Part shown: piece by piece, positions 1 through 64,000 of the stretch
How the letters are laid out: each line of letters starts with the position of its first letter
Numbering within the stretch: the first letter of the stretch is position 1
Origin: Leptospiraceae bacterium
GTDB taxonomy: Bacteria; Spirochaetota; Leptospiria; Leptospirales; Leptonemataceae
NCBI GenBank assembly: GCA_040217195.1
Contig: JAVJNR010000004.1
Span: 384,001 to 448,000 of the forward strand
Reading direction: 5' to 3'
DNA length: 64,000 bases
Notes under the pieces: generated by a model
What the model saw: the letters and a program-made list of their open reading frames with translations, nothing else
What the model was told of the DNA's origin: nothing
Database searches by the model: none
Translations under genes and position numbers: made by a program

Positions 1-10
1 TGTATGCGAC

Positions 11-1690
11 TTACCGGCTGATATGCAGATAGTTTTGAATCAATAGGTCCACATCATCCCGCGTGGCAGAATGACAAATCTGATCTGCCAGGTCCTGCAT
101 TTCTTTCAATGAGTGGGATTCCAGTTCACGAAATACTCTGTAGGATTGCTTGAAAGAGCCGCTCAGTTCTCGGGCTCCCAGCCCGGCCAGGGCGGATGCG
201 AAACCTTCTCGCATTCCCAGTTGCCCACATACACTTACCGGACGCTCGGTGGATTCAAATACATTCCGGAGTATCCTGAATAGTCCTGGCTCGCGATAAT
301 ACTCTGCAAGAAAGGCCCGGCTGGTGGCAAAACTGTAACGCACAAGATCGTTTGTGCCAATACTAAAAAAGTCAACATACTTGCTCAAGTCCCCTACGCT
401 GAAGCAGGCTGCAGGAGTTTCAAGCATGGCCCCAAGCATTGGTCTTTTCTTCTCGAACAGGTTGTGCACCTGAGGGCGCCATACATCCAGAAAGTCCTGT
501 AAATCGGTAACCGATGAAACCAGAGGAATCAGAATGCCCAGGCGATCCGGCTCCATTCCGGCCTTTTCAGCCCCCAGAAAAATGCACCTCAACTGACTTT
601 CTATGATTCGACGCTCTGCCATCAAATAGGCTGGCCCTCTAAGGCCCCGACTGCTGGCAGAACGGTGCAACGCCGGATGATCTTTGTCCTCGTCCGGGTC
701 TATGAGCCGAAGCACGACCTTGCGATCCTGAAAACAACCAAGCACCTTCGCATAGTAATCTATCTGTCCTGCCTCATCCAGGATCAATTCCGGATGACGC
801 ATGTAGATAAATTCCGTCCTGAACAAACCAACGGATCCGGCCCCCAGAGCGCTGGTACGCTCCGCTCCTTCCAGATCATCAATGTTAACAGATAATTGAA
901 TGGAATGAAAGGCACCGGATGGTCGAGCTTTTCGAGGAAGATCCTCCAGAGCTCTCTTCTGACTTTTATGGATTTCCTTTTCTTCTGGATGAAGGACAAC
1001 TCTACCTTCATGGGCAAGCAGCAGAGCTCGATCCCCCTCTTCCAGATTGCATGCATCTTCGCATCGCACCAGTGTAGGAATGCCCCGATTGCTTGCCAGA
1101 ATGGAAAGATGACCCATGGGTCCTCCACCTTCCAGAACAATGCCTCCCACGGTGCGAATATGCAGCAATGCTGACGGGTCCAGGTCCTGGGCCACCAGAA
1201 TATCGTCTGTTTTTAACCCTTCCAGAAACTTCTGAAATGGAAACCGTTCCCCATCATGGTTTCGGAGCTTCTTTAAAAGACGATGCACCACATCTTCCAG
1301 ATCCGAAACCCTTTCCTTGAATACACCTTCCGGCAAAGCCTCGAAGCCTCGCTTTAAATCCAGGTAGGTGTCTTCCAGGGCCCCTTCTGCATTCATTCCA
1401 AGACTAATAGTTTTTTCGATTGGATCCACAAACATGGGATCCTCGTACATTAAATCCTGGGCTTCAAAGATGGCTTTTAGTTCAGGAGCGAGATCCTGGG
1501 AAATCTCTGCCGTTTCCTTTCTGGCCTGGATCAGGGCTTTCTGGAATCGATCCAGCTCCGCAGGCACCTGTTCTTTACCCACTTCTCTGGCATGGAATTG
1601 TACTGGATGGGATGGGAATTTTCGGATGTTGCCCAGAACTGAGCCTTCCACCGAGCAAAGACCGTAGTATTCCTTTCTAGGGGATTCCAC
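11..1690 (-). CDS. ptsI: Phosphoenolpyruvate-protein phosphotransferase (PTS enzyme I)
   Basis: Phospho-His motif GGPMGHLSILA, plus GLFRTEF, MLETP, FSIGTNDL and SVCG motifs; 559 aa. Confidence 0.9.
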   Translation of the reverse strand: MESPRKEYYGLCSVEGSVLGNIRKFPSHPVQFHAREVGKEQVPAELDRFQKALIQARKETAEISQDLAPELKAIFEAQDLMYEDPMFVDPIEKTISLGMNAEGALEDTYLDLKRGFEALPEGVFKERVSDLEDVVHRLLKKLRNHDGERFPFQKFLEGLKTDDILVAQDLDPSALLHIRTVGGIVLEGGGPMGHLSILASNRGIPTLVRCEDACNLEEGDRALLLAHEGRVVLHPEEKEIHKSQKRALEDLPRKARPSGAFHSIQLSVNIDDLEGAERTSALGAGSVGLFRTEFIYMRHPELILDEAGQIDYYAKVLGCFQDRKVVLRLIDPDEDKDHPALHRSASSRGLRGPAYLMAERRIIESQLRCIFLGAEKAGMEPDRLGILIPLVSSVTDLQDFLDVWRPQVHNLFEKKRPMLGAMLETPAACFSVGDLSKYVDFFSIGTNDLVRYSFATSRAFLAEYYREPGLFRILRNVFESTERPVSVCGQLGMREGFASALAGLGARELSGSFKQSYRVFRELESHSLKEMQDLADQICHSATRDDVDLLIQNYLHISR

Positions 1691-1692
1691 GG

Positions 1693-2610
1693 TTACCTCT
1701 TTCTATGACGGACTATAGACAGGTAGGTTGTATCATCGGCCAGGCCTCGAAGCAATGAGAATCTTCGCATGTCTGATTTTAGCCCGGAAAGAAGACGACT
1801 GAGCTTCTTATCCTTGAGACGAAGGAATGCATTTTTTAATCGATGAACACCGTACATGTCTCCACGGAGACCTCTGGATTCAAAGGCTCCATCGGTATAC
1901 GCAAGCAGCATATCGCCTTTGTCCAGGTTCAGAGAATTTCCCTTGAATTGGAAGTCCTCATAGATACCCACCGGAATATTTCTTTGATCCAGCTCTTCGA
2001 TGATTCCCTCTTTATGCCTGTAAACCAGGATTGGTGGGCTGCCGGCTGCACAGTATTCAACCGTGCCAGAATATAGATCAAGCAACATGACCACAAACGT
2101 TGCAAACTGGTCCTCGCCAAAAAAACTCCGGCTGGCCAGATTGATCTTTTTCATGATTGCGTTGGGAACAATATTCTGCATTCGAATACCCTCCCGAAGT
2201 AAATTTCCCAGCAGAATGGCCAGAATACCGGCCTCCAATCCTTTGCCACTTACATCGCTCAATGTAAGCGCAATTCGACCGTCTGACATGGGAAAAATTC
2301 CATAGAAGTCACCGCTTGTGCGAAACTTGGGTACCGTCAGGCCTGCAATTGTATAGGAACGGGTGGAATATGGCCTGGTTGGGTTCATCCCCAGATCTTT
2401 GCAGATGAACTTGTAGAGATGTTTTTCCTGCAGTATGCGCTTTCGAACCAGGATGTGCCCGGGAGGCTTACCGGTTTCGTTGTACAGATCCACCACTTCC
2501 TGCTTCTTTTCCGGTGTGATCAAACCATGATCCGTCAGCACTTCAAGGATGGCGATCTCATCCAGGCTTCGGATGGCGGTGGCCCTGTTGCTACCGATGC
2601 TGGATTTCAT
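1693..2610 (-). CDS. SpoIIE/RsbU-type PP2C phosphatase with N-terminal MshEN/GspE-N-like helical domain
   Basis: SGDFY, SDVSGKG, YTDG and DDTT metal-binding motifs; N-terminus ILEVLTDHGLIT...GHILVRKRIL resembles the MshEN tandem repeat. Confidence 0.85.
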   Translation of the reverse strand: MKSSIGSNRATAIRSLDEIAILEVLTDHGLITPEKKQEVVDLYNETGKPPGHILVRKRILQEKHLYKFICKDLGMNPTRPYSTRSYTIAGLTVPKFRTSGDFYGIFPMSDGRIALTLSDVSGKGLEAGILAILLGNLLREGIRMQNIVPNAIMKKINLASRSFFGEDQFATFVVMLLDLYSGTVEYCAAGSPPILVYRHKEGIIEELDQRNIPVGIYEDFQFKGNSLNLDKGDMLLAYTDGAFESRGLRGDMYGVHRLKNAFLRLKDKKLSRLLSGLKSDMRRFSLLRGLADDTTYLSIVRHRKR

Positions 2611-2781
2611 AGTTGCTTTCCGATTCTATTTCTCTCACAGGGTCACGCTACTAATCCGATGGCCTGGCCATTCAGATCCAATGTTCCCCAATTATAAAGA
2701 CTCGAAAAATCCAGAAATCTAGCAAAATGGGGACTAAAATTTTGTGTACAAATCACGGGCCTAAAGGTCAGACTCGCAATA

Positions 2782-4140
2782 ATGTCAGAAGATTCAAGAA
2801 AAGATCATCTGCTCGTATTGAACAAGTACAATACGATCTTGAATCAAATGGATCCCATGCGCCCCCTGGGCAAGGTGATCCAGGTGAGTGGTCAGACTAT
2901 ACTTTCATCCGGGCCTCCGGATACCTCCATTGGACAGATCTGTAAGGTGGAATCCTCTGACGGTACGTCAATTCTCACAGAGGTAACCGGGTTCAAAGGA
3001 CATGACCTGGTGCTGGTGGCCCTGGGGCCTACCACTGGAATTTTTCCGGATTCCATGGTACATGCCACCGGTCAGCGAATGACCATACATGTGGGTAATG
3101 AAATGCTGGGTCGGGTCCTGGATGGCCTGGGTCGCCCTCTGGACGATGGTCCACCGATTCTTACAGGTAATGTTTTCCATGCAGAACGAAATGCTCCAGG
3201 TCCCACGCAGAGAGTGCCCATCCATGAACCATTGCCCACCGGTGTACGGGCTATTGACTCGGTGCTCACTGTAGGACGAGGTCAGAGGATTGGTATATTC
3301 GCCGGTACCGGCGTGGGTAAATCCACGCTACTTGGAATGCTGGCCAGATACACCAGGGCCGATGTCAACATTGTCTGTCTGGTGGGAGAACGTGGACGGG
3401 AAGTAAGGGAATTCATTGAACGAGATCTGGGCAAGGAAGGATTGGCGCGAAGCGTAGTATTCGTAGCCACCAGCGATCGCAGTTCCATGGAAAAGGTGTA
3501 TGCGGCCAGTTTCGCCACAGCCACCGCTGAATTCTTTCGAGACCAGGGGCTAACTGTTAATCTACTCATGGATTCCGTCACACGATATTGTATGGCCCTT
3601 AGAGAAATTGGAATTACCACTGGCGAACAGCTCGGCCCTGGAGGGTATCCCCCTGGTGTATGGTACAAACTCAGCCGATTGGTGGAGCGATCCGGTGCCA
3701 TCACTGGAGGAAATATTACCGGCTTTTATACGGTCCTTGTGGAAGCGGACGATATGAATGACCCGGTGGCAGACAGTACACGGGGTATGCTGGATGGTCA
3801 CATTGTTCTTTCCCGCCGATTGGCCAGTCGCAACCATTATCCATCCATTGAAGTAACGGAATCCGTCTCAAGGGTGATGGATAACGTTGTAGAACCAGAA
3901 CATAAAGAAAATGCCCGTCGGTTGCGAGCCTTGCTGGCCGCCTACCGAGAAAATGAAGATATTATTAATCTGGGAGCCTATGCCAGAGGCTCCAACTCCG
4001 ATGTGGATCGATCCATCGACCTTATGCCTGCCATCAATGCATTTCTTCGCCAGAGAGTTGAAGAAGGAATTCCCTTTGAAGAAACCATAGCAGGTCTGCA
4101 GCGTCTGGTGCATGCTGGAGAAGAGGAGGAGCTGTATTAA
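2782..4140 (+). CDS. fliI: Flagellar type III export ATPase FliI
   Basis: Walker A GTGVGKST, GERGREV, DSVTR, DGHIVLSR; followed by fliJ. Confidence 0.95.
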   Translation: MSEDSRKDHLLVLNKYNTILNQMDPMRPLGKVIQVSGQTILSSGPPDTSIGQICKVESSDGTSILTEVTGFKGHDLVLVALGPTTGIFPDSMVHATGQRMTIHVGNEMLGRVLDGLGRPLDDGPPILTGNVFHAERNAPGPTQRVPIHEPLPTGVRAIDSVLTVGRGQRIGIFAGTGVGKSTLLGMLARYTRADVNIVCLVGERGREVREFIERDLGKEGLARSVVFVATSDRSSMEKVYAASFATATAEFFRDQGLTVNLLMDSVTRYCMALREIGITTGEQLGPGGYPPGVWYKLSRLVERSGAITGGNITGFYTVLVEADDMNDPVADSTRGMLDGHIVLSRRLASRNHYPSIEVTESVSRVMDNVVEPEHKENARRLRALLAAYRENEDIINLGAYARGSNSDVDRSIDLMPAINAFLRQRVEEGIPFEETIAGLQRLVHAGEEEELY

Positions 4141-4747
4141 ACGCTTCCGTTTTTCGCTGGAATCTCTTCTGCGCATTCGCGGACATGAAGAGAAAATGGC
4201 CATGGCCGAGCTGGCCAGGGTTCTGGAAAAAGTAAACCTCAGCGAAGAGAAAAGAAAGAAAGCAGTGGAAAACTATCGATCCGAAGTAGAACAATTCAGT
4301 CGCGAACAGAAAGAAAGCTTCAGGCTGGAACTATTTCAAATGTACGACCGCTACCTGGAGAGGCTGGAAGCTGAGCAGGATCAGGCAAAAGAAGAACTGG
4401 AAGCCATGCGACCAGCCCTGGAAGCGGAACAGGAAAAGGTCCGGGAAGCCCGTAGAAAAAAAAGGGCCCTGGAATTATTAAAGGAACGTCGAAAAGAACT
4501 ATATGACCTGGAAGTAAGGCGTCAGGAAAAGAAAGAACTGGAAGAAATCAACGCAAAGGCTTTCCAGGCATCTCTGTTCGGCGAAGCAAGCTCCAGCAAG
4601 AGAACCTTTGAAGACCAGGATCAAACAGAAGATACAAATCAAGATCTGCGAGCCAGAAGGGAAGAAGAGCTTAAAGATTTCTACAGACAAATGGGCATGC
4701 CAGTGGACGATCAGGATCCTACGGCCGGGGATGAAGATAGGGGATAA
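4112..4747 (+). CDS. fliJ: Flagellar export protein FliJ (true start possibly ATT at 4136)
   Basis: KRFRFSLESLLRIR N-terminus, coiled coil, EKKELEE motif, position directly after fliI. Confidence 0.85.
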   Translation: MLEKRRSCIKRFRFSLESLLRIRGHEEKMAMAELARVLEKVNLSEEKRKKAVENYRSEVEQFSREQKESFRLELFQMYDRYLERLEAEQDQAKEELEAMRPALEAEQEKVREARRKKRALELLKERRKELYDLEVRRQEKKELEEINAKAFQASLFGEASSSKRTFEDQDQTEDTNQDLRARREEELKDFYRQMGMPVDDQDPTAGDEDRG

Positions 4748-4749
4748 AT

Positions 4750-5400
4750 ATGAGTCGTTTTTCAGCTAAAGTGCGCATCGTCTACCTGACCCTGGTCATT
4801 TTATTCACCGGAGGAGTCTTTCTTTATCTGCTAGATACCTGGGGAGTCATTCGCCTGGAGGAGAAGTTACCTTTCCTGGCATCCGACCCGCCCCGGGCTC
4901 CTCTTTCCGAAGACAGTCAAACTCTACTGGATAAAGAAGCTCTGGAAAAACAGGAAGAGAAGTTAAAAGAAAAAGAGCTGGAATTGCAAGAAATGCAGGA
5001 GACTCTTCAGCAAAGACAGGAAGCGCTCAAGCAGGAACAACAGAAGCTGGAAGAAGCAAGAGAAGGATTGAAAGAAGCCAGAAGCCAGCTGGAACGTGAA
5101 TCGGAAGCCCGCCAGACCAGAGATGAAAAGATACAACAAATGGCCGAGCGACTGGGAGCCATGCCTCCGGATGATGCCGTAGCCATTGTCCGCGGCTGGA
5201 GCAATGTAGATGTGGTGGATGTATTCGTTCAAATGGAGCGAAATGCAGAAGAAGCCGGAGAACAATCCATTGTTCCATTTTTGATCACCAAGCTTCCCAG
5301 AGAAAGAGCCTCATTGATTACGACTCTGATGATGGATGCTGTGGCGGAACGATTGCCCAATTCGCAGCCCGAAGAACCTGAACCTCAGCAAGAGCAATAG
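4750..5400 (+). CDS. flbB: Periplasmic-flagellum collar protein FlbB (YlxF/MotE-like)
   Basis: N-terminal TM helix, long coiled coil, MPPDDAVAI motif; fliI-fliJ-flbB order typical of spirochaetes. Confidence 0.75.
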   Translation: MSRFSAKVRIVYLTLVILFTGGVFLYLLDTWGVIRLEEKLPFLASDPPRAPLSEDSQTLLDKEALEKQEEKLKEKELELQEMQETLQQRQEALKQEQQKLEEAREGLKEARSQLERESEARQTRDEKIQQMAERLGAMPPDDAVAIVRGWSNVDVVDVFVQMERNAEEAGEQSIVPFLITKLPRERASLITTLMMDAVAERLPNSQPEEPEPQQEQ

Positions 5401-5495
5401 TTACAAAGAGTGGAACGCAGGCGCCAACATCGACCGAGAGATACTACCTGCGCCGCCGCCCAGGCAACCGGGGCCTCCGAAGTAGCACCATCCAC

Positions 5496-5525
5496 TTGAC
5501 GGCCACCGGGCCTGGTCTTTAAACT
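5496..5525 (+). promoter_or_regulatory. Sigma70-like promoter, probably leaderless
   Basis: TTGACG-18 bp-TAAACT, 5 nt before ATG 5531. Confidence 0.5.
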
Positions 5526-5530
5526 CCATT

Positions 5531-6034
5531 ATGCCTCGCGGTTCATTCTTTGCCTTGATTCCTATTTTCCTTCTTTGCGTTGCCTGTTCCGAAAGGCCGA
5601 TGACTGGAGCAGATCTAAATGCTCTTTTTCTGGATTATGATCGGGGAGTACTTTCCGGAATCGAACCTGGAGACAGCTGGCCGGAGGCTCGAAAAAAACT
5701 CCACTCCTCCTGGAAGCTGGAGTCGCAGCAGCTCAGTTCGGTGCGATACGGAGATAATCTGTACGACATAGATGAAAATCGATGCTTTCTTGAAGTTCAG
5801 CTCGAGAATGATCGAGTGGTTGCTCTGGAAGCGGGCATTTTTGGCCAGGACAGAGATCTGACAGTACTAACTGAATTCTATGCGGATCTAGAAAGGCACA
5901 TTGCCAGTCTTTCCCCCGAGGGGGAGGAAGGTTGGTACTCCCTGAAAAGAAACGGTAAAACCTATCAGATTCACAGCAATTTCTCTCGATCTGGATCGGA
6001 ACCTTATATAAGTATCCGTATCTTCCCCAGGTAA
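5531..6034 (+). CDS. Hypothetical lipoprotein
   Basis: Signal peptide with lipobox CVAC; 167 aa ORF between flbB and aroC. Confidence 0.65.
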
Positions 6035-6080
6035 ACCCGGAAGGGCTTGCCAAAGGGAAAGCCTGAACGAACTTGAATCT

Positions 6081-7238
6081 GTGTCTTCAACCACCGGTAC
6101 ATTGTTCAAAATAACAACCTTCGGCGAATCCCATGGCCCCGGCGTAGGAGCTGTGGTGGATGGATGCCCCGCTGGATTGAAAATCGATACGGCCCGAATA
6201 CAGCGGCAACTTACTCGCCGTAGACCAGGACAAGGAAAGCTTTCTACCCCAAGACAGGAAGCAGATGAATTTGAAATTCTCTCCGGTGTGTATGAAGGGA
6301 TTTCCCTCGGCACTCCAATCGCATTTTTTGTTCGAAATACAAATGCTAAAGGCAACGATTATATGCGCTGGGCAGATATTTATCGACCCAGCCATGCAGA
6401 CTACACCTATCATATAAAATACGGATACCGAACTCCTCTGGGCGGAGGCCGGGCCTCTGTAAGAGAAACGATCGGAAGAGTGGCTGCTGGCGAGCTGGCA
6501 GCACAGATTCTTGAGCAAGAGCTGGGAATTCGAACCGTTGCCTGGGTAAACTCCATAGGCCAGGTGGACTCGCCCGTTATGGATAATCCTCCCGGTTCCG
6601 TGGATGAAGTGGATCAAGTGGAGGTACGTTGCCCTCATCTTCCATCTGCAGAAGCGATGGTAAAGGAAATCGAAGCTGCCAAACTGGATGGAAATTCGGT
6701 GGGAGGCACCATCGGAGCCATAGTCTATAACGTACCTCCTGGTCTCGGTGATCCGGTGTTCGATAAACTGGAAGCGGATCTGGCCCGGGCCTGTATGAGC
6801 ATTCCAGCCTGTAAGGGCTTTGAATCCGGCAGTGGCTTTTCAGGCACCAGATTAAGAGGCAGCGAGCATAACGATATTTTTGAACCACAGGACCCGCCTC
6901 CCAGTCCAGGTGTTGTGCCTGGAATTGAAGGAGTTCCTACCGTCAGGACCAGCTCAAATCGGTCCGGTGGAATTCAGGGAGGGATCTCCAACGGAATGCC
7001 CATAACAATGCGTCTGGCATTCAAGCCCACAGCCACCATCAAGAAAAGACAGGACTCAGTAAATGAAGATGGAGAAATCGCTTCCCTGCGCGCGGGAGGC
7101 CGTCATGATCCATGCGTTCTGCCCCGTGCTGTTCCCATTGTAGAGTCGGTGATCAACCTTACCTTGATGGATGCCTACCTTCGGCAGAGAGCGGCAAGAC
7201 CGGAATGGTGGGAACGGTTTAAGAAGTCTAACGATTAG
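6081..7238 (+). CDS. aroC: Chorismate synthase
   Basis: [27 protein letters not shown] and GRHDPC motifs. Confidence 0.97.
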
Positions 7239-7334
7239 ATCCGGACTGCAATGGTTGCTGTGCTACTGCCCCGGTTCCAGAACATAGCTCTGTAACATTG
7301 AATCGAAGTCTGGACCGAATTCCATTGAAAAGGA

Positions 7335-7362
7335 TTGACCGGTAGATTAAAACGTTCACAAT
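7335..7362 (+). promoter_or_regulatory. Sigma70-like promoter, probably leaderless
   Basis: TTGACC-16 bp-CACAAT, 6 nt before GTG 7369. Confidence 0.5.
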
Positions 7363-7368
7363 TCCGTT

Positions 7369-8619
7369 GTGATTCGGAAACCAGTATTTATCTACCTTAC
7401 TGTCATTCTAACCTCCGTTCTAATATTCCAATGCAAACAGGAAGAAGAACCCGTACAGCCTGAAGTAATCCTTCCGGAATTTCAGAAATCCCTGGAAGAG
7501 AGCTATTATTTTTATCCAGATGTAGATTTTAAATACAGTCTGAATGAAGTCTATGCTCGCTCATTGAAGCAGGTCACCGGATATGATAAAAGCATGGTGG
7601 ACATGGAAACAGCCATCAAGCAATTGCAGGCCGCCGGTTCCGATGCCCGGTCCGTATCGGATAAAACCATGGAGTTTCTGAACGGAGTAACAATGCGCCT
7701 GCCGGATCAATCCAGTTATTTTATTGATCCCAGCTCATTAAGTCTTCTTGAGGACTCTTCGCGCAAAGCAGGTACTGGAATTGTAATTCGTCTGGATGAC
7801 AATGGAGCCATAAGGATCGTAGATGTACTGGATGGTTCACCGGCTCAGAGAAAGGGACTGCCTGCTGGAAGCATTATTCAATCCGTGGATGGCGAACCGG
7901 TAGACGGACTGAGCGTGGAAGGTGTGGCCGCAAGAATTCGAGGCCCTCTAGATTCGGAAGTGGAACTGGTGCTGGATGGTAAAAGCTATGTACTTGTGCG
8001 ATCTCAATTTCCCAGTCCCACTCCAACGCGCAATACCTGGGAAGTGGGCGATAAGAAAGTTCTGGTAATCCAGCTTCGGTCTGCACTGAGCGGGGCTGCA
8101 GATGAACTAAAACGAATGCTCAGCGGAAGCGAAGAGGCTCAAGCCCTGGTGCTGGATTTAAGAAAGCTAAATTTTGGTGAATTCGATGAAGTATTTCGCA
8201 TGGCCGATCTATTCATAGCCCAGGGAAATCTGGGATCCATCGAAGAGCGCAACAACGAAAAGAAAACCTATCAGGCTTCTTCTGAGAGAGTATATGCGGG
8301 TCCGATCTATGTTCTTGTAGGAAATTCCGCTTCTCCGTTTTCCGAGGTACTGGCTGCCAGTCTTTCTGGCTCTCCCAACGTTACCCTGGTCGGTCCACGA
8401 TTAAAGGGAAATGCTTTTACTGCAAGTTCCGTTCGTCTGGGTTCCGGATTGCTAAGACTTACCACAGGCGTAATTCGCGGTCCGGATGGCACCGCCCTTC
8501 ATTTAACTGGAATCCCAACGGACATTGTGACCCCGGATTATTTGCCTCTTTCCGCTCCCATGTCATCTCCGGCCATCGAGGATCCGGCTCACCAGGCAGT
8601 GACAGAAGCACTGAAGTAG
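7369..8619 (+). CDS. PDZ-containing S41 (CtpA-like) peptidase-family lipoprotein with degenerate active site
   Basis: Lipobox IFQC; PDZ (GTGIVI...GSPAQRKGL...IRGP); LVLDLR, SASPFSE, GIPTDI. Confidence 0.8.
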   Translation: MIRKPVFIYLTVILTSVLIFQCKQEEEPVQPEVILPEFQKSLEESYYFYPDVDFKYSLNEVYARSLKQVTGYDKSMVDMETAIKQLQAAGSDARSVSDKTMEFLNGVTMRLPDQSSYFIDPSSLSLLEDSSRKAGTGIVIRLDDNGAIRIVDVLDGSPAQRKGLPAGSIIQSVDGEPVDGLSVEGVAARIRGPLDSEVELVLDGKSYVLVRSQFPSPTPTRNTWEVGDKKVLVIQLRSALSGAADELKRMLSGSEEAQALVLDLRKLNFGEFDEVFRMADLFIAQGNLGSIEERNNEKKTYQASSERVYAGPIYVLVGNSASPFSEVLAASLSGSPNVTLVGPRLKGNAFTASSVRLGSGLLRLTTGVIRGPDGTALHLTGIPTDIVTPDYLPLSAPMSSPAIEDPAHQAVTEALK

Positions 8620-8681
8620 AAGCCTGCTTTGTTTTATCTGAAAACCCGGGGCAAGTTCTCCGGGCCGCCCCTGAGACAGGA

Positions 8682-9134
8682 TTAATCCTGTTTTTTTCGA
8701 TTGTAGCCCGGTGGTAGAGGTGCATCGAGAAAACTTCGCTCCGGATGATATCCATCCAGGTAAATGCGAATTGCATCCGGAGGGTCTTCCAGGATTTCTT
8801 CCAGCTCGGAGGCAGGTTCAGGAGGAGAAATCAAATAAACATCCAGCCAGTGGTTATCGTAGCCGGGAACTGTCTTTTCGAATTCAAAATCCACGGACCT
8901 GGAATTAGTCTGCAGGGATTGTAGATAGTCCAGTTGGGCCTGGAATCCATTCAACCTGATAGGTTGCTCCACACTTCCAGCACTATAAGCCGGAAGGTTC
9001 TGTACAGACTGGCAGGAAGGAATGATTAGCAATCCAAAAGCAGACAGAATCAGGGGCTTCCACAAAGAAGGCCAGGCCAGGCTTTTCCGATACCGGCCCC
9101 TGGAGGCAAATAAGATGTATCTGCTTTGATCCAT
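8682..9134 (-). CDS. Hypothetical lipoprotein
   Basis: Hydrophobic stretch ending IIPSC; lies downstream of purH. Confidence 0.55.
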
Positions 9135-9173
9135 GGTTTTTCATCGGCTTCCGGATAAGACCGGGAAACCAGA

Positions 9174-10787
9174 TCAATGTCGAAAATGGCGCATTCCGGT
9201 AAAGACCATGGCCACACCCTGCTCATCGGCTGCTGCAATTACCTCTTCGTCTCTTACAGAGCCACCTGGTTGTATTACCGCTGTTGCTCCTGCCTGGGCC
9301 AGAATGTCCAGACCATCCCTGAATGGAAAAAATGCATCGGAAGCAGCGGCAGAGCCATGTAGATCGATTTCCAGTTTCTTTGCTTTGGACATGGCAATCT
9401 CAGCCGCATCCACCCGGCTCATCTGGCCGGCACCAATAGCCAGACTTTCGGATGCACCGGTGAAAACTATGGCATTAGATTTTACATGCTTAACGAGTCT
9501 CCAGGCAAATCGCATTGCCTGCCATTCGCGGCTGTCCGGTTGTCTTTTGGAGACCACTTTCCACTGATCCTGATCATTGTAGGTAATATCAAGATCCTGC
9601 AGCAATATTCCATCGTGTACCTGACGAATCTCCTTTTGAGATTCAAGAAAACGATCCGGTCGATCCACTCTCAGCAATCGAAGGTTTTTCTTCGCAGAGA
9701 AAATAGTAACTGCTTCTTCAGAGAAGTCCGGAGCCACAATTACCTCCGCGAACTGCTCCGCTATTTTCTCCGCAAGGTCTTTCTCTACCCTGGCATTGAT
9801 GGATATAACTCCGCCAAAGGCACTGATTGGATCACAGGCCCTGGCACGAAGGAATGCATCGGTAATACCATCCGCGCTACCTGCGCTGGCCACTCCACAG
9901 GGATTTAGATGCTTAACAATGGCCACGCCAGAATCTGGAAGGGAAAGAGAACACATAAGTGCAGAACTTGTATCCAGTAGATTGTTAAACGATAGCTCCT
10001 TTCCTTGCAGTTGCTCCGTCCCTGCAATTCCCATTTGCTTTTCCCTTTCCAGTGCAAGGGCCGGGCGATAGAAGGCAGCTTTCTGATGAGGATTTTCACC
10101 GTATCGTAAATCGGTCTGTTTGCGAAAACTTAGATTTAATATGGGCGGGAATTCATCCACGGAGTTATGGTCCGCTCTCTGCTCGGCACTGTCTTCGGCC
10201 AGAAGTGTACGATGAAAATAATCAGCAATTAAAGCATCGTAGGCGCCAGTATGAGCGTAGGCGGCTCCGGCCAGACGCCGGGCCGTATCCGCGGAAATAG
10301 CTCCCAGGGAATTTATCTCGGTCTGGACAGCCCCATATTCAGAAGGGTCACATACAACAGCGCAGAAACCATGGTTCTTGGCTCCTGCACGAATCATGGC
10401 CGGGCCACCAATATCTATGTTTTCAATACAGGTAGAGAAATCCTTTCCGGAAGCTACGGTGGCGGCGAACGGATACAGGTTAACGACTAAAAGGTCAATT
10501 CCTTCAATTCCGTGTTCTTTCATGGAAGCCGCATGTTCTGGATTGTCACGCAATGCCAGTAGACCTCCATGGACCATGGGATGCAAAGTTTTAAGTCTTC
10601 CATCCATCATTTCTGGAAATCCAGTCACCTGATCCACGGCCTTCACCGGTATTCCAGCTTCGGAAATCGCTTTTAAGGTTCCACCGGTGGATATTATTTC
10701 CACACCCTGACTGTGCAGAAATCCGGCAAATTCGGTAAGACCGGATTTATCGCTTACTGAGATGAGTGCTCTTTTTACTGTTATCAT
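9174..10787 (-). CDS. purH: Bifunctional AICAR formyltransferase / IMP cyclohydrolase
   Basis: [40 protein letters not shown]. Confidence 0.98.
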
Positions 10788-10803
10788 TTACTTACTCCCA
10801 AAA

Positions 10804-11412
10804 TTATGACTTTCGCACGCGAACAATACCGTCGGATACCGTTAGTCGATCTTCGCAAAATAATCTGACCGCATGCGGAAGCAGGTTATGCTCTTCTATG
10901 CGAATCAGTTCAATCAAGGTAGTCTCATCACATCCCTCTGGAACCTGGACCACGGACTGAGCAATAATTGGCCCGGTATCCACTCCGGAATCCATGAAAT
11001 GCACAGTACATCCGCTTACCTTCACTCCTCGTTCCAGAGCCTGCCTTTGAGGATGCAAACCGGGAAATGAGGGCAGAAGCGAAGGATGTAGATTGATGAT
11101 TCGATTTTCAAATCGTTCTATAATGGCCTGAGGCAGAATCCGCATGAATCCCGCTCCGATGATCAAATCCGGCTGCAGTTGCTCCAGGGCCTGTAACAGG
11201 GTGGCATCGAAATCGACTCGGTGATTGAAGCTATTATATTCCAGAAGAGTGACCGGGATTTCATTCTCGGTTGCAACCAGGGCCGCACCGGTATCAGAAC
11301 GATCCACGATCAGGCCCACAAATTCTGCTGGCAGAGGATGGCTATTATGTTCCTCGAGAAGGCGTTTAAAATTGCTTCCGGCGCCAGAAGCCAGTGTTGC
11401 AATTCGCACCAC
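10804..11412 (-). CDS. purN: Phosphoribosylglycinamide formyltransferase
   Basis: SGAGSN, NLHPSLLP, GCTVH, VDTGPII. Confidence 0.97.
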   Translation of the reverse strand: MVRIATLASGAGSNFKRLLEEHNSHPLPAEFVGLIVDRSDTGAALVATENEIPVTLLEYNSFNHRVDFDATLLQALEQLQPDLIIGAGFMRILPQAIIERFENRIINLHPSLLPSFPGLHPQRQALERGVKVSGCTVHFMDSGVDTGPIIAQSVVQVPEGCDETTLIELIRIEEHNLLPHAVRLFCEDRLTVSDGIVRVRKS

Positions 11413-11897
11413 TAATCCCTGGACTCCAGGCGTATAGTTTGAATAAGTCCTGAGATCTTCTGTACGGTTTCCTGTTCCGGAATATCATCGGAATTGTAAA
11501 GAACCAGAATCATTCTGGAGCCCTGTACGATCATATTCACCAGCCAGAATCGGTCTTCCAGGACGAATTCGCAGGCCCGGCAGGCCAGGCCGGAGGCCAG
11601 GCTGAATTCAGCAATCCTGGATTTATCCATTTGAATCCCATGCCCGTTGAGATAGCGCTCCATCTCGGCATCAAAATCGAAATCCTGGCCCTCAGGCTGA
11701 CGGAAGGCAGCTACCTGTACAGCTCCGCCCCCTTCAGGATCAAAGAAACAGGGAATGTTCTCGATTATCTCGTATTCCCAGTCCCGAGGATATAATAGTT
11801 CAAAGAAAGTACCGCGGAATTGTGTCCAGGCCACTAACTGCCAGAGGCTTGAGCCCGGGACTTGTGTCAATCCGGCTTTGCGGTAGAATGGTACCAT
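11412..11897 (-). CDS. Hypothetical protein (PsbP/DUF3805-like); start may be the internal GTG of VAWTQF
   Basis: FELLYPRDWE motif; stop abuts the purN start. Confidence 0.55.
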   Translation of the reverse strand: MVPFYRKAGLTQVPGSSLWQLVAWTQFRGTFFELLYPRDWEYEIIENIPCFFDPEGGGAVQVAAFRQPEGQDFDFDAEMERYLNGHGIQMDKSRIAEFSLASGLACRACEFVLEDRFWLVNMIVQGSRMILVLYNSDDIPEQETVQKISGLIQTIRLESRD

Positions 11898-11938
11898 TTG
11901 ATTGACCGGAACCGGCCCCGTTCCACCCTTTCCATGCT

Positions 11939-13264
11939 TTGGAAAATATCCGACCCGTTCATCTTGTTCTGTCGGCTCTTGGCCTGGTAATCGTATCCTT
12001 TCTCATTGGAGGGATGGCTATTGCCCTGGCGTTCGGACTTCTGGCTCTAATCCTGGTTTATCCGCTTTTCCGGCTCATCTGGAATCGTCTCTACGGCGCT
12101 GAAGACATTGCCGATGCACTGTTTTTTGCCAGAACCGAAGATGGATGGAATATTCCACTGCATTTCCATCGACCTGACTATCCACGACCCGGGGCTTTTC
12201 CGGTGATATTCTGCCACGGAATCGCTGTGAATAAATTTGGAGTGGATATGGATAGAAGGCATAGCCTGGCCTTTTTCCTGAAACAAAGGGGATACCCGGT
12301 TTTTGTAATGGGAATGCGTGGCACCGGAAAGGCGCATCGGCCGGGGGCCCAGAAAACACCTCGTTTCAATTTTGATGATATTGTAGAATACGATGTTCCA
12401 GCAGCCATTCGCAGAGTTAAGGAGCTTACAGGGGCTCCGAAAATAAGCTGGGTAGGTCATAGCATGGGAGCCATGGTGGCCAGCGGCTTTCTGGGCAGAA
12501 AGCTTCCGGAAAGTGAGAATGTGGCCTGCCTGGTTTCCATTGGTAGTCCCGGAAGACTGGATCATGTAAATGGTCGATTCTGGAATACTCTGGCCAAGTA
12601 CCCATGGCTACAGGGTGCTCTGGATCTAAAACTGGGAGCCAATGTAATCGCACCGGTAAGTGGGCGGGTGACTACTCCGGTGGAACGTTTTATTTATTCT
12701 CCAGAAAATGTGTCCAGTCAGACAGTGCGAAAGCTACTAAACAATGCTATAGAAAACATCAATCCTGGGGTGGCAGCCCAGATGCTGGACTGGATTCAAA
12801 AAGGCACTGAAACCACCGAGGATGGATCCTACAGCTACAGAGAAGGATTCTCCAATATTAAGACCCCTACTCTGTATATCGCCGGCGAAGGAGATCTTGT
12901 GGCTCCTCCTCGCACTGTAATCCATTCCTACAGATTGAATTCGTCCAGGAATAAAGATATTCTCATTCTCAGCCGGGAGGATTACAGCTCCGACTACTGT
13001 CATATTGGACTGGTCCTGGGAGAGGAAGCTCCAGAGGAAATCTTTCCTGAGGTCCATGAATGGTTGAATCGTTTCGGGAATAAGAAGCGCACTGGTCGAG
13101 TATCGGGAACGATTCGAAAGGTACGTGACTTCCTTAAATCCACACCCAAGCAAAAGCAGGCTGCATTGCATCTTCGCCGTTCTGAGGCGGCCAAGAAGAA
13201 AAAGAAGAAACGAAAGAAGATTTATCGCGAACAGGACAGTCAGGAATCAGTGATTCAAAGTTAG
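11939..13264 (+). CDS. Membrane-anchored alpha/beta hydrolase (lipase/PhaC-like)
   Basis: CHG oxyanion motif, GHSMG nucleophile, GEGD and YCH; two N-terminal TM helices; Lys-rich tail. Confidence 0.85.
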   Translation: MENIRPVHLVLSALGLVIVSFLIGGMAIALAFGLLALILVYPLFRLIWNRLYGAEDIADALFFARTEDGWNIPLHFHRPDYPRPGAFPVIFCHGIAVNKFGVDMDRRHSLAFFLKQRGYPVFVMGMRGTGKAHRPGAQKTPRFNFDDIVEYDVPAAIRRVKELTGAPKISWVGHSMGAMVASGFLGRKLPESENVACLVSIGSPGRLDHVNGRFWNTLAKYPWLQGALDLKLGANVIAPVSGRVTTPVERFIYSPENVSSQTVRKLLNNAIENINPGVAAQMLDWIQKGTETTEDGSYSYREGFSNIKTPTLYIAGEGDLVAPPRTVIHSYRLNSSRNKDILILSREDYSSDYCHIGLVLGEEAPEEIFPEVHEWLNRFGNKKRTGRVSGTIRKVRDFLKSTPKQKQAALHLRRSEAAKKKKKKRKKIYREQDSQESVIQS

Positions 13265-13413
13265 GACAATCAGTTGAAGCAGAATCCTCCGCTTCTGGCC
13301 CTGAAATTTGTCTCTCGTCGCTATGGAAGACTCAGGGATTCCACATCATTTCAGCAGTGTTCCACTTAATATGGCTTGCATCTATTGATGTTGGACATAG
13401 ATCTAGAATAACC

Positions 13414-14166
13414 ATGAGCAGATTTTATTCGGCCCTTTTGATCCTGGCTACTGTGGCCATTCAGTGTAGCTCCGGCACCGTAATGGATCCGGCCTACGGC
13501 ACCAATTATTTCGATGATCAATTCGAATGCACCCAGGGCGCGGTTGAGCAGGAAAAGAATTCAAAGTACCATGCTCGGCGTTTGCTATGGATTGAAGAAC
13601 TCAAGAAAAGAAAGACAGATTCTCCCATAATCCTGGCCGGAGAATCCACGGCTGCATTGTTTACCGAAGATATGCTGCAGGAATTCTTACCAAATCATAG
13701 AATATCCAATCAAGCAATTCCTGGAGAAACCACTGTAGTATTCTTAACCGCCCTGGATGACCTGGTAATCAAGGCCCGCCCAAAAGTGGTGATTCTGGCA
13801 ATAGGCGGAAATGACATTCTTGGCGGACGTTGTTTGTCTACTATACTGCGAAATACGGAAATCATTCTAGATACAATCCATAGAAAACTACCCAGGACCA
13901 GAGTCCTTCTGGTTAGCATTCCGCCGGTTGTGAGCTGGAAAGTCTCCAGTGTTGCAGGCCATCTAAACCTGGGATTCCAGCAACTAGTGAATCGAAAACC
14001 ATTTGCTGAATATGTAGATCTTTGGCCCCACCTGGCCGATGAAAAGCGCCCGGTGCTGGATAAAAAATATCAGCTGTATCTGGAAGACAAAGGAAAGGTG
14101 GATCAAGTGCACTTCAATAAAGAAGGATATAAGCGATTCGCAGAAGCATTAAAACCTTATCTGTAG
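13414..14166 (+). CDS. SGNH/GDSL hydrolase lipoprotein
   Basis: GES (block I), IPGET, IGGND, DQVH; lipobox AIQC after ATG 13414 (ORF track starts at 13357). Confidence 0.85.
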   Translation: MSRFYSALLILATVAIQCSSGTVMDPAYGTNYFDDQFECTQGAVEQEKNSKYHARRLLWIEELKKRKTDSPIILAGESTAALFTEDMLQEFLPNHRISNQAIPGETTVVFLTALDDLVIKARPKVVILAIGGNDILGGRCLSTILRNTEIILDTIHRKLPRTRVLLVSIPPVVSWKVSSVAGHLNLGFQQLVNRKPFAEYVDLWPHLADEKRPVLDKKYQLYLEDKGKVDQVHFNKEGYKRFAEALKPYL

Positions 14167-14242
14167 ACTGAGACCTGGATAATTTACTTCCACCGCCCGG
14201 TAGTTGCAAAATGAAAGCTCAACCGGGGCTCAGGCCTGACTA

Positions 14243-15379
14243 TCACCGTTCAGCGAGGGGGCCCAGTAGATCCGGCCTATCGGAATGAAGCCAGGAACGT
14301 ATCTGTTCCAGGCCTTCGGTTAAAGATATGCCTGGTTTATAACCCAGCAATTTCATGGCTTTCGTTGAATCCACAGAATGGGGCCGCATTACAAACTTCA
14401 AAGCTTCACGATTCAATTGAGCCTCCCGACCAATGATGGAGTTTCCCATTTCCATGAGCAAAGCTCCTCCTCGAGCCAGACTGGAAGGAATGGAAGGGGG
14501 CGCCGAATGACCCGCTATGGAGGCCAGAGCTCCAAAGTACTCCCTGCAACTACTGCTAATACCATCCGTGATATTGAAGATCTGTCCGCCGGATGACTTC
14601 AATGCAAGATGTGCAGCCTGTACTATGTTGCTGATATGCACATGATTGATAGTATATTTCCCGCCATCCAGAAGCAGGAATTGCTTCTCCTTCATCATAC
14701 GCAGAGGACGGATTATCCAGGGCTCGCTACCAGGTCCGTAAACGTCCCCCGGTCGCAAAATGACTATGTCCATGGGCCCGCCTTGAAGTCCCAGCAGTGC
14801 ATGTTCGCTTTCAATTTTGGTAATACAATAAGGATTTCCATCCCCTCGCAATGGGCCGGTTTCGCTTACGTTAGGCGGATAATTGAACCCATACACCATT
14901 ACGCTGGAAAACTGCACCCATTTCTGCACACCACATTCCATGGCTTTCCTGGCCAGAGCAACAGTTGCATCCACGTTGATGGTACGAAAATCCTTCAGGG
15001 GCCCTTTCTCCTTAACAGGGGCTGCTGTATGAATGATGGCCTTGCTACGACGGAGAATTGGATCCAGATTCTGGAGTAGATCAGAGCTACCCAGGTCTGC
15101 CTGAATATATTCAACGCCTGCACGTTTTAGCTGGTTATATCGTTTCTGTAGCGGATGATCCGGTGCAATAGATGCGATTGCCACTCGATCTAGTCCAATG
15201 ACCGGACCCTTTTCGGCAAGCTTCAGCGCAATATGGGATCCAATGAATCCCAGGGCACCCGTAATCAATACAGCCCTGGAGTTCCGATTCCCTTTTGCAT
15301 TGCTCTTGCTTTCTAGACCGCGTATGGCCGCTCTCTGTGTCTGGCTCTTCTTTTTGATGCTCTTTTTTCTGGCTGCCAT
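14243..15379 (-). CDS. NAD-dependent epimerase/dehydratase (3-beta-HSD-like SDR)
   Basis: TGALGFIG, YCITK (YxxxK), RPGDVYGP. Confidence 0.88.
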   Translation of the reverse strand: MAARKKSIKKKSQTQRAAIRGLESKSNAKGNRNSRAVLITGALGFIGSHIALKLAEKGPVIGLDRVAIASIAPDHPLQKRYNQLKRAGVEYIQADLGSSDLLQNLDPILRRSKAIIHTAAPVKEKGPLKDFRTINVDATVALARKAMECGVQKWVQFSSVMVYGFNYPPNVSETGPLRGDGNPYCITKIESEHALLGLQGGPMDIVILRPGDVYGPGSEPWIIRPLRMMKEKQFLLLDGGKYTINHVHISNIVQAAHLALKSSGGQIFNITDGISSSCREYFGALASIAGHSAPPSIPSSLARGGALLMEMGNSIIGREAQLNREALKFVMRPHSVDSTKAMKLLGYKPGISLTEGLEQIRSWLHSDRPDLLGPLAER

Positions 15380-15439
15380 GACTCAGTTTACGGGACCTTC
15401 TGTTTTATTGTTCATCGTATTGCCATTAGTTCGCAGATA

Positions 15440-16531
15440 CTAAAAGATAGCTCTCAAGCCTACATTGGCGGAATAAACATTTTCATTTCCGCGAGCCTCT
15501 ACGTATAATTTCCAGAAATAGAAGTTGAACTCCACACCCACCAGACCATAGGAAAGCCTGGCCGGTGGAGCACCGCTACCATTCACAGATAGAATCAGGC
15601 TGGAAGCAGGAATGGATATTCCCAGAAGAGCTGCCAGATCGGATTCAAGATAGGCGGGCCCGGCTCTGGAGGCGGTAAAATCCGCATACCCTTTGGACCA
15701 GGCAGATCCTGCTCCTACCGACAGATTCAAAAAATGAAAGAACTGAACTCCAGTACGAATATCGATTGGATAGGATTCAATAAATGATCGGTACTGGATA
15801 GTATCGGTAGCGTCCCAGCGAACCGCTTCTCCACTTGAAAGACTGATACGTGTACCTGTATTCTGCTTCGAATAAAGAATGTCCTGTTCAAATTGATTGT
15901 AGCCAATACCCAGAGATACACCCAGAAATTGCATCATGGGGCCGGTTATTTCACGACGATCCGCAAGATGATATCTAATCTCCATACCACGGCTTCTTGC
16001 ATTCACATTCCAGTCCTCGGATTCAGAACGTGCGGTACCTGAAGGTTGGTCCATATCAAAGGTTACGTAGCTCAGATAGAGATCAAATCTGGATAAAGAG
16101 TACCAGGGAGGGGTCTTGGTCACCAGATGAGTCCCGCCCATCACCTCGCCCAGATTCATACCCAGATATACCCGGGGCTGGGCTGCAACGCCGGTGGACG
16201 GTAGGTTCTCCACCGTTCCTACCTCGGCCACTCGAACATCCACTTCTTCCAGGGAACGATAGCTTACAGCGGCGCTTAAACCGAAGGTAAAACTATCCAG
16301 ATTAATATCACCCATGGGAGCGCCGCTGAGGCTTGCCAGTGCTGCCGCCTCGGCCATGTCTTCGAAGACCTGATCAAAGTATTGATACTGGATGTCGTTG
16401 TAGATTAGATCCAGCTGGGTCTGGGTAAGGGGTAAGGCAGCACAGGCAGCTCCCTCACAGATAAATTGAGCCCTGACCTGGCCGGGGACCAGAAGGGCCA
16501 GTCCCAGCATTATGCTTATTAGCCATTTCAT
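15440..16531 (-). CDS. Secreted/outer-membrane protein, possibly Leptospira Lsa36-like
   Basis: Signal peptide, QFICEGAAC N-terminus, alternating beta-strands, C-terminal Phe; family name from memory only. Confidence 0.6.
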   Translation of the reverse strand: MKWLISIMLGLALLVPGQVRAQFICEGAACAALPLTQTQLDLIYNDIQYQYFDQVFEDMAEAAALASLSGAPMGDINLDSFTFGLSAAVSYRSLEEVDVRVAEVGTVENLPSTGVAAQPRVYLGMNLGEVMGGTHLVTKTPPWYSLSRFDLYLSYVTFDMDQPSGTARSESEDWNVNARSRGMEIRYHLADRREITGPMMQFLGVSLGIGYNQFEQDILYSKQNTGTRISLSSGEAVRWDATDTIQYRSFIESYPIDIRTGVQFFHFLNLSVGAGSAWSKGYADFTASRAGPAYLESDLAALLGISIPASSLILSVNGSGAPPARLSYGLVGVEFNFYFWKLYVEARGNENVYSANVGLRAIF

Positions 16532-16673
16532 TCATGTTCTCCCCGGAGCTTTCCCATTGGACGCAGTCTTTCTGCAAAATCTCCGGTTCTCTCTATAACA
16601 ACAAGAGCCAGCCCTGCAATTGCATGGTCAAAATGGAACTTTGTCCACCCTAATCCCTGTATTTCAGTGCCGA

Positions 16674-17072
16674 TCAGGGTCGCTCCACAACCAGCTGCAT
16701 GGATCCGCAATTTTGTAGAGAATCCACCAGCTCAACAAATCTCTGCAGAGGCAGTTCTGCTGCGGCTCTGACTTTAAAGATCGGACTGGTCTGACATCGG
16801 TCTTGAATGGACACTGGAAGTTCAGACAGAGTTGTTTCGATTTTCAGGGCGGGAATTCTCACCCTGTCTTTGTCCAGGTAGAGATCTATTTCATCCTGGT
16901 CGGTGGATTCGGTGCCGGAGGTGGAGTCCGATAAATCCACAGGCAGAATAAATTCTGACACCATTTGAGTAGAAACCAGCACAAAAATCAGAAGTATGAA
17001 GATTATGTCCAGGAATGGTGCCAGGGGCAATTCCCCACTTTCCTCTTTTCTGTAGCTTGAGAAAGGGCTCAT
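16674..17072 (-). CDS. exbD: Biopolymer transport protein ExbD/TolR
   Basis: LAPFLDIIFILLIF TM helix with the conserved Asp; overlaps the exbB stop. Confidence 0.85.
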   Translation of the reverse strand: MSPFSSYRKEESGELPLAPFLDIIFILLIFVLVSTQMVSEFILPVDLSDSTSGTESTDQDEIDLYLDKDRVRIPALKIETTLSELPVSIQDRCQTSPIFKVRAAAELPLQRFVELVDSLQNCGSMQLVVERP

Positions 17073-17560
17073 TGGGACCTTCGTTGTAGGCCACTTAGCA
17101 GGTCTAACTGGCGTACAGCCAGGGCATCTTTGAGCAAATGATGAGCCAGAAGGAAAGGCAGGGCCAGAATTAATCCTGCTATGGTAGTATGCAAAGCTTG
17201 ATAGATTCCAGCTGCAAATACATCGGGTCCTGCCTGTCCCTCAACCTGCATATCTGCAAAGGCCTGACTGATTCCCAGTACCGTGCCCAGAAGTCCCAAT
17301 AAAGTAGCCATACTGGCCAGCCTGGAAAGCCACAGAATAGCACTGTGTGTGCGAAAGCAAATTCGTTCAATGGCCTGCAGCGAGGCGGAATCAGAATTTC
17401 CCAGGTCGTTCATAGACTCTTGAGCCCTGTCAATCCACTCCTCCGCTGAAACATGCATTGTTCGCAGTGAATGAATGGAATAAAGCACCAGGGACAGCGC
17501 CACCACGGAGAGAAAAGTTAATACAATCATCACAGGCCCGCCGGCCAGAAAGGCTTCCAT
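17069..17560 (-). CDS. exbB: MotA/TolQ/ExbB proton channel protein
   Basis: GGPVM, LLGLLGTVLGI, GIYQALHTTIAGL; start set at the Met of MEAFLAGG. Confidence 0.88.
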   Translation of the reverse strand: MEAFLAGGPVMIVLTFLSVVALSLVLYSIHSLRTMHVSAEEWIDRAQESMNDLGNSDSASLQAIERICFRTHSAILWLSRLASMATLLGLLGTVLGISQAFADMQVEGQAGPDVFAAGIYQALHTTIAGLILALPFLLAHHLLKDALAVRQLDLLSGLQRRSQ

Positions 17561-17586
17561 GTCGTTGAAAGGATGATACCCGCCCA

Positions 17587-18000
17587 ATGAGTAAACGACA
17601 ATTCCGTGGACAGCCAGCCGGGCCAGGACAATGTGCACCGGTGCGGCAGGTTGCTTTTCTGGTTGTCTTCGCTCTTTTTGGAGCCCTGGCTTTTTTCTTC
17701 TTCGGTTCCGTTCTGGAGAGCATTCGTACAGGAATCGTATTTCCCCGTGGGCAGCCAGGGCCCGGAGATATGAGTCGTCTGACTTTGTTCAGTATGTTCA
17801 TACTGATTCTCACCTATGCATGTACGGAGGCGATGATTCGCCCTTTCTTCGGTCCACCTCCAGTCAGAGTTAGCCGCAGACAGAAAAGAAAAAGACGTGA
17901 GACAAAGACCAGGGATGATACAATTCTGAGAGAAAGCAGGAAAGCAAACCGGCGACAGAGTAGCGATGGAAACCAATCTCGTACCAGGCCAGTTCGATAA
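17587..18000 (+). CDS. Hypothetical small membrane protein
   Basis: Two hydrophobic segments and a basic tail; overlaps the tsaE start. Confidence 0.45.
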   Translation: MSKRQFRGQPAGPGQCAPVRQVAFLVVFALFGALAFFFFGSVLESIRTGIVFPRGQPGPGDMSRLTLFSMFILILTYACTEAMIRPFFGPPPVRVSRRQKRKRRETKTRDDTILRESRKANRRQSSDGNQSRTRPVR

Positions 18001-18445
18001 GCTTACCGAGTCAGAGATGGGTCGAATTGCCCGGTTACTGGTTGAGCATTGCAGGAGCTCATCTGCAGGGGCTGTATGGCTCATGGAAGGTGATCTGGGA
18101 GCCGGAAAGACAACGTTCGTTTCCACAGCAGCGCAGGCGCTTGGCATTCATGAAACCGTCAATAGCCCCACATTCAATCTTCATAATTACTATCAGGGCG
18201 AATCGGGAGATCTAAACCATTTTGATCTGTACCGACTGGGGGGCGCTGCCATGCAGGAGCTGGAATTCGCCGAGATCTGGGAAACTCCCACAGAAACTTT
18301 TACAATACATGCCATTGAATGGTGGAACAAATTATCTGTGATTCATTCCAGGCTGAAGTTCTACAAAGTTAAAATTGAAACGGTGGACGAAGAGCACCGA
18401 AAGGTTACCATTATATCTCTTGATGGAAACGAGGTGTATTCGTGA
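17966..18445 (+). CDS. tsaE: tRNA t6A biosynthesis ATPase TsaE
   Basis: GDLGAGKTT, SPTF, HFDLYRL, IEW. Confidence 0.95.
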   Translation: METNLVPGQFDKLTESEMGRIARLLVEHCRSSSAGAVWLMEGDLGAGKTTFVSTAAQALGIHETVNSPTFNLHNYYQGESGDLNHFDLYRLGGAAMQELEFAEIWETPTETFTIHAIEWWNKLSVIHSRLKFYKVKIETVDEEHRKVTIISLDGNEVYS

Positions 18446-19143
18446 CCGGTACGAAAGCGCCAATAAACTACCTTTGCATCGATACATGCGGTCCCTATCT
18501 TTGCGTTTCTCTGGGCAGTCAGAAAAATCATCAATCCATTGTTCAGCCAGGGCAGAATCGATCGTCCATCGACCTTGTACCTACAATCAAGGAATTACTG
18601 GCGTTGATGAATCTGGAAAAGCCAGATTGCATCGCAGTGACGGTCGGTCCCGGCTCATTCACAGGTACGCGAATTGGAGTCAGTACGGCTCGAAATCTGG
18701 GAATGCTCTGGAATGTTCCTTTACGCAGCTTTTATTCCCTGCAGCTATACGCAGAATCGCTGATGGCCGGCCAACCCTTTCCCTACCTGGTGGCCCTGGA
18801 TGGTAAGCAGAATCGGTTCTATTCAATTCTCGTGGATGGTGAAGACCGGGTTTACAATACGCAACTACAGGATCTCCAGGATCTAAAACCCCAGGAGATC
18901 CAGCAGCTTACCGGGCTGGAAATACCGATTTTCTGCGATGCATTTGACCTGCTCAAAGAAAGGTTGCCAGAGCCAGGGCCAGTGCTATCCTTGCCAAAGC
19001 CAGAGCCGGAATCTTTTTATCGACTTCTGGACCGTTCCGCTGGCCAGACACAGCCATACAGCTCCATCTTACCGGTGTATGTGCGAAGTGATCCCGCCAC
19101 GGCCAAATATCCGGATGGTTTTCAACACAAGCCCGATTCCTGA
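18442..19143 (+). CDS. tsaB: tRNA t6A biosynthesis protein TsaB
   Basis: LCIDT, GPGSFTGTRIG, PVYVR; coupled to tsaE. Confidence 0.95.
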   Translation: MTGTKAPINYLCIDTCGPYLCVSLGSQKNHQSIVQPGQNRSSIDLVPTIKELLALMNLEKPDCIAVTVGPGSFTGTRIGVSTARNLGMLWNVPLRSFYSLQLYAESLMAGQPFPYLVALDGKQNRFYSILVDGEDRVYNTQLQDLQDLKPQEIQQLTGLEIPIFCDAFDLLKERLPEPGPVLSLPKPEPESFYRLLDRSAGQTQPYSSILPVYVRSDPATAKYPDGFQHKPDS

Positions 19144-19286
19144 ACAATGGGGCATTCCTGTTAATTTGAATCCTCCCCAGTCCATGGCCCGGCAGCCGAA
19201 TCTGGCTTTTGAATCCAGCGGCCTTTGCGATACAGCCGGTCCTGGCCAACGAATAATCTATTAGAATAAAACAAGAAAAAGCAATA

Positions 19287-21518
19287 ATGAGAAACGAAAC
19301 CTCTACAGCAAAGATCCTGGCCTTTCTGCGAAGTAAAGCCGGGCAAAAAGTAAACTTAAAACAGCTGGTGAAAGAATTAAATTCTGCGGCAGAGAAAAGC
19401 CAAAAGAACAAATCCGGAAAAGCCAGAGACAAATCAAAGAACAAGCGAAATCAAAAAAACAGACCTGCCGGTATGCGATTCGAAGAGGATCCATCCATAG
19501 TAATGGCCGATCTGGAGTTGCTTGGACTACTTCAAAAATCTGGATCCTCTTATCTGGTAAAAAAACCATTCTCCCTGGAAGCAAAGATCTCTTTCAGTCC
19601 TAGCGGTCTGTATTTTGGCATGCCCTACGGAGCTGACTCGGAAGCCAGGGATCTATTCATTCCTCCGGCCCTGAGTGGACAGGCATTGCCCGGGGATCGG
19701 GTTAAGCTTAACCTTCTGGATCGAAAAAGATCCAGGTTTGAAGCAGAAGTCACTCAAATCGTTCACAGGGATCGCAAGTTTTATAGAATGAAAATTCTAT
19801 CCAGGCCCGTTAAGGACATTGTTCCTGGAGTATTACTGGATACCCAGGGGCAGCCAGGGGCTTGCTTCCCGGTACGTGGAATCGCCAACGATACAAAGAT
19901 TCGATTTAAACCAGACCGTATAGTTGTTGTTGAGTTATCCGGCAAAAGCGTTAAGCATCAAAACGCCTATTTCTTCGATGCTCGATTTGTGCGATTTGAA
20001 GAAGACACAGACTTTGACATCGATTTCCAGAGAATCCTTTTGAAGTTCGATCTGGACCCGGTTTATCCAGAGCTTCCGGTACCCATGGAAGGAATGCAAC
20101 TGGAGCCATCTACGGTTAGCGATTGGAGCCAGAGAAAAGATCTGCGAAATCTTTATACAATTACCATCGATGGAGCAGACTCTAAAGACTTTGATGATGC
20201 ATTGAGCCTGGAAATGCCGGCCGGTCGCAGAAAACCATACAAACTCTATGTTCATATCGCAGATGTATCCTATTTTGTAGAAAAGAACTCTCCTCTGGAT
20301 GAGGAAGCGAAAGCCAGAGCCACCTCGTATTATCTGGGAAACAGAGTCATTCCCATGCTGCCCCCATCCCTATCTGAAGAGTTGTGCTCTCTAGTAGCTG
20401 GCCAGAATCGATTGGCCTTTACTGCCTGTATGGAAATTGATCCGACCCGGGGCACAATATTAAAATCTGAATTCTTTACCTCCATTATTAAGGTGGACCA
20501 ACGTTACACCTACACTCAGGCAGAGGAATTGCTGGAGGGTAAGAAAGATCCAATACTGCCCGATCTATGGAAGCTAACTGAAAATCAGCGAAAGCAGCGC
20601 ATGAAAGAAGGCAGAGTGGACCTGACCATTCCAGAACCTAAATTTATTTTTGGCGATGATGATCAGGTAACCGAAATACAGATGAAGCCCAGGCTTCGCT
20701 CCAGTATGCTAATCGAAGAATGTATGCTATCTGCAAACATTGCTGTTGCTGCCTTTCTTAGAAAGAAGAAGGCGAATACATTGTATCGCGTGCATGAATC
20801 CATGAATGAAGAGAAACTGGGCACTCTGAATGCCTTCTTTGACATATATAAGATTCCTTTCAAACTACAAAGTACGGATCAAACAGATGTACAAAAAGCT
20901 CTACAGGCTGTGGATAAAAAGGGCCCACTGGAGTCTCGTATTTTCAATATGCTACTGCTTCGCTCCTTCATGCAGGCAGCCTACCGTCCCGAGCCTTCAG
21001 GACACTGGGGACTGGGCTTTGATGATTATGCTCACTTTACATCCCCAATTAGACGATATCCGGATCTGGTAGTACATCGATCCCTCAAAGCAGCCCTGAA
21101 ACGAAAGAAGCAACCTTATTCGGAAGAGGAAGTAGAGTTACTGGGAAGTCATACCAGTGATCAAGAACGTCGGGCCATGGATGCAGAGAGGGATGTATGG
21201 AAACTGAAGCTGGTGCGATATATTGAAAGCACCGGAAAAGAGGAGTTCACTGGTTTTCTCACAGGTTTTAGACCGGATCGAATTTTTCTGGAAATCGAAG
21301 AATGTCCGGTGGAAGGGATCGTTGAAGCCAGACATCTGACCAACGATACAGAACTTGTACTTCCGGATCCATTCTCGGTTTACATCAAGAAACTATCCAG
21401 GCCAGCTTTCCTGGGAGAGAGATGGCATCTTAAACTTGAGCGAGTGGACATAGAGCAGCTTCGATTACTATTCGTGCCGGTCTGGGGAAAAGAAAAAAGA
21501 GCGTTTGGAAAAGCCTGA
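19287..21518 (+). CDS. rnr: Ribonuclease R / RNase II family exoribonuclease
   Basis: TIDGADSKDFDDA, HIADVS, HFTSPIRRYPDLVVHR. Confidence 0.92.
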   Translation: MRNETSTAKILAFLRSKAGQKVNLKQLVKELNSAAEKSQKNKSGKARDKSKNKRNQKNRPAGMRFEEDPSIVMADLELLGLLQKSGSSYLVKKPFSLEAKISFSPSGLYFGMPYGADSEARDLFIPPALSGQALPGDRVKLNLLDRKRSRFEAEVTQIVHRDRKFYRMKILSRPVKDIVPGVLLDTQGQPGACFPVRGIANDTKIRFKPDRIVVVELSGKSVKHQNAYFFDARFVRFEEDTDFDIDFQRILLKFDLDPVYPELPVPMEGMQLEPSTVSDWSQRKDLRNLYTITIDGADSKDFDDALSLEMPAGRRKPYKLYVHIADVSYFVEKNSPLDEEAKARATSYYLGNRVIPMLPPSLSEELCSLVAGQNRLAFTACMEIDPTRGTILKSEFFTSIIKVDQRYTYTQAEELLEGKKDPILPDLWKLTENQRKQRMKEGRVDLTIPEPKFIFGDDDQVTEIQMKPRLRSSMLIEECMLSANIAVAAFLRKKKANTLYRVHESMNEEKLGTLNAFFDIYKIPFKLQSTDQTDVQKALQAVDKKGPLESRIFNMLLLRSFMQAAYRPEPSGHWGLGFDDYAHFTSPIRRYPDLVVHRSLKAALKRKKQPYSEEEVELLGSHTSDQERRAMDAERDVWKLKLVRYIESTGKEEFTGFLTGFRPDRIFLEIEECPVEGIVEARHLTNDTELVLPDPFSVYIKKLSRPAFLGERWHLKLERVDIEQLRLLFVPVWGKEKRAFGKA

Positions 21519-21548
21519 GATCAAGGCGATGAAGACCAGGGTACCCTG

Positions 21549-22877
21549 TCAGCCCATCATTGTGTAAGAAAGTAACATTACCAGTCCGTTGGTTACCATA
21601 TGCGCAAAGATGGCCGGAATCAGGCTTCTATTGTACTCTCGCAGAAGACAAAGTCCGGTTCCCAGCATAAATAAATATGGCAGGGCCACCAAACCCTGGG
21701 GATGCAATATCGCAAAAACGATTCCGGTCATAGGAGCGGCTGCCAGGATGGAGAAGTTCCGCCGGAGATAACCGTATAAAAATCCACGAAAAACAATCTC
21801 CTCCATGATTGGAGCCAGTACCACCGCCAGGATAAAAGCCATTACGAAATGATCCTGGAGAATAAATGCAATTGGATGGGCCTGCTCCACTGGATCGCTG
21901 GCTGATTGCTGCATCATGGCAACAGCCGATAGAATGCCTGCAGGAACAATAGCACACCATCCCAGAAAACCAATAAACAATTGATGCATTGGACGGTACT
22001 GCCAGTCTCCAAAAATCTTTCCCAGAGTATCCGGAGCGCTCTGGCGCATCACGTAGTAAAGGATGCCCAGTAGTAACAGAAAATGACCCAGAACCATGGC
22101 ATAGATTCTGAAATCCGCAGGGACAAACCCTCCCAGAATTGGTAGAAGAGCTGCTATTCCAAAGAAAGCCAGAATTGTACCTTCTAAAAGGACGCGAAAA
22201 TCAGCGGCAGGCAGACTTAATAATGCAATACCGAACTGTTGCACCGGTTTTTTACGAATGGCTGCGATGACGAAGATGAATCCCATGGTAAGCACACCCA
22301 GCATTCCGAATACAAAGAGTATCTGCAATCCGTAGGATTCGCCGGCTTGCCGATGAAGCTTTTCTCTTAATTCCTGAGCCGGTTCCGTTTTGCCTTGAAC
22401 CTGGTATTGTTTCAGCCGAACCAGATCGCCCACAGGAGTCTGGAATAGTCCTGCCTCAGGTCCCAGGGGAGTTTTATTTACATAGAGAGTTTGAAATTCA
22501 TCCTGTAGAACCCCAGCGCGGACGGTATATTTTTCGTAGTCGGCCCCCAGGTGAGCCAGTAGTACAGCGCACTGCGCATGATCCCGGGAACTGGAAGAGG
22601 TGGGAGCATCGCATATTTGCTCGATGGAATCGATGGAGTTTTTCCTAACTTCCTCCGGGTCCTGACTGTACTGCGCCGCTATCTCTGGAAGAATGGCATA
22701 GCTCACCTGGAGTTTGAAAAAGAATTCCATTTGCTGAGCGCGAAAGCGCTCTACCGAGTCGGCCGGTGGCTGGTGTTCCGCTCTCTGCCACAGAGAGACT
22801 ATGCCGGCCAAGAAAAGCACCGCAAAGGACAGGTTTCTCAAAAGGGGGCTTTCGGACTGTTTTTCTTTTTCGTCCAT
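21549..22877 (-). CDS. CPBP (CAAX/Abi) intramembrane metalloprotease with N-terminal soluble domain
   Basis: EEIVFRG, FAILH and HMVTN motifs; multiple TM helices. Confidence 0.88.
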   Translation of the reverse strand: MDEKEKQSESPLLRNLSFAVLFLAGIVSLWQRAEHQPPADSVERFRAQQMEFFFKLQVSYAILPEIAAQYSQDPEEVRKNSIDSIEQICDAPTSSSSRDHAQCAVLLAHLGADYEKYTVRAGVLQDEFQTLYVNKTPLGPEAGLFQTPVGDLVRLKQYQVQGKTEPAQELREKLHRQAGESYGLQILFVFGMLGVLTMGFIFVIAAIRKKPVQQFGIALLSLPAADFRVLLEGTILAFFGIAALLPILGGFVPADFRIYAMVLGHFLLLLGILYYVMRQSAPDTLGKIFGDWQYRPMHQLFIGFLGWCAIVPAGILSAVAMMQQSASDPVEQAHPIAFILQDHFVMAFILAVVLAPIMEEIVFRGFLYGYLRRNFSILAAAPMTGIVFAILHPQGLVALPYLFMLGTGLCLLREYNRSLIPAIFAHMVTNGLVMLLSYTMMG

Positions 22878-22971
22878 CTACGGAGGTCATATTTCGAGCC
22901 TGCCCTATTTTGACAATTCGAACCTGTTTAGTCTCGGCCGCGGCTGCAGCCAGGCTGCCCGGTCAGGAAAC

Positions 22972-24090
22972 TCAGTTTATGGCCCGCAGCAATGATCTTA
23001 GAGCAGCCCTCAAGCAGGTTTGGCCTTCAAGTAAAGAGCCAGAAGGCAAAGTCCATCCCTGTTGGGCCTGTATTAGATCTGATAAGGCGTGCCGATGAGC
23101 TCCGTGGCTTCGATTACTGCTTTCAGATTTCTGCCATATCTTGATCCGGGGTCCTGAATTCTGCCCGGTAGCTGGCTTTGTTTCAGCGACAGACCTCAAA
23201 ATGGGCCCACCGCCCTGTTCAGACCAGGAGCGGATCAAACTGTCATGGTAATTCTGGTCGATTAACAGCCCCCAGACAAAGCAGCCAGATGCGGCGGCCT
23301 GATACAGACTCAGTCCGTAGTAGCCCAGAAAAAAATCGGCCGAATGAAGAAGTGTATGAAATTGCGAGTCAGTCAGTCTCTGCCGGTAATCAATGCCTGT
23401 CATCGGAGCTGTGCCGCCCACTCGTATGTAGCTGCGAAAGGATGTCTGAAATAATCTGTCCAATGTCTCCAGAAGTACTGGCGAAATAAAACCCGGAGCT
23501 CCTGCATAAAAAAGCATCTCCACTGGTCGGGCCTCAGCCCGGGACGATGCAGCGGTACTTTCTGGGCCGTTTCCGGCGGGATCTATCTTTACGGCCTGCT
23601 TTATAGCAGAGTCAGTCGTTTGAATCCCCGCCGGGCCCAGATATCTTCGAACAGAGGATTCTAGATTACAGCCAGGCAATAAAACGTCGTAGTAATAACA
23701 GGGATAGTTCTTCCCGGAACCGCTGGAATGCACAACCCGGCTTAATCCGGATTCTTGTTGGCTCCGGGATTTCCGGTGGGAACTGAAATTGTCCAGAGCC
23801 AGAACCGGGGCAAACGGCAGGATTGGTGCAGGATCCAGATCCCTGGCATCCATAAGAACTATGCTACTGCCACCAGAGGCATTGGTTTGCAGTCTGCACA
23901 GAAAATCTGCACCTTCTTTCTGCCAGAATTCTTCCGGAGCAGATAGTACGGAGATCAAATCAATTCTAAAATCGGAAAGTGCGGTTTGAATGTATGAGGA
24001 GCGGGCCAGATGACCGGAACCGTAAATCTCAGGCGCTGTGCCGCTTAGCAAATAGATGTGCCGGAAATCGTCTCTGTTGAATGTCTGCAT
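22972..24090 (-). CDS. SpsG/PseG-like glycosyltransferase-fold protein (divergent)
   Basis: GSGHLARS resembles the GxGHxxR motif; follows an SpsF-like gene. Confidence 0.6.
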   Translation of the reverse strand: MQTFNRDDFRHIYLLSGTAPEIYGSGHLARSSYIQTALSDFRIDLISVLSAPEEFWQKEGADFLCRLQTNASGGSSIVLMDARDLDPAPILPFAPVLALDNFSSHRKSRSQQESGLSRVVHSSGSGKNYPCYYYDVLLPGCNLESSVRRYLGPAGIQTTDSAIKQAVKIDPAGNGPESTAASSRAEARPVEMLFYAGAPGFISPVLLETLDRLFQTSFRSYIRVGGTAPMTGIDYRQRLTDSQFHTLLHSADFFLGYYGLSLYQAAASGCFVWGLLIDQNYHDSLIRSWSEQGGGPILRSVAETKPATGQNSGPRIKIWQKSESSNRSHGAHRHALSDLIQAQQGWTLPSGSLLEGQTCLRAALRSLLRAIN

Positions 24091-24835
24091 TTATCTGGAA
24101 AATCTCCGGTTGCTCGGTCTGCAAATCCAGCAGGTCTTCCGTTGAGAAATGGGAACCCAGCTCCCGGAAAACGGATTGGACCACCAGGAAATCCTTTTCT
24201 TCGTCCACGGTCAATCGCATGGATGCGGCGCGCGCCGGTAATCCGGACGGCTCAATCACCACACGATAATGCTCTGGATGATGCTTTATGTGCAGACTAA
24301 CATGCTCCCGATATTCAGCAGGATCCATTTCTTCTGGACCATGACTGCATTCCAGACTGGACGCTTTGAATACTTCTACAGCGCAGCCAAGAGGCAGGCC
24401 ACCAAAAGCGAACAGGTCTGCATCCAGTTCCTGAATTCGATGGACACTTTTCCGCGCAAATCCTGGATCCACGCATGGATTGTCGGCAGTGGCTCGAACG
24501 ATGTATCTTGCACCGGTAACCCTGGCTGCCAGTGAGTAACGGGCTCGCACATCTTCCAGCGGACCTGCAATGAATGAAATCGATTTGCTTTCCAGAAACT
24601 CCTGCATGGGTGCATCATCATGGGGTATCAATGCATAGACTGGACCAATGCTGGCTTCTTCCAGACGATGAATGCAATGTTCTAGAATGGAAAATGCAGT
24701 GATGGAGCTGTCGCCAGCCAGGCTGGACTCAGAAGGAGCCCCCTCGGAAGAAACAATCTGGCGAAATACCTTTCCCGGAAGCCGATGCGAACCGGATCTA
24801 GCCTGAATAAGACATACTGTATCCGGAGTTTTCAT
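24029..24835 (-). CDS. spsF: SpsF-like cytidylyltransferase
   Basis: IQARSGSHRLPGKV, RATADNP, REHVS, RLTVDE. Confidence 0.85.
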   Translation of the reverse strand: MKTPDTVCLIQARSGSHRLPGKVFRQIVSSEGAPSESSLAGDSSITAFSILEHCIHRLEEASIGPVYALIPHDDAPMQEFLESKSISFIAGPLEDVRARYSLAARVTGARYIVRATADNPCVDPGFARKSVHRIQELDADLFAFGGLPLGCAVEVFKASSLECSHGPEEMDPAEYREHVSLHIKHHPEHYRVVIEPSGLPARAASMRLTVDEEKDFLVVQSVFRELGSHFSTEDLLDLQTEQPEIFQINADIQQRRFPAHLFAKRHSA

Positions 24836-24898
24836 AGTTCACCTGCCGGCCGAGCCGGCTAAGGTACTTATCGATCAAAAAAGCAGAAGGGATTACCC

Positions 24899-26458
24899 TC
24901 AACCTTGAAATAAATACCATTCATCACACTTCATGCAGGGAGCTGAAATCTGATCATGCTGCCCTTGCATGGAATAAATATAGGCCTCTTTGTGATTCTG
25001 AAAAGCCTGCTGAATGTTCAGCTCAGTCCCGCCACCCAGTGGATCCTGTCTGCATATGGGAATCTTTCCATCAGAATTGATATAGATGTCCCGGGCAAGA
25101 TGCCAGCAAAATCCACGGATGGGCGGAGTTAAATCCGCAACCTTGCGATCTTCCAGAACACCGGCATAAGTGTTTAGTTTTCTCAAAATTGGAGTAAAGA
25201 CAGTTGGGTCGTATTTCTGAAAGAACTCATGTATTTCATCTTCCACTTCCTGGATTTTTTGCATCTCCAGATAAACGGAAAAACCGGGCCCCCTATTCTG
25301 CTTCAGGTAGTCTTCCAGAATATCCAGCTGCGAAAGAACTTTGCTTAGACTGCCATTCTCATAGAAATACTCATACCGATCTGAGCGAAGACTGCAAAAC
25401 CGAACAATAAAGCTCAGTCCTGATTCGGTCCGAGCTTCCATTGCTTCTTTAGAATTGGATTGAAGGTACTGAATCCAGGTGCTGAAATCGTAGCCATAGG
25501 TTTCCACAATAACCTGCTTCACCGAAGGATGTCCCAGGAGTTTTAAAGCAAAGTCCGGAGCCCCGGCATCGCTTCCGGAATCACCCAGCCCCCCAAGACA
25601 AACCGTTACATCATTGGGCAACATAGAATCCAGATCTTTCAGAACCCGAGCACGGTCCTTTTCGCCCAGAGTTCCGCTTCCAGGCGGTAAAATCAATTTA
25701 TCGCGCACGGGTGACTGACTGCAGAGTTCTATTTCAAGATAGGAAGGTGATAGTCGAATAATATCCGGTTCCTTCCTAATGAGCTGATCCAGACCCTTCA
25801 GATCACGAGGTAGCGAATTTCTGGACAATCCTTCAGCCACACTTTTACACAGAGAAATGGAACGATGACTCAATCCATTGAATTCCAGGCGATGAATGCG
25901 AAGATCCGGCTGGTAGAACGCCACCTCTGCATCCAGCTCATGGAAATTCTTGAATACAAAGCTGCGAATATCCGATTCGGGCTTTTTTTCCAGTTCAAAA
26001 AGTTCAGCTGAAATATAATCCGGGCTGAGTCCCAAAGGTACATTTTCCGCATAAGTGTAGCTGCTTAGAAACTCAACATGTCTATGAAGAAGATCAACGG
26101 AAAGTTCTAAATCCAGCAGCGGAAACAGGCCATGAAAAAAGGCATAGGTTTCCATTCTGGCATCCAGGTCTTCCACCGGAAGGTCCGGTTTCGCCAGAAT
26201 GGTTTTTAACGCTTCATAGGGCTCATTGGAAAGGTCCAGGATTTCCAGGGAGTCCTTTTCTTTCAGGGATGATAGTATGCTATGCTTGCGAACCAGGATG
26301 CGCGGATTGACAATGCGAATTCCCAGGTCCTGGGCGGATGCATTTAATTTATCAGAAAGCTCATTGAGATTCTTGAGACTTGTATCTAGAACTTCAGCTG
26401 CGGATTCTGGTAATGAGTCCGGCAGATGGATGTAGAAGCCGGTAAGCCTGGGATTCAT
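24899..26458 (-). CDS. Spiro-SPASM protein (cytidylyltransferase-like N-terminus, degenerate radical SAM core, SPASM C-terminus)
   Basis: C-terminal CWHLARD...CRQD...CMKCDEW; three-part architecture of the spirochaete family TIGR04321. Confidence 0.85.
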   Translation of the reverse strand: MNPRLTGFYIHLPDSLPESAAEVLDTSLKNLNELSDKLNASAQDLGIRIVNPRILVRKHSILSSLKEKDSLEILDLSNEPYEALKTILAKPDLPVEDLDARMETYAFFHGLFPLLDLELSVDLLHRHVEFLSSYTYAENVPLGLSPDYISAELFELEKKPESDIRSFVFKNFHELDAEVAFYQPDLRIHRLEFNGLSHRSISLCKSVAEGLSRNSLPRDLKGLDQLIRKEPDIIRLSPSYLEIELCSQSPVRDKLILPPGSGTLGEKDRARVLKDLDSMLPNDVTVCLGGLGDSGSDAGAPDFALKLLGHPSVKQVIVETYGYDFSTWIQYLQSNSKEAMEARTESGLSFIVRFCSLRSDRYEYFYENGSLSKVLSQLDILEDYLKQNRGPGFSVYLEMQKIQEVEDEIHEFFQKYDPTVFTPILRKLNTYAGVLEDRKVADLTPPIRGFCWHLARDIYINSDGKIPICRQDPLGGGTELNIQQAFQNHKEAYIYSMQGQHDQISAPCMKCDEWYLFQG

Positions 26459-26459
26459 T

Positions 26460-27440
26460 CTACAATCTCTGAATTGTGAGCTCTTCTTTTTGTTTTTTCA
26501 TCCATTCATCGAAGGCTTTCTCTGCCATGTCCATATACAATCTTCTTTCAATTAAGGCTCTAACCTCATCCAGAGGGATGGGTCTTTTTGCCTGAAGATA
26601 AACGATTCTATAACGTCCGGCCTGATCGCGAAAGATTTGCGAAAGCTGACCGGCTCGCATGTTGTACAGAACGCCTGCAAGAATCCGATCTTCTTCAGCT
26701 ATGGCCTGTATCTCTTCCCAGTTACGCAAGCCTCCTGCGAATTTGTAGGGAGAGACATTTTCGGGCAAAGAGCGTGCTACGGCGGCGAAGTTACCAGGGT
26801 TACTGGATAGCTGCTGATGAATCTGCTTTGCCTTCTGGGAAATTTTTCTTTCCTCACTGATGTTTGGTGTGAATGGAAATACGATTTCTCTATATAAGAA
26901 TTCCATTCCAATCTGGCGCTGATTCTTTCTGTAAAAGTCTTCCACTTCTTTCGCCGATGGCTGGGGCACAGAAACCATAATCTGTAGTATCTGCTGTCGA
27001 ATCAGACTGATTCGCATGGTATCTTTCCAGACCTCAAAAGGCATTCCGGTTTCTTTTTTGATCATCAACTGAAATTCTTCTTCGGTCTCTATGGATCTGG
27101 CCCGCATCTGATTGGTCATTTCAGTCTGAATACGTGCATCGCTTACTATGATGGACTCTCTACGTGCCACTCGCTCAATGATGGCTCGTTCGATTAACTC
27201 TTCGATCGCTGCTTCACGTTTGGACACTCTCAAGTTCTTGCGCAAATACTGGATATTCTTCTCCATCTGCGCAATGTCCAGATCGGTGATCGGCTCATCG
27301 CCTACAATCAATCGAATCCTGTTAATGGTTTCCCCTGGAGCCTGCTCCACGCTGGCCGGAGCTTCTGCAACCGCTGCTGTGGAAATAATTAACCCCAGAA
27401 GCAAAGTGATTATTCTGATTCTATTCATATCGTTTCTCAA
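26460..27440 (-). CDS. SurA-like periplasmic chaperone / parvulin PPIase (LIC12922 family)
   Basis: INRIRLIVGDEPIT SurA N-terminal motif, FAAVARS...GG parvulin-like region, signal peptide. Confidence 0.8.
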   Translation of the reverse strand: MRNDMNRIRIITLLLGLIISTAAVAEAPASVEQAPGETINRIRLIVGDEPITDLDIAQMEKNIQYLRKNLRVSKREAAIEELIERAIIERVARRESIIVSDARIQTEMTNQMRARSIETEEEFQLMIKKETGMPFEVWKDTMRISLIRQQILQIMVSVPQPSAKEVEDFYRKNQRQIGMEFLYREIVFPFTPNISEERKISQKAKQIHQQLSSNPGNFAAVARSLPENVSPYKFAGGLRNWEEIQAIAEEDRILAGVLYNMRAGQLSQIFRDQAGRYRIVYLQAKRPIPLDEVRALIERRLYMDMAEKAFDEWMKKQKEELTIQRL

Positions 27441-28387
27441 TTCGTTTGGCCAGAAAAGCTCAGGGGCATTTCCAGAGAATTCTCCTCCAGCCGTTGAAGA
27501 GCTCGAAAAAGGGATTCTGGTTCCCTTTCGGTAAGGTATGGGCGGCGCTCTTCCGGGGCAAGAAAATCCAGGTAACGACTCAGATGTTTTCTAAAGATGA
27601 AAAGTCCCTGAAAACCGTGAAAATTGAGGCTGAGCTCCAGATGGGTCCTGGCCGCCTGGATTTTATCCCGGGCTGTGAATTCCTGTTCTGAAAAGACAAA
27701 TGGATTGCCAATGCTGGCCCGGCCAATAAGCACTCCGGCCAGTCCGTGGCTTTCTTTGAACTGGCAAGCCCCGTGATAGCTACCAATATCTCCATTTCCG
27801 AATACAGGTATGGACAACTCTCCGGCCAATAGACTTGCAGGCTCATGTCTGGCCATTCCCCGGTACCCCTGGTTAGCTGTCCGCCCATGCACCGAAAGAG
27901 CACAGGCACCGCTGGCTTCCAGGATACGTCCCACTTCCAGGAAATTCAGCGAGTCATCATCCCAACCCAGGCGTATTTTTGCACTCACCGGAAGATCACT
28001 TTCCTTTCTCATGATCTCAATCAATTCTCCGGCTCTTTGCGGATTTCGCAGCAGGCCTGCCCCGGCACCTTTCATGGCCACCCGATTGACGGAACATCCC
28101 ATGTTCAAATCCAGGCGATCGGGCTCCAGGGGCCGCAGTATCTGAACTGCTTTCTTTATGGATTCCGGTTCGCTACCAAAAATCTGAAATACAATGGGCC
28201 TTTCTTCTTCCGTGAATTGATATAGCTTCAGTGTTTCTGGATTACCGGAAGCAAGGAAGTCTGCACTGCCAAACTCCGTAAAACAGAAATGAGCCCCGAA
28301 ACGGCGGCTCATTATTCTTCCTGGACTGTCAGATACCCCGGCCATGGGAGACATGGCCAGCCAGCCAATGTCAGCTTGCTCGCTCAT
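27437..28387 (-). CDS. dusB: tRNA-dihydrouridine synthase
   Basis: PMAG, QIFG, DLNMGC, KIRLGWD, VHGRT, GNGDI, IGR; start set at the ATG overlapping the carA end. Confidence 0.9.
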   Translation of the reverse strand: MSEQADIGWLAMSPMAGVSDSPGRIMSRRFGAHFCFTEFGSADFLASGNPETLKLYQFTEEERPIVFQIFGSEPESIKKAVQILRPLEPDRLDLNMGCSVNRVAMKGAGAGLLRNPQRAGELIEIMRKESDLPVSAKIRLGWDDDSLNFLEVGRILEASGACALSVHGRTANQGYRGMARHEPASLLAGELSIPVFGNGDIGSYHGACQFKESHGLAGVLIGRASIGNPFVFSEQEFTARDKIQAARTHLELSLNFHGFQGLFIFRKHLSRYLDFLAPEERRPYLTEREPESLFRALQRLEENSLEMPLSFSGQTN

Positions 28388-29480
28388 GCTTCTGATAATA
28401 CTGGTCCACAAGTTGGAAGAAATCCGAGAACATATGCGCCGAGTCATTGGGACCTGGACTTGCTTCAGGATGATGTTGTACCGTAATCAGATGCGAATCA
28501 TCGTTGTAGAATCCTTCGATGGTCTGATCATTTAGATTCAGATGCGATATGTTCAGGTTCTTTTCGCTTTCATTTGCTTCTACCGCGAATCCATGGTTCT
28601 GAGCAGTAATCTCAACCTTACCGCTTTTCATCTCTTTGACCGGTTGGTTACCACCACGATGACCAAACTTTAGTTTGTAGGTTTTCCAGCCTCGGGCCAG
28701 GCCTATGATCTGGTGGCCCAGGCAAATACCAAAAACTGGCTTCCCGGTACCGAGGATCTTGCGTGCGGTTTCTACACCGTAGGAAACCGGCTCAGGATCT
28801 CCGGGGCCATTGGATAGAAAGAATGCATCGAATTTCTCCAGATCATCCATGGAGGCACTGGCAGGAAAGACATGAACTTCAAAACCACTTTCATTTAGAT
28901 AGCGAAGAATGTTTGTCTTAACTCCAAAGTCTACGACAGCGATTTTGTATTTACCGCCCTTTTCGCCGTACACATAGGGCTTTTCCGTGCTTACTCGGGA
29001 CACCAGATCCAGGCCCAGCATGGAAGGAATGGAACGGACCTTTTCCAGAAGCTCTTCCGAGTATTTTTTTCCCGGGAACAGACCACCACGCATGGCTCCT
29101 TCATTTCTCAAGGTCAGGACCAGCTTTCTGGTATCGATCCTCTCGATTGCAGGAGTGTCTTGCTCAATCAAATACTCTTCCAGGGTCTTCTGGGCCATGT
29201 GATTGGATGGATGGTTTACGTATCGCTTTACTATGAGCGCTTCTGCCTGAATCTTACTGGACTGGCTGTAGTCCGGGTGTACGCCGTAATTTCCGATCAT
29301 TGGATATGTAAGAGTTACCAGCTGTCCGGAATATGAGGGATCTGTAAGTATTTCCTGGTACCCGGCCATGGAAGTGTTGAAGCAAACTTCGCCCAGGGAT
29401 TCCCGGGATGAACCGAAGGAATAGCCTTCGAAATAATCTCCATTTTCTAGAACAAGGACAGCGGGAGTTTTTGAGCTCAT
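28371..29480 (-). CDS. carA: Carbamoyl-phosphate synthase small subunit
   Basis: GYQEILTDPSY, SNGPGDP, GICLGHQ, HPEASPGP. Confidence 0.98.
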   Translation of the reverse strand: MSSKTPAVLVLENGDYFEGYSFGSSRESLGEVCFNTSMAGYQEILTDPSYSGQLVTLTYPMIGNYGVHPDYSQSSKIQAEALIVKRYVNHPSNHMAQKTLEEYLIEQDTPAIERIDTRKLVLTLRNEGAMRGGLFPGKKYSEELLEKVRSIPSMLGLDLVSRVSTEKPYVYGEKGGKYKIAVVDFGVKTNILRYLNESGFEVHVFPASASMDDLEKFDAFFLSNGPGDPEPVSYGVETARKILGTGKPVFGICLGHQIIGLARGWKTYKLKFGHRGGNQPVKEMKSGKVEITAQNHGFAVEANESEKNLNISHLNLNDQTIEGFYNDDSHLITVQHHPEASPGPNDSAHMFSDFFQLVDQYYQKHERAS

Positions 29481-29486
29481 GATGTC

Positions 29487-29514
29487 AGGATACCGCTATT
29501 TCGCCCCCTGTCAA
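29487..29514 (-). promoter_or_regulatory. Sigma70-like promoter of the carA operon, probably leaderless
   Basis: TTGACA-16 bp-TATCCT, 6 nt before the carA ATG; no SD. Confidence 0.65.
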
Positions 29515-29539
29515 GGTTCGTTTATGGAGGAGAGAGCCG

Positions 29540-30496
29540 CTAACGAAGGTCATCCACCGGACCGTCCACATTCGGTTCGCCGGGATAATAGTATTCTGGC
29601 AGTGGCGTAAAGGCCGGGTAGAACTGAGAATCGTCGAACAATTTGTCAGGAAAATGGTAGAAATCCGATTCTTTTAGTACCGGTGGTGACTCTCTGAGCA
29701 GTACCAGAGAAGATGTATATTTATCTTCGCAGCTTTCTGATTTAACATTAAGCAAGTTGCCGGGAATTCCGTAGATTTTCTGCAATTCGCAACGAGTGAT
29801 CTCCTGCAGCTTCATCAGATCTGCCCAGGCTTTCTGTCCATCCTCGAATTTTTCTCCCTGCGCTTCCTCTAGCAGGAAGTATAGCTCCGGCTGAAACACT
29901 TCTTCGGTAGGATTCCCACGACCTCGATACAATCTATAAGGATAATGACCTTCCACCGCACGGATTAGCCTGGAAATATCGCATCGGGCTGCATAGGAAA
30001 GCTTGCGAGCTTTGTAATCTTCGCTTTTTACATCCACTGCACGAATATCATCGCCTGTGGTGTTTCGCGCACCATTCAGACACTGAAGGGTCATTCTTAG
30101 AATTTGAACTTCTGGCATAAAGTACCGGTCTTCGCCAATTCGGGTTACTGCAATGCTTTCACTTGCTCTTTGAACCAGTCCCATATCCAGATAAAGGGTG
30201 AACAACCGTCCCAGAACCTTGAAGTCAAAGCTGCGGCTCAGAGACTTTTCCATCATCGTAAGACCGGTAACCGAAGTAAGTCTTCGTAAGCTCAGCAATA
30301 CACCTACTCCGGCCTGTCCCTGAGGAGAGTCGGAAATCCTGGAAGCTCTTTCGAAACGTTCCAGGGCACGATCGATGTCACCGGAGGCCAGGAACTCCTC
30401 TCCCTCCTGAACAAGATCCTGCTGACGCGAACATCCGGCCAGTGCCAGAATCGATAATAATGCTGCGGTACATAGAAATCCCGGGCATCGAATCAT
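29540..30496 (-). CDS. Hypothetical TPR-like lipoprotein
   Basis: Lipobox LAGC; TPR-like GEEFLASGDIDRALERFERA (ORF track starts at 30553). Confidence 0.65.
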   Translation of the reverse strand: MIRCPGFLCTAALLSILALAGCSRQQDLVQEGEEFLASGDIDRALERFERASRISDSPQGQAGVGVLLSLRRLTSVTGLTMMEKSLSRSFDFKVLGRLFTLYLDMGLVQRASESIAVTRIGEDRYFMPEVQILRMTLQCLNGARNTTGDDIRAVDVKSEDYKARKLSYAARCDISRLIRAVEGHYPYRLYRGRGNPTEEVFQPELYFLLEEAQGEKFEDGQKAWADLMKLQEITRCELQKIYGIPGNLLNVKSESCEDKYTSSLVLLRESPPVLKESDFYHFPDKLFDDSQFYPAFTPLPEYYYPGEPNVDGPVDDLR

Positions 30497-30568
30497 ATTT
30501 CTGAGCCATGCAAAAAACCGGAGGAAACAAGAATTCAGTTCGATGGTATTCATAATCCAGAGCAGCGA

Positions 30569-31552
30569 TTACACTCGGGCTTTCTTTTGATATACGGACC
30601 ACATACTCTTAACCAGAGTATTGGCATCGGAATACTTTGCCTTCCAGCCCAACAGCTCATGGGCTTTCTTCGCACTGGCCACCAGAGATGCAGGATCGCC
30701 TGGTCTACGAGGTGCCTCATCCACAGCAATGGCATGCCCGGTAACTTTTCTCGCTTCATCTATGATTTCCTGGACCGAAAGTCCCTGTTCCGATCCGAGG
30801 TTCACGGTCAGACTCCGACCTTCCCGTTTCAAATACTCCATAGCCAGAATATGAGCGGAGGATAGATCGTTTGTATGAATATAATCCCGGATACATGTAC
30901 CGTCCGGAGTATCGTAGTCTTTGCCGAACAGTTGCATTCTGGGCCTCATTCCACTGGCCACTTCCATGACAATTGGCAGCAGATTCTGGGGTCGATTTTC
31001 CAGACCAAGAACACGACCATGAATATCGTATCCTGCAGCATTAAAATACCGCAAAGAGGCAAAACGCAGGCCTGTTAACTCGGACATCCAGGACAGGTTT
31101 TGCTCCATAACCAGCTTTGTAAATCCATAGTAGTTAATGGGCTTTCTGGGATGATTTTCATCCATGGGCACATATTCCGGGGTACCATAAACGGCTGCAC
31201 TGGAGCTAAATACCAGATTCTTCACACCGGCCTGAACCATTCTTTCTACCAGATGAAAGGTTCCCCGGACATTGTTCGCACTATATTTTGCTGGCTCCAC
31301 CATAGATTCTCCGGCGGCCTTCAAAGCGGCGAAATGGAAAACTGTGTCCATGGGATGAGAAAAGAAGGAATCCAGGTCTTTCTCGGAACCCACATCTCCT
31401 TCTATAAAGGAAACATTCTCGGATTGGGGCAAATTTTCTGGATTTCCGGTGACTAAATTGTCCAGAAGCACCAGTTCATGCCCGGATTCCAGCAAATCAT
31501 GAACGATGTGGGCGGCGATATATCCGGCCCCACCGGTAATTCCGATCTTCAT
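30569..31552 (-). CDS. galE: UDP-glucose 4-epimerase
   Basis: TGGAGYI, SSSAAVYG, YGFTK, LRYFN, DGTCIRDYIH. Confidence 0.95.
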   Translation of the reverse strand: MKIGITGGAGYIAAHIVHDLLESGHELVLLDNLVTGNPENLPQSENVSFIEGDVGSEKDLDSFFSHPMDTVFHFAALKAAGESMVEPAKYSANNVRGTFHLVERMVQAGVKNLVFSSSAAVYGTPEYVPMDENHPRKPINYYGFTKLVMEQNLSWMSELTGLRFASLRYFNAAGYDIHGRVLGLENRPQNLLPIVMEVASGMRPRMQLFGKDYDTPDGTCIRDYIHTNDLSSAHILAMEYLKREGRSLTVNLGSEQGLSVQEIIDEARKVTGHAIAVDEAPRRPGDPASLVASAKKAHELLGWKAKYSDANTLVKSMWSVYQKKARV

Positions 31553-31673
31553 GCTTCTGACTAACCTCGAATTTCTCTTGAAAACGGCCCGACGGCAGGA
31601 AACCCTGTTCGCAGGGAGCTACGGCACTGGATGCCGGCGGTGGTCTACCCTGTAAACGAAAAAGGAGAACCTC

Positions 31674-31859
31674 ATGTCTGAAGAAAAAGAACAACTGGTT
31701 GTGGCGAGCAAAACACGAGCCTATATCAAGTCCCAGGGCTGCATGGTTTCGGCTGATGCGGTGGAGCAATTGAACAAAAAGATATACGAAATTATCGACG
31801 CTGCCATTCAAAGAACCAAGGACAACAAGAGATCCACTCTACGTCCGCACGACTTCTAA
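31674..31859 (+). CDS. Bacterial histone-fold DNA-binding protein (Bd0055 / Leptospira histone type)
   Basis: 61 aa: LVVASKTRAYIKSQG-x-SADAVEQLN...R-x5-RSTLRPHDF (RxTxxxxD); strong SD AAGGAG. Confidence 0.88.
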   Translation: MSEEKEQLVVASKTRAYIKSQGCMVSADAVEQLNKKIYEIIDAAIQRTKDNKRSTLRPHDF

Positions 31860-31880
31860 GACCCAAAGGGCAAGATCAAA

Positions 31881-32282
31881 ATGCCTCCAGGAGTGAAAGT
31901 TATAAAATGGCCCTACAAAGAGGCTCCCACGGAAGAATCAGTTTCCAGGGAGCTGGAGGGCTTTGGTTTTCAGGTATACGACCTTCAGACCTGCGAACCC
32001 TGGTTCGAACGTAGCATGCACAGCCATGATTACGATGAGATCCGGGGGGCTGTGGATGGAGTCATTACTTTCCATTTTGAGGATGGCCCGGTAACTATCG
32101 AAGCCGGGGACATACTTCTGGTCCCGGCAGGGATACCCCATGAAGTGCGCTCCCATAATCCCCGGCCCTTTACTGCTTATAAAGGTTCCAGGGATGGTAA
32201 TCGCAGCGTTACCGAACATGGAAACGCTGAAGGCAGTGTGGAGCAGCTGAAAAGTACTGGCCAGTATCAGGGGAATGCCTGA
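31881..32282 (+). CDS. Cupin domain protein
   Basis: HSHDYDE...GDILLVPAGIPH cupin motifs. Confidence 0.85.
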   Translation: MPPGVKVIKWPYKEAPTEESVSRELEGFGFQVYDLQTCEPWFERSMHSHDYDEIRGAVDGVITFHFEDGPVTIEAGDILLVPAGIPHEVRSHNPRPFTAYKGSRDGNRSVTEHGNAEGSVEQLKSTGQYQGNA

Positions 32283-33018
32283 GACACCGGTAAGTAAGGA
32301 ATTTTCAGGTCTGGTTTTTCTGGATCTGGATGGAACGATTGAGGATAGCCGGCTAGACATGGCCGGCTCCGCCAATGCAGTTCGCAGAAAATTATCCCTT
32401 CCAGAAATCGATCCGGTCTCTCTCTATCCTTTCGTAATGAAAGGGATGGACTACCTGTATAGACAGTGCATACCCGAAGCCCTGGAGCAGCCGGATCTCA
32501 TCCCGGGACTTGGACCGAATGCAGACGAATCCTCGGTCCTTCTATCTCTGGCAAGGCTGTATCATCAAGAGTACAGCCAATGCATTGTAGATAATACTAA
32601 ATGCTATCCCGGAATGGACATAGCTTTGATGGAGCTATCCAGACAATGTATTCTGGGTCTGTACACGAACAAGCCTGAAAGACTTTCTAGATTGTTGCTG
32701 GAGAAGCTGGGAATTCTGCAACATTTTACGGTGATCTATGGAGGCGATACGTTGCCAGAAAGCAAGCCTTCGGCACTACCGCTGAATACAGGAATGTCTG
32801 AAATCTCCGCAAAGTACAGCCTTTCTGCGGAAAAGATCCGCAGCCGTTGCTTTATGGTTGGGGATTCCGGCGGAGACATTAAGGCAGCAGCGGAAGCGAA
32901 AATTTCATCTATCTGGGCGGCCTACGGCTACTACTCGGAGGAGCCTGCTGAAAAACCGGATTATGTTGCGGGTCAACCGTCCGATCTACCAGAATTAATC
33001 TTCAACCTCTTGAAATAA
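32275..33018 (+). CDS. gph: HAD hydrolase, phosphoglycolate phosphatase-like
   Basis: DLDGT, TNKP, KP and MVGDSGGD motifs. Confidence 0.8.
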   Translation: MPETPVSKEFSGLVFLDLDGTIEDSRLDMAGSANAVRRKLSLPEIDPVSLYPFVMKGMDYLYRQCIPEALEQPDLIPGLGPNADESSVLLSLARLYHQEYSQCIVDNTKCYPGMDIALMELSRQCILGLYTNKPERLSRLLLEKLGILQHFTVIYGGDTLPESKPSALPLNTGMSEISAKYSLSAEKIRSRCFMVGDSGGDIKAAAEAKISSIWAAYGYYSEEPAEKPDYVAGQPSDLPELIFNLLK

Positions 33019-33068
33019 CCTGAGTATACACTGTCCGTTTGCAACGGCAGGATGGATGTGATTTTGGA

Positions 33069-33096
33069 TTGAAAGTTGTTTCGTCCCGAATAGATT
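33069..33096 (+). promoter_or_regulatory. Sigma70-like promoter, probably leaderless
   Basis: TTGAAA-16 bp-TAGATT, 6 nt before GTG 33103. Confidence 0.55.
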
Positions 33097-33102
33097 CGGG
33101 CT

Positions 33103-33453
33103 GTGGATTCCTCCGACCGAAGAAGTGAACGCAGAGCTCCTAAAGATCTGGCACAATTTACCGTAGAACTGAACGAAAATGTATCTGGTTACCTTCAGAA
33201 CATTTCCGAGCACGGTCTTTGCGCGGTATTGCCAGTGGATCAACCGGCGCTACAGGCCAGGCAGGCGGTGACCGGTCGAGTTCAGGCTCAGGGTATGCGC
33301 CTGGATTTCACTTTTGAGGGAAAGACAGTCTGGTTTTCCATCCGAAAGATCGAACAAACTCCATATGTCTTTGCAGGCATCGAGTTTAACGTTCCCATGG
33401 AAATCCCTGAAAGCCTGATCTCTTTGAGCCTGGCCCGGGAATCCGGCGACTGA
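33103..33453 (+). CDS. Stand-alone PilZ domain protein (c-di-GMP receptor)
   Basis: RxxxR (RRSERR) and NxSxxG (NISEHG) motifs; GIEF. Confidence 0.8.
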   Translation: MDSSDRRSERRAPKDLAQFTVELNENVSGYLQNISEHGLCAVLPVDQPALQARQAVTGRVQAQGMRLDFTFEGKTVWFSIRKIEQTPYVFAGIEFNVPMEIPESLISLSLARESGD

Positions 33454-33698
33454 GATAAATCTGCTGCCCCCCTGGAGCCCGGGTTTCCATGTCCTCTATT
33501 ACTTGCCGCTCCTTTATCTCTACTGAATCGGGGATTTCTTCGCCACTCGTATCTCTAACATTGCCTTTCTATTCCTTTGATTTTCCAGGCATTGAAATGA
33601 GTCGGTGCCTATTTCGTAAGACACATTCGGCTTAATCCAGACAGCTACTGTGCGAACATTGGAAGTTCCAGCATTCGTGTCTTCTAACCCGGGGAAGG

Positions 33699-33902
33699 CT
33701 AGTTCAGAGTCTTGATCTCGTAGCCCTGCTCTTCGATGGCAGACTGAATCGCATCCCTCTGAGATTCTTCTGCATTATCGATTTGTACCAAGCCCGAGTC
33801 GAGACTAACATTCACCCTGGCATTGGAGTGAACGGAATGTACAGCCTCAGTGACACTTTTTACACAATGCTGACAGCTCATTCCTTCTACTTGAATATCC
33901 AT
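33699..33902 (-). CDS. copZ: Copper chaperone / HMA domain protein
   Basis: GMSCQHC and IEEQGY; 67 aa. Confidence 0.9.
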   Translation of the reverse strand: MDIQVEGMSCQHCVKSVTEAVHSVHSNARVNVSLDSGLVQIDNAEESQRDAIQSAIEEQGYEIKTLN

Positions 33903-34056
33903 ACAGTTAATCTCTGAAATCCAGCCTCATTCGTCAATTCCAGAAACCCCCGCCGGGTATATTGGAATTTCCAGGGATCAGGAAGTTGCGGTGCGAACCT
34001 CCGGGATAGAATGCTAATTCAGGGATAGAAACCAAATCTCCGGCAGAGACTGAGAA

Positions 34057-34098
34057 TTCTCAGTTCTCAGTTCTCAGATTTCAGATTTCAGATTTCAG
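34057..34098 (+). repeat. Heptamer tandem repeat (TTCTCAG)3(ATTTCAG)3
   Basis: Read directly from the sequence; overlaps the 16-bp palindrome ACTGAGAATTCTCAGT at 34049-34064. Confidence 0.9.
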
Positions 34099-34190
34099 AC
34101 AGAGAATCTATTATCCGCAATCGGATTATCGGGCAGAAGATAGGACCTAAAAAGGCATGACTGCAAAACCGCGGCAGGCCCGCATCCAGA

Positions 34191-34559
34191 TTATAGACTG
34201 GAGTAAATGTATGCCAGTTCCGTGAGAATGAGAATGTTCTTCGCCAGATGCATTCCCTCGGAGAGTCGAGAATCACGGTCCGGTTCTTCCCAGAAGCGAT
34301 GCACCAGAACGGAGGCCAGGACCAGAAATACAGCCAGTCCGGCAATGCCCCATTGCATCCATTGACGAGTAGCCAGGCTTATGCCCCCCATCAGCAATAC
34401 GATTGCACTTATCCGAACCATAAAGGCTGGATGAATCAATCCTCTCTTCGCAGCATACTTCTTGTACACATGAGTATTGATCAGATGGTTCAGCCCGTTC
34501 AGAATAAAAAACACTCCTAGAACTAACAATAATATGTCTTGCATAGAAATATCTGGCAT
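34191..34559 (-). CDS. DoxX family membrane protein
   Basis: FFILNGLNH, HRFW and KNI motifs; four TM helices (ORF track starts at 34643). Confidence 0.8.
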   Translation of the reverse strand: MPDISMQDILLLVLGVFFILNGLNHLINTHVYKKYAAKRGLIHPAFMVRISAIVLLMGGISLATRQWMQWGIAGLAVFLVLASVLVHRFWEEPDRDSRLSEGMHLAKNILILTELAYIYSSL

Positions 34560-34688
34560 TACAGGAAACCTACTATTGAAAACTGACTGAATATCAAAAG
34601 GTAATCGATGGAGCCGGGCTAACCGGCGAGAAAAGAACTCCACAGGCCATGCTGGCCTGCAGAGTTACAACACAGATATGATTTACAA

Positions 34689-35534
34689 TTAACCTTCTGC
34701 AGCTCGTCTGGCGGCTACTTCCGTAACCAGTCTTGCTCCCAGAAAAGTCCATACTGGCAATAGGTCGGCCCCGGTGGCTACTGCGCCGGTGGCAGAATCT
34801 GCAACGTTAGCGGCTGCAGGCAGATAGGATTTCACTTTGTCTGCGATGGTACCTGCATGATCCTTGGCTACGCCGATGTAAGAATCCAGAGGCCCTGCAA
34901 GCGAATTGAGCATTTCTGTCGCCTGTGCGGCTCCACCTCCAGCCAATGATCCAAATTTATCTGTAATTCCGCTATTGGAATTCATGAGCTTCTGGATCAG
35001 TCCGGCTCCGCCTTCTACAGCATTGTCCAGAAAAGGTAGCGCTACTTCAATACTTGCAAAATAGATGGCCATTTCTTTGCCTGCATCCAGTTCTTTGAAC
35101 TGGCTCACCTTTTCGGAAACACCACCAGGAATGAGTTTGTACACTGCATAGGCTATGGCCAGAGCCTTTACCCCTGCATCCAGGGCCTGCTGAGGATCGG
35201 ATTCAAAAGTGCGTTTCTTGGCACCACCACCTCCTCCGAACAGACTGAGTACATTCTTAATACCTGCATAACCGGCAATGACCTTATCGCTGGTATCGAT
35301 GTAGCCCATAACCTTAAGCGCATCCTGCATCTCTTCAGACTCGGCCAGAGCGCGGGCCTTTTCAATCACCTCAGGACTGGCATCGGGAACGTAGGCTTTG
35401 ACTCCATCCTCAAAGTTATTGTAGAACTTGAACCCCGGGGACCCCGGTACAATCTTATCGAGACTGGACAGCAACTTGACTGTAAAGTCGTCCTGGCTGT
35501 AATCGGAAAGCATTTCATTGGCTTTTTGTGACAT
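34689..35534 (-). CDS. Hypothetical Ala/Gly-rich helical protein
   Basis: 281 aa ORF with strong SD AGGAGG; no recognised motif. Confidence 0.75.
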   Translation of the reverse strand: MSQKANEMLSDYSQDDFTVKLLSSLDKIVPGSPGFKFYNNFEDGVKAYVPDASPEVIEKARALAESEEMQDALKVMGYIDTSDKVIAGYAGIKNVLSLFGGGGGAKKRTFESDPQQALDAGVKALAIAYAVYKLIPGGVSEKVSQFKELDAGKEMAIYFASIEVALPFLDNAVEGGAGLIQKLMNSNSGITDKFGSLAGGGAAQATEMLNSLAGPLDSYIGVAKDHAGTIADKVKSYLPAAANVADSATGAVATGADLLPVWTFLGARLVTEVAARRAAEG

Positions 35535-35685
35535 TTAATCCTCCTGTAATCGTCCTGCTAAGCGGCGCTTTGGCCTGACACTGAAACCGATAGTATCTAC
35601 ACTTGCTCGAAAGAATTTCAATCCTTTTTCGTTGCAGACAGATTTGATCCAGACGGTAGAATGAACCATCCAGACCTGAGACACT

Positions 35686-36015
35686 GTGGGGGATTACATG
35701 GAGGCCAACTTTGAAGGATTCACAGAGGAGCAGAAAGAAGAATATAAGCGAAGTGCTCGATTGGTTCATGGAGCATTCGATACAGTAGAGCCTATTAGCG
35801 GTGGGTTTCGCCTGATTCTGGATACTTCGAAAAATAGAATCACCACCAATGACATCGGCAGTTTTGTCCGGCTGGAGCAAAAGGCCTGTCCATTCCTGAC
35901 TTTGAGCTACATTGTATCCAGAGAAAATCCATTAATCGTTCATCTGGATATGGTAGAGTCCCCTCAGGCATCCGGATTTCTTGAGGCACAACTTCGGTCC
36001 TACGGGTACATTTAG
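35686..36015 (+). CDS. Hypothetical protein
   Basis: 109 aa; LEQKACPFL resembles the ExxCCPF motif of some small metal-associated domains. Confidence 0.6.
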   Translation: MGDYMEANFEGFTEEQKEEYKRSARLVHGAFDTVEPISGGFRLILDTSKNRITTNDIGSFVRLEQKACPFLTLSYIVSRENPLIVHLDMVESPQASGFLEAQLRSYGYI

Positions 36016-36096
36016 AATCAATCACAGCCCCAAAGGTAGCCGCATGCATATCAGGCGGAACTGTCTGAAGGATGTGCCCGAAAACGTCCCGGTAGA

Positions 36097-37494
36097 TTAA
36101 ATTCGCCTGGCCGAGAACTCCTCTCTGTAGACCTTGCTGGCAAAATAGATAATGGCTCCTATGTCGACAGCAGCAATTGCACGAAGCGCATTTTCCCAGT
36201 CATGATAGGCGCTGGTCACAATAATAATAACGCTCACGATTAGAAAAAGCAAAGGCGTATAGGGAAAATAGGGAACTCTATAGGGAGCGTCCGGCGCATT
36301 CTTTCTAAGTTTCCATAATCCCAGAACGGTGAGAAAAGGAAAAATAGATAAGCTGAATCCCATGTAGGTCATTACATCGTAATAGCTGTCTGAGAGTATG
36401 TAAGCCACAGATAAAAGTCCCTGCAATATGATGGAATATAGAGGAGTCTCAAATTTTGGATGAACACTTCCGGCGAAGCGAAAGAACAATCCGTCTCTGG
36501 CCATGGCATAATAAACTCTAGGTCCTATCATTACCTGGGCAGACAGAGTAGACAATAGAATCAAACAAAAGCATACGTTAAAAAATACGGCAATACCCGT
36601 TCCAAAGAGTTCCGTGGAAATGATAGCAGCAACGGTCGTTTTTCCTGAGAACGTGCTGGCAGGTGAGGCCAGAAAGTACATCAAATTGATCAGTACATAC
36701 AGCAATGCGGTTAATAAGGTTCCCCACATCATGGCCTTCGGGACATTTTTCTCAGGATTTTCGATCTCTCCGGCAAGGTACGATGCGCCGTTCCATCCGC
36801 TATAAGCGAAAAGAACCCAGAGCAAACCAATGCCCACTCCGCCCCATTGAATTCCATTCGAGCGAAATGGATCATGCACCGGTCCATCCGCCATAAACAC
36901 TGCAGTAAGACCGCCCACAAGAAATAGGATCACAATAATGAGCTTCATTAAGGTCAGTGCATTCTGAATCCACCCACCTTTCTTGACGCCCACTCCATGA
37001 AACAGGCTGAACAAAACAATTAAAGCAATGGCATAGATCTGCTGAACAGAAACACCCAGATCCCACCCAAAAATGTCAACGGACCATCGGACTCCTACAA
37101 ACATTGCCGTTATGGCAGCATCCGGAGCTGCAGCTTTGAGCAAGGATGTTAGATAGTCAGCAGAAAGAAAAGCAGCGATGGCAGCCGGCGCCGAGAAACC
37201 GGCAATAAGCGAAACCCAGCCTGATAGAAATCCCCAGAGAGGGCCGAAGGTCTTTCGAAGATAAACATACTCTCCGCCAGCCTCGGGCATGCGAGCCGCC
37301 AGCTCGGAATAGGTGAGCGCTCCTGCGATGGCCACCAGGCCATAAAAGAACCACAGGAAGAGCACCATCAATGGATCTCCCACAAACTCCTGAACCTTAC
37401 CGGTGTTTCCAAAAATACCGGAGCCAATCATACTGGCAAAGACAGCGAAGGTCGCTGTCCAGATTCCTAGCTTTCTTTTGAGGGAGTCAGACAT
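36097..37494 (-). CDS. APC family amino acid permease
   Basis: MIGSGIF, ELAARMPEAGGEY, AYSGWN, AMARDG; about 12 TM helices. Confidence 0.93.
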   Translation of the reverse strand: MSDSLKRKLGIWTATFAVFASMIGSGIFGNTGKVQEFVGDPLMVLFLWFFYGLVAIAGALTYSELAARMPEAGGEYVYLRKTFGPLWGFLSGWVSLIAGFSAPAAIAAFLSADYLTSLLKAAAPDAAITAMFVGVRWSVDIFGWDLGVSVQQIYAIALIVLFSLFHGVGVKKGGWIQNALTLMKLIIVILFLVGGLTAVFMADGPVHDPFRSNGIQWGGVGIGLLWVLFAYSGWNGASYLAGEIENPEKNVPKAMMWGTLLTALLYVLINLMYFLASPASTFSGKTTVAAIISTELFGTGIAVFFNVCFCLILLSTLSAQVMIGPRVYYAMARDGLFFRFAGSVHPKFETPLYSIILQGLLSVAYILSDSYYDVMTYMGFSLSIFPFLTVLGLWKLRKNAPDAPYRVPYFPYTPLLFLIVSVIIIVTSAYHDWENALRAIAAVDIGAIIYFASKVYREEFSARRI

Positions 37495-37758
37495 TGTTCT
37501 GGATGTTTGGCTGCCCTGCGGGGGGCAATCGATTTTTGATAAGGGACGACCTTGACGGACCACTCAGACCAGGCTGAATCTAAATGAACATCTGCTACCG
37601 CCGGGCTGTTCTTTGGCTGGATTTCGGCTCCTGCTGAGGTTTGCTTTTGCGCAACGATAGTTGCATTTGAGCTGCGGTTTAGAATTGCCCCAGGGGAATG
37701 CCAATTGCCGGGTGTAGCAATCCAATTTGCTTGAACGTATTGGCAGTTGCGCTGTGTT

Positions 37759-38694
37759 TCAATCGTTCAAGGCCGATTGTAACATCTCATCAACTATGCC
37801 TTCCAGGTCATGACTGGAAGACCAGCCCAGAATTTCTCGGATCTTTGAAGGATCCCCGATTCTGGGAAACCTTTCAGCAGGACGGACAAATTCCTCATCC
37901 ACAACCAACCAATCATCCAGATTGAGATCTAATTTCTGGAATACCAATTGGGCGAAATCTCGAACGGTATGGCCGTGCCCCGTAGCAATGACAAAGTCCA
38001 TTGGAGCATCGCTTTGAAGCATCATCCACATGGCCCGAGCATAATCACCAGCAAAACCCCAGTCCCTCACAGCATCCATGCTTCCCAGGCGAAGCTCTGT
38101 GGCCTCGCCCCGCTTGATTCCGATGGCTGTCTTGACAATTTTCTGAGTAACGAATCGATCGCCCCGGCGGCTGGACTCATGATTGAAAAGTATGGCACTG
38201 CAGGCGAAGTAGCCTGCATTCCTGTACACACCCACCAGATGATGGCAGGCTGCTTTTGTAACTCCATAGATGGTGGTGGGGCAAATAGGGCTGGATTCGG
38301 ATTGTGGACTGTGGTCCGGATTTCCAAAGATTTCTGCAGATCCGGCAAAACAAAATCTGCTCTCGGGCAGACTTTCCCTGGTTAGTGACAGAAGATTGTG
38401 AGTAGCTTCCAGGTTGGTTCGCAGTACTTCTTTTTCCTGACCGGGGTCCGTCAGTACAAAGCTAAACGCTGCCAGGTGATAGATTTCCCGCGGGGCTATT
38501 TCGGAAAGCAATTGGCGCACACCGGAATCATCGAGCAGCGAAGTATTCCAGCGGTGGTCTGCCGCCACTTCTACCATGCGATCTTCAACTCCCGGACGAT
38601 CCAGGCCATGAACTTCATACCCTTTGCTCTTGAGCAATCTTGCCAGGAAGAAACCGTCCTGGCCTCCGGCTCCCGTAATTAGCGCTCTGGCCAT
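37759..38694 (-). CDS. gmd: GDP-mannose 4,6-dehydratase
   Basis: ITGAGGQDG, YGVTK, LFNHES, FVTQKI, RDWG. Confidence 0.9.
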   Translation of the reverse strand: MARALITGAGGQDGFFLARLLKSKGYEVHGLDRPGVEDRMVEVAADHRWNTSLLDDSGVRQLLSEIAPREIYHLAAFSFVLTDPGQEKEVLRTNLEATHNLLSLTRESLPESRFCFAGSAEIFGNPDHSPQSESSPICPTTIYGVTKAACHHLVGVYRNAGYFACSAILFNHESSRRGDRFVTQKIVKTAIGIKRGEATELRLGSMDAVRDWGFAGDYARAMWMMLQSDAPMDFVIATGHGHTVRDFAQLVFQKLDLNLDDWLVVDEEFVRPAERFPRIGDPSKIREILGWSSSHDLEGIVDEMLQSALND

Positions 38695-38860
38695 GAGCCC
38701 AGGAAAACCCATACGGGTCAGACGCACAACCGAAGATTCTAGCCGGTCTGACTTAAAGAGCTATTGATTTCCAGGAAACCTTCATCTGGAATCCGAGGCT
38801 CACCTTGCCTCTGAAGATCCGAACTGATTCCTTATACAAAATAAATACAATCATCGCTTT

Positions 38861-52911: not shown

Positions 52912-54090
52912 ATGCGAATCCTAATAGCACCTGATAAATTCAAAGGAAGCCTTTCTGCAAAAGAAGTGGCCATAGCCATTCAGGATGGACTGCAAAAAGC
53001 AAATACCGGTAGACCGAAAGCTCTGGAAATAACTATGCAGCCCATTGGTGATGGCGGTGAGGGAACCATGAATGCCATCTGTGAAGGCAATTCGCACTGC
53101 GAAAGTCAGCTGGCAAAGCTACATGATGCACGGGGCCGGTTAATTGAGGCTCAATTCTTTATCTGCAATTTCGATGAAAAACAGGAGGCCTATCTGGAAA
53201 TGGCCTCCGCCAGCGGATTGGCCATGCTTTCGCCAGCTGAGCGCAATCCGGAGCATTCCACAAGCTATGGCACAGGAGAATTGATCTTCCATGCACATGC
53301 GGCCGGTGCAAGGGAAATCTACGTTGGTCTGGGAGGCTCGGCCACCATTGATGCAGGGGCCGGAATGCTGCAGGCCCTGGGTTTTGAATTCTACACCGAT
53401 TCAGGAACTATGGATTTGCAGGAAGCGGTGACATCCGGTGAACTGAATCTGGCTGAAGCCCTGGAAAAAGTACGCAAAATTCGGATCTCTCAGGCGGCCC
53501 GGGATCTCCAGAGACTGACTCAATTGCATATTGTGGCCGATGTACAATCTCCTCTGCACGGTCCATTCGGTGCCATAGAACAATTCGGCGCTCAAAAAGG
53601 TCTGGTGCGAGAAAGCTTTCCCAGATACAGAAAGGCGCTGGAGCATTTTGCCCGGGTATGCGAAACAAGTCTAAACTATTCTACAGGCAGTCTGAGTAAC
53701 CAGGCAGGTTCGGGAGCGGCCGGCGGACTGGGTTTCGCTCTGCTTTTGCTCAATGCCCGGATTCATCCTGGATTTGAGTTTTTCGCACAAAAGACTGAGC
53801 TGGAAGACATTTTGAATGTAGATCTAGTAATCACCGGAGAAGGAAAGATGGATGCCACCAGCCTGGCAGGAAAAGGACCGGGTGCCCTGGCTAGGATGTG
53901 TGCGGATCGCGGAATTCCCTGCATTGCCGTATGCGGAAAGCTGGAAAATGAAAGAGAACTGAAAGAGTCCGGCCTTTTTAAAGAAATTCTGGAAATCAGT
54001 AGCGGCCTGGACGAAAGGGAGTCTATGGCAAAAGCTGATTCACTCATTTCTGCAGCTATTGTTCAGTTCATGGAATTTGGCCTGAAATAA
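52912..54090 (+). CDS. glxK: Glycerate kinase (GlxK/GarK family)
   Basis: APDKFKGSL, DGGEGT, GLGGSAT, GAAGG, ITGEG. Confidence 0.93.
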   Translation: MRILIAPDKFKGSLSAKEVAIAIQDGLQKANTGRPKALEITMQPIGDGGEGTMNAICEGNSHCESQLAKLHDARGRLIEAQFFICNFDEKQEAYLEMASASGLAMLSPAERNPEHSTSYGTGELIFHAHAAGAREIYVGLGGSATIDAGAGMLQALGFEFYTDSGTMDLQEAVTSGELNLAEALEKVRKIRISQAARDLQRLTQLHIVADVQSPLHGPFGAIEQFGAQKGLVRESFPRYRKALEHFARVCETSLNYSTGSLSNQAGSGAAGGLGFALLLLNARIHPGFEFFAQKTELEDILNVDLVITGEGKMDATSLAGKGPGALARMCADRGIPCIAVCGKLENERELKESGLFKEILEISSGLDERESMAKADSLISAAIVQFMEFGLK

Positions 54091-54184
54091 TGCGGATTCA
54101 GTCATGCGTCCGCAAGTAGGTACTCCCGGAGACCTCCTGATTCATACCAACGGCCAATGCGATGAATCTCTAATCAATGCGGAT

Positions 54185-54214
54185 GCCCCCGGACATTCTG
54201 GAAATGCCCGGGGC
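54185..54214. terminator. GC-rich hairpin between convergent genes
   Basis: GCCCCCGGACATT...AATGCCCGGGGC imperfect inverted repeat. Confidence 0.5.
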
Positions 54215-54234
54215 AACTTCTAAATGATCTGCGC

Positions 54235-54666
54235 CTAACGCTTAATCTCGTAGATCAGCGAACCTTTCTCCTTTTTACCATCCAGAGTACATTCAATAAA
54301 AAGGTTGAGTCTTCGCGTAGTGGAAGGAACATCAATCGAGCCAGAATACCCGTCACCTTTTTTGCTCAGGACTACGGGCTTCTTTCCTGCCCCGGGTATC
54401 TGGTATTCCAGCGAAACACCGGTTGCATCTTCAGCCACATGTTTTACATCTTTCTCCAGGATATATACCATCACCTGATTTCCAGTTATGACCGCTTCAC
54501 CGTAATGATGCGTTAACCTGGTATATTCACCACCATGAGGGCCCACCGGCGGCATTTGCCCTGGTGCTTCATGCCCTTCTTCATGGGCTGCCACAGAAAC
54601 AAAAGATAGTGTGAGTGCCGCCAAAATGGCCAGCTTCCATCTATTTCTATTCTTAACTCGTTTCAT
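54235..54666 (-). CDS. Periplasmic putative metal-binding protein (GPHGG motif)
   Basis: Signal peptide, AHEEGH...GPHGG...HH; SD AAGGAG; last gene of the RND operon. Confidence 0.7.
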   Translation of the reverse strand: MKRVKNRNRWKLAILAALTLSFVSVAAHEEGHEAPGQMPPVGPHGGEYTRLTHHYGEAVITGNQVMVYILEKDVKHVAEDATGVSLEYQIPGAGKKPVVLSKKGDGYSGSIDVPSTTRRLNLFIECTLDGKKEKGSLIYEIKR

Positions 54667-54730
54667 CTAATTCTCCTTCTATATTTGATTCTAAATCTAT
54701 TCGTTTGGTTCAATATGATTCCCTGAATTC

Positions 54731-56179
54731 CTACTCTTCAATGTCCCCATTTACTTCTTCATCCGAATTCTGAACCTCTTTTTCATCCTGATCTGTAACT
54801 TGCAAATCTTGAGTATAGGAACGTAGGAGATGTACTTCTAGAAGTAGCAACTGCCATTCAAATAGTCTTTCAACTTCTTGCATCTGAAGCTCCCCGAATG
54901 TATCGATTGAAGCGATCATGTCTGCAGGGCTTTTCTGGCCGTTTCGAAAATCTCCATACGCAATATTCACTGCTCGACGAGCCTGGGCTATCAACTGGCT
55001 CAGAGATCTGATACGGCTCCTGTGGCGATCCATGGCTGCATTCTTTTCATGAATGGAGCTCTTCAATCCCAGCAAGGCCTGCTCCCATTCCAGACGCCGA
55101 GCCTCAATTCGGCCCTTTCTGGCTTTCAGTGCAGAACTGCGATCCCCGGAACCGAATACAGGTATCCTGAAGCGAATCTGGGCCCCGGCCTCCGGTTTTT
55201 CCGGAGTGATCGCATCCAGTGCAGGGCCGTAGCCCCCATAGAGGCGAAGCGAAAGGTCCATACCGTAGATTTCCTTCCGGGCCAGTTCTTCCTCTTCCTG
55301 GAAGTATCGATTGGCCAGATTAAATCCAGAAAATAGAGGATGCTCTTCCAGGGATACGTAGCTGGCCTCATTGCCATTCACAGGATTGGAAAATCTTAAC
55401 GGGACCGGCTCCGGCACTGAGTCCTCCTGGGATAATCCAGCCTGTAACCTAAGCTGTTCGCGCAGGGAGCCCATGGCCGTGATAATGTCCTGAATTTCGG
55501 AGCGAAGATCGGCCCGTCGAATGCGTACGTTCACTAGATCTGAGTAGGAAGCTGTCCCAATTCTAAGACGGGGGCCCAGTAACGCTTCCAGCTGTCCGTA
55601 TTCTCGCAGAAGACTCCGTCGCACTTCCAGGGTGCTTTCAAGTCTGCATATCCGTAAATAGAGAAGACCCAGGCTTTTTCCCTGGTCCACTTTTCTCATT
55701 ATCGACTGGACCTGTATGCGTTTTTCATTCAGTCGCGTAAGCTTTGCTCGACTTTCTCGCTTCCCTCCATCCCAGAGAGTCCAGTCAGCCACCAGTCGGG
55801 CCAGTGGCCCCGTTCTGCTTTCCTGGGCATTGGCTGCCCCTCCATAGCCTGCCTCCCCGTAAATGTCGGGTAGATACCAAACAGGCAGGGATTCCAGCTC
55901 ATCTTCCGCGGCCTGAATCTGCACGGGAGCGATTCGCATGCCGGGAGAGTTCTTCAAAGCCTTCTGAAAATACAGCGACAATCCTCTGGATAGACTGGTT
56001 TCCGATTTCGTCTCGTGCGACGGCCGAATTTCCTCCGAGCCAGGAGCTGGACTTGCAGGAAGAAGCACTAGAAATAGCACCAATACTTGAAGTGTATTCT
56101 TCCAGGCTCGGATGGCCTCCGGAAAGGACTCGGTTTGGTGCAATTCCACCGGACAACTGCTTTTAAACGTCGGATTCAT
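54731..56179 (-). CDS. TolC/CzcC family outer-membrane efflux protein
   Basis: ALKNSP, YLPDI, WTLWDGG, FRIPVF; follows the RND gene; SD GGAGG before ATG 56179. Confidence 0.85.
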   Translation of the reverse strand: MNPTFKSSCPVELHQTESFPEAIRAWKNTLQVLVLFLVLLPASPAPGSEEIRPSHETKSETSLSRGLSLYFQKALKNSPGMRIAPVQIQAAEDELESLPVWYLPDIYGEAGYGGAANAQESRTGPLARLVADWTLWDGGKRESRAKLTRLNEKRIQVQSIMRKVDQGKSLGLLYLRICRLESTLEVRRSLLREYGQLEALLGPRLRIGTASYSDLVNVRIRRADLRSEIQDIITAMGSLREQLRLQAGLSQEDSVPEPVPLRFSNPVNGNEASYVSLEEHPLFSGFNLANRYFQEEEELARKEIYGMDLSLRLYGGYGPALDAITPEKPEAGAQIRFRIPVFGSGDRSSALKARKGRIEARRLEWEQALLGLKSSIHEKNAAMDRHRSRIRSLSQLIAQARRAVNIAYGDFRNGQKSPADMIASIDTFGELQMQEVERLFEWQLLLLEVHLLRSYTQDLQVTDQDEKEVQNSDEEVNGDIEE

Positions 56180-59100
56180 TGGTCTGCCTCCCTGCCAGCG
56201 GATGAAAGCGTTGGCCAATCTGAAAATAGAGTACCGGAGTAATCAGAATATCCAGAGCTGTTGAGGTAATCAGACCTCCGGTTATGACAATCGCCACAGG
56301 AAACAGGATCTCCTTGCCGGCCGCATCTGGACCGGTTAACAAAACCGGAGCCAATGCCAGTATTGCTGTACCTGCTGTCATGAGCATGGGAACCAGCCTT
56401 TCAAGGGCACCGCGAAGGATCATTTCCTCTGTCAGATCTTCTCCTTCCTGTACCATCAAATGTTCAAAGTGCGAAAGCATCAGAATTCCATTTCGTGCCG
56501 CAATACCGGTGAGAGCTACGAAGCCAACCATGCTGGCAAGTGTGAGACTAGATCCAGTAATTAGCAGTGCTAGCAAGCCGCCCACCGCAGCCACCGGCAG
56601 ATTAAGCAGGATTTGAGCTGTTAGAATCCATGAACGGAAATGGGCATATACGATCAGAGAAATCAGAATCAAGGAGGCAAGCGCCAGAAGCAAAAGACGT
56701 CGGCTGGACTCCTGCGCTACTGTATACCGTCCCGCCAGTTCATATCTGGCATTACTCCAATCCATGGATTCAAGCTCCTGCTCCGTCTGTGCCACCACAT
56801 CTTCCAGGGGACGGTCCTGAACATTGAATTGGACTACCATGGCTCGTTCTCCCTGCTCCCGGGGAATCTCATAGGGTCCGCTGGAGGTATACACATCCGC
56901 CACCTGTTCCAGACGAACGGCCGATCCATCCGGTCTATGTCTGAGGGTGATTCTCTTTAGGGCCTCTGCTTCCAGGTCCGACTCTTCCAATCGAATCCGC
57001 ACCGGAAAAAATTTCTCTTCCTCTCGCACGGTTCCCACCTGGCGGCCCAGCTGAGCGATCTGTAGAGTCTCGATAATGTCTGGCGCTGCCATTCCATTCT
57101 GTCCGGCTTTTGCATGCTGAATGATAGTTTTCAGTTCCGGTGCCATACTCATGGCTTCGGCCCTTACATCCACAGCGCCAGGGATGGTCTTGATCAATTC
57201 ATTAACCTGATAGGTACGGTACTGTAGCGAACGAAGATCTGTGGCAAAGACTCGCACTGCAAGCTGGGATCGAATACCAGAAAGTAAATGGTCCAGTCGA
57301 TGGGAGATCGGCTGTCCGAATCCTACGTTAATTCCCTCGATCTCTTCAAATTGCTTTCGTAACTCGGATTCCAGTGCATGCCGACTTTCTCCTGATAAAC
57401 CAGGTTTTAATCCAACATCGAATTCGCTATAATGCACCCCTTCTGCATGCTCATCCCCTTCTGCCCGTCCAGTGCGACGTGCAAAATGAGTTATCTCATC
57501 GTACCGTGATAGAACGGCCTCAATCTTCATTGCTTTTTCGGCAGAGGCACGAAGTGAGTTTCCGGGAGTGGAAATAACTTCCAGAGTCATGGTTCCTTCA
57601 TTGAATTCCGGCAGAAAATTCAATGGAAGAATCAAAAAAGCAATCAGTCCGGCACCCAGCATCACAGATGCGAAGAGAAAGGAGACCCCGGGCCGGCTTA
57701 AAAGTTTCTTAAGGTTGCTTTGCTGCCAGGATTTTAGCCTTCGAACCAGCATGCTTTCTTTTTGTGCGAATTTATATTTGCCCAGAAGTAAATAGGCGAG
57801 CACCGGAGTTACAGTCAAAGCAACAACCAGAGAAGCGGCGATGGCTACAATGTATGCAATTACCAGCGGTTGAAAGAGCCTTCCCTCCACTCCTTCCATA
57901 AATAGAAACGGGATAAAAACCAGGATGACCGTTGCAGTCGCCAGCACTATGCTGTTTCGAATCTCCGAGCTGGCATTATAAATCACACCGAGCGAAGATT
58001 CCGGAGATCCTGCCGCTTGATTTTCCCGCAACCGGCGAAAGCAGTTCTCCACGTCCACCACGGCATCGTCCACCAGCTCACCAATGGCCACCGCAAGACC
58101 GCCCAGAGTCATGGTATTAATTTGCAAACCCAGGAATTGAAGAAGCAGCACAGCGCTCAATAGAGAAAGAGGCAGTGCCAGTACTGTGATAATCGTGGTG
58201 CGAACATTCCATAGAAACAGGATCAAAATCAGTATCACTATGATGGAGCCGTCCCGGATTGCTTCGGATACATTTTCTATAGCAGTTTCTATAAAGCCGG
58301 CCTGCAGAAATAGCTCCGGATGGATCTGGATCTCTCCTTCAACATCCTTCTGTAGATCGTTGAGTTCCTCCTGGATTGCACGAGTCAGATCCAGAGTCGA
58401 CGCCCCAGGCTGCTTCTGAACTGCAATGATGACACCCTGCTGGCCGGAAATCCCGGCATCCCCTCTAGGTGGCAGATGGCCTGACTTTACAGTGGCCACG
58501 TCCTTAAGTTGTACTGGCCGACCGGCTTTGAATCCGATCAGGGCACTTGCAATTTCATCGGCGGAGAAGATCTCTGCCTGATTGCGAAATGCTACCTGCT
58601 CATCCTCCTTTTCGAAGAATCCTCCGCCAGAAACTTCACCCACTGGATCCAGTCTGCGGGACACTTCAATGAGAGAAAGATTGGATCGCGTCAGACGATC
58701 TTCATTTACCAGTATATCATATGTGCGAGCTTCGCCACCCAGGGCTGTCACAGAAGAAACGCCGGGAATGGCCAGTAGCCTTTTTCGCACATCCCAGTCT
58801 GCAAACGTTCGCAGGGTAGCCAGATCTGCTTGCGATTCCGGAGCAGCGGTCAGCCCGATGAGCATGATTTCGCCCATTACGGAACTGATGGGCCCCAGAT
58901 GCACCTCCACATCGCCGGACAATTCCAACCGGGCCCCGTCCAGCTTTTCATTTACAATCTGCCTGGCCCGGTATATATCCATATCCCAGGGAAATTCCAG
59001 ACGGATCTTCGCTACTCCTCGACGACTGGAACTTCGAATTCCCTCCACTCCAGGGGCACCCATCAGGGCTCGTTCCAGGGGAAGGACAACCTTTCGCTCC

Positions 59101-59324
59101 AGATCCTCGGCCGCCATGCCGGGAGCTTCCACGAGCACGGTGACGACCGGACGATTCAAATCAGGAAATACGTCGATAGAAAGTTCACTGCTACGAATCA
59201 ATCCCGCAGCCAGAACAAGTAATGCAAGCACCAGAACCGTACCTCGGTTCTTTAATGACATTTTGATAATGCGGTCCAGTAGCCCCGGAGCGGAGCCGCT
59301 ATGCGCCTGATAATTTTTTTTCAA
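56163..59324 (-). CDS. CusA/CzcA family heavy-metal RND efflux permease
   Basis: IDVFPDL, GLAVAIGELVDDAVVDVEN, FLPEFNEG, GIAARNG, ERLVPMLMT; TTG 59324 has SD GAGGAGG 5 nt upstream. Confidence 0.93.
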   Translation of the reverse strand: MKKNYQAHSGSAPGLLDRIIKMSLKNRGTVLVLALLVLAAGLIRSSELSIDVFPDLNRPVVTVLVEAPGMAAEDLERKVVLPLERALMGAPGVEGIRSSSRRGVAKIRLEFPWDMDIYRARQIVNEKLDGARLELSGDVEVHLGPISSVMGEIMLIGLTAAPESQADLATLRTFADWDVRKRLLAIPGVSSVTALGGEARTYDILVNEDRLTRSNLSLIEVSRRLDPVGEVSGGGFFEKEDEQVAFRNQAEIFSADEIASALIGFKAGRPVQLKDVATVKSGHLPPRGDAGISGQQGVIIAVQKQPGASTLDLTRAIQEELNDLQKDVEGEIQIHPELFLQAGFIETAIENVSEAIRDGSIIVILILILFLWNVRTTIITVLALPLSLLSAVLLLQFLGLQINTMTLGGLAVAIGELVDDAVVDVENCFRRLRENQAAGSPESSLGVIYNASSEIRNSIVLATATVILVFIPFLFMEGVEGRLFQPLVIAYIVAIAASLVVALTVTPVLAYLLLGKYKFAQKESMLVRRLKSWQQSNLKKLLSRPGVSFLFASVMLGAGLIAFLILPLNFLPEFNEGTMTLEVISTPGNSLRASAEKAMKIEAVLSRYDEITHFARRTGRAEGDEHAEGVHYSEFDVGLKPGLSGESRHALESELRKQFEEIEGINVGFGQPISHRLDHLLSGIRSQLAVRVFATDLRSLQYRTYQVNELIKTIPGAVDVRAEAMSMAPELKTIIQHAKAGQNGMAAPDIIETLQIAQLGRQVGTVREEEKFFPVRIRLEESDLEAEALKRITLRHRPDGSAVRLEQVADVYTSSGPYEIPREQGERAMVVQFNVQDRPLEDVVAQTEQELESMDWSNARYELAGRYTVAQESSRRLLLLALASLILISLIVYAHFRSWILTAQILLNLPVAAVGGLLALLITGSSLTLASMVGFVALTGIAARNGILMLSHFEHLMVQEGEDLTEEMILRGALERLVPMLMTAGTAILALAPVLLTGPDAAGKEILFPVAIVITGGLITSTALDILITPVLYFQIGQRFHPLAGRQTNESDV

Positions 59325-59329
59325 TGATT

Positions 59330-59399
59330 CCTCCTCGTTACATGCAATGAGAGACCGGGCCATTGAAAGGCTCGGTTCAGGACTCTAGCAACGAGGAGG
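59330..59399 (-). promoter_or_regulatory. SD-sequestering mRNA hairpin linking the leader ORF to the RND gene
   Basis: mRNA CCUCCUCGUUGC (59399-59388) pairs with GUAACGAGGAGG (59341-59330); inner stem ACCGAGCC/GGCCCGGU. Confidence 0.75.
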
Positions 59400-59948
59400 C
59401 GGAATTCGAAACGGAATGAGGCCGGAAGCAATATCCGAAGGAGAAAAGCCACGGGTCAAAAATCGATTCGGAGGCCGCGAAATTAATTCTCCGGATCCAG
59501 GATCCAGTGGGTGGTAAGATAGGAGACCGAAATGGGACGGAATCTTTATTCGAAAATCCGCTTCCTGGAATGCTGGCAAAGCATCCTGCTCGAACAATGT
59601 GAAGAAAGTAAAAAAGGGAATAGACCCATGGTCTGCTGGTCCAGCGTTCTGCCCGGGCACCGGCTCAATAGCAGCATCGCATCCTGCTTTCCAGGAATTG
59701 GCCACAGGAGCAGTCCGATCCGAGGATCTCTTTACGGCATGGTGACCATGGCTGTGCTCCGTATGCGAATGTAGGTGTGCCGAATGTCCCCTGGATGATG
59801 CAAATTTTTCCAGAATCCCATCATGGAAATGAACATAGCTTCCCTGCAACCCCTCATGGGAATGTTGACCCAGCACCGGGCCGCTCAGCTGAAGTAACAA
59901 TCCCTGAATAAGCAGGACTGCAGCAACTATGTGGATTCTAGATCTCAT
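59385..59948 (-). CDS. Secreted His-rich leader protein ending in RIPPPRC; candidate RAPP-like arrest peptide
   Basis: Hydrophobic signal, HSH/HFH/HSAHLHSHTEHSHGHH, C-terminal FRIPPPRC; directly upstream of the RND gene. Confidence 0.7.
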   Translation of the reverse strand: MRSRIHIVAAVLLIQGLLLQLSGPVLGQHSHEGLQGSYVHFHDGILEKFASSRGHSAHLHSHTEHSHGHHAVKRSSDRTAPVANSWKAGCDAAIEPVPGQNAGPADHGSIPFFTFFTLFEQDALPAFQEADFRIKIPSHFGLLSYHPLDPGSGELISRPPNRFLTRGFSPSDIASGLIPFRIPPPRC

Positions 59949-60009
59949 TTGGATTCAGAACTAAGAAAATTTCTCCAGGACGTTGAGCGGTTTCACAGAT
60001 CGTTTTAAT

Positions 60010-60042
60010 GCTCCGATAGAACCGTCGGCCCTCTATCGGAGC
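60010..60042. terminator. Inverted repeat after gltA (terminator or operator)
   Basis: GCTCCGATAGA-11 nt-TCTATCGGAGC perfect 11-bp arms; no U-tract on the minus strand. Confidence 0.5.
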
Positions 60043-60054
60043 GCCGGGAAAGAA

Positions 60055-61344
60055 TTAGCCCCGGTTTTCCATGGGCACATAGGTTCTTCGCGCTGGACCG
60101 GTATAGATCTGACGCGGACGGCCAATCTTGCTACCTGGATCCTCAATCATTTCCTTCCATTGAGCAATCCAGCCTGGCATTCTACCCAGAGCAAACATTA
60201 CTGTGAACATCTCTGTGGGAATGCCCATCGCTCGATAAATCAGACCAGAGTAAAAGTCCACATTGGGATACAGTTTTCTTTCTGCGAAATAGGGATCGCT
60301 TAGAGCTGTTTCTTCAAGTTTGATTGCGATTTCCAGATACGGATCATGCACTCCTAGCTGATTGAGTACTTCATCCGCAGCCTTCTTGATAATTCTGGCC
60401 CTTGGATCAAAGTTCTTATAAACTCGGTGACCAAATCCCATGAGTCGGAATGTAGAATTCTTGTCTTTTGCCAGGTTGATAAACTTGGCCACATCTCCAC
60501 CATCCTCATGGATGGTCTGCAGCATTTCGATTACTTTCTGATTGGCTCCTCCATGCAATGGCCCCCAGAGTGCGCAGACTCCGCTGGACATGGTGGCAAA
60601 GATATTGGCCCGGCTGGAACCTACCAGACGTACCGTGGAAGCAGAACAGTTCTGCTCATGGTCCGCATGCAGAATAAGCAGCATATCCAGAGCTTTCTCA
60701 ATGACTGGATTTACATGATAATCCTCGGCAGGAACCGAAAACATCATGTTTAGAAAGTTGGCCACATAACTTAAAGAGTTCCGCGGATAAATAAAGGGCT
60801 GCCCTATGGATTTTTTGAATGAATAGGCAGCAATGGTGGGCGTTTTGGCCAGCAGCCGAATAATGGAAATCTCTCGGTGACGAGGATTCAAAGGATCTGA
60901 AGAATCCGTATAATAACCGGATAGAGTGCAGATCATAGAGCTCAGGATGGCCATGGGATGGGAATCCTTGGGAAAGCCATCATAGAGCCTCTTCAGATCT
61001 TCATGGATCATAGTATGTCTTGTGACATTAAAAACGAAGTCGTCAAATTGCTCTTTGGTGGGAAGCTCACCGTATATTAGAAGATAGGACACTTCCAGGA
61101 AGCTGGATTTTTCTGCGAGCTCCTCTATGGAGTAACCTCTGTAATGGAGAACTCCTGCCTCTCCGTCGATGAATGTAATCTTACTCTGGCAGGACCCGGT
61201 ATTTAAGAAAGCCTCATCCATGGTGATGGCTCCGGTGGTGCCCCGCAATTTAGATATATCTATTGCTTTTTCATTTTCCGTTCCGGTAATAACCGGCACT
61301 TCCAGTTCCTGACCATCGTACAAAATCTTAGCTGTTTCTGACAT
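60055..61344 (-). CDS. gltA: Citrate synthase (type II)
   Basis: LHADHEQN, GPLHGGAN, GFGHRVY, PNVDF, RPRQ; start at MSETAK. Confidence 0.97.
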   Translation of the reverse strand: MSETAKILYDGQELEVPVITGTENEKAIDISKLRGTTGAITMDEAFLNTGSCQSKITFIDGEAGVLHYRGYSIEELAEKSSFLEVSYLLIYGELPTKEQFDDFVFNVTRHTMIHEDLKRLYDGFPKDSHPMAILSSMICTLSGYYTDSSDPLNPRHREISIIRLLAKTPTIAAYSFKKSIGQPFIYPRNSLSYVANFLNMMFSVPAEDYHVNPVIEKALDMLLILHADHEQNCSASTVRLVGSSRANIFATMSSGVCALWGPLHGGANQKVIEMLQTIHEDGGDVAKFINLAKDKNSTFRLMGFGHRVYKNFDPRARIIKKAADEVLNQLGVHDPYLEIAIKLEETALSDPYFAERKLYPNVDFYSGLIYRAMGIPTEMFTVMFALGRMPGWIAQWKEMIEDPGSKIGRPRQIYTGPARRTYVPMENRG

Positions 61345-61416
61345 GCATTCCCTCTGCAGCCAGAGAAAACGATTTGCCATCGTTCCTACAAGAAAAAAAT
61401 TCACGGCACTGCCCCC

Positions 61417-62814
61417 ATGCTGTTCAATACTCTGGACTTTGTTGCCTTTCTGGCCTGTACGTTTGCCCTGTTTCTAATATTACCCCGGTGGCGAAGGCAT
61501 GTGGTTCTGATTGCCTCCTTGATTTTCTACGGAAGCTACAACTGGGGCATTCTGGTTCTGCTGCTGCTTACTGTGGCTGCGAATTTTTTTGGGGCACAAA
61601 GGATTGCAAAAAGTGCCGGTTCCAGGGGCGGTAAATTCATACTGGCGGGCTGTGTATCTCTGAATATGGCCTTTCTGGGCTTCTTCAAATACACGAATAT
61701 GTTACTTTACTGGGCCGGTTTGGCTGTGCTGGACCAACCCCTGGAAGCGCCATTCACCATATTGTTACCGGTAGGGATCAGTTTTTACACCTTTCAGGTT
61801 ACATCCTATGTTGTGGATGTTTATCGGGGTCTAATTCAGCCGGAAAGGCGATACAGCAAACTTGTACTTTTCACTGTTTATTTTCCGCAACTGGTAGCTG
61901 GCCCTATTGAACGTGCCGGCCGGCTATTACCTGAGCTGGATTTTAAAGGTAATATCCCCACCAGCATGATCTGGCAGGGGCTTCTACTCTGCCTCTGGGG
62001 GTTTTTTAAAAAGGTCTATGTTGCGGATAACCTCTCCCCTCTGGTAGACTATATTCTGGCCGTTGAAGATCCGCCCACCGGGGCCATGTTGTTTGCCACT
62101 ATACTGTTTCCGCTACAACTCTATGCAGACTTCACCGGTTACACTGATATAGCTCGTGGACTTTCCAGAATGATGGGCGTGGAGCTTTCCTTGAATTTTT
62201 TTCATCCGTTTCTTTCCACGAACCACATTGAGTTCTGGCGGCGATGGCACATTACCCTGGGAGCCTTCTTAAGAGACTATCTGTACATTCCGCTCGGCGG
62301 TAGCCGTGTTGGGCCATTGCGATCCATGGTAAACATAATGATTGTCTGGGCTCTGGGCGGCCTCTGGCATGGAGCCACGGCCGGCTACTTTATCTGGGGA
62401 TTGTACTGCGGTCTTATGGTCGCTATCACCGGTGCATTGCTTCCCATCATTGGTCGCTGGGAAGGCCAAAGCCAAGCAAGGAAATTCACACTGACCATTG
62501 CAGGGCGTCTGTTCACATTTCTTACTTTTTCTCTGGGACTTCTCATTCTAAGAGCACCGGATGCAGAAAGACTGGTTACGATGCTGGGAGAGCTCACTGT
62601 CCTTCAGGGACCAGCCATGAACCTGGATTACATCTGGCTCAGCCTTCTTTTTCTGGTGCCTCTAGCATTATTCGAGCTCTGGAGAATTTTTAAAAAAGAA
62701 GAGGAGCCCTGGGCTAGTTCATGGTTGGCCTATCCATCCGCTTTCATCTGGTTTCTGATGATCTGGGCCGCTGGCCGCTTTGAAGCCCGGGAGTTCTTCT
62801 ACTTTCAATTCTAG
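61417..62814 (+). CDS. MBOAT O-acyltransferase (AlgI/DltB-like)
   Basis: PVGISFYTFQ, FPQLVAGPIER, FWRRWHITL, GLWHG, FYFQF terminus. Confidence 0.92.
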   Translation: MLFNTLDFVAFLACTFALFLILPRWRRHVVLIASLIFYGSYNWGILVLLLLTVAANFFGAQRIAKSAGSRGGKFILAGCVSLNMAFLGFFKYTNMLLYWAGLAVLDQPLEAPFTILLPVGISFYTFQVTSYVVDVYRGLIQPERRYSKLVLFTVYFPQLVAGPIERAGRLLPELDFKGNIPTSMIWQGLLLCLWGFFKKVYVADNLSPLVDYILAVEDPPTGAMLFATILFPLQLYADFTGYTDIARGLSRMMGVELSLNFFHPFLSTNHIEFWRRWHITLGAFLRDYLYIPLGGSRVGPLRSMVNIMIVWALGGLWHGATAGYFIWGLYCGLMVAITGALLPIIGRWEGQSQARKFTLTIAGRLFTFLTFSLGLLILRAPDAERLVTMLGELTVLQGPAMNLDYIWLSLLFLVPLALFELWRIFKKEEEPWASSWLAYPSAFIWFLMIWAAGRFEAREFFYFQF

Positions 62815-62931
62815 GCCAGGCCGATTGCAGTTCCGTCCAGCACAAACCCTCCGCCGGACTCAGTCCCAAGCCCTCTGGCTCAGGAATAACGACTCAACGT
62901 CAAAACCTGAAGGTCCAATCTCTAAGTCTGA

Positions 62932-64000
62932 TTAGACGCCTTCGCCCTCTTCCCGATCCGGCACATGAAAGAGCTGCCTCAATTGCAGGGACCATCTTGT
63001 GATAATCGTATAAAGTACAGGCACCAGAATCAGAGTTACCCCTGTGGAAAACAGAAGCCCCCAGGCAAAGGACAATGCCATGGGTACAATGAATGGATCC
63101 TCCCCACCAATACCGTAAGCGGTGGGTAGCAAACCAAGGACCGTGGTAATGGTCGTGAGAAATACGGCCCGAAGTCGCATGGAGCCGGCTTCCATGGCTA
63201 CCTGTTCCAGAGGAAGGTCCGGATTCTCTTTATGAATACTATTTGCAAAGTCGATCAGTACGATGGAATCGTTTACCACAACTCCAGAAAGTCCGATGAT
63301 GCCCATCATGGCCAGAAAGCTAAATGGCTCTCCATGTATAGCGAAAGCCAGGATGACACCAATCAAACTGAATGGTACTGAAAGCAGAATTACCAGAGGC
63401 TGAAGCACCGAGCGAAATAAGCTGGCCAGGATCATGAATATGATCACGATTCCAACCAGGAAAGCCTTACCAAGACTGGCCATGGACTCTGCAGTGTCTT
63501 CGTTCTCACCACCCATGGCCATGGAGTAGCCCGGATACTCGTCGATAATACCCTGTGCAAGCTCCTGGAATTTGCCGGCAGCCTCAACAGCGGAAGTCTC
63601 ATCCTCATTTATATTGGCCGTTACCTGAACCAGGCGATCACCGTCCAGGTGGCTTATAGAATTGACTCCCCTTTCGCGCACGGTATAGATCAATTTCTTA
63701 ACAGGAATTTGATTACCTGTCATATTCGGAACTTTCGCTGAATAAAGACTATCCAGTTGCTCACGAAACGGGTCATCCAGCATAACTCGAATATCCACTT
63801 CTTCGTCCGGCCTTCGCACCGAAGTGGCCACAACACCATCAAAGGTTGCATTGACTGCAATGGCAACGCTGGAAGCATTGATTCCGGTTTGAGCAAGTAC
63901 CTGTTCATTGAACTTGATCCGCTCTTCCATCTTGCCGGGTTCATTGGAGTCTTCAATGTCCATTACATAGGGAACCTTTGTAAGCACCTCTTTGTATCTT
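62932..64000 (-). CDS. AcrB/AcrD/AcrF family RND permease, C-terminal part (truncated by window edge)
   Basis: GVVVNDSIVL, RLRAVFLTTITT, GLLP and LVPVLY motifs. Confidence 0.9.
   Translation of the reverse strand, partial: RYKEVLTKVPYVMDIEDSNEPGKMEERIKFNEQVLAQTGINASSVAIAVNATFDGVVATSVRRPDEEVDIRVMLDDPFREQLDSLYSAKVPNMTGNQIPVKKLIYTVRERGVNSISHLDGDRLVQVTANINEDETSAVEAAGKFQELAQGIIDEYPGYSMAMGGENEDTAESMASLGKAFLVGIVIIFMILASLFRSVLQPLVILLSVPFSLIGVILAFAIHGEPFSFLAMMGIIGLSGVVVNDSIVLIDFANSIHKENPDLPLEQVAMEAGSMRLRAVFLTTITTVLGLLPTAYGIGGEDPFIVPMALSFAWGLLFSTGVTLILVPVLYTIITRWSLQLRQLFHVPDREEGEGV

Follow-up and report, generated by a model that had tools for sequence, protein, structure and literature searches.

Histones of the face-to-face (FtF) type are defined by a predicted toroidal tetramer and by a conserved Arg and Asn, both of which are absent from the bacterial dimer histones, which carry the motif RKTxxxD (as described in PMC11390915). 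The FtF histone HLp of Leptospira perolatii (PDB 9QT0, 9QT1 and 9QT2) is reported in PMC12701072 to bind DNA without sequence preference and to wrap approximately 60 bp. According to that source its tetramer is held by R49, S52, N53, R55, T61 and F63, the largest contributors to DNA binding are R59, K21, K15, S14 and K17, and the gene lies beside a coiled-coil gene and MAP. LA_2458 of Leptospira interrogans, which is assigned to the same orthologous group and to the FtF type (PMC10627809, PMC11390915), is reportedly the second to fourth most abundant protein of the cell, enriched in the nucleoid and not deletable (PMC10627809). HU and Dps are reported to be lacking in both L. interrogans and L. 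perolatii (PMC12701072).

Two more distant histones provide further points of comparison. Bd0055/HBb of Bdellovibrio bacteriovorus (PDB 8FVX, 8CMP) belongs to the bacterial-dimer subtype, does not go beyond the dimer, and acts on DNA by bending or coating it. HTkC of Thermococcus kodakarensis (PDB 9F2C) is an archaeal FtF tetramer that wraps DNA; a preprint describes it as hypercompacting DNA, which HLp does not (10.64898/2025.12.06.692711). Homologues of the L. interrogans histone have been described throughout the Leptospirales (PMC10627809), and the published histones of this order include that of Leptonema illini (PMC10627809; PMC12701072, where the species is listed in Fig. 1b).

The histone gene

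The window analysed here, a stretch of 64,000 nucleotides, contains a gene whose translation agrees exactly with the 61 residues quoted in an earlier note on this DNA and is followed by a stop codon (Table 1). The product (7.0 kDa, pI 8.9) has a short, acidic N-terminus. On the opposite strand a stop interrupts the reading across the same interval. The strong Shine-Dalgarno sequence that the note had also described is indeed present, and it is unchanged among six sequences of the same genus. All 41 candidates recovered in a protein search were homologs (57-100% identity), and in five loci of the same genus the protein is 89-97% identical, compared with 51-67% for the third positions of codons that specify the same residue. 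This is therefore a real gene and not a chance reading frame.

The Pfam Histone model (E 0.037) and the NCBIfam archaeal histone model NF043032 (E 0.019; 15.3 bits, with a cut-off of 50) both score the gene below their cut-offs, so that it is labelled hypothetical; that it would be easily missed had been rightly foreseen. Model PF00808 has no match anywhere in the genome of origin (an assembly of 10 contigs and 4.61 Mb, 93.7% complete), nor did the searches turn up a second histone there.

Table 1. Features of the histone locus (positions within the window)
Feature	Coordinates	Strand	Remarks
galE, UDP-glucose 4-epimerase	30569..31552	-	TIGR01179, 368 bits (cut-off 262); divergent neighbour
galE/histone intergenic stretch	31570..31673	.	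five loci of the same genus agree at 96-102 of the 104 nt
Candidate sigma-70-type promoter	31578..31606	+	TTGAAA, 17 nt, AACCCT; putative, picked out by eye
Candidate 5'-leader stem-loop	31613..31651	+	Shine-Dalgarno sequence outside the stem
Shine-Dalgarno sequence AAGGAG	31662..31667	+	6 nt before the ATG of the histone gene
Histone gene	31674..31859	+	61 aa and stop; predicted FtF alpha3 histone, HLp ortholog
Metal-binding cupin	31881..32282	+	H47, H49, E53, R55, H87; likely divergent acireductone dioxygenase (MtnD-like)
HAD phosphatase, Gph-like	32275..33018	+	Below all equivalog cut-offs

Relation to known histones

The proposal that the gene encodes a bacterial singlet histone was borne out. 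Its best relative in the PDB is HLp (9QT0), with which it shares 35 of 59 residues (59%) in a gap-free alignment (E 5.8e-19); HBb/Bd0055 follows at E 0.008-0.01 and HTkC at 0.65. A profile built from 41 homologs preserved this order (1e-30 for HLp, 3e-9 for HBb and 1e-7 for HTkC). The earlier note had seen a likeness to the histones of both Leptospira and Bdellovibrio; the former holds, whereas Bd0055 (E 0.01) belongs to another subtype.

In the AlphaFold2 model of the monomer (mean pLDDT 77.8, pTM 0.48), helices span residues 2-20 and 26-51 and a single turn is formed at 58-60, in agreement with the truncated third helix that had been suggested. A Foldseek comparison with known histones, proposed as a check, had a divided outcome: the top rows are all histone folds (HLp ranks first and second, followed by HBb and HTkC), but none reaches E 0.001. 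The fit of the model to HLp is poor (TM 0.47, rmsd 5.2 A), as is expected of a histone folded without its partner, and the monomer model alone is therefore weak evidence.

The subtype can be judged from individual residues, for which the numbering of the query is that of HLp minus 2. The RD clamp R53-x-T55-xxxx-D60, noted beforehand as a loop-2 RxTxxxxD motif, is directly readable in the sequence. R47, N51, R53, T55 and D60 do not vary in any of the 41 sequences that we tabulated after the removal of identical ones, comprising 33 distinct sequences from Leptonemataceae, the family of the query (loci L001-L013 were assigned to it from record titles and likeness), and 8 from the other family of Leptospirales. 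The three-helix fold of alpha3 histones, in which alpha2 is shortened and alpha3 reduced to one turn, is seen in the gap-free HLp alignment, the helices of the model and the Foldseek rows. R47, N51 and R53 correspond to HLp R49, N53 and R55, which include the Arg and Asn at the interface where the two dimers meet, and the query reads R53-S54-T55 (RST), with no Lys or Arg right behind the motif Arg, as the FtF definition demands. HBb has the alpha3 fold with short alpha2 and alpha3 and the RD clamp in common with the query; in contrast, it carries S and D in place of R47 and N51, and RKT instead of RST. Archaeal nucleosomal histones (HMf type), whose alpha2 and alpha3 have their full length, differ from the query in that its alpha3 is confined to one turn and its NF043032 score is below the cut-off. 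Judged by these residues, the subtype is face-to-face (HLp-like), rather than the dimer type of Bd0055/HBb.

Most of the functional residues of HLp are retained. The five main DNA-binding residues of HLp (R59, K21, K15, S14, K17) correspond to R57, K19, K13, S12 and R15, so that the main DNA-binding residues are common to the two proteins, each encoded by a single gene in its genome. Among the 11 DNA-contact residues of HLp, seven are identical in the query, two are conservatively replaced (R15, S54) and two differ, namely V25 and A27 in loop 1, which stand in place of T27 and G29. Conserved Lys residues on alpha1 are a further mark of FtF histones: K or R occupies the positions of K13 and R15 in 41/41 sequences and that of K19 in 39/41. 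Four of the six tetramer residues are identical (R47, N51, R53 and F61), whereas D50 and H59 replace S52 and T61 at hydrogen-bond positions. An acidic residue 50 accompanies H59 in 18/22 sequences and H59 occurs in 7/11 of the others, which is unconvincing as a covarying pair. A Cys in loop 1, remarked upon in the earlier note, is present (C23, where HLp has F25) and was dismissed as a special feature, being common in the family (27/33 sequences, and 3/8 in the other family). The net charge of the protein is +2 and that of its core +4 (+2 to +3 for cores of the other family). The tree of these histones (49 rows, 55 columns) was mostly unresolved, and nothing was inferred from it.

By analogy with HLp (PMC12701072), two monomers would pair head-to-tail via alpha2 and bridges between loops L1 and L2, loop 2 being clamped by R53 and D60. 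Two such dimers would join face-to-face via R47, N51, R53 and the C-terminal F61, and S12, K13, R15, K19, K52, T55 and R57 would form a basic belt on the DNA backbone. The resulting ring-shaped homotetramer would wrap approximately 60 bp without sequence preference and would probably act as an abundant organiser of the chromosome. The changed positions V25, A27, D50 and H59, and a net charge of only +2, stand against this explanation. On balance, the alignments and the analogy with HLp make it very probable that the gene encodes a genuine FtF histone, orthologous to HLp and likely to form a DNA-wrapping tetramer.

Region upstream of the histone gene

The 104 nt that precede the histone ATG are 92-98% identical in five loci of the same genus. 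Within the last 60 nt, 56-59 positions match, compared with 28-50 in front of four other genes of the locus; this conservation is limited to the genus. What the alignments show is strong selection on the signals for expression, and nothing beyond that. The region is likely to hold divergent promoters together with the 5' leader of the histone mRNA. The candidate promoter of Table 1 was not flagged by a consensus promoter scan. Scanning for promoters and terminators returned 1 and 2 sites, respectively (means of 1.7 and 1.5 in shuffled sequences), none of them at the histone gene.

In the candidate leader stem-loop, 98.8% of the cells pair and no pair is changed on both sides; the structure is therefore compatible with the alignment but unsupported by it. 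A small hairpin in L006 shows one apparently compensatory change, which is a single event and was left out of the support. A non-coding RNA was rejected for the upstream region: no Rfam family covers it (the best match, at E 0.55, stays under the gathering threshold), in folding the entire intergenic region does not surpass shuffled sequences (z -0.22 and +0.54) and there is no covariation.

Distribution and genomic context

Of 156 Leptospirales genomes, 141 yielded a histone ortholog, always in one copy, and so did 40 of the 42 Leptonemataceae genomes. The 15 genomes without a match remained negative with the histone profile as well. Ten of them (G043, G044, G050-G056 and G059; five genera, 91-99% complete) possess neither a protein nor a profile match, and the claim of a histone in every member of the order therefore needs qualifying. 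A gene of the HU family is present in 10/10 of these genomes, while genera g32 and g34 have a histone and no HU-family match. The histones of genera g18 and g19 diverge fast. Those of L062-L066 and L080 (from genus g19 and one metagenome locus) show 41-53% identity, keep R47, N51 and R53 and, from putative starts, carry N-terminal extensions of ~20-30 aa that are apparently helical and change from acidic to basic. Histones across the Leptospirales have already been published, so the finding is not new in kind; the query is one more ortholog of a structurally solved family known throughout the order.

The arrangement of the neighbouring genes was as described beforehand: galE, on the minus strand, starts 121 nt upstream of the histone gene, the cupin gene begins 21 nt after the histone stop and the HAD gene overlaps the cupin gene by 8 nt. 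In 27/27 Leptonemataceae genomes with a close cupin ortholog, the cupin gene comes next after the histone gene, at 8-267 nt (three weak matches, with E above 1e-5, were left out of this count). The HAD gene follows in 26/27, the last locus being cut by a contig end, and 23 of the 24 histone-cupin loci fetched have a divergent galE. The histone-cupin-HAD synteny, whose survey across the Leptospiraceae had been proposed as a check, is a property of the query's own family alone, the cupin being found in 0/114 genomes of the other family. There, in six sampled genomes, the histone gene directly precedes MAP, and a long coiled-coil-like ORF is visible upstream in five. In the genome of origin 58 kb separate the MAP ortholog from the histone gene, and the coiled-coil gene lies on another contig. 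The histone gene of this family has left the coiled-coil/MAP locus of Leptospira and is now situated between galE and the cupin-HAD pair.

In PMC12701072 the name SMC is given to the long gene that precedes the Leptospira-type histone (L074:204-3434, L072:5-2851). We found no SMC domain in either copy at E 1e-4; apolipoprotein-like and other coiled-coil-type Pfam models matched below cut-off. Further along the window (34689-35534, minus strand), a 281-aa protein with no Pfam or NCBIfam family shows 87-97% conservation within the genus and 47-56% in more remote genera; in the latter its gene still adjoins that of the HAD protein.

The cupin and HAD genes

Across 42 sequences of the cupin (model pLDDT 91.8), H47, H49, E53 and R55 never vary, and at least 90% keep H87. 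Like acireductone dioxygenase (ARD, MtnD; PF03079; PDB 4QGM, 4QGN), the cupin displays His-x-His-x3-Glu-x-Arg and a distal His, that is, the metal ligands and catalytic Arg with the spacing given for MtnD in PMC3698126. Its fold resembles that of MtnD/ARD (Z 9.9, rmsd 2.3 A over 107 residues), and hhalign to three canonical ARDs gave a probability of 89% (E 2e-6). Unlike MtnD, the protein is about 50 aa shorter, scores 20.5 bits against a PF03079 cut-off of 27, and departs from the pair of substrate-orienting Phe residues, with V89 for the second Phe and F42 one residue off. In a wide fold search, ARDs ranked 2 and 6 (Z 9.9, 9.1), no more than about 1 Z apart from a sugar isomerase and a JmjC protein, and Foldseek returned generic cupins only.

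Steps of the methionine-salvage pathway were taken from PMC6302742. The genome of origin has mtnA and mtnB above cut-off, and canonical mtnD, mtnC and mtnX were not found in it; the MtnX family is absent from 42/42 genomes of the family. mtnB is present in 28 of the 42, of which 25 have both the cupin and the HAD gene and the remaining three have canonical mtnD, two of them also mtnC. Twelve of the 14 genomes without mtnB also lack the cupin, and the remaining two, which have it, are genomes of 54% and 58% completeness. In the other family, canonical mtnD occurs in 110/114 genomes. These counts come from related genomes, which are not independent, and reduced genomes lose genes together. Against a role in salvage, three genomes carry both the cupin and canonical mtnD, two carry the HAD gene without mtnB or the cupin, and the cupin and mtnB are not neighbours. 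Since the pair tracks mtnB and complements canonical mtnD and mtnC, it may well represent a divergent acireductone dioxygenase and a phosphatase, the HAD protein possibly catalysing the phosphatase step. This identity of the enzymes, by which the two would replace MtnD and MtnC in methionine salvage, is put forward tentatively, at a little less than even chances.

Relatives of the cupin 63-72% identical to it occur in Myxococcota, Nitrospirota and Proteobacteria; none was found at E 1e-25 in 400 other Spirochaetota genomes (no further genome of the family among them), nor in viral contigs or plasmids. Second copies of the cupin in genus g11 (L057:2574-2978, L058:2723-3103, L059:2608-2997) have no histone gene beside them and adjoin a methylmalonyl-CoA mutase gene (two) or a GAF-cyclase gene (one). 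A literature search, with subscription journals mostly outside its reach, found nothing linking the cupin-HAD pair to methionine salvage or this histone to a cupin, and the word "cupin" is absent from the main text of PMC11390915 and from five supplement files of PMC12701072.

Abundance and other nucleoid proteins

The abundance, nucleoid enrichment and apparent essentiality mentioned above are features of LA_2458, whereas the query is known from its sequence. Among 5000 randomly drawn pieces of 61 codons its codon use ranks at the 92nd percentile, with 23 ribosomal-operon genes having their median at the 89th, and the codon signal of high expression is weak in this genome. Unlike L. interrogans and L. 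perolatii as they are reported in PMC12701072, the organism has HU-like and Dps-like genes. The former (L022:1477-1884; G000:C2:339924-340328, minus strand) encodes an HU/IHF-family protein of 135 aa with a net charge of +19 and a Lys/Ala-rich N-terminus, found in 31/42 genomes of the family and in 0/114 of the other; taken whole, the HU family has a match in 96 of the 156 Leptospirales genomes. The Dps-like protein scores below NCBIfam cut-offs. The nucleoid may therefore have other organisers besides the histone, which would share it with these two proteins. By analogy with Leptospira we infer that chromatin in this organism may be histone-based.

Alternative explanations

A tetramer is not the only form in which such a protein might act. 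It could remain a dimer of the Bd0055/HBb type and bend or coat DNA instead of wrapping it, as might be suggested by the short alpha2 and alpha3 shared with HBb, by the weak HBb matches and by the departure of D50 and H59 from HLp at the dimer-dimer interface; moreover, R45A alone is reported to shift the binding mode of HTkC, with a phenotype reminiscent of a bacterial dimer histone (10.64898/2025.12.06.692711). However, the dimer histones described in PMC11390915 lack the FtF-type Arg and Asn and carry RKTxxxD, where the query has R47, N51 and RSTxxxxD, and we regard a dimer as very improbable. It is unlikely, too, that the protein is an FtF tetramer of minor or condition-specific importance in a family in which the tailed HU-like protein is the main organiser. 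The wide occurrence of that protein in the family, the Dps-like gene and the fast divergence of the histones in g18 and g19 would agree with such a role, and some archaeal FtF histones are reported to be less expressed and dispensable. Against this, more genomes of the family keep the histone (40 of 42) than keep the HU-like gene (31 of 42), the region in front of it is very conserved, and its codon score exceeds that of the HU-like gene, which is in the 76th percentile.

The constant place of the cupin and HAD genes behind the histone gene raises the question of whether they form a dedicated histone operon, whose products would modify, demodify or bind the histone. One JmjC protein at Z 9.1 in the fold search and three SET-domain genes in the genome (G000:C1:118167-118451, C10:728561-728854 and C10:689715-689969) could be cited in favour. 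The cupin, however, is absent from 13 of the 40 histone-bearing genomes of the family, so the histone does not need it, as well as from every genome of the other family and from 5/5 histone-bearing genomes of non-spirochaetes. It follows mtnB rather than the histone; its four-ligand His-His-Glu-His site is typical of small-molecule enzymes, its close relatives occur in three other phyla, and the second copies of g11 stand apart from any histone gene. Such a histone-directed role is extremely improbable. A looser connection, in which a histone-led operon with a cupin-HAD pair replacing MtnD and MtnC would co-regulate the supply of histone with the recycling of methionine and SAM, is quite improbable as well. 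A functional tie of the pair to chromatin is unlikely on the whole. We favour the reading in which the cupin and HAD genes are probably co-transcribed metabolic passengers, presumably of methionine salvage, and dispensable to the histone.

Conclusions

A family of bacteria in which an FtF histone occurs together with HU-like and Dps-like proteins provides a non-pathogenic test system, for example Leptonema illini, for the division of labour between histones and classical nucleoid proteins. Were the histone and methionine salvage to be joined in one operon after all, in a genome with three SET methyltransferases, bacterial chromatin would be tied to methyl metabolism. If the cupin is a divergent MtnD, the hole in the methionine-salvage pathway of Leptonemataceae would be filled and a highly conserved cupin family that also occurs in Myxococcota, Nitrospirota and Proteobacteria would gain a function; this side result may matter more than the histone itself.

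Follow-up and report, generated by a model that had tools for sequence, protein, structure and literature searches.

A histidine-rich leader ahead of a heavy-metal RND pump in a Leptospiraceae bacterium: a probable metal-responsive ribosome-stalling switch of a known type

The window (64,000 nucleotides of Leptospiraceae bacterium contig JAVJNR010000004.1) harbours on its minus strand a leader open reading frame (ORF) followed by genes for an RND permease, an outer membrane efflux protein and a small His-containing protein (Table 1). The leader ORF (59948-59385) encodes 187 amino acids and ends in FRIPPPRC-stop, as the original prediction had described; 16 of its residues are His. Its putative signal region has a hydrophobic N-terminus (judged by eye), as does the whole family, and a predicted helix at residues 2-21. 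In the AlphaFold model, this helix and the hairpin of strands 28-33 and 36-41 are confident, and the remainder is of low confidence (mean pLDDT 59.9). The most conserved His residues are the four on this N-terminal beta-hairpin (H29, H31, H40 and H42), above those of the variable poly-His tract; by the strand register of the model, the four would share one face.

Table 1. Features of the leader, the helix over the RND start site and the neighbouring genes (positions in the window).
Feature	Position	Strand	Basis
Leader ORF, 187 aa, His-rich, putatively exported, ends RIPPPRC-stop	59385..59948	-	no Pfam/NCBIfam match; 22 profile matches
Putative Sec signal peptide, residues 1-27	59868..59948	-	sequence; helix 2-21 pLDDT about 87-91; cleavage site inferred
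Conserved HxH...HxH beta-hairpin (H29, H31, H40, H42), putative periplasmic metal site	59823..59867	-	conservation in 24 rows; strands 28-33, 36-41
Variable poly-His tract, residues 55-70	59739..59786	-	low-confidence/unstructured in AlphaFold model
R-I-P-P-P codons 181-185, putative stall site	59394..59408	-	RxPP in 9/9 RND-selected loci; R181, P183, P184 invariant
Anti-SD arm, last four sense codons of leader (codons 184-187)	59388..59399	-	fold, pairing
Enclosed region, 46 nt, stop codon and inner stems	59342..59387	-	sequence poorly conserved; inner stems in 9/9 predicted folds
SD arm containing GAGGAGG	59330..59341	-	pairing, SD energy
CusA/CzcA-like heavy-metal RND permease, 1053 aa from TTG	56163..59324	-	TIGR00914; best PDB matches ZneA, CusA
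Outer membrane efflux protein (OEP/TolC family), start only approximate	54731..56218	-	PF02321 E 2e-27
143-aa exported His-containing protein	54235..54666	-	no Pfam match; accompanies cassette
11-bp GC-rich inverted repeat 3' of citrate synthase stop	60010..60042	-	no U-tract; region z -1.72

TIGR00914 was the best family for the RND protein, with a score (652.4 bits) under its curated cut-off (701.45). The closest solved relatives were ZneA and CusA, with ZneA scoring about equally. When the protein was aligned to CusA, E, Y and H occupied what we take to be the positions of the three CusA Met ligands, which suggests a divalent-metal rather than a Cu(I) pump. No membrane-fusion (CzcB-like) gene was recognised beside RND in the window (54235-59324) or in L062-L067; three CzcB-like matches were present elsewhere in the genome, all below cut-off. 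The 143-aa His protein was found in 11 of 156 Leptospirales genomes, including all nine RND-bearing ones. By eye, this small exported protein resembles the N-terminus of the fusion proteins encoded upstream of distant RND homologues. In three congeneric genomes (G002, G004 and G005, 92-94% complete), citrate synthase was followed by glycerate kinase-matching DNA without the cassette (read from gene maps in two of them, and in G004 from BLAST matches alone), indicating a patchy distribution in which the whole cassette comes or goes together. The inverted repeat 3' of citrate synthase was not called in the terminator scan; it is a possible terminator that would insulate the cassette from gltA. 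EF-P is encoded in the host genome.

The RND start was placed at TTG 59324, in frame with RND, and GAGGAGG ends 5 nt upstream of it. Using an anti-SD motif that we assumed, the best pairing energy was obtained for this TTG (-11.8), and an independent start-picking rule also selected it. Two alternative starts, ATG 59363 and ATG 59261, were discarded, as their SD energies were weak (-2.2 and -3.0 respectively) and both positions lack an ATG in the congener. In five relatives (L003, L045, L047, L048 and L049) there are in-frame stops just upstream of the RND start. The last codons of the leader, CCT CCT CGT TGC (59399-59388), pair with GTAACGAGGAGG (59341-59330) over 12 bp (10 Watson-Crick pairs, then G-U and C-G). 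Both the pairing and the position of the Shine-Dalgarno (SD) sequence agree with the original prediction. The fold of 59300-59420 reached -36.7 kcal/mol (z -3.36), and one of 200 shuffles was equally stable. Rfam gave no match at E<=1 over 59200-60150. A single sigma-70-like site in the leader (59459-59430, 9/12, chance expectation 1.1) was not accepted as evidence of an internal promoter.

The leader matched no Pfam family at E<=1 and no NCBIfam family. None of 11 leader-family members matched DUF2946 (PF11162) at E<=5, and no Pfam family describes these members. A single-sequence homologue search retrieved only the leader itself and P0002 (of 59 candidates), a word-indexed profile search gave 4 of 1842, and in the Atlas structure search every TM by query was <=0.32, with no lead. 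The Atlas feature look-alikes were Planctomycetota hypotheticals (0.96), DUF6769 (0.93) and CzcI (0.92). A profile built from the 11 leaders had 22 matches among 1.84 billion representatives. The RxPP C-terminus was present in 21/21 members examined (P0001, P0002 and 19 more; the 544-aa P0022 was excluded), a count that is partly circular because the motif is part of the profile; P0013 and P0020 matched the profile without its C-terminal part.

Conservation was analysed in an alignment of 24 rows (P0001-P0019 and five locus translations, with P0020-P0022 excluded). At a mean identity of 19%, H29, H31, H42, R181, P183 and P184 were invariant and H40 nearly so. The x residue of RxPP was A in 11 rows, P in 8, G in 2, T in 2 and I in 1 (A/G/P in 21/24), and 13 of the 24 members carry RAPP or RGPP motifs. 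In 11/24 members the Arg is preceded, at a distance of 18-20 residues, by an (I/V)R(D/E)G word, a fixed spacing within tunnel range; the word is absent from the host's genus. CxxC is absent from the leader and present in one of the 24 members. The relatives are 133-203 aa long, and in the 22 usable rows (of 24) the His motif and the Arg are 98-168 residues apart. Searched with the profile of this alignment, 11 of the 156 Leptospirales genomes had a leader: the nine RND-bearing ones, G024 (ending RPPA, ahead of a frameshifted RND) and G062 (ending HIPPP, ahead of an apparent outer membrane factor gene). The orthologous RND is split into two ORFs in G017 (L066:4999-8175) and heavily frameshifted in G024 (L077), with the leader still present in both cases; these broken genes may reflect assembly error or decay.

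Loci were also selected by RND alone (first 308 residues, E<=1e-48) in the 156 Leptospirales genomes, without using the leader. RND was present in nine genomes, the host's own included, from only four genera. In all nine loci (L002 and L031 are identical in sequence and were counted once), RND is preceded by an ORF whose product has HxH motifs, a hydrophobic N-terminus and RxPP at the C-terminus, ending in RIPPPRC, RTPPPC, RGPPLCS, RPPPHFV, RPPPAG, RAPPFTSPIV, RAPPTTPSLV, RAPPITPSLA or RAPPSAS. The terminal RxPP is thus conserved upstream of orthologous RND genes, and 9/9 is far above background, because only 19 short free-standing ORFs in the whole host genome carry RxPP in their last 14 residues (AxPP, 8; KxPP, 6). 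By contrast, the distant RND homologues outside the order (38-45% identity; L032, L033, L040, L043 and L050-L059) had no leader directly upstream; in its place there was a larger exported gene, mostly fusion-protein-like.

In the minimum-energy folds of all nine loci, the RND start region was paired with the 3' end of the leader, across spacers of 38-207 nt; the inner stems anticipated for the window locus were seen in all nine. Start codons in the relatives were picked by eye (L049 was presumed to start at CTG, and the start of L045 is uncertain). Between the host and its congener G006, eight of the 12 helix pairs were unchanged, two were compensatory and two were lost, and the enclosed region had diverged. 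Helix covariation between these two sequences was not significant (121/500 shuffles), because two sequences are too few. The SD-closing helix of the original prediction is supported by its conservation in the relatives.

Release gain was calculated as the drop in the cost of opening the ribosome-binding site (RBS) once a ribosome footprint, with limits that we assumed, was forced onto RxPP or the last codons of the leader (Table 2). The footprint eased RBS opening in eight of the nine loci (by 2.7-9.5 kcal/mol), L045 being without gain, while a control footprint 60 nt upstream changed it by about 1 kcal/mol or less. At the window locus (L001) the gain persisted, at 7.4-11.3 kcal/mol, when the end of the footprint was set 11, 13 or 16 nt away from the P site. 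Genome-wide, the leader-RND pair ranked first among 1104 same-strand ORF pairs (mean 0.17, sd 1.39; 1104 of 1318 candidate pairs run, with crude ORF calls), a rank to be read in the light of the locus having been chosen beforehand for exactly this pairing feature. As Pro codons complement an SD anyway, a synonymous null was used, in which the leader peptide was kept and its codons were redrawn. Recodings at the window locus seldom matched its occlusion, but its release gain was reached in 10/150 of them, so part of the effect comes from Pro codons complementing the SD by themselves; the mean gain in synonymous recodings was 2.7. L003 was not above its null for occlusion or release.

Table 2. 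Release gain in the RND-selected loci and synonymous recodings with an effect as large.
Locus	Release gain (kcal/mol)	Occlusion as strong	Release gain as large
L001	9.5	1/150	10/150
L002	8.9	13/150	17/150
L003	2.7	44/150	68/150
L044	6.1	1/40	1/40
L045	-0.3	2/40	22/40
L046	4.6	6/150	28/150
L047	6.0	9/150	6/150
L048	5.9	4/150	4/150
L049	3.0	4/150	4/150

Several described leaders resemble this one. In CutF, the leader of Rhodobacter capsulatus cutFOG, the C-terminus is PEPEGPPPRL, the PPP is required and its effect is relieved by EF-P, according to the accessible part of the preprint (bioRxiv 2025.02.05.636593). The PPP-R-x-stop end of the window leader mirrors this C-terminus, and a stem-loop shielding the downstream SD, a trait of the CutF mechanism, is predicted for it; the window leader has the four-His hairpin instead of CxxxC. 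A survey of 5,334 CutF-like proteins (PMC9973294, Ozturk 2023) reports, in its available text, OEP and ACR_tran (CusA/CzcA/SilA) neighbours, two His-only clusters (14 and 17) sited before HupE/UreJ, and scarce Spirochaetota members. The earlier claim that such a leader was new to spirochaetes, or new in having a poly-His sensor, is therefore weakened. Three supplementary text files of this paper contain no spirochaete terms, and shorter members of the leader family may already be in its protein lists (File S1). Like the surveyed set, the window leader has PP in its last 15 residues and a same-strand metal gene within 1000 nt (60 nt to RND); unlike it, it is longer (187 aa) than the <150 aa filter, and it precedes an RND without the CusA Met triad, whereas the His-only clusters precede HupE/UreJ.

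CruR of Bordetella pertussis (Bp2923, DUF2946/PF11162) is defined by CxxC and RAPP at a fixed spacing of about 45 residues and controls an importer through Rho, with metal relieving the arrest (PMC9426467, available text). An exported-type upstream ORF, a C-terminal RxPP and a position at the head of a metal-homeostasis operon are common to both leaders; the window leader differs in having no CxxC or DUF2946 match, a variable spacing, an exporter as target and an anti-SD helix. ApdA, ApdP and SLIV are likewise small secreted proteins with Arg-x-Pro-Pro near the C-terminus. In the ApdA/ApdP scans, as given in the available text of PMC12992588, the Ala of RAPP was fully replaced by G and partly by S, D, P, V or E. 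The window leader has Ile at this position (Thr in its closest relatives), outside the permissive set, and strong arrest of the RAPP type is therefore unlikely for RIPP; the original likening of RIPPP to RAPP/RGPP motifs is borne out by the conserved RxPP but not by the Ile. The same paper describes RAPP/RGPP leaders before many metal genes, the words RND and efflux being absent from its main text, and predicts His/Cys metal sites for two Streptomyces SLIV peptides. CzcI (PF28244) and DUF6769 are also small exported proteins, and CzcI precedes the czcCBA divalent-metal RND; in the Pfam scan the leader matched neither. In a literature search covering few subscription papers, no paper was found that deals with the leader family or tests a His-type leader ahead of an RND pump. 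What is new is an unnamed leader family with a four-His beta-hairpin; as the class was already predicted in print (PMC9973294, available text), the gain is a new family with comparative support, not a new principle.

The leader is probably a CutF-like cis-acting arrest leader that switches on the RND pump, at the head of a four-gene heavy-metal efflux cassette; it would be CutF-like in its working and not a DUF2946 member, the model of that family being unmatched. Among the points against this reading, the leader ATG has no SD, and the host genus, with Ile or Thr in RxPP and no IRDG word, has the least typical arrest motif of the family. Its leaders do have a third Pro, and by analogy with CutF the window leader is more likely to pause on PPP than as a RAPP-type motif. 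The leader would be exported during translation; as some 150 residues separate the His hairpin from the stall site, the hairpin would be outside the membrane before the ribosome reached RIPPP. Without metal, pulling and EF-P would clear the prolines, the helix would re-form and the pump would stay low. In the periplasm, a divalent metal (more likely Zn, Co, Ni or Cd than Cu(I)) would bind the hairpin and lengthen the pause, and the prolonged pause would keep the SD open so that the pump is made. The direction of this control, pump on with metal, is taken from CutF. More tentatively, the Cys-free Leptospirales leaders as a family may sense divalent metal through the four-His hairpin and control an adaptor-less RND, with RAPP/RGPP/RPPP forms (often with IRDG) and EF-P-sensitive RxPPP forms linking CruR-type and CutF-type arrest.

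The folding results are also what plain translational coupling would give, with any passing or terminating ribosome opening the helix, the Pro tail acting at most as a constitutive pause, and metal control, if any, being transcriptional. A terminating-ribosome footprint gave a gain of 6.9-8.8 kcal/mol at the window locus, near the stalled value, and opened the RBS about equally in all loci. Folding therefore reveals a coupling device, not a stall, and cannot tell stalling from ordinary termination-coupled opening; the proposal that a ribosome at RIPPP frees the SD holds for the computed opening, but not as something particular to a stalled ribosome. The gain obtained from Pro codons alone in the recodings and the absence of RIPP among the tested arrest motifs point the same way. 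We nevertheless consider plain coupling rather improbable, since it leaves unexplained why Arg-x-Pro-Pro is invariant and mostly has A, G or P at x, why the IRDG word keeps a fixed distance and why the His residues are retained at such low overall identity, and since the anti-SD arm lies mostly 3' of the Pro codons in L044 and L046-L049.

The RAPP or RGPP of most relatives, the motif of CruR and EF-P-refractory according to the available text of PMC12992588, and the spacers of 154 and 207 nt in two relatives (162 nt in CruR) would suit a CruR-type control, in which stalling is the default and shields the transcript from Rho, and metal relieves it, giving termination control or the opposite direction. 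This is unlikely at an exporter, where metal-off logic is not expected, and the window locus resembles cutFO in that an anti-SD helix closes its spacer, here of 60 nt; the distance between His motif and Arg also varies widely, against the fixed CxxC-RAPP spacing of CruR. Alternatively, the leader might chiefly be a secreted protein that binds or buffers metal in trans, its arrest motif being a decayed relic in the host genus. The 16 His with their long tract and the atypical RIPP without IRDG are consistent with this, and CzcI, a similar-looking leader that in Cupriavidus has no C-terminal proline motif (PMC9973294, available text), is a close feature look-alike. Such a role is quite unlikely, as GLIPFR-x-PPP is kept with synonymous changes between the leaders of G000 and G006, whose middles are about 35% identical, the helix has compensatory changes and the model assigns low confidence to most of the chain.

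In the literature consulted, such control has been tested only for the copper-sensing leaders CutF and CruR. A His-only leader combined with a divalent-metal-type RND and a conserved SD helix offers a clean test of whether exported nascent peptides sense Zn, Co or Ni, and the motif variants (RAPP, RGPP, RPPP and RI/TPPP, with or without IRDG) are ready comparisons for the tuning of arrest strength and EF-P sensitivity. If the more tentative reading of the whole Leptospirales family is true, neither an RND pump nor a response to a metal other than copper would, within the literature searched, have had a tested arrest-peptide control before.

Further leader-like ORFs were seen in the host and its relatives. 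Additional copies of the His-hairpin RAPP family are present at L064:4211-4621 (G044) and in L073 and L085 (G045); the L064 and L085 copies sit within a metal island, upstream of a small protein, a YtkA-like protein and a P-type-ATPase-like gene, and the L085 copy extends beyond the usual stop. In L018, L019 and L020 (genomes G033, G039 and G037 respectively, of the sister family; about 1100-1427), a 108-aa ORF with a hydrophobic N-terminus and the end YLPPP(I/T)LA lies just 5' of a czcA-like gene; it has no Arg, one His and weak SD pairing. The second-ranked release gain (8.9 kcal/mol) was that of G000:C10:275780-276217 (-), where the end of a 145-aa ORF without RxPP pairs with the RBS of a regulator-like gene. 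Two exported leaders of G000 contain CPVC. One (G000:C1:690654-691103, L068:6655-7104, -; 149 aa) ends in ARDPPSWRFA, 65 nt upstream of the gene for a protein of 424 aa that is rich in Cys, His and Met and has a MetA-pathway barrel match. The other (G000:C5:175953-176426, L069:5954-6427, -; 157 aa, no Pfam match) ends in PRPPPFRQG, 265 nt upstream of MbnP (PF20243) and a di-haem peroxidase (PF03150), and is a CruR-like leader on a probable copper-uptake operon. At G000:C6:99348-99806 (L070:849-1307), a 152-aa exported ORF whose product ends in SHAPPAA heads an operon of OEP, a short His protein and a CzcA-like gene. The SD of the OEP gene is covered by a hairpin, and the locus makes a second leader-pump pair, in which His replaces Arg.
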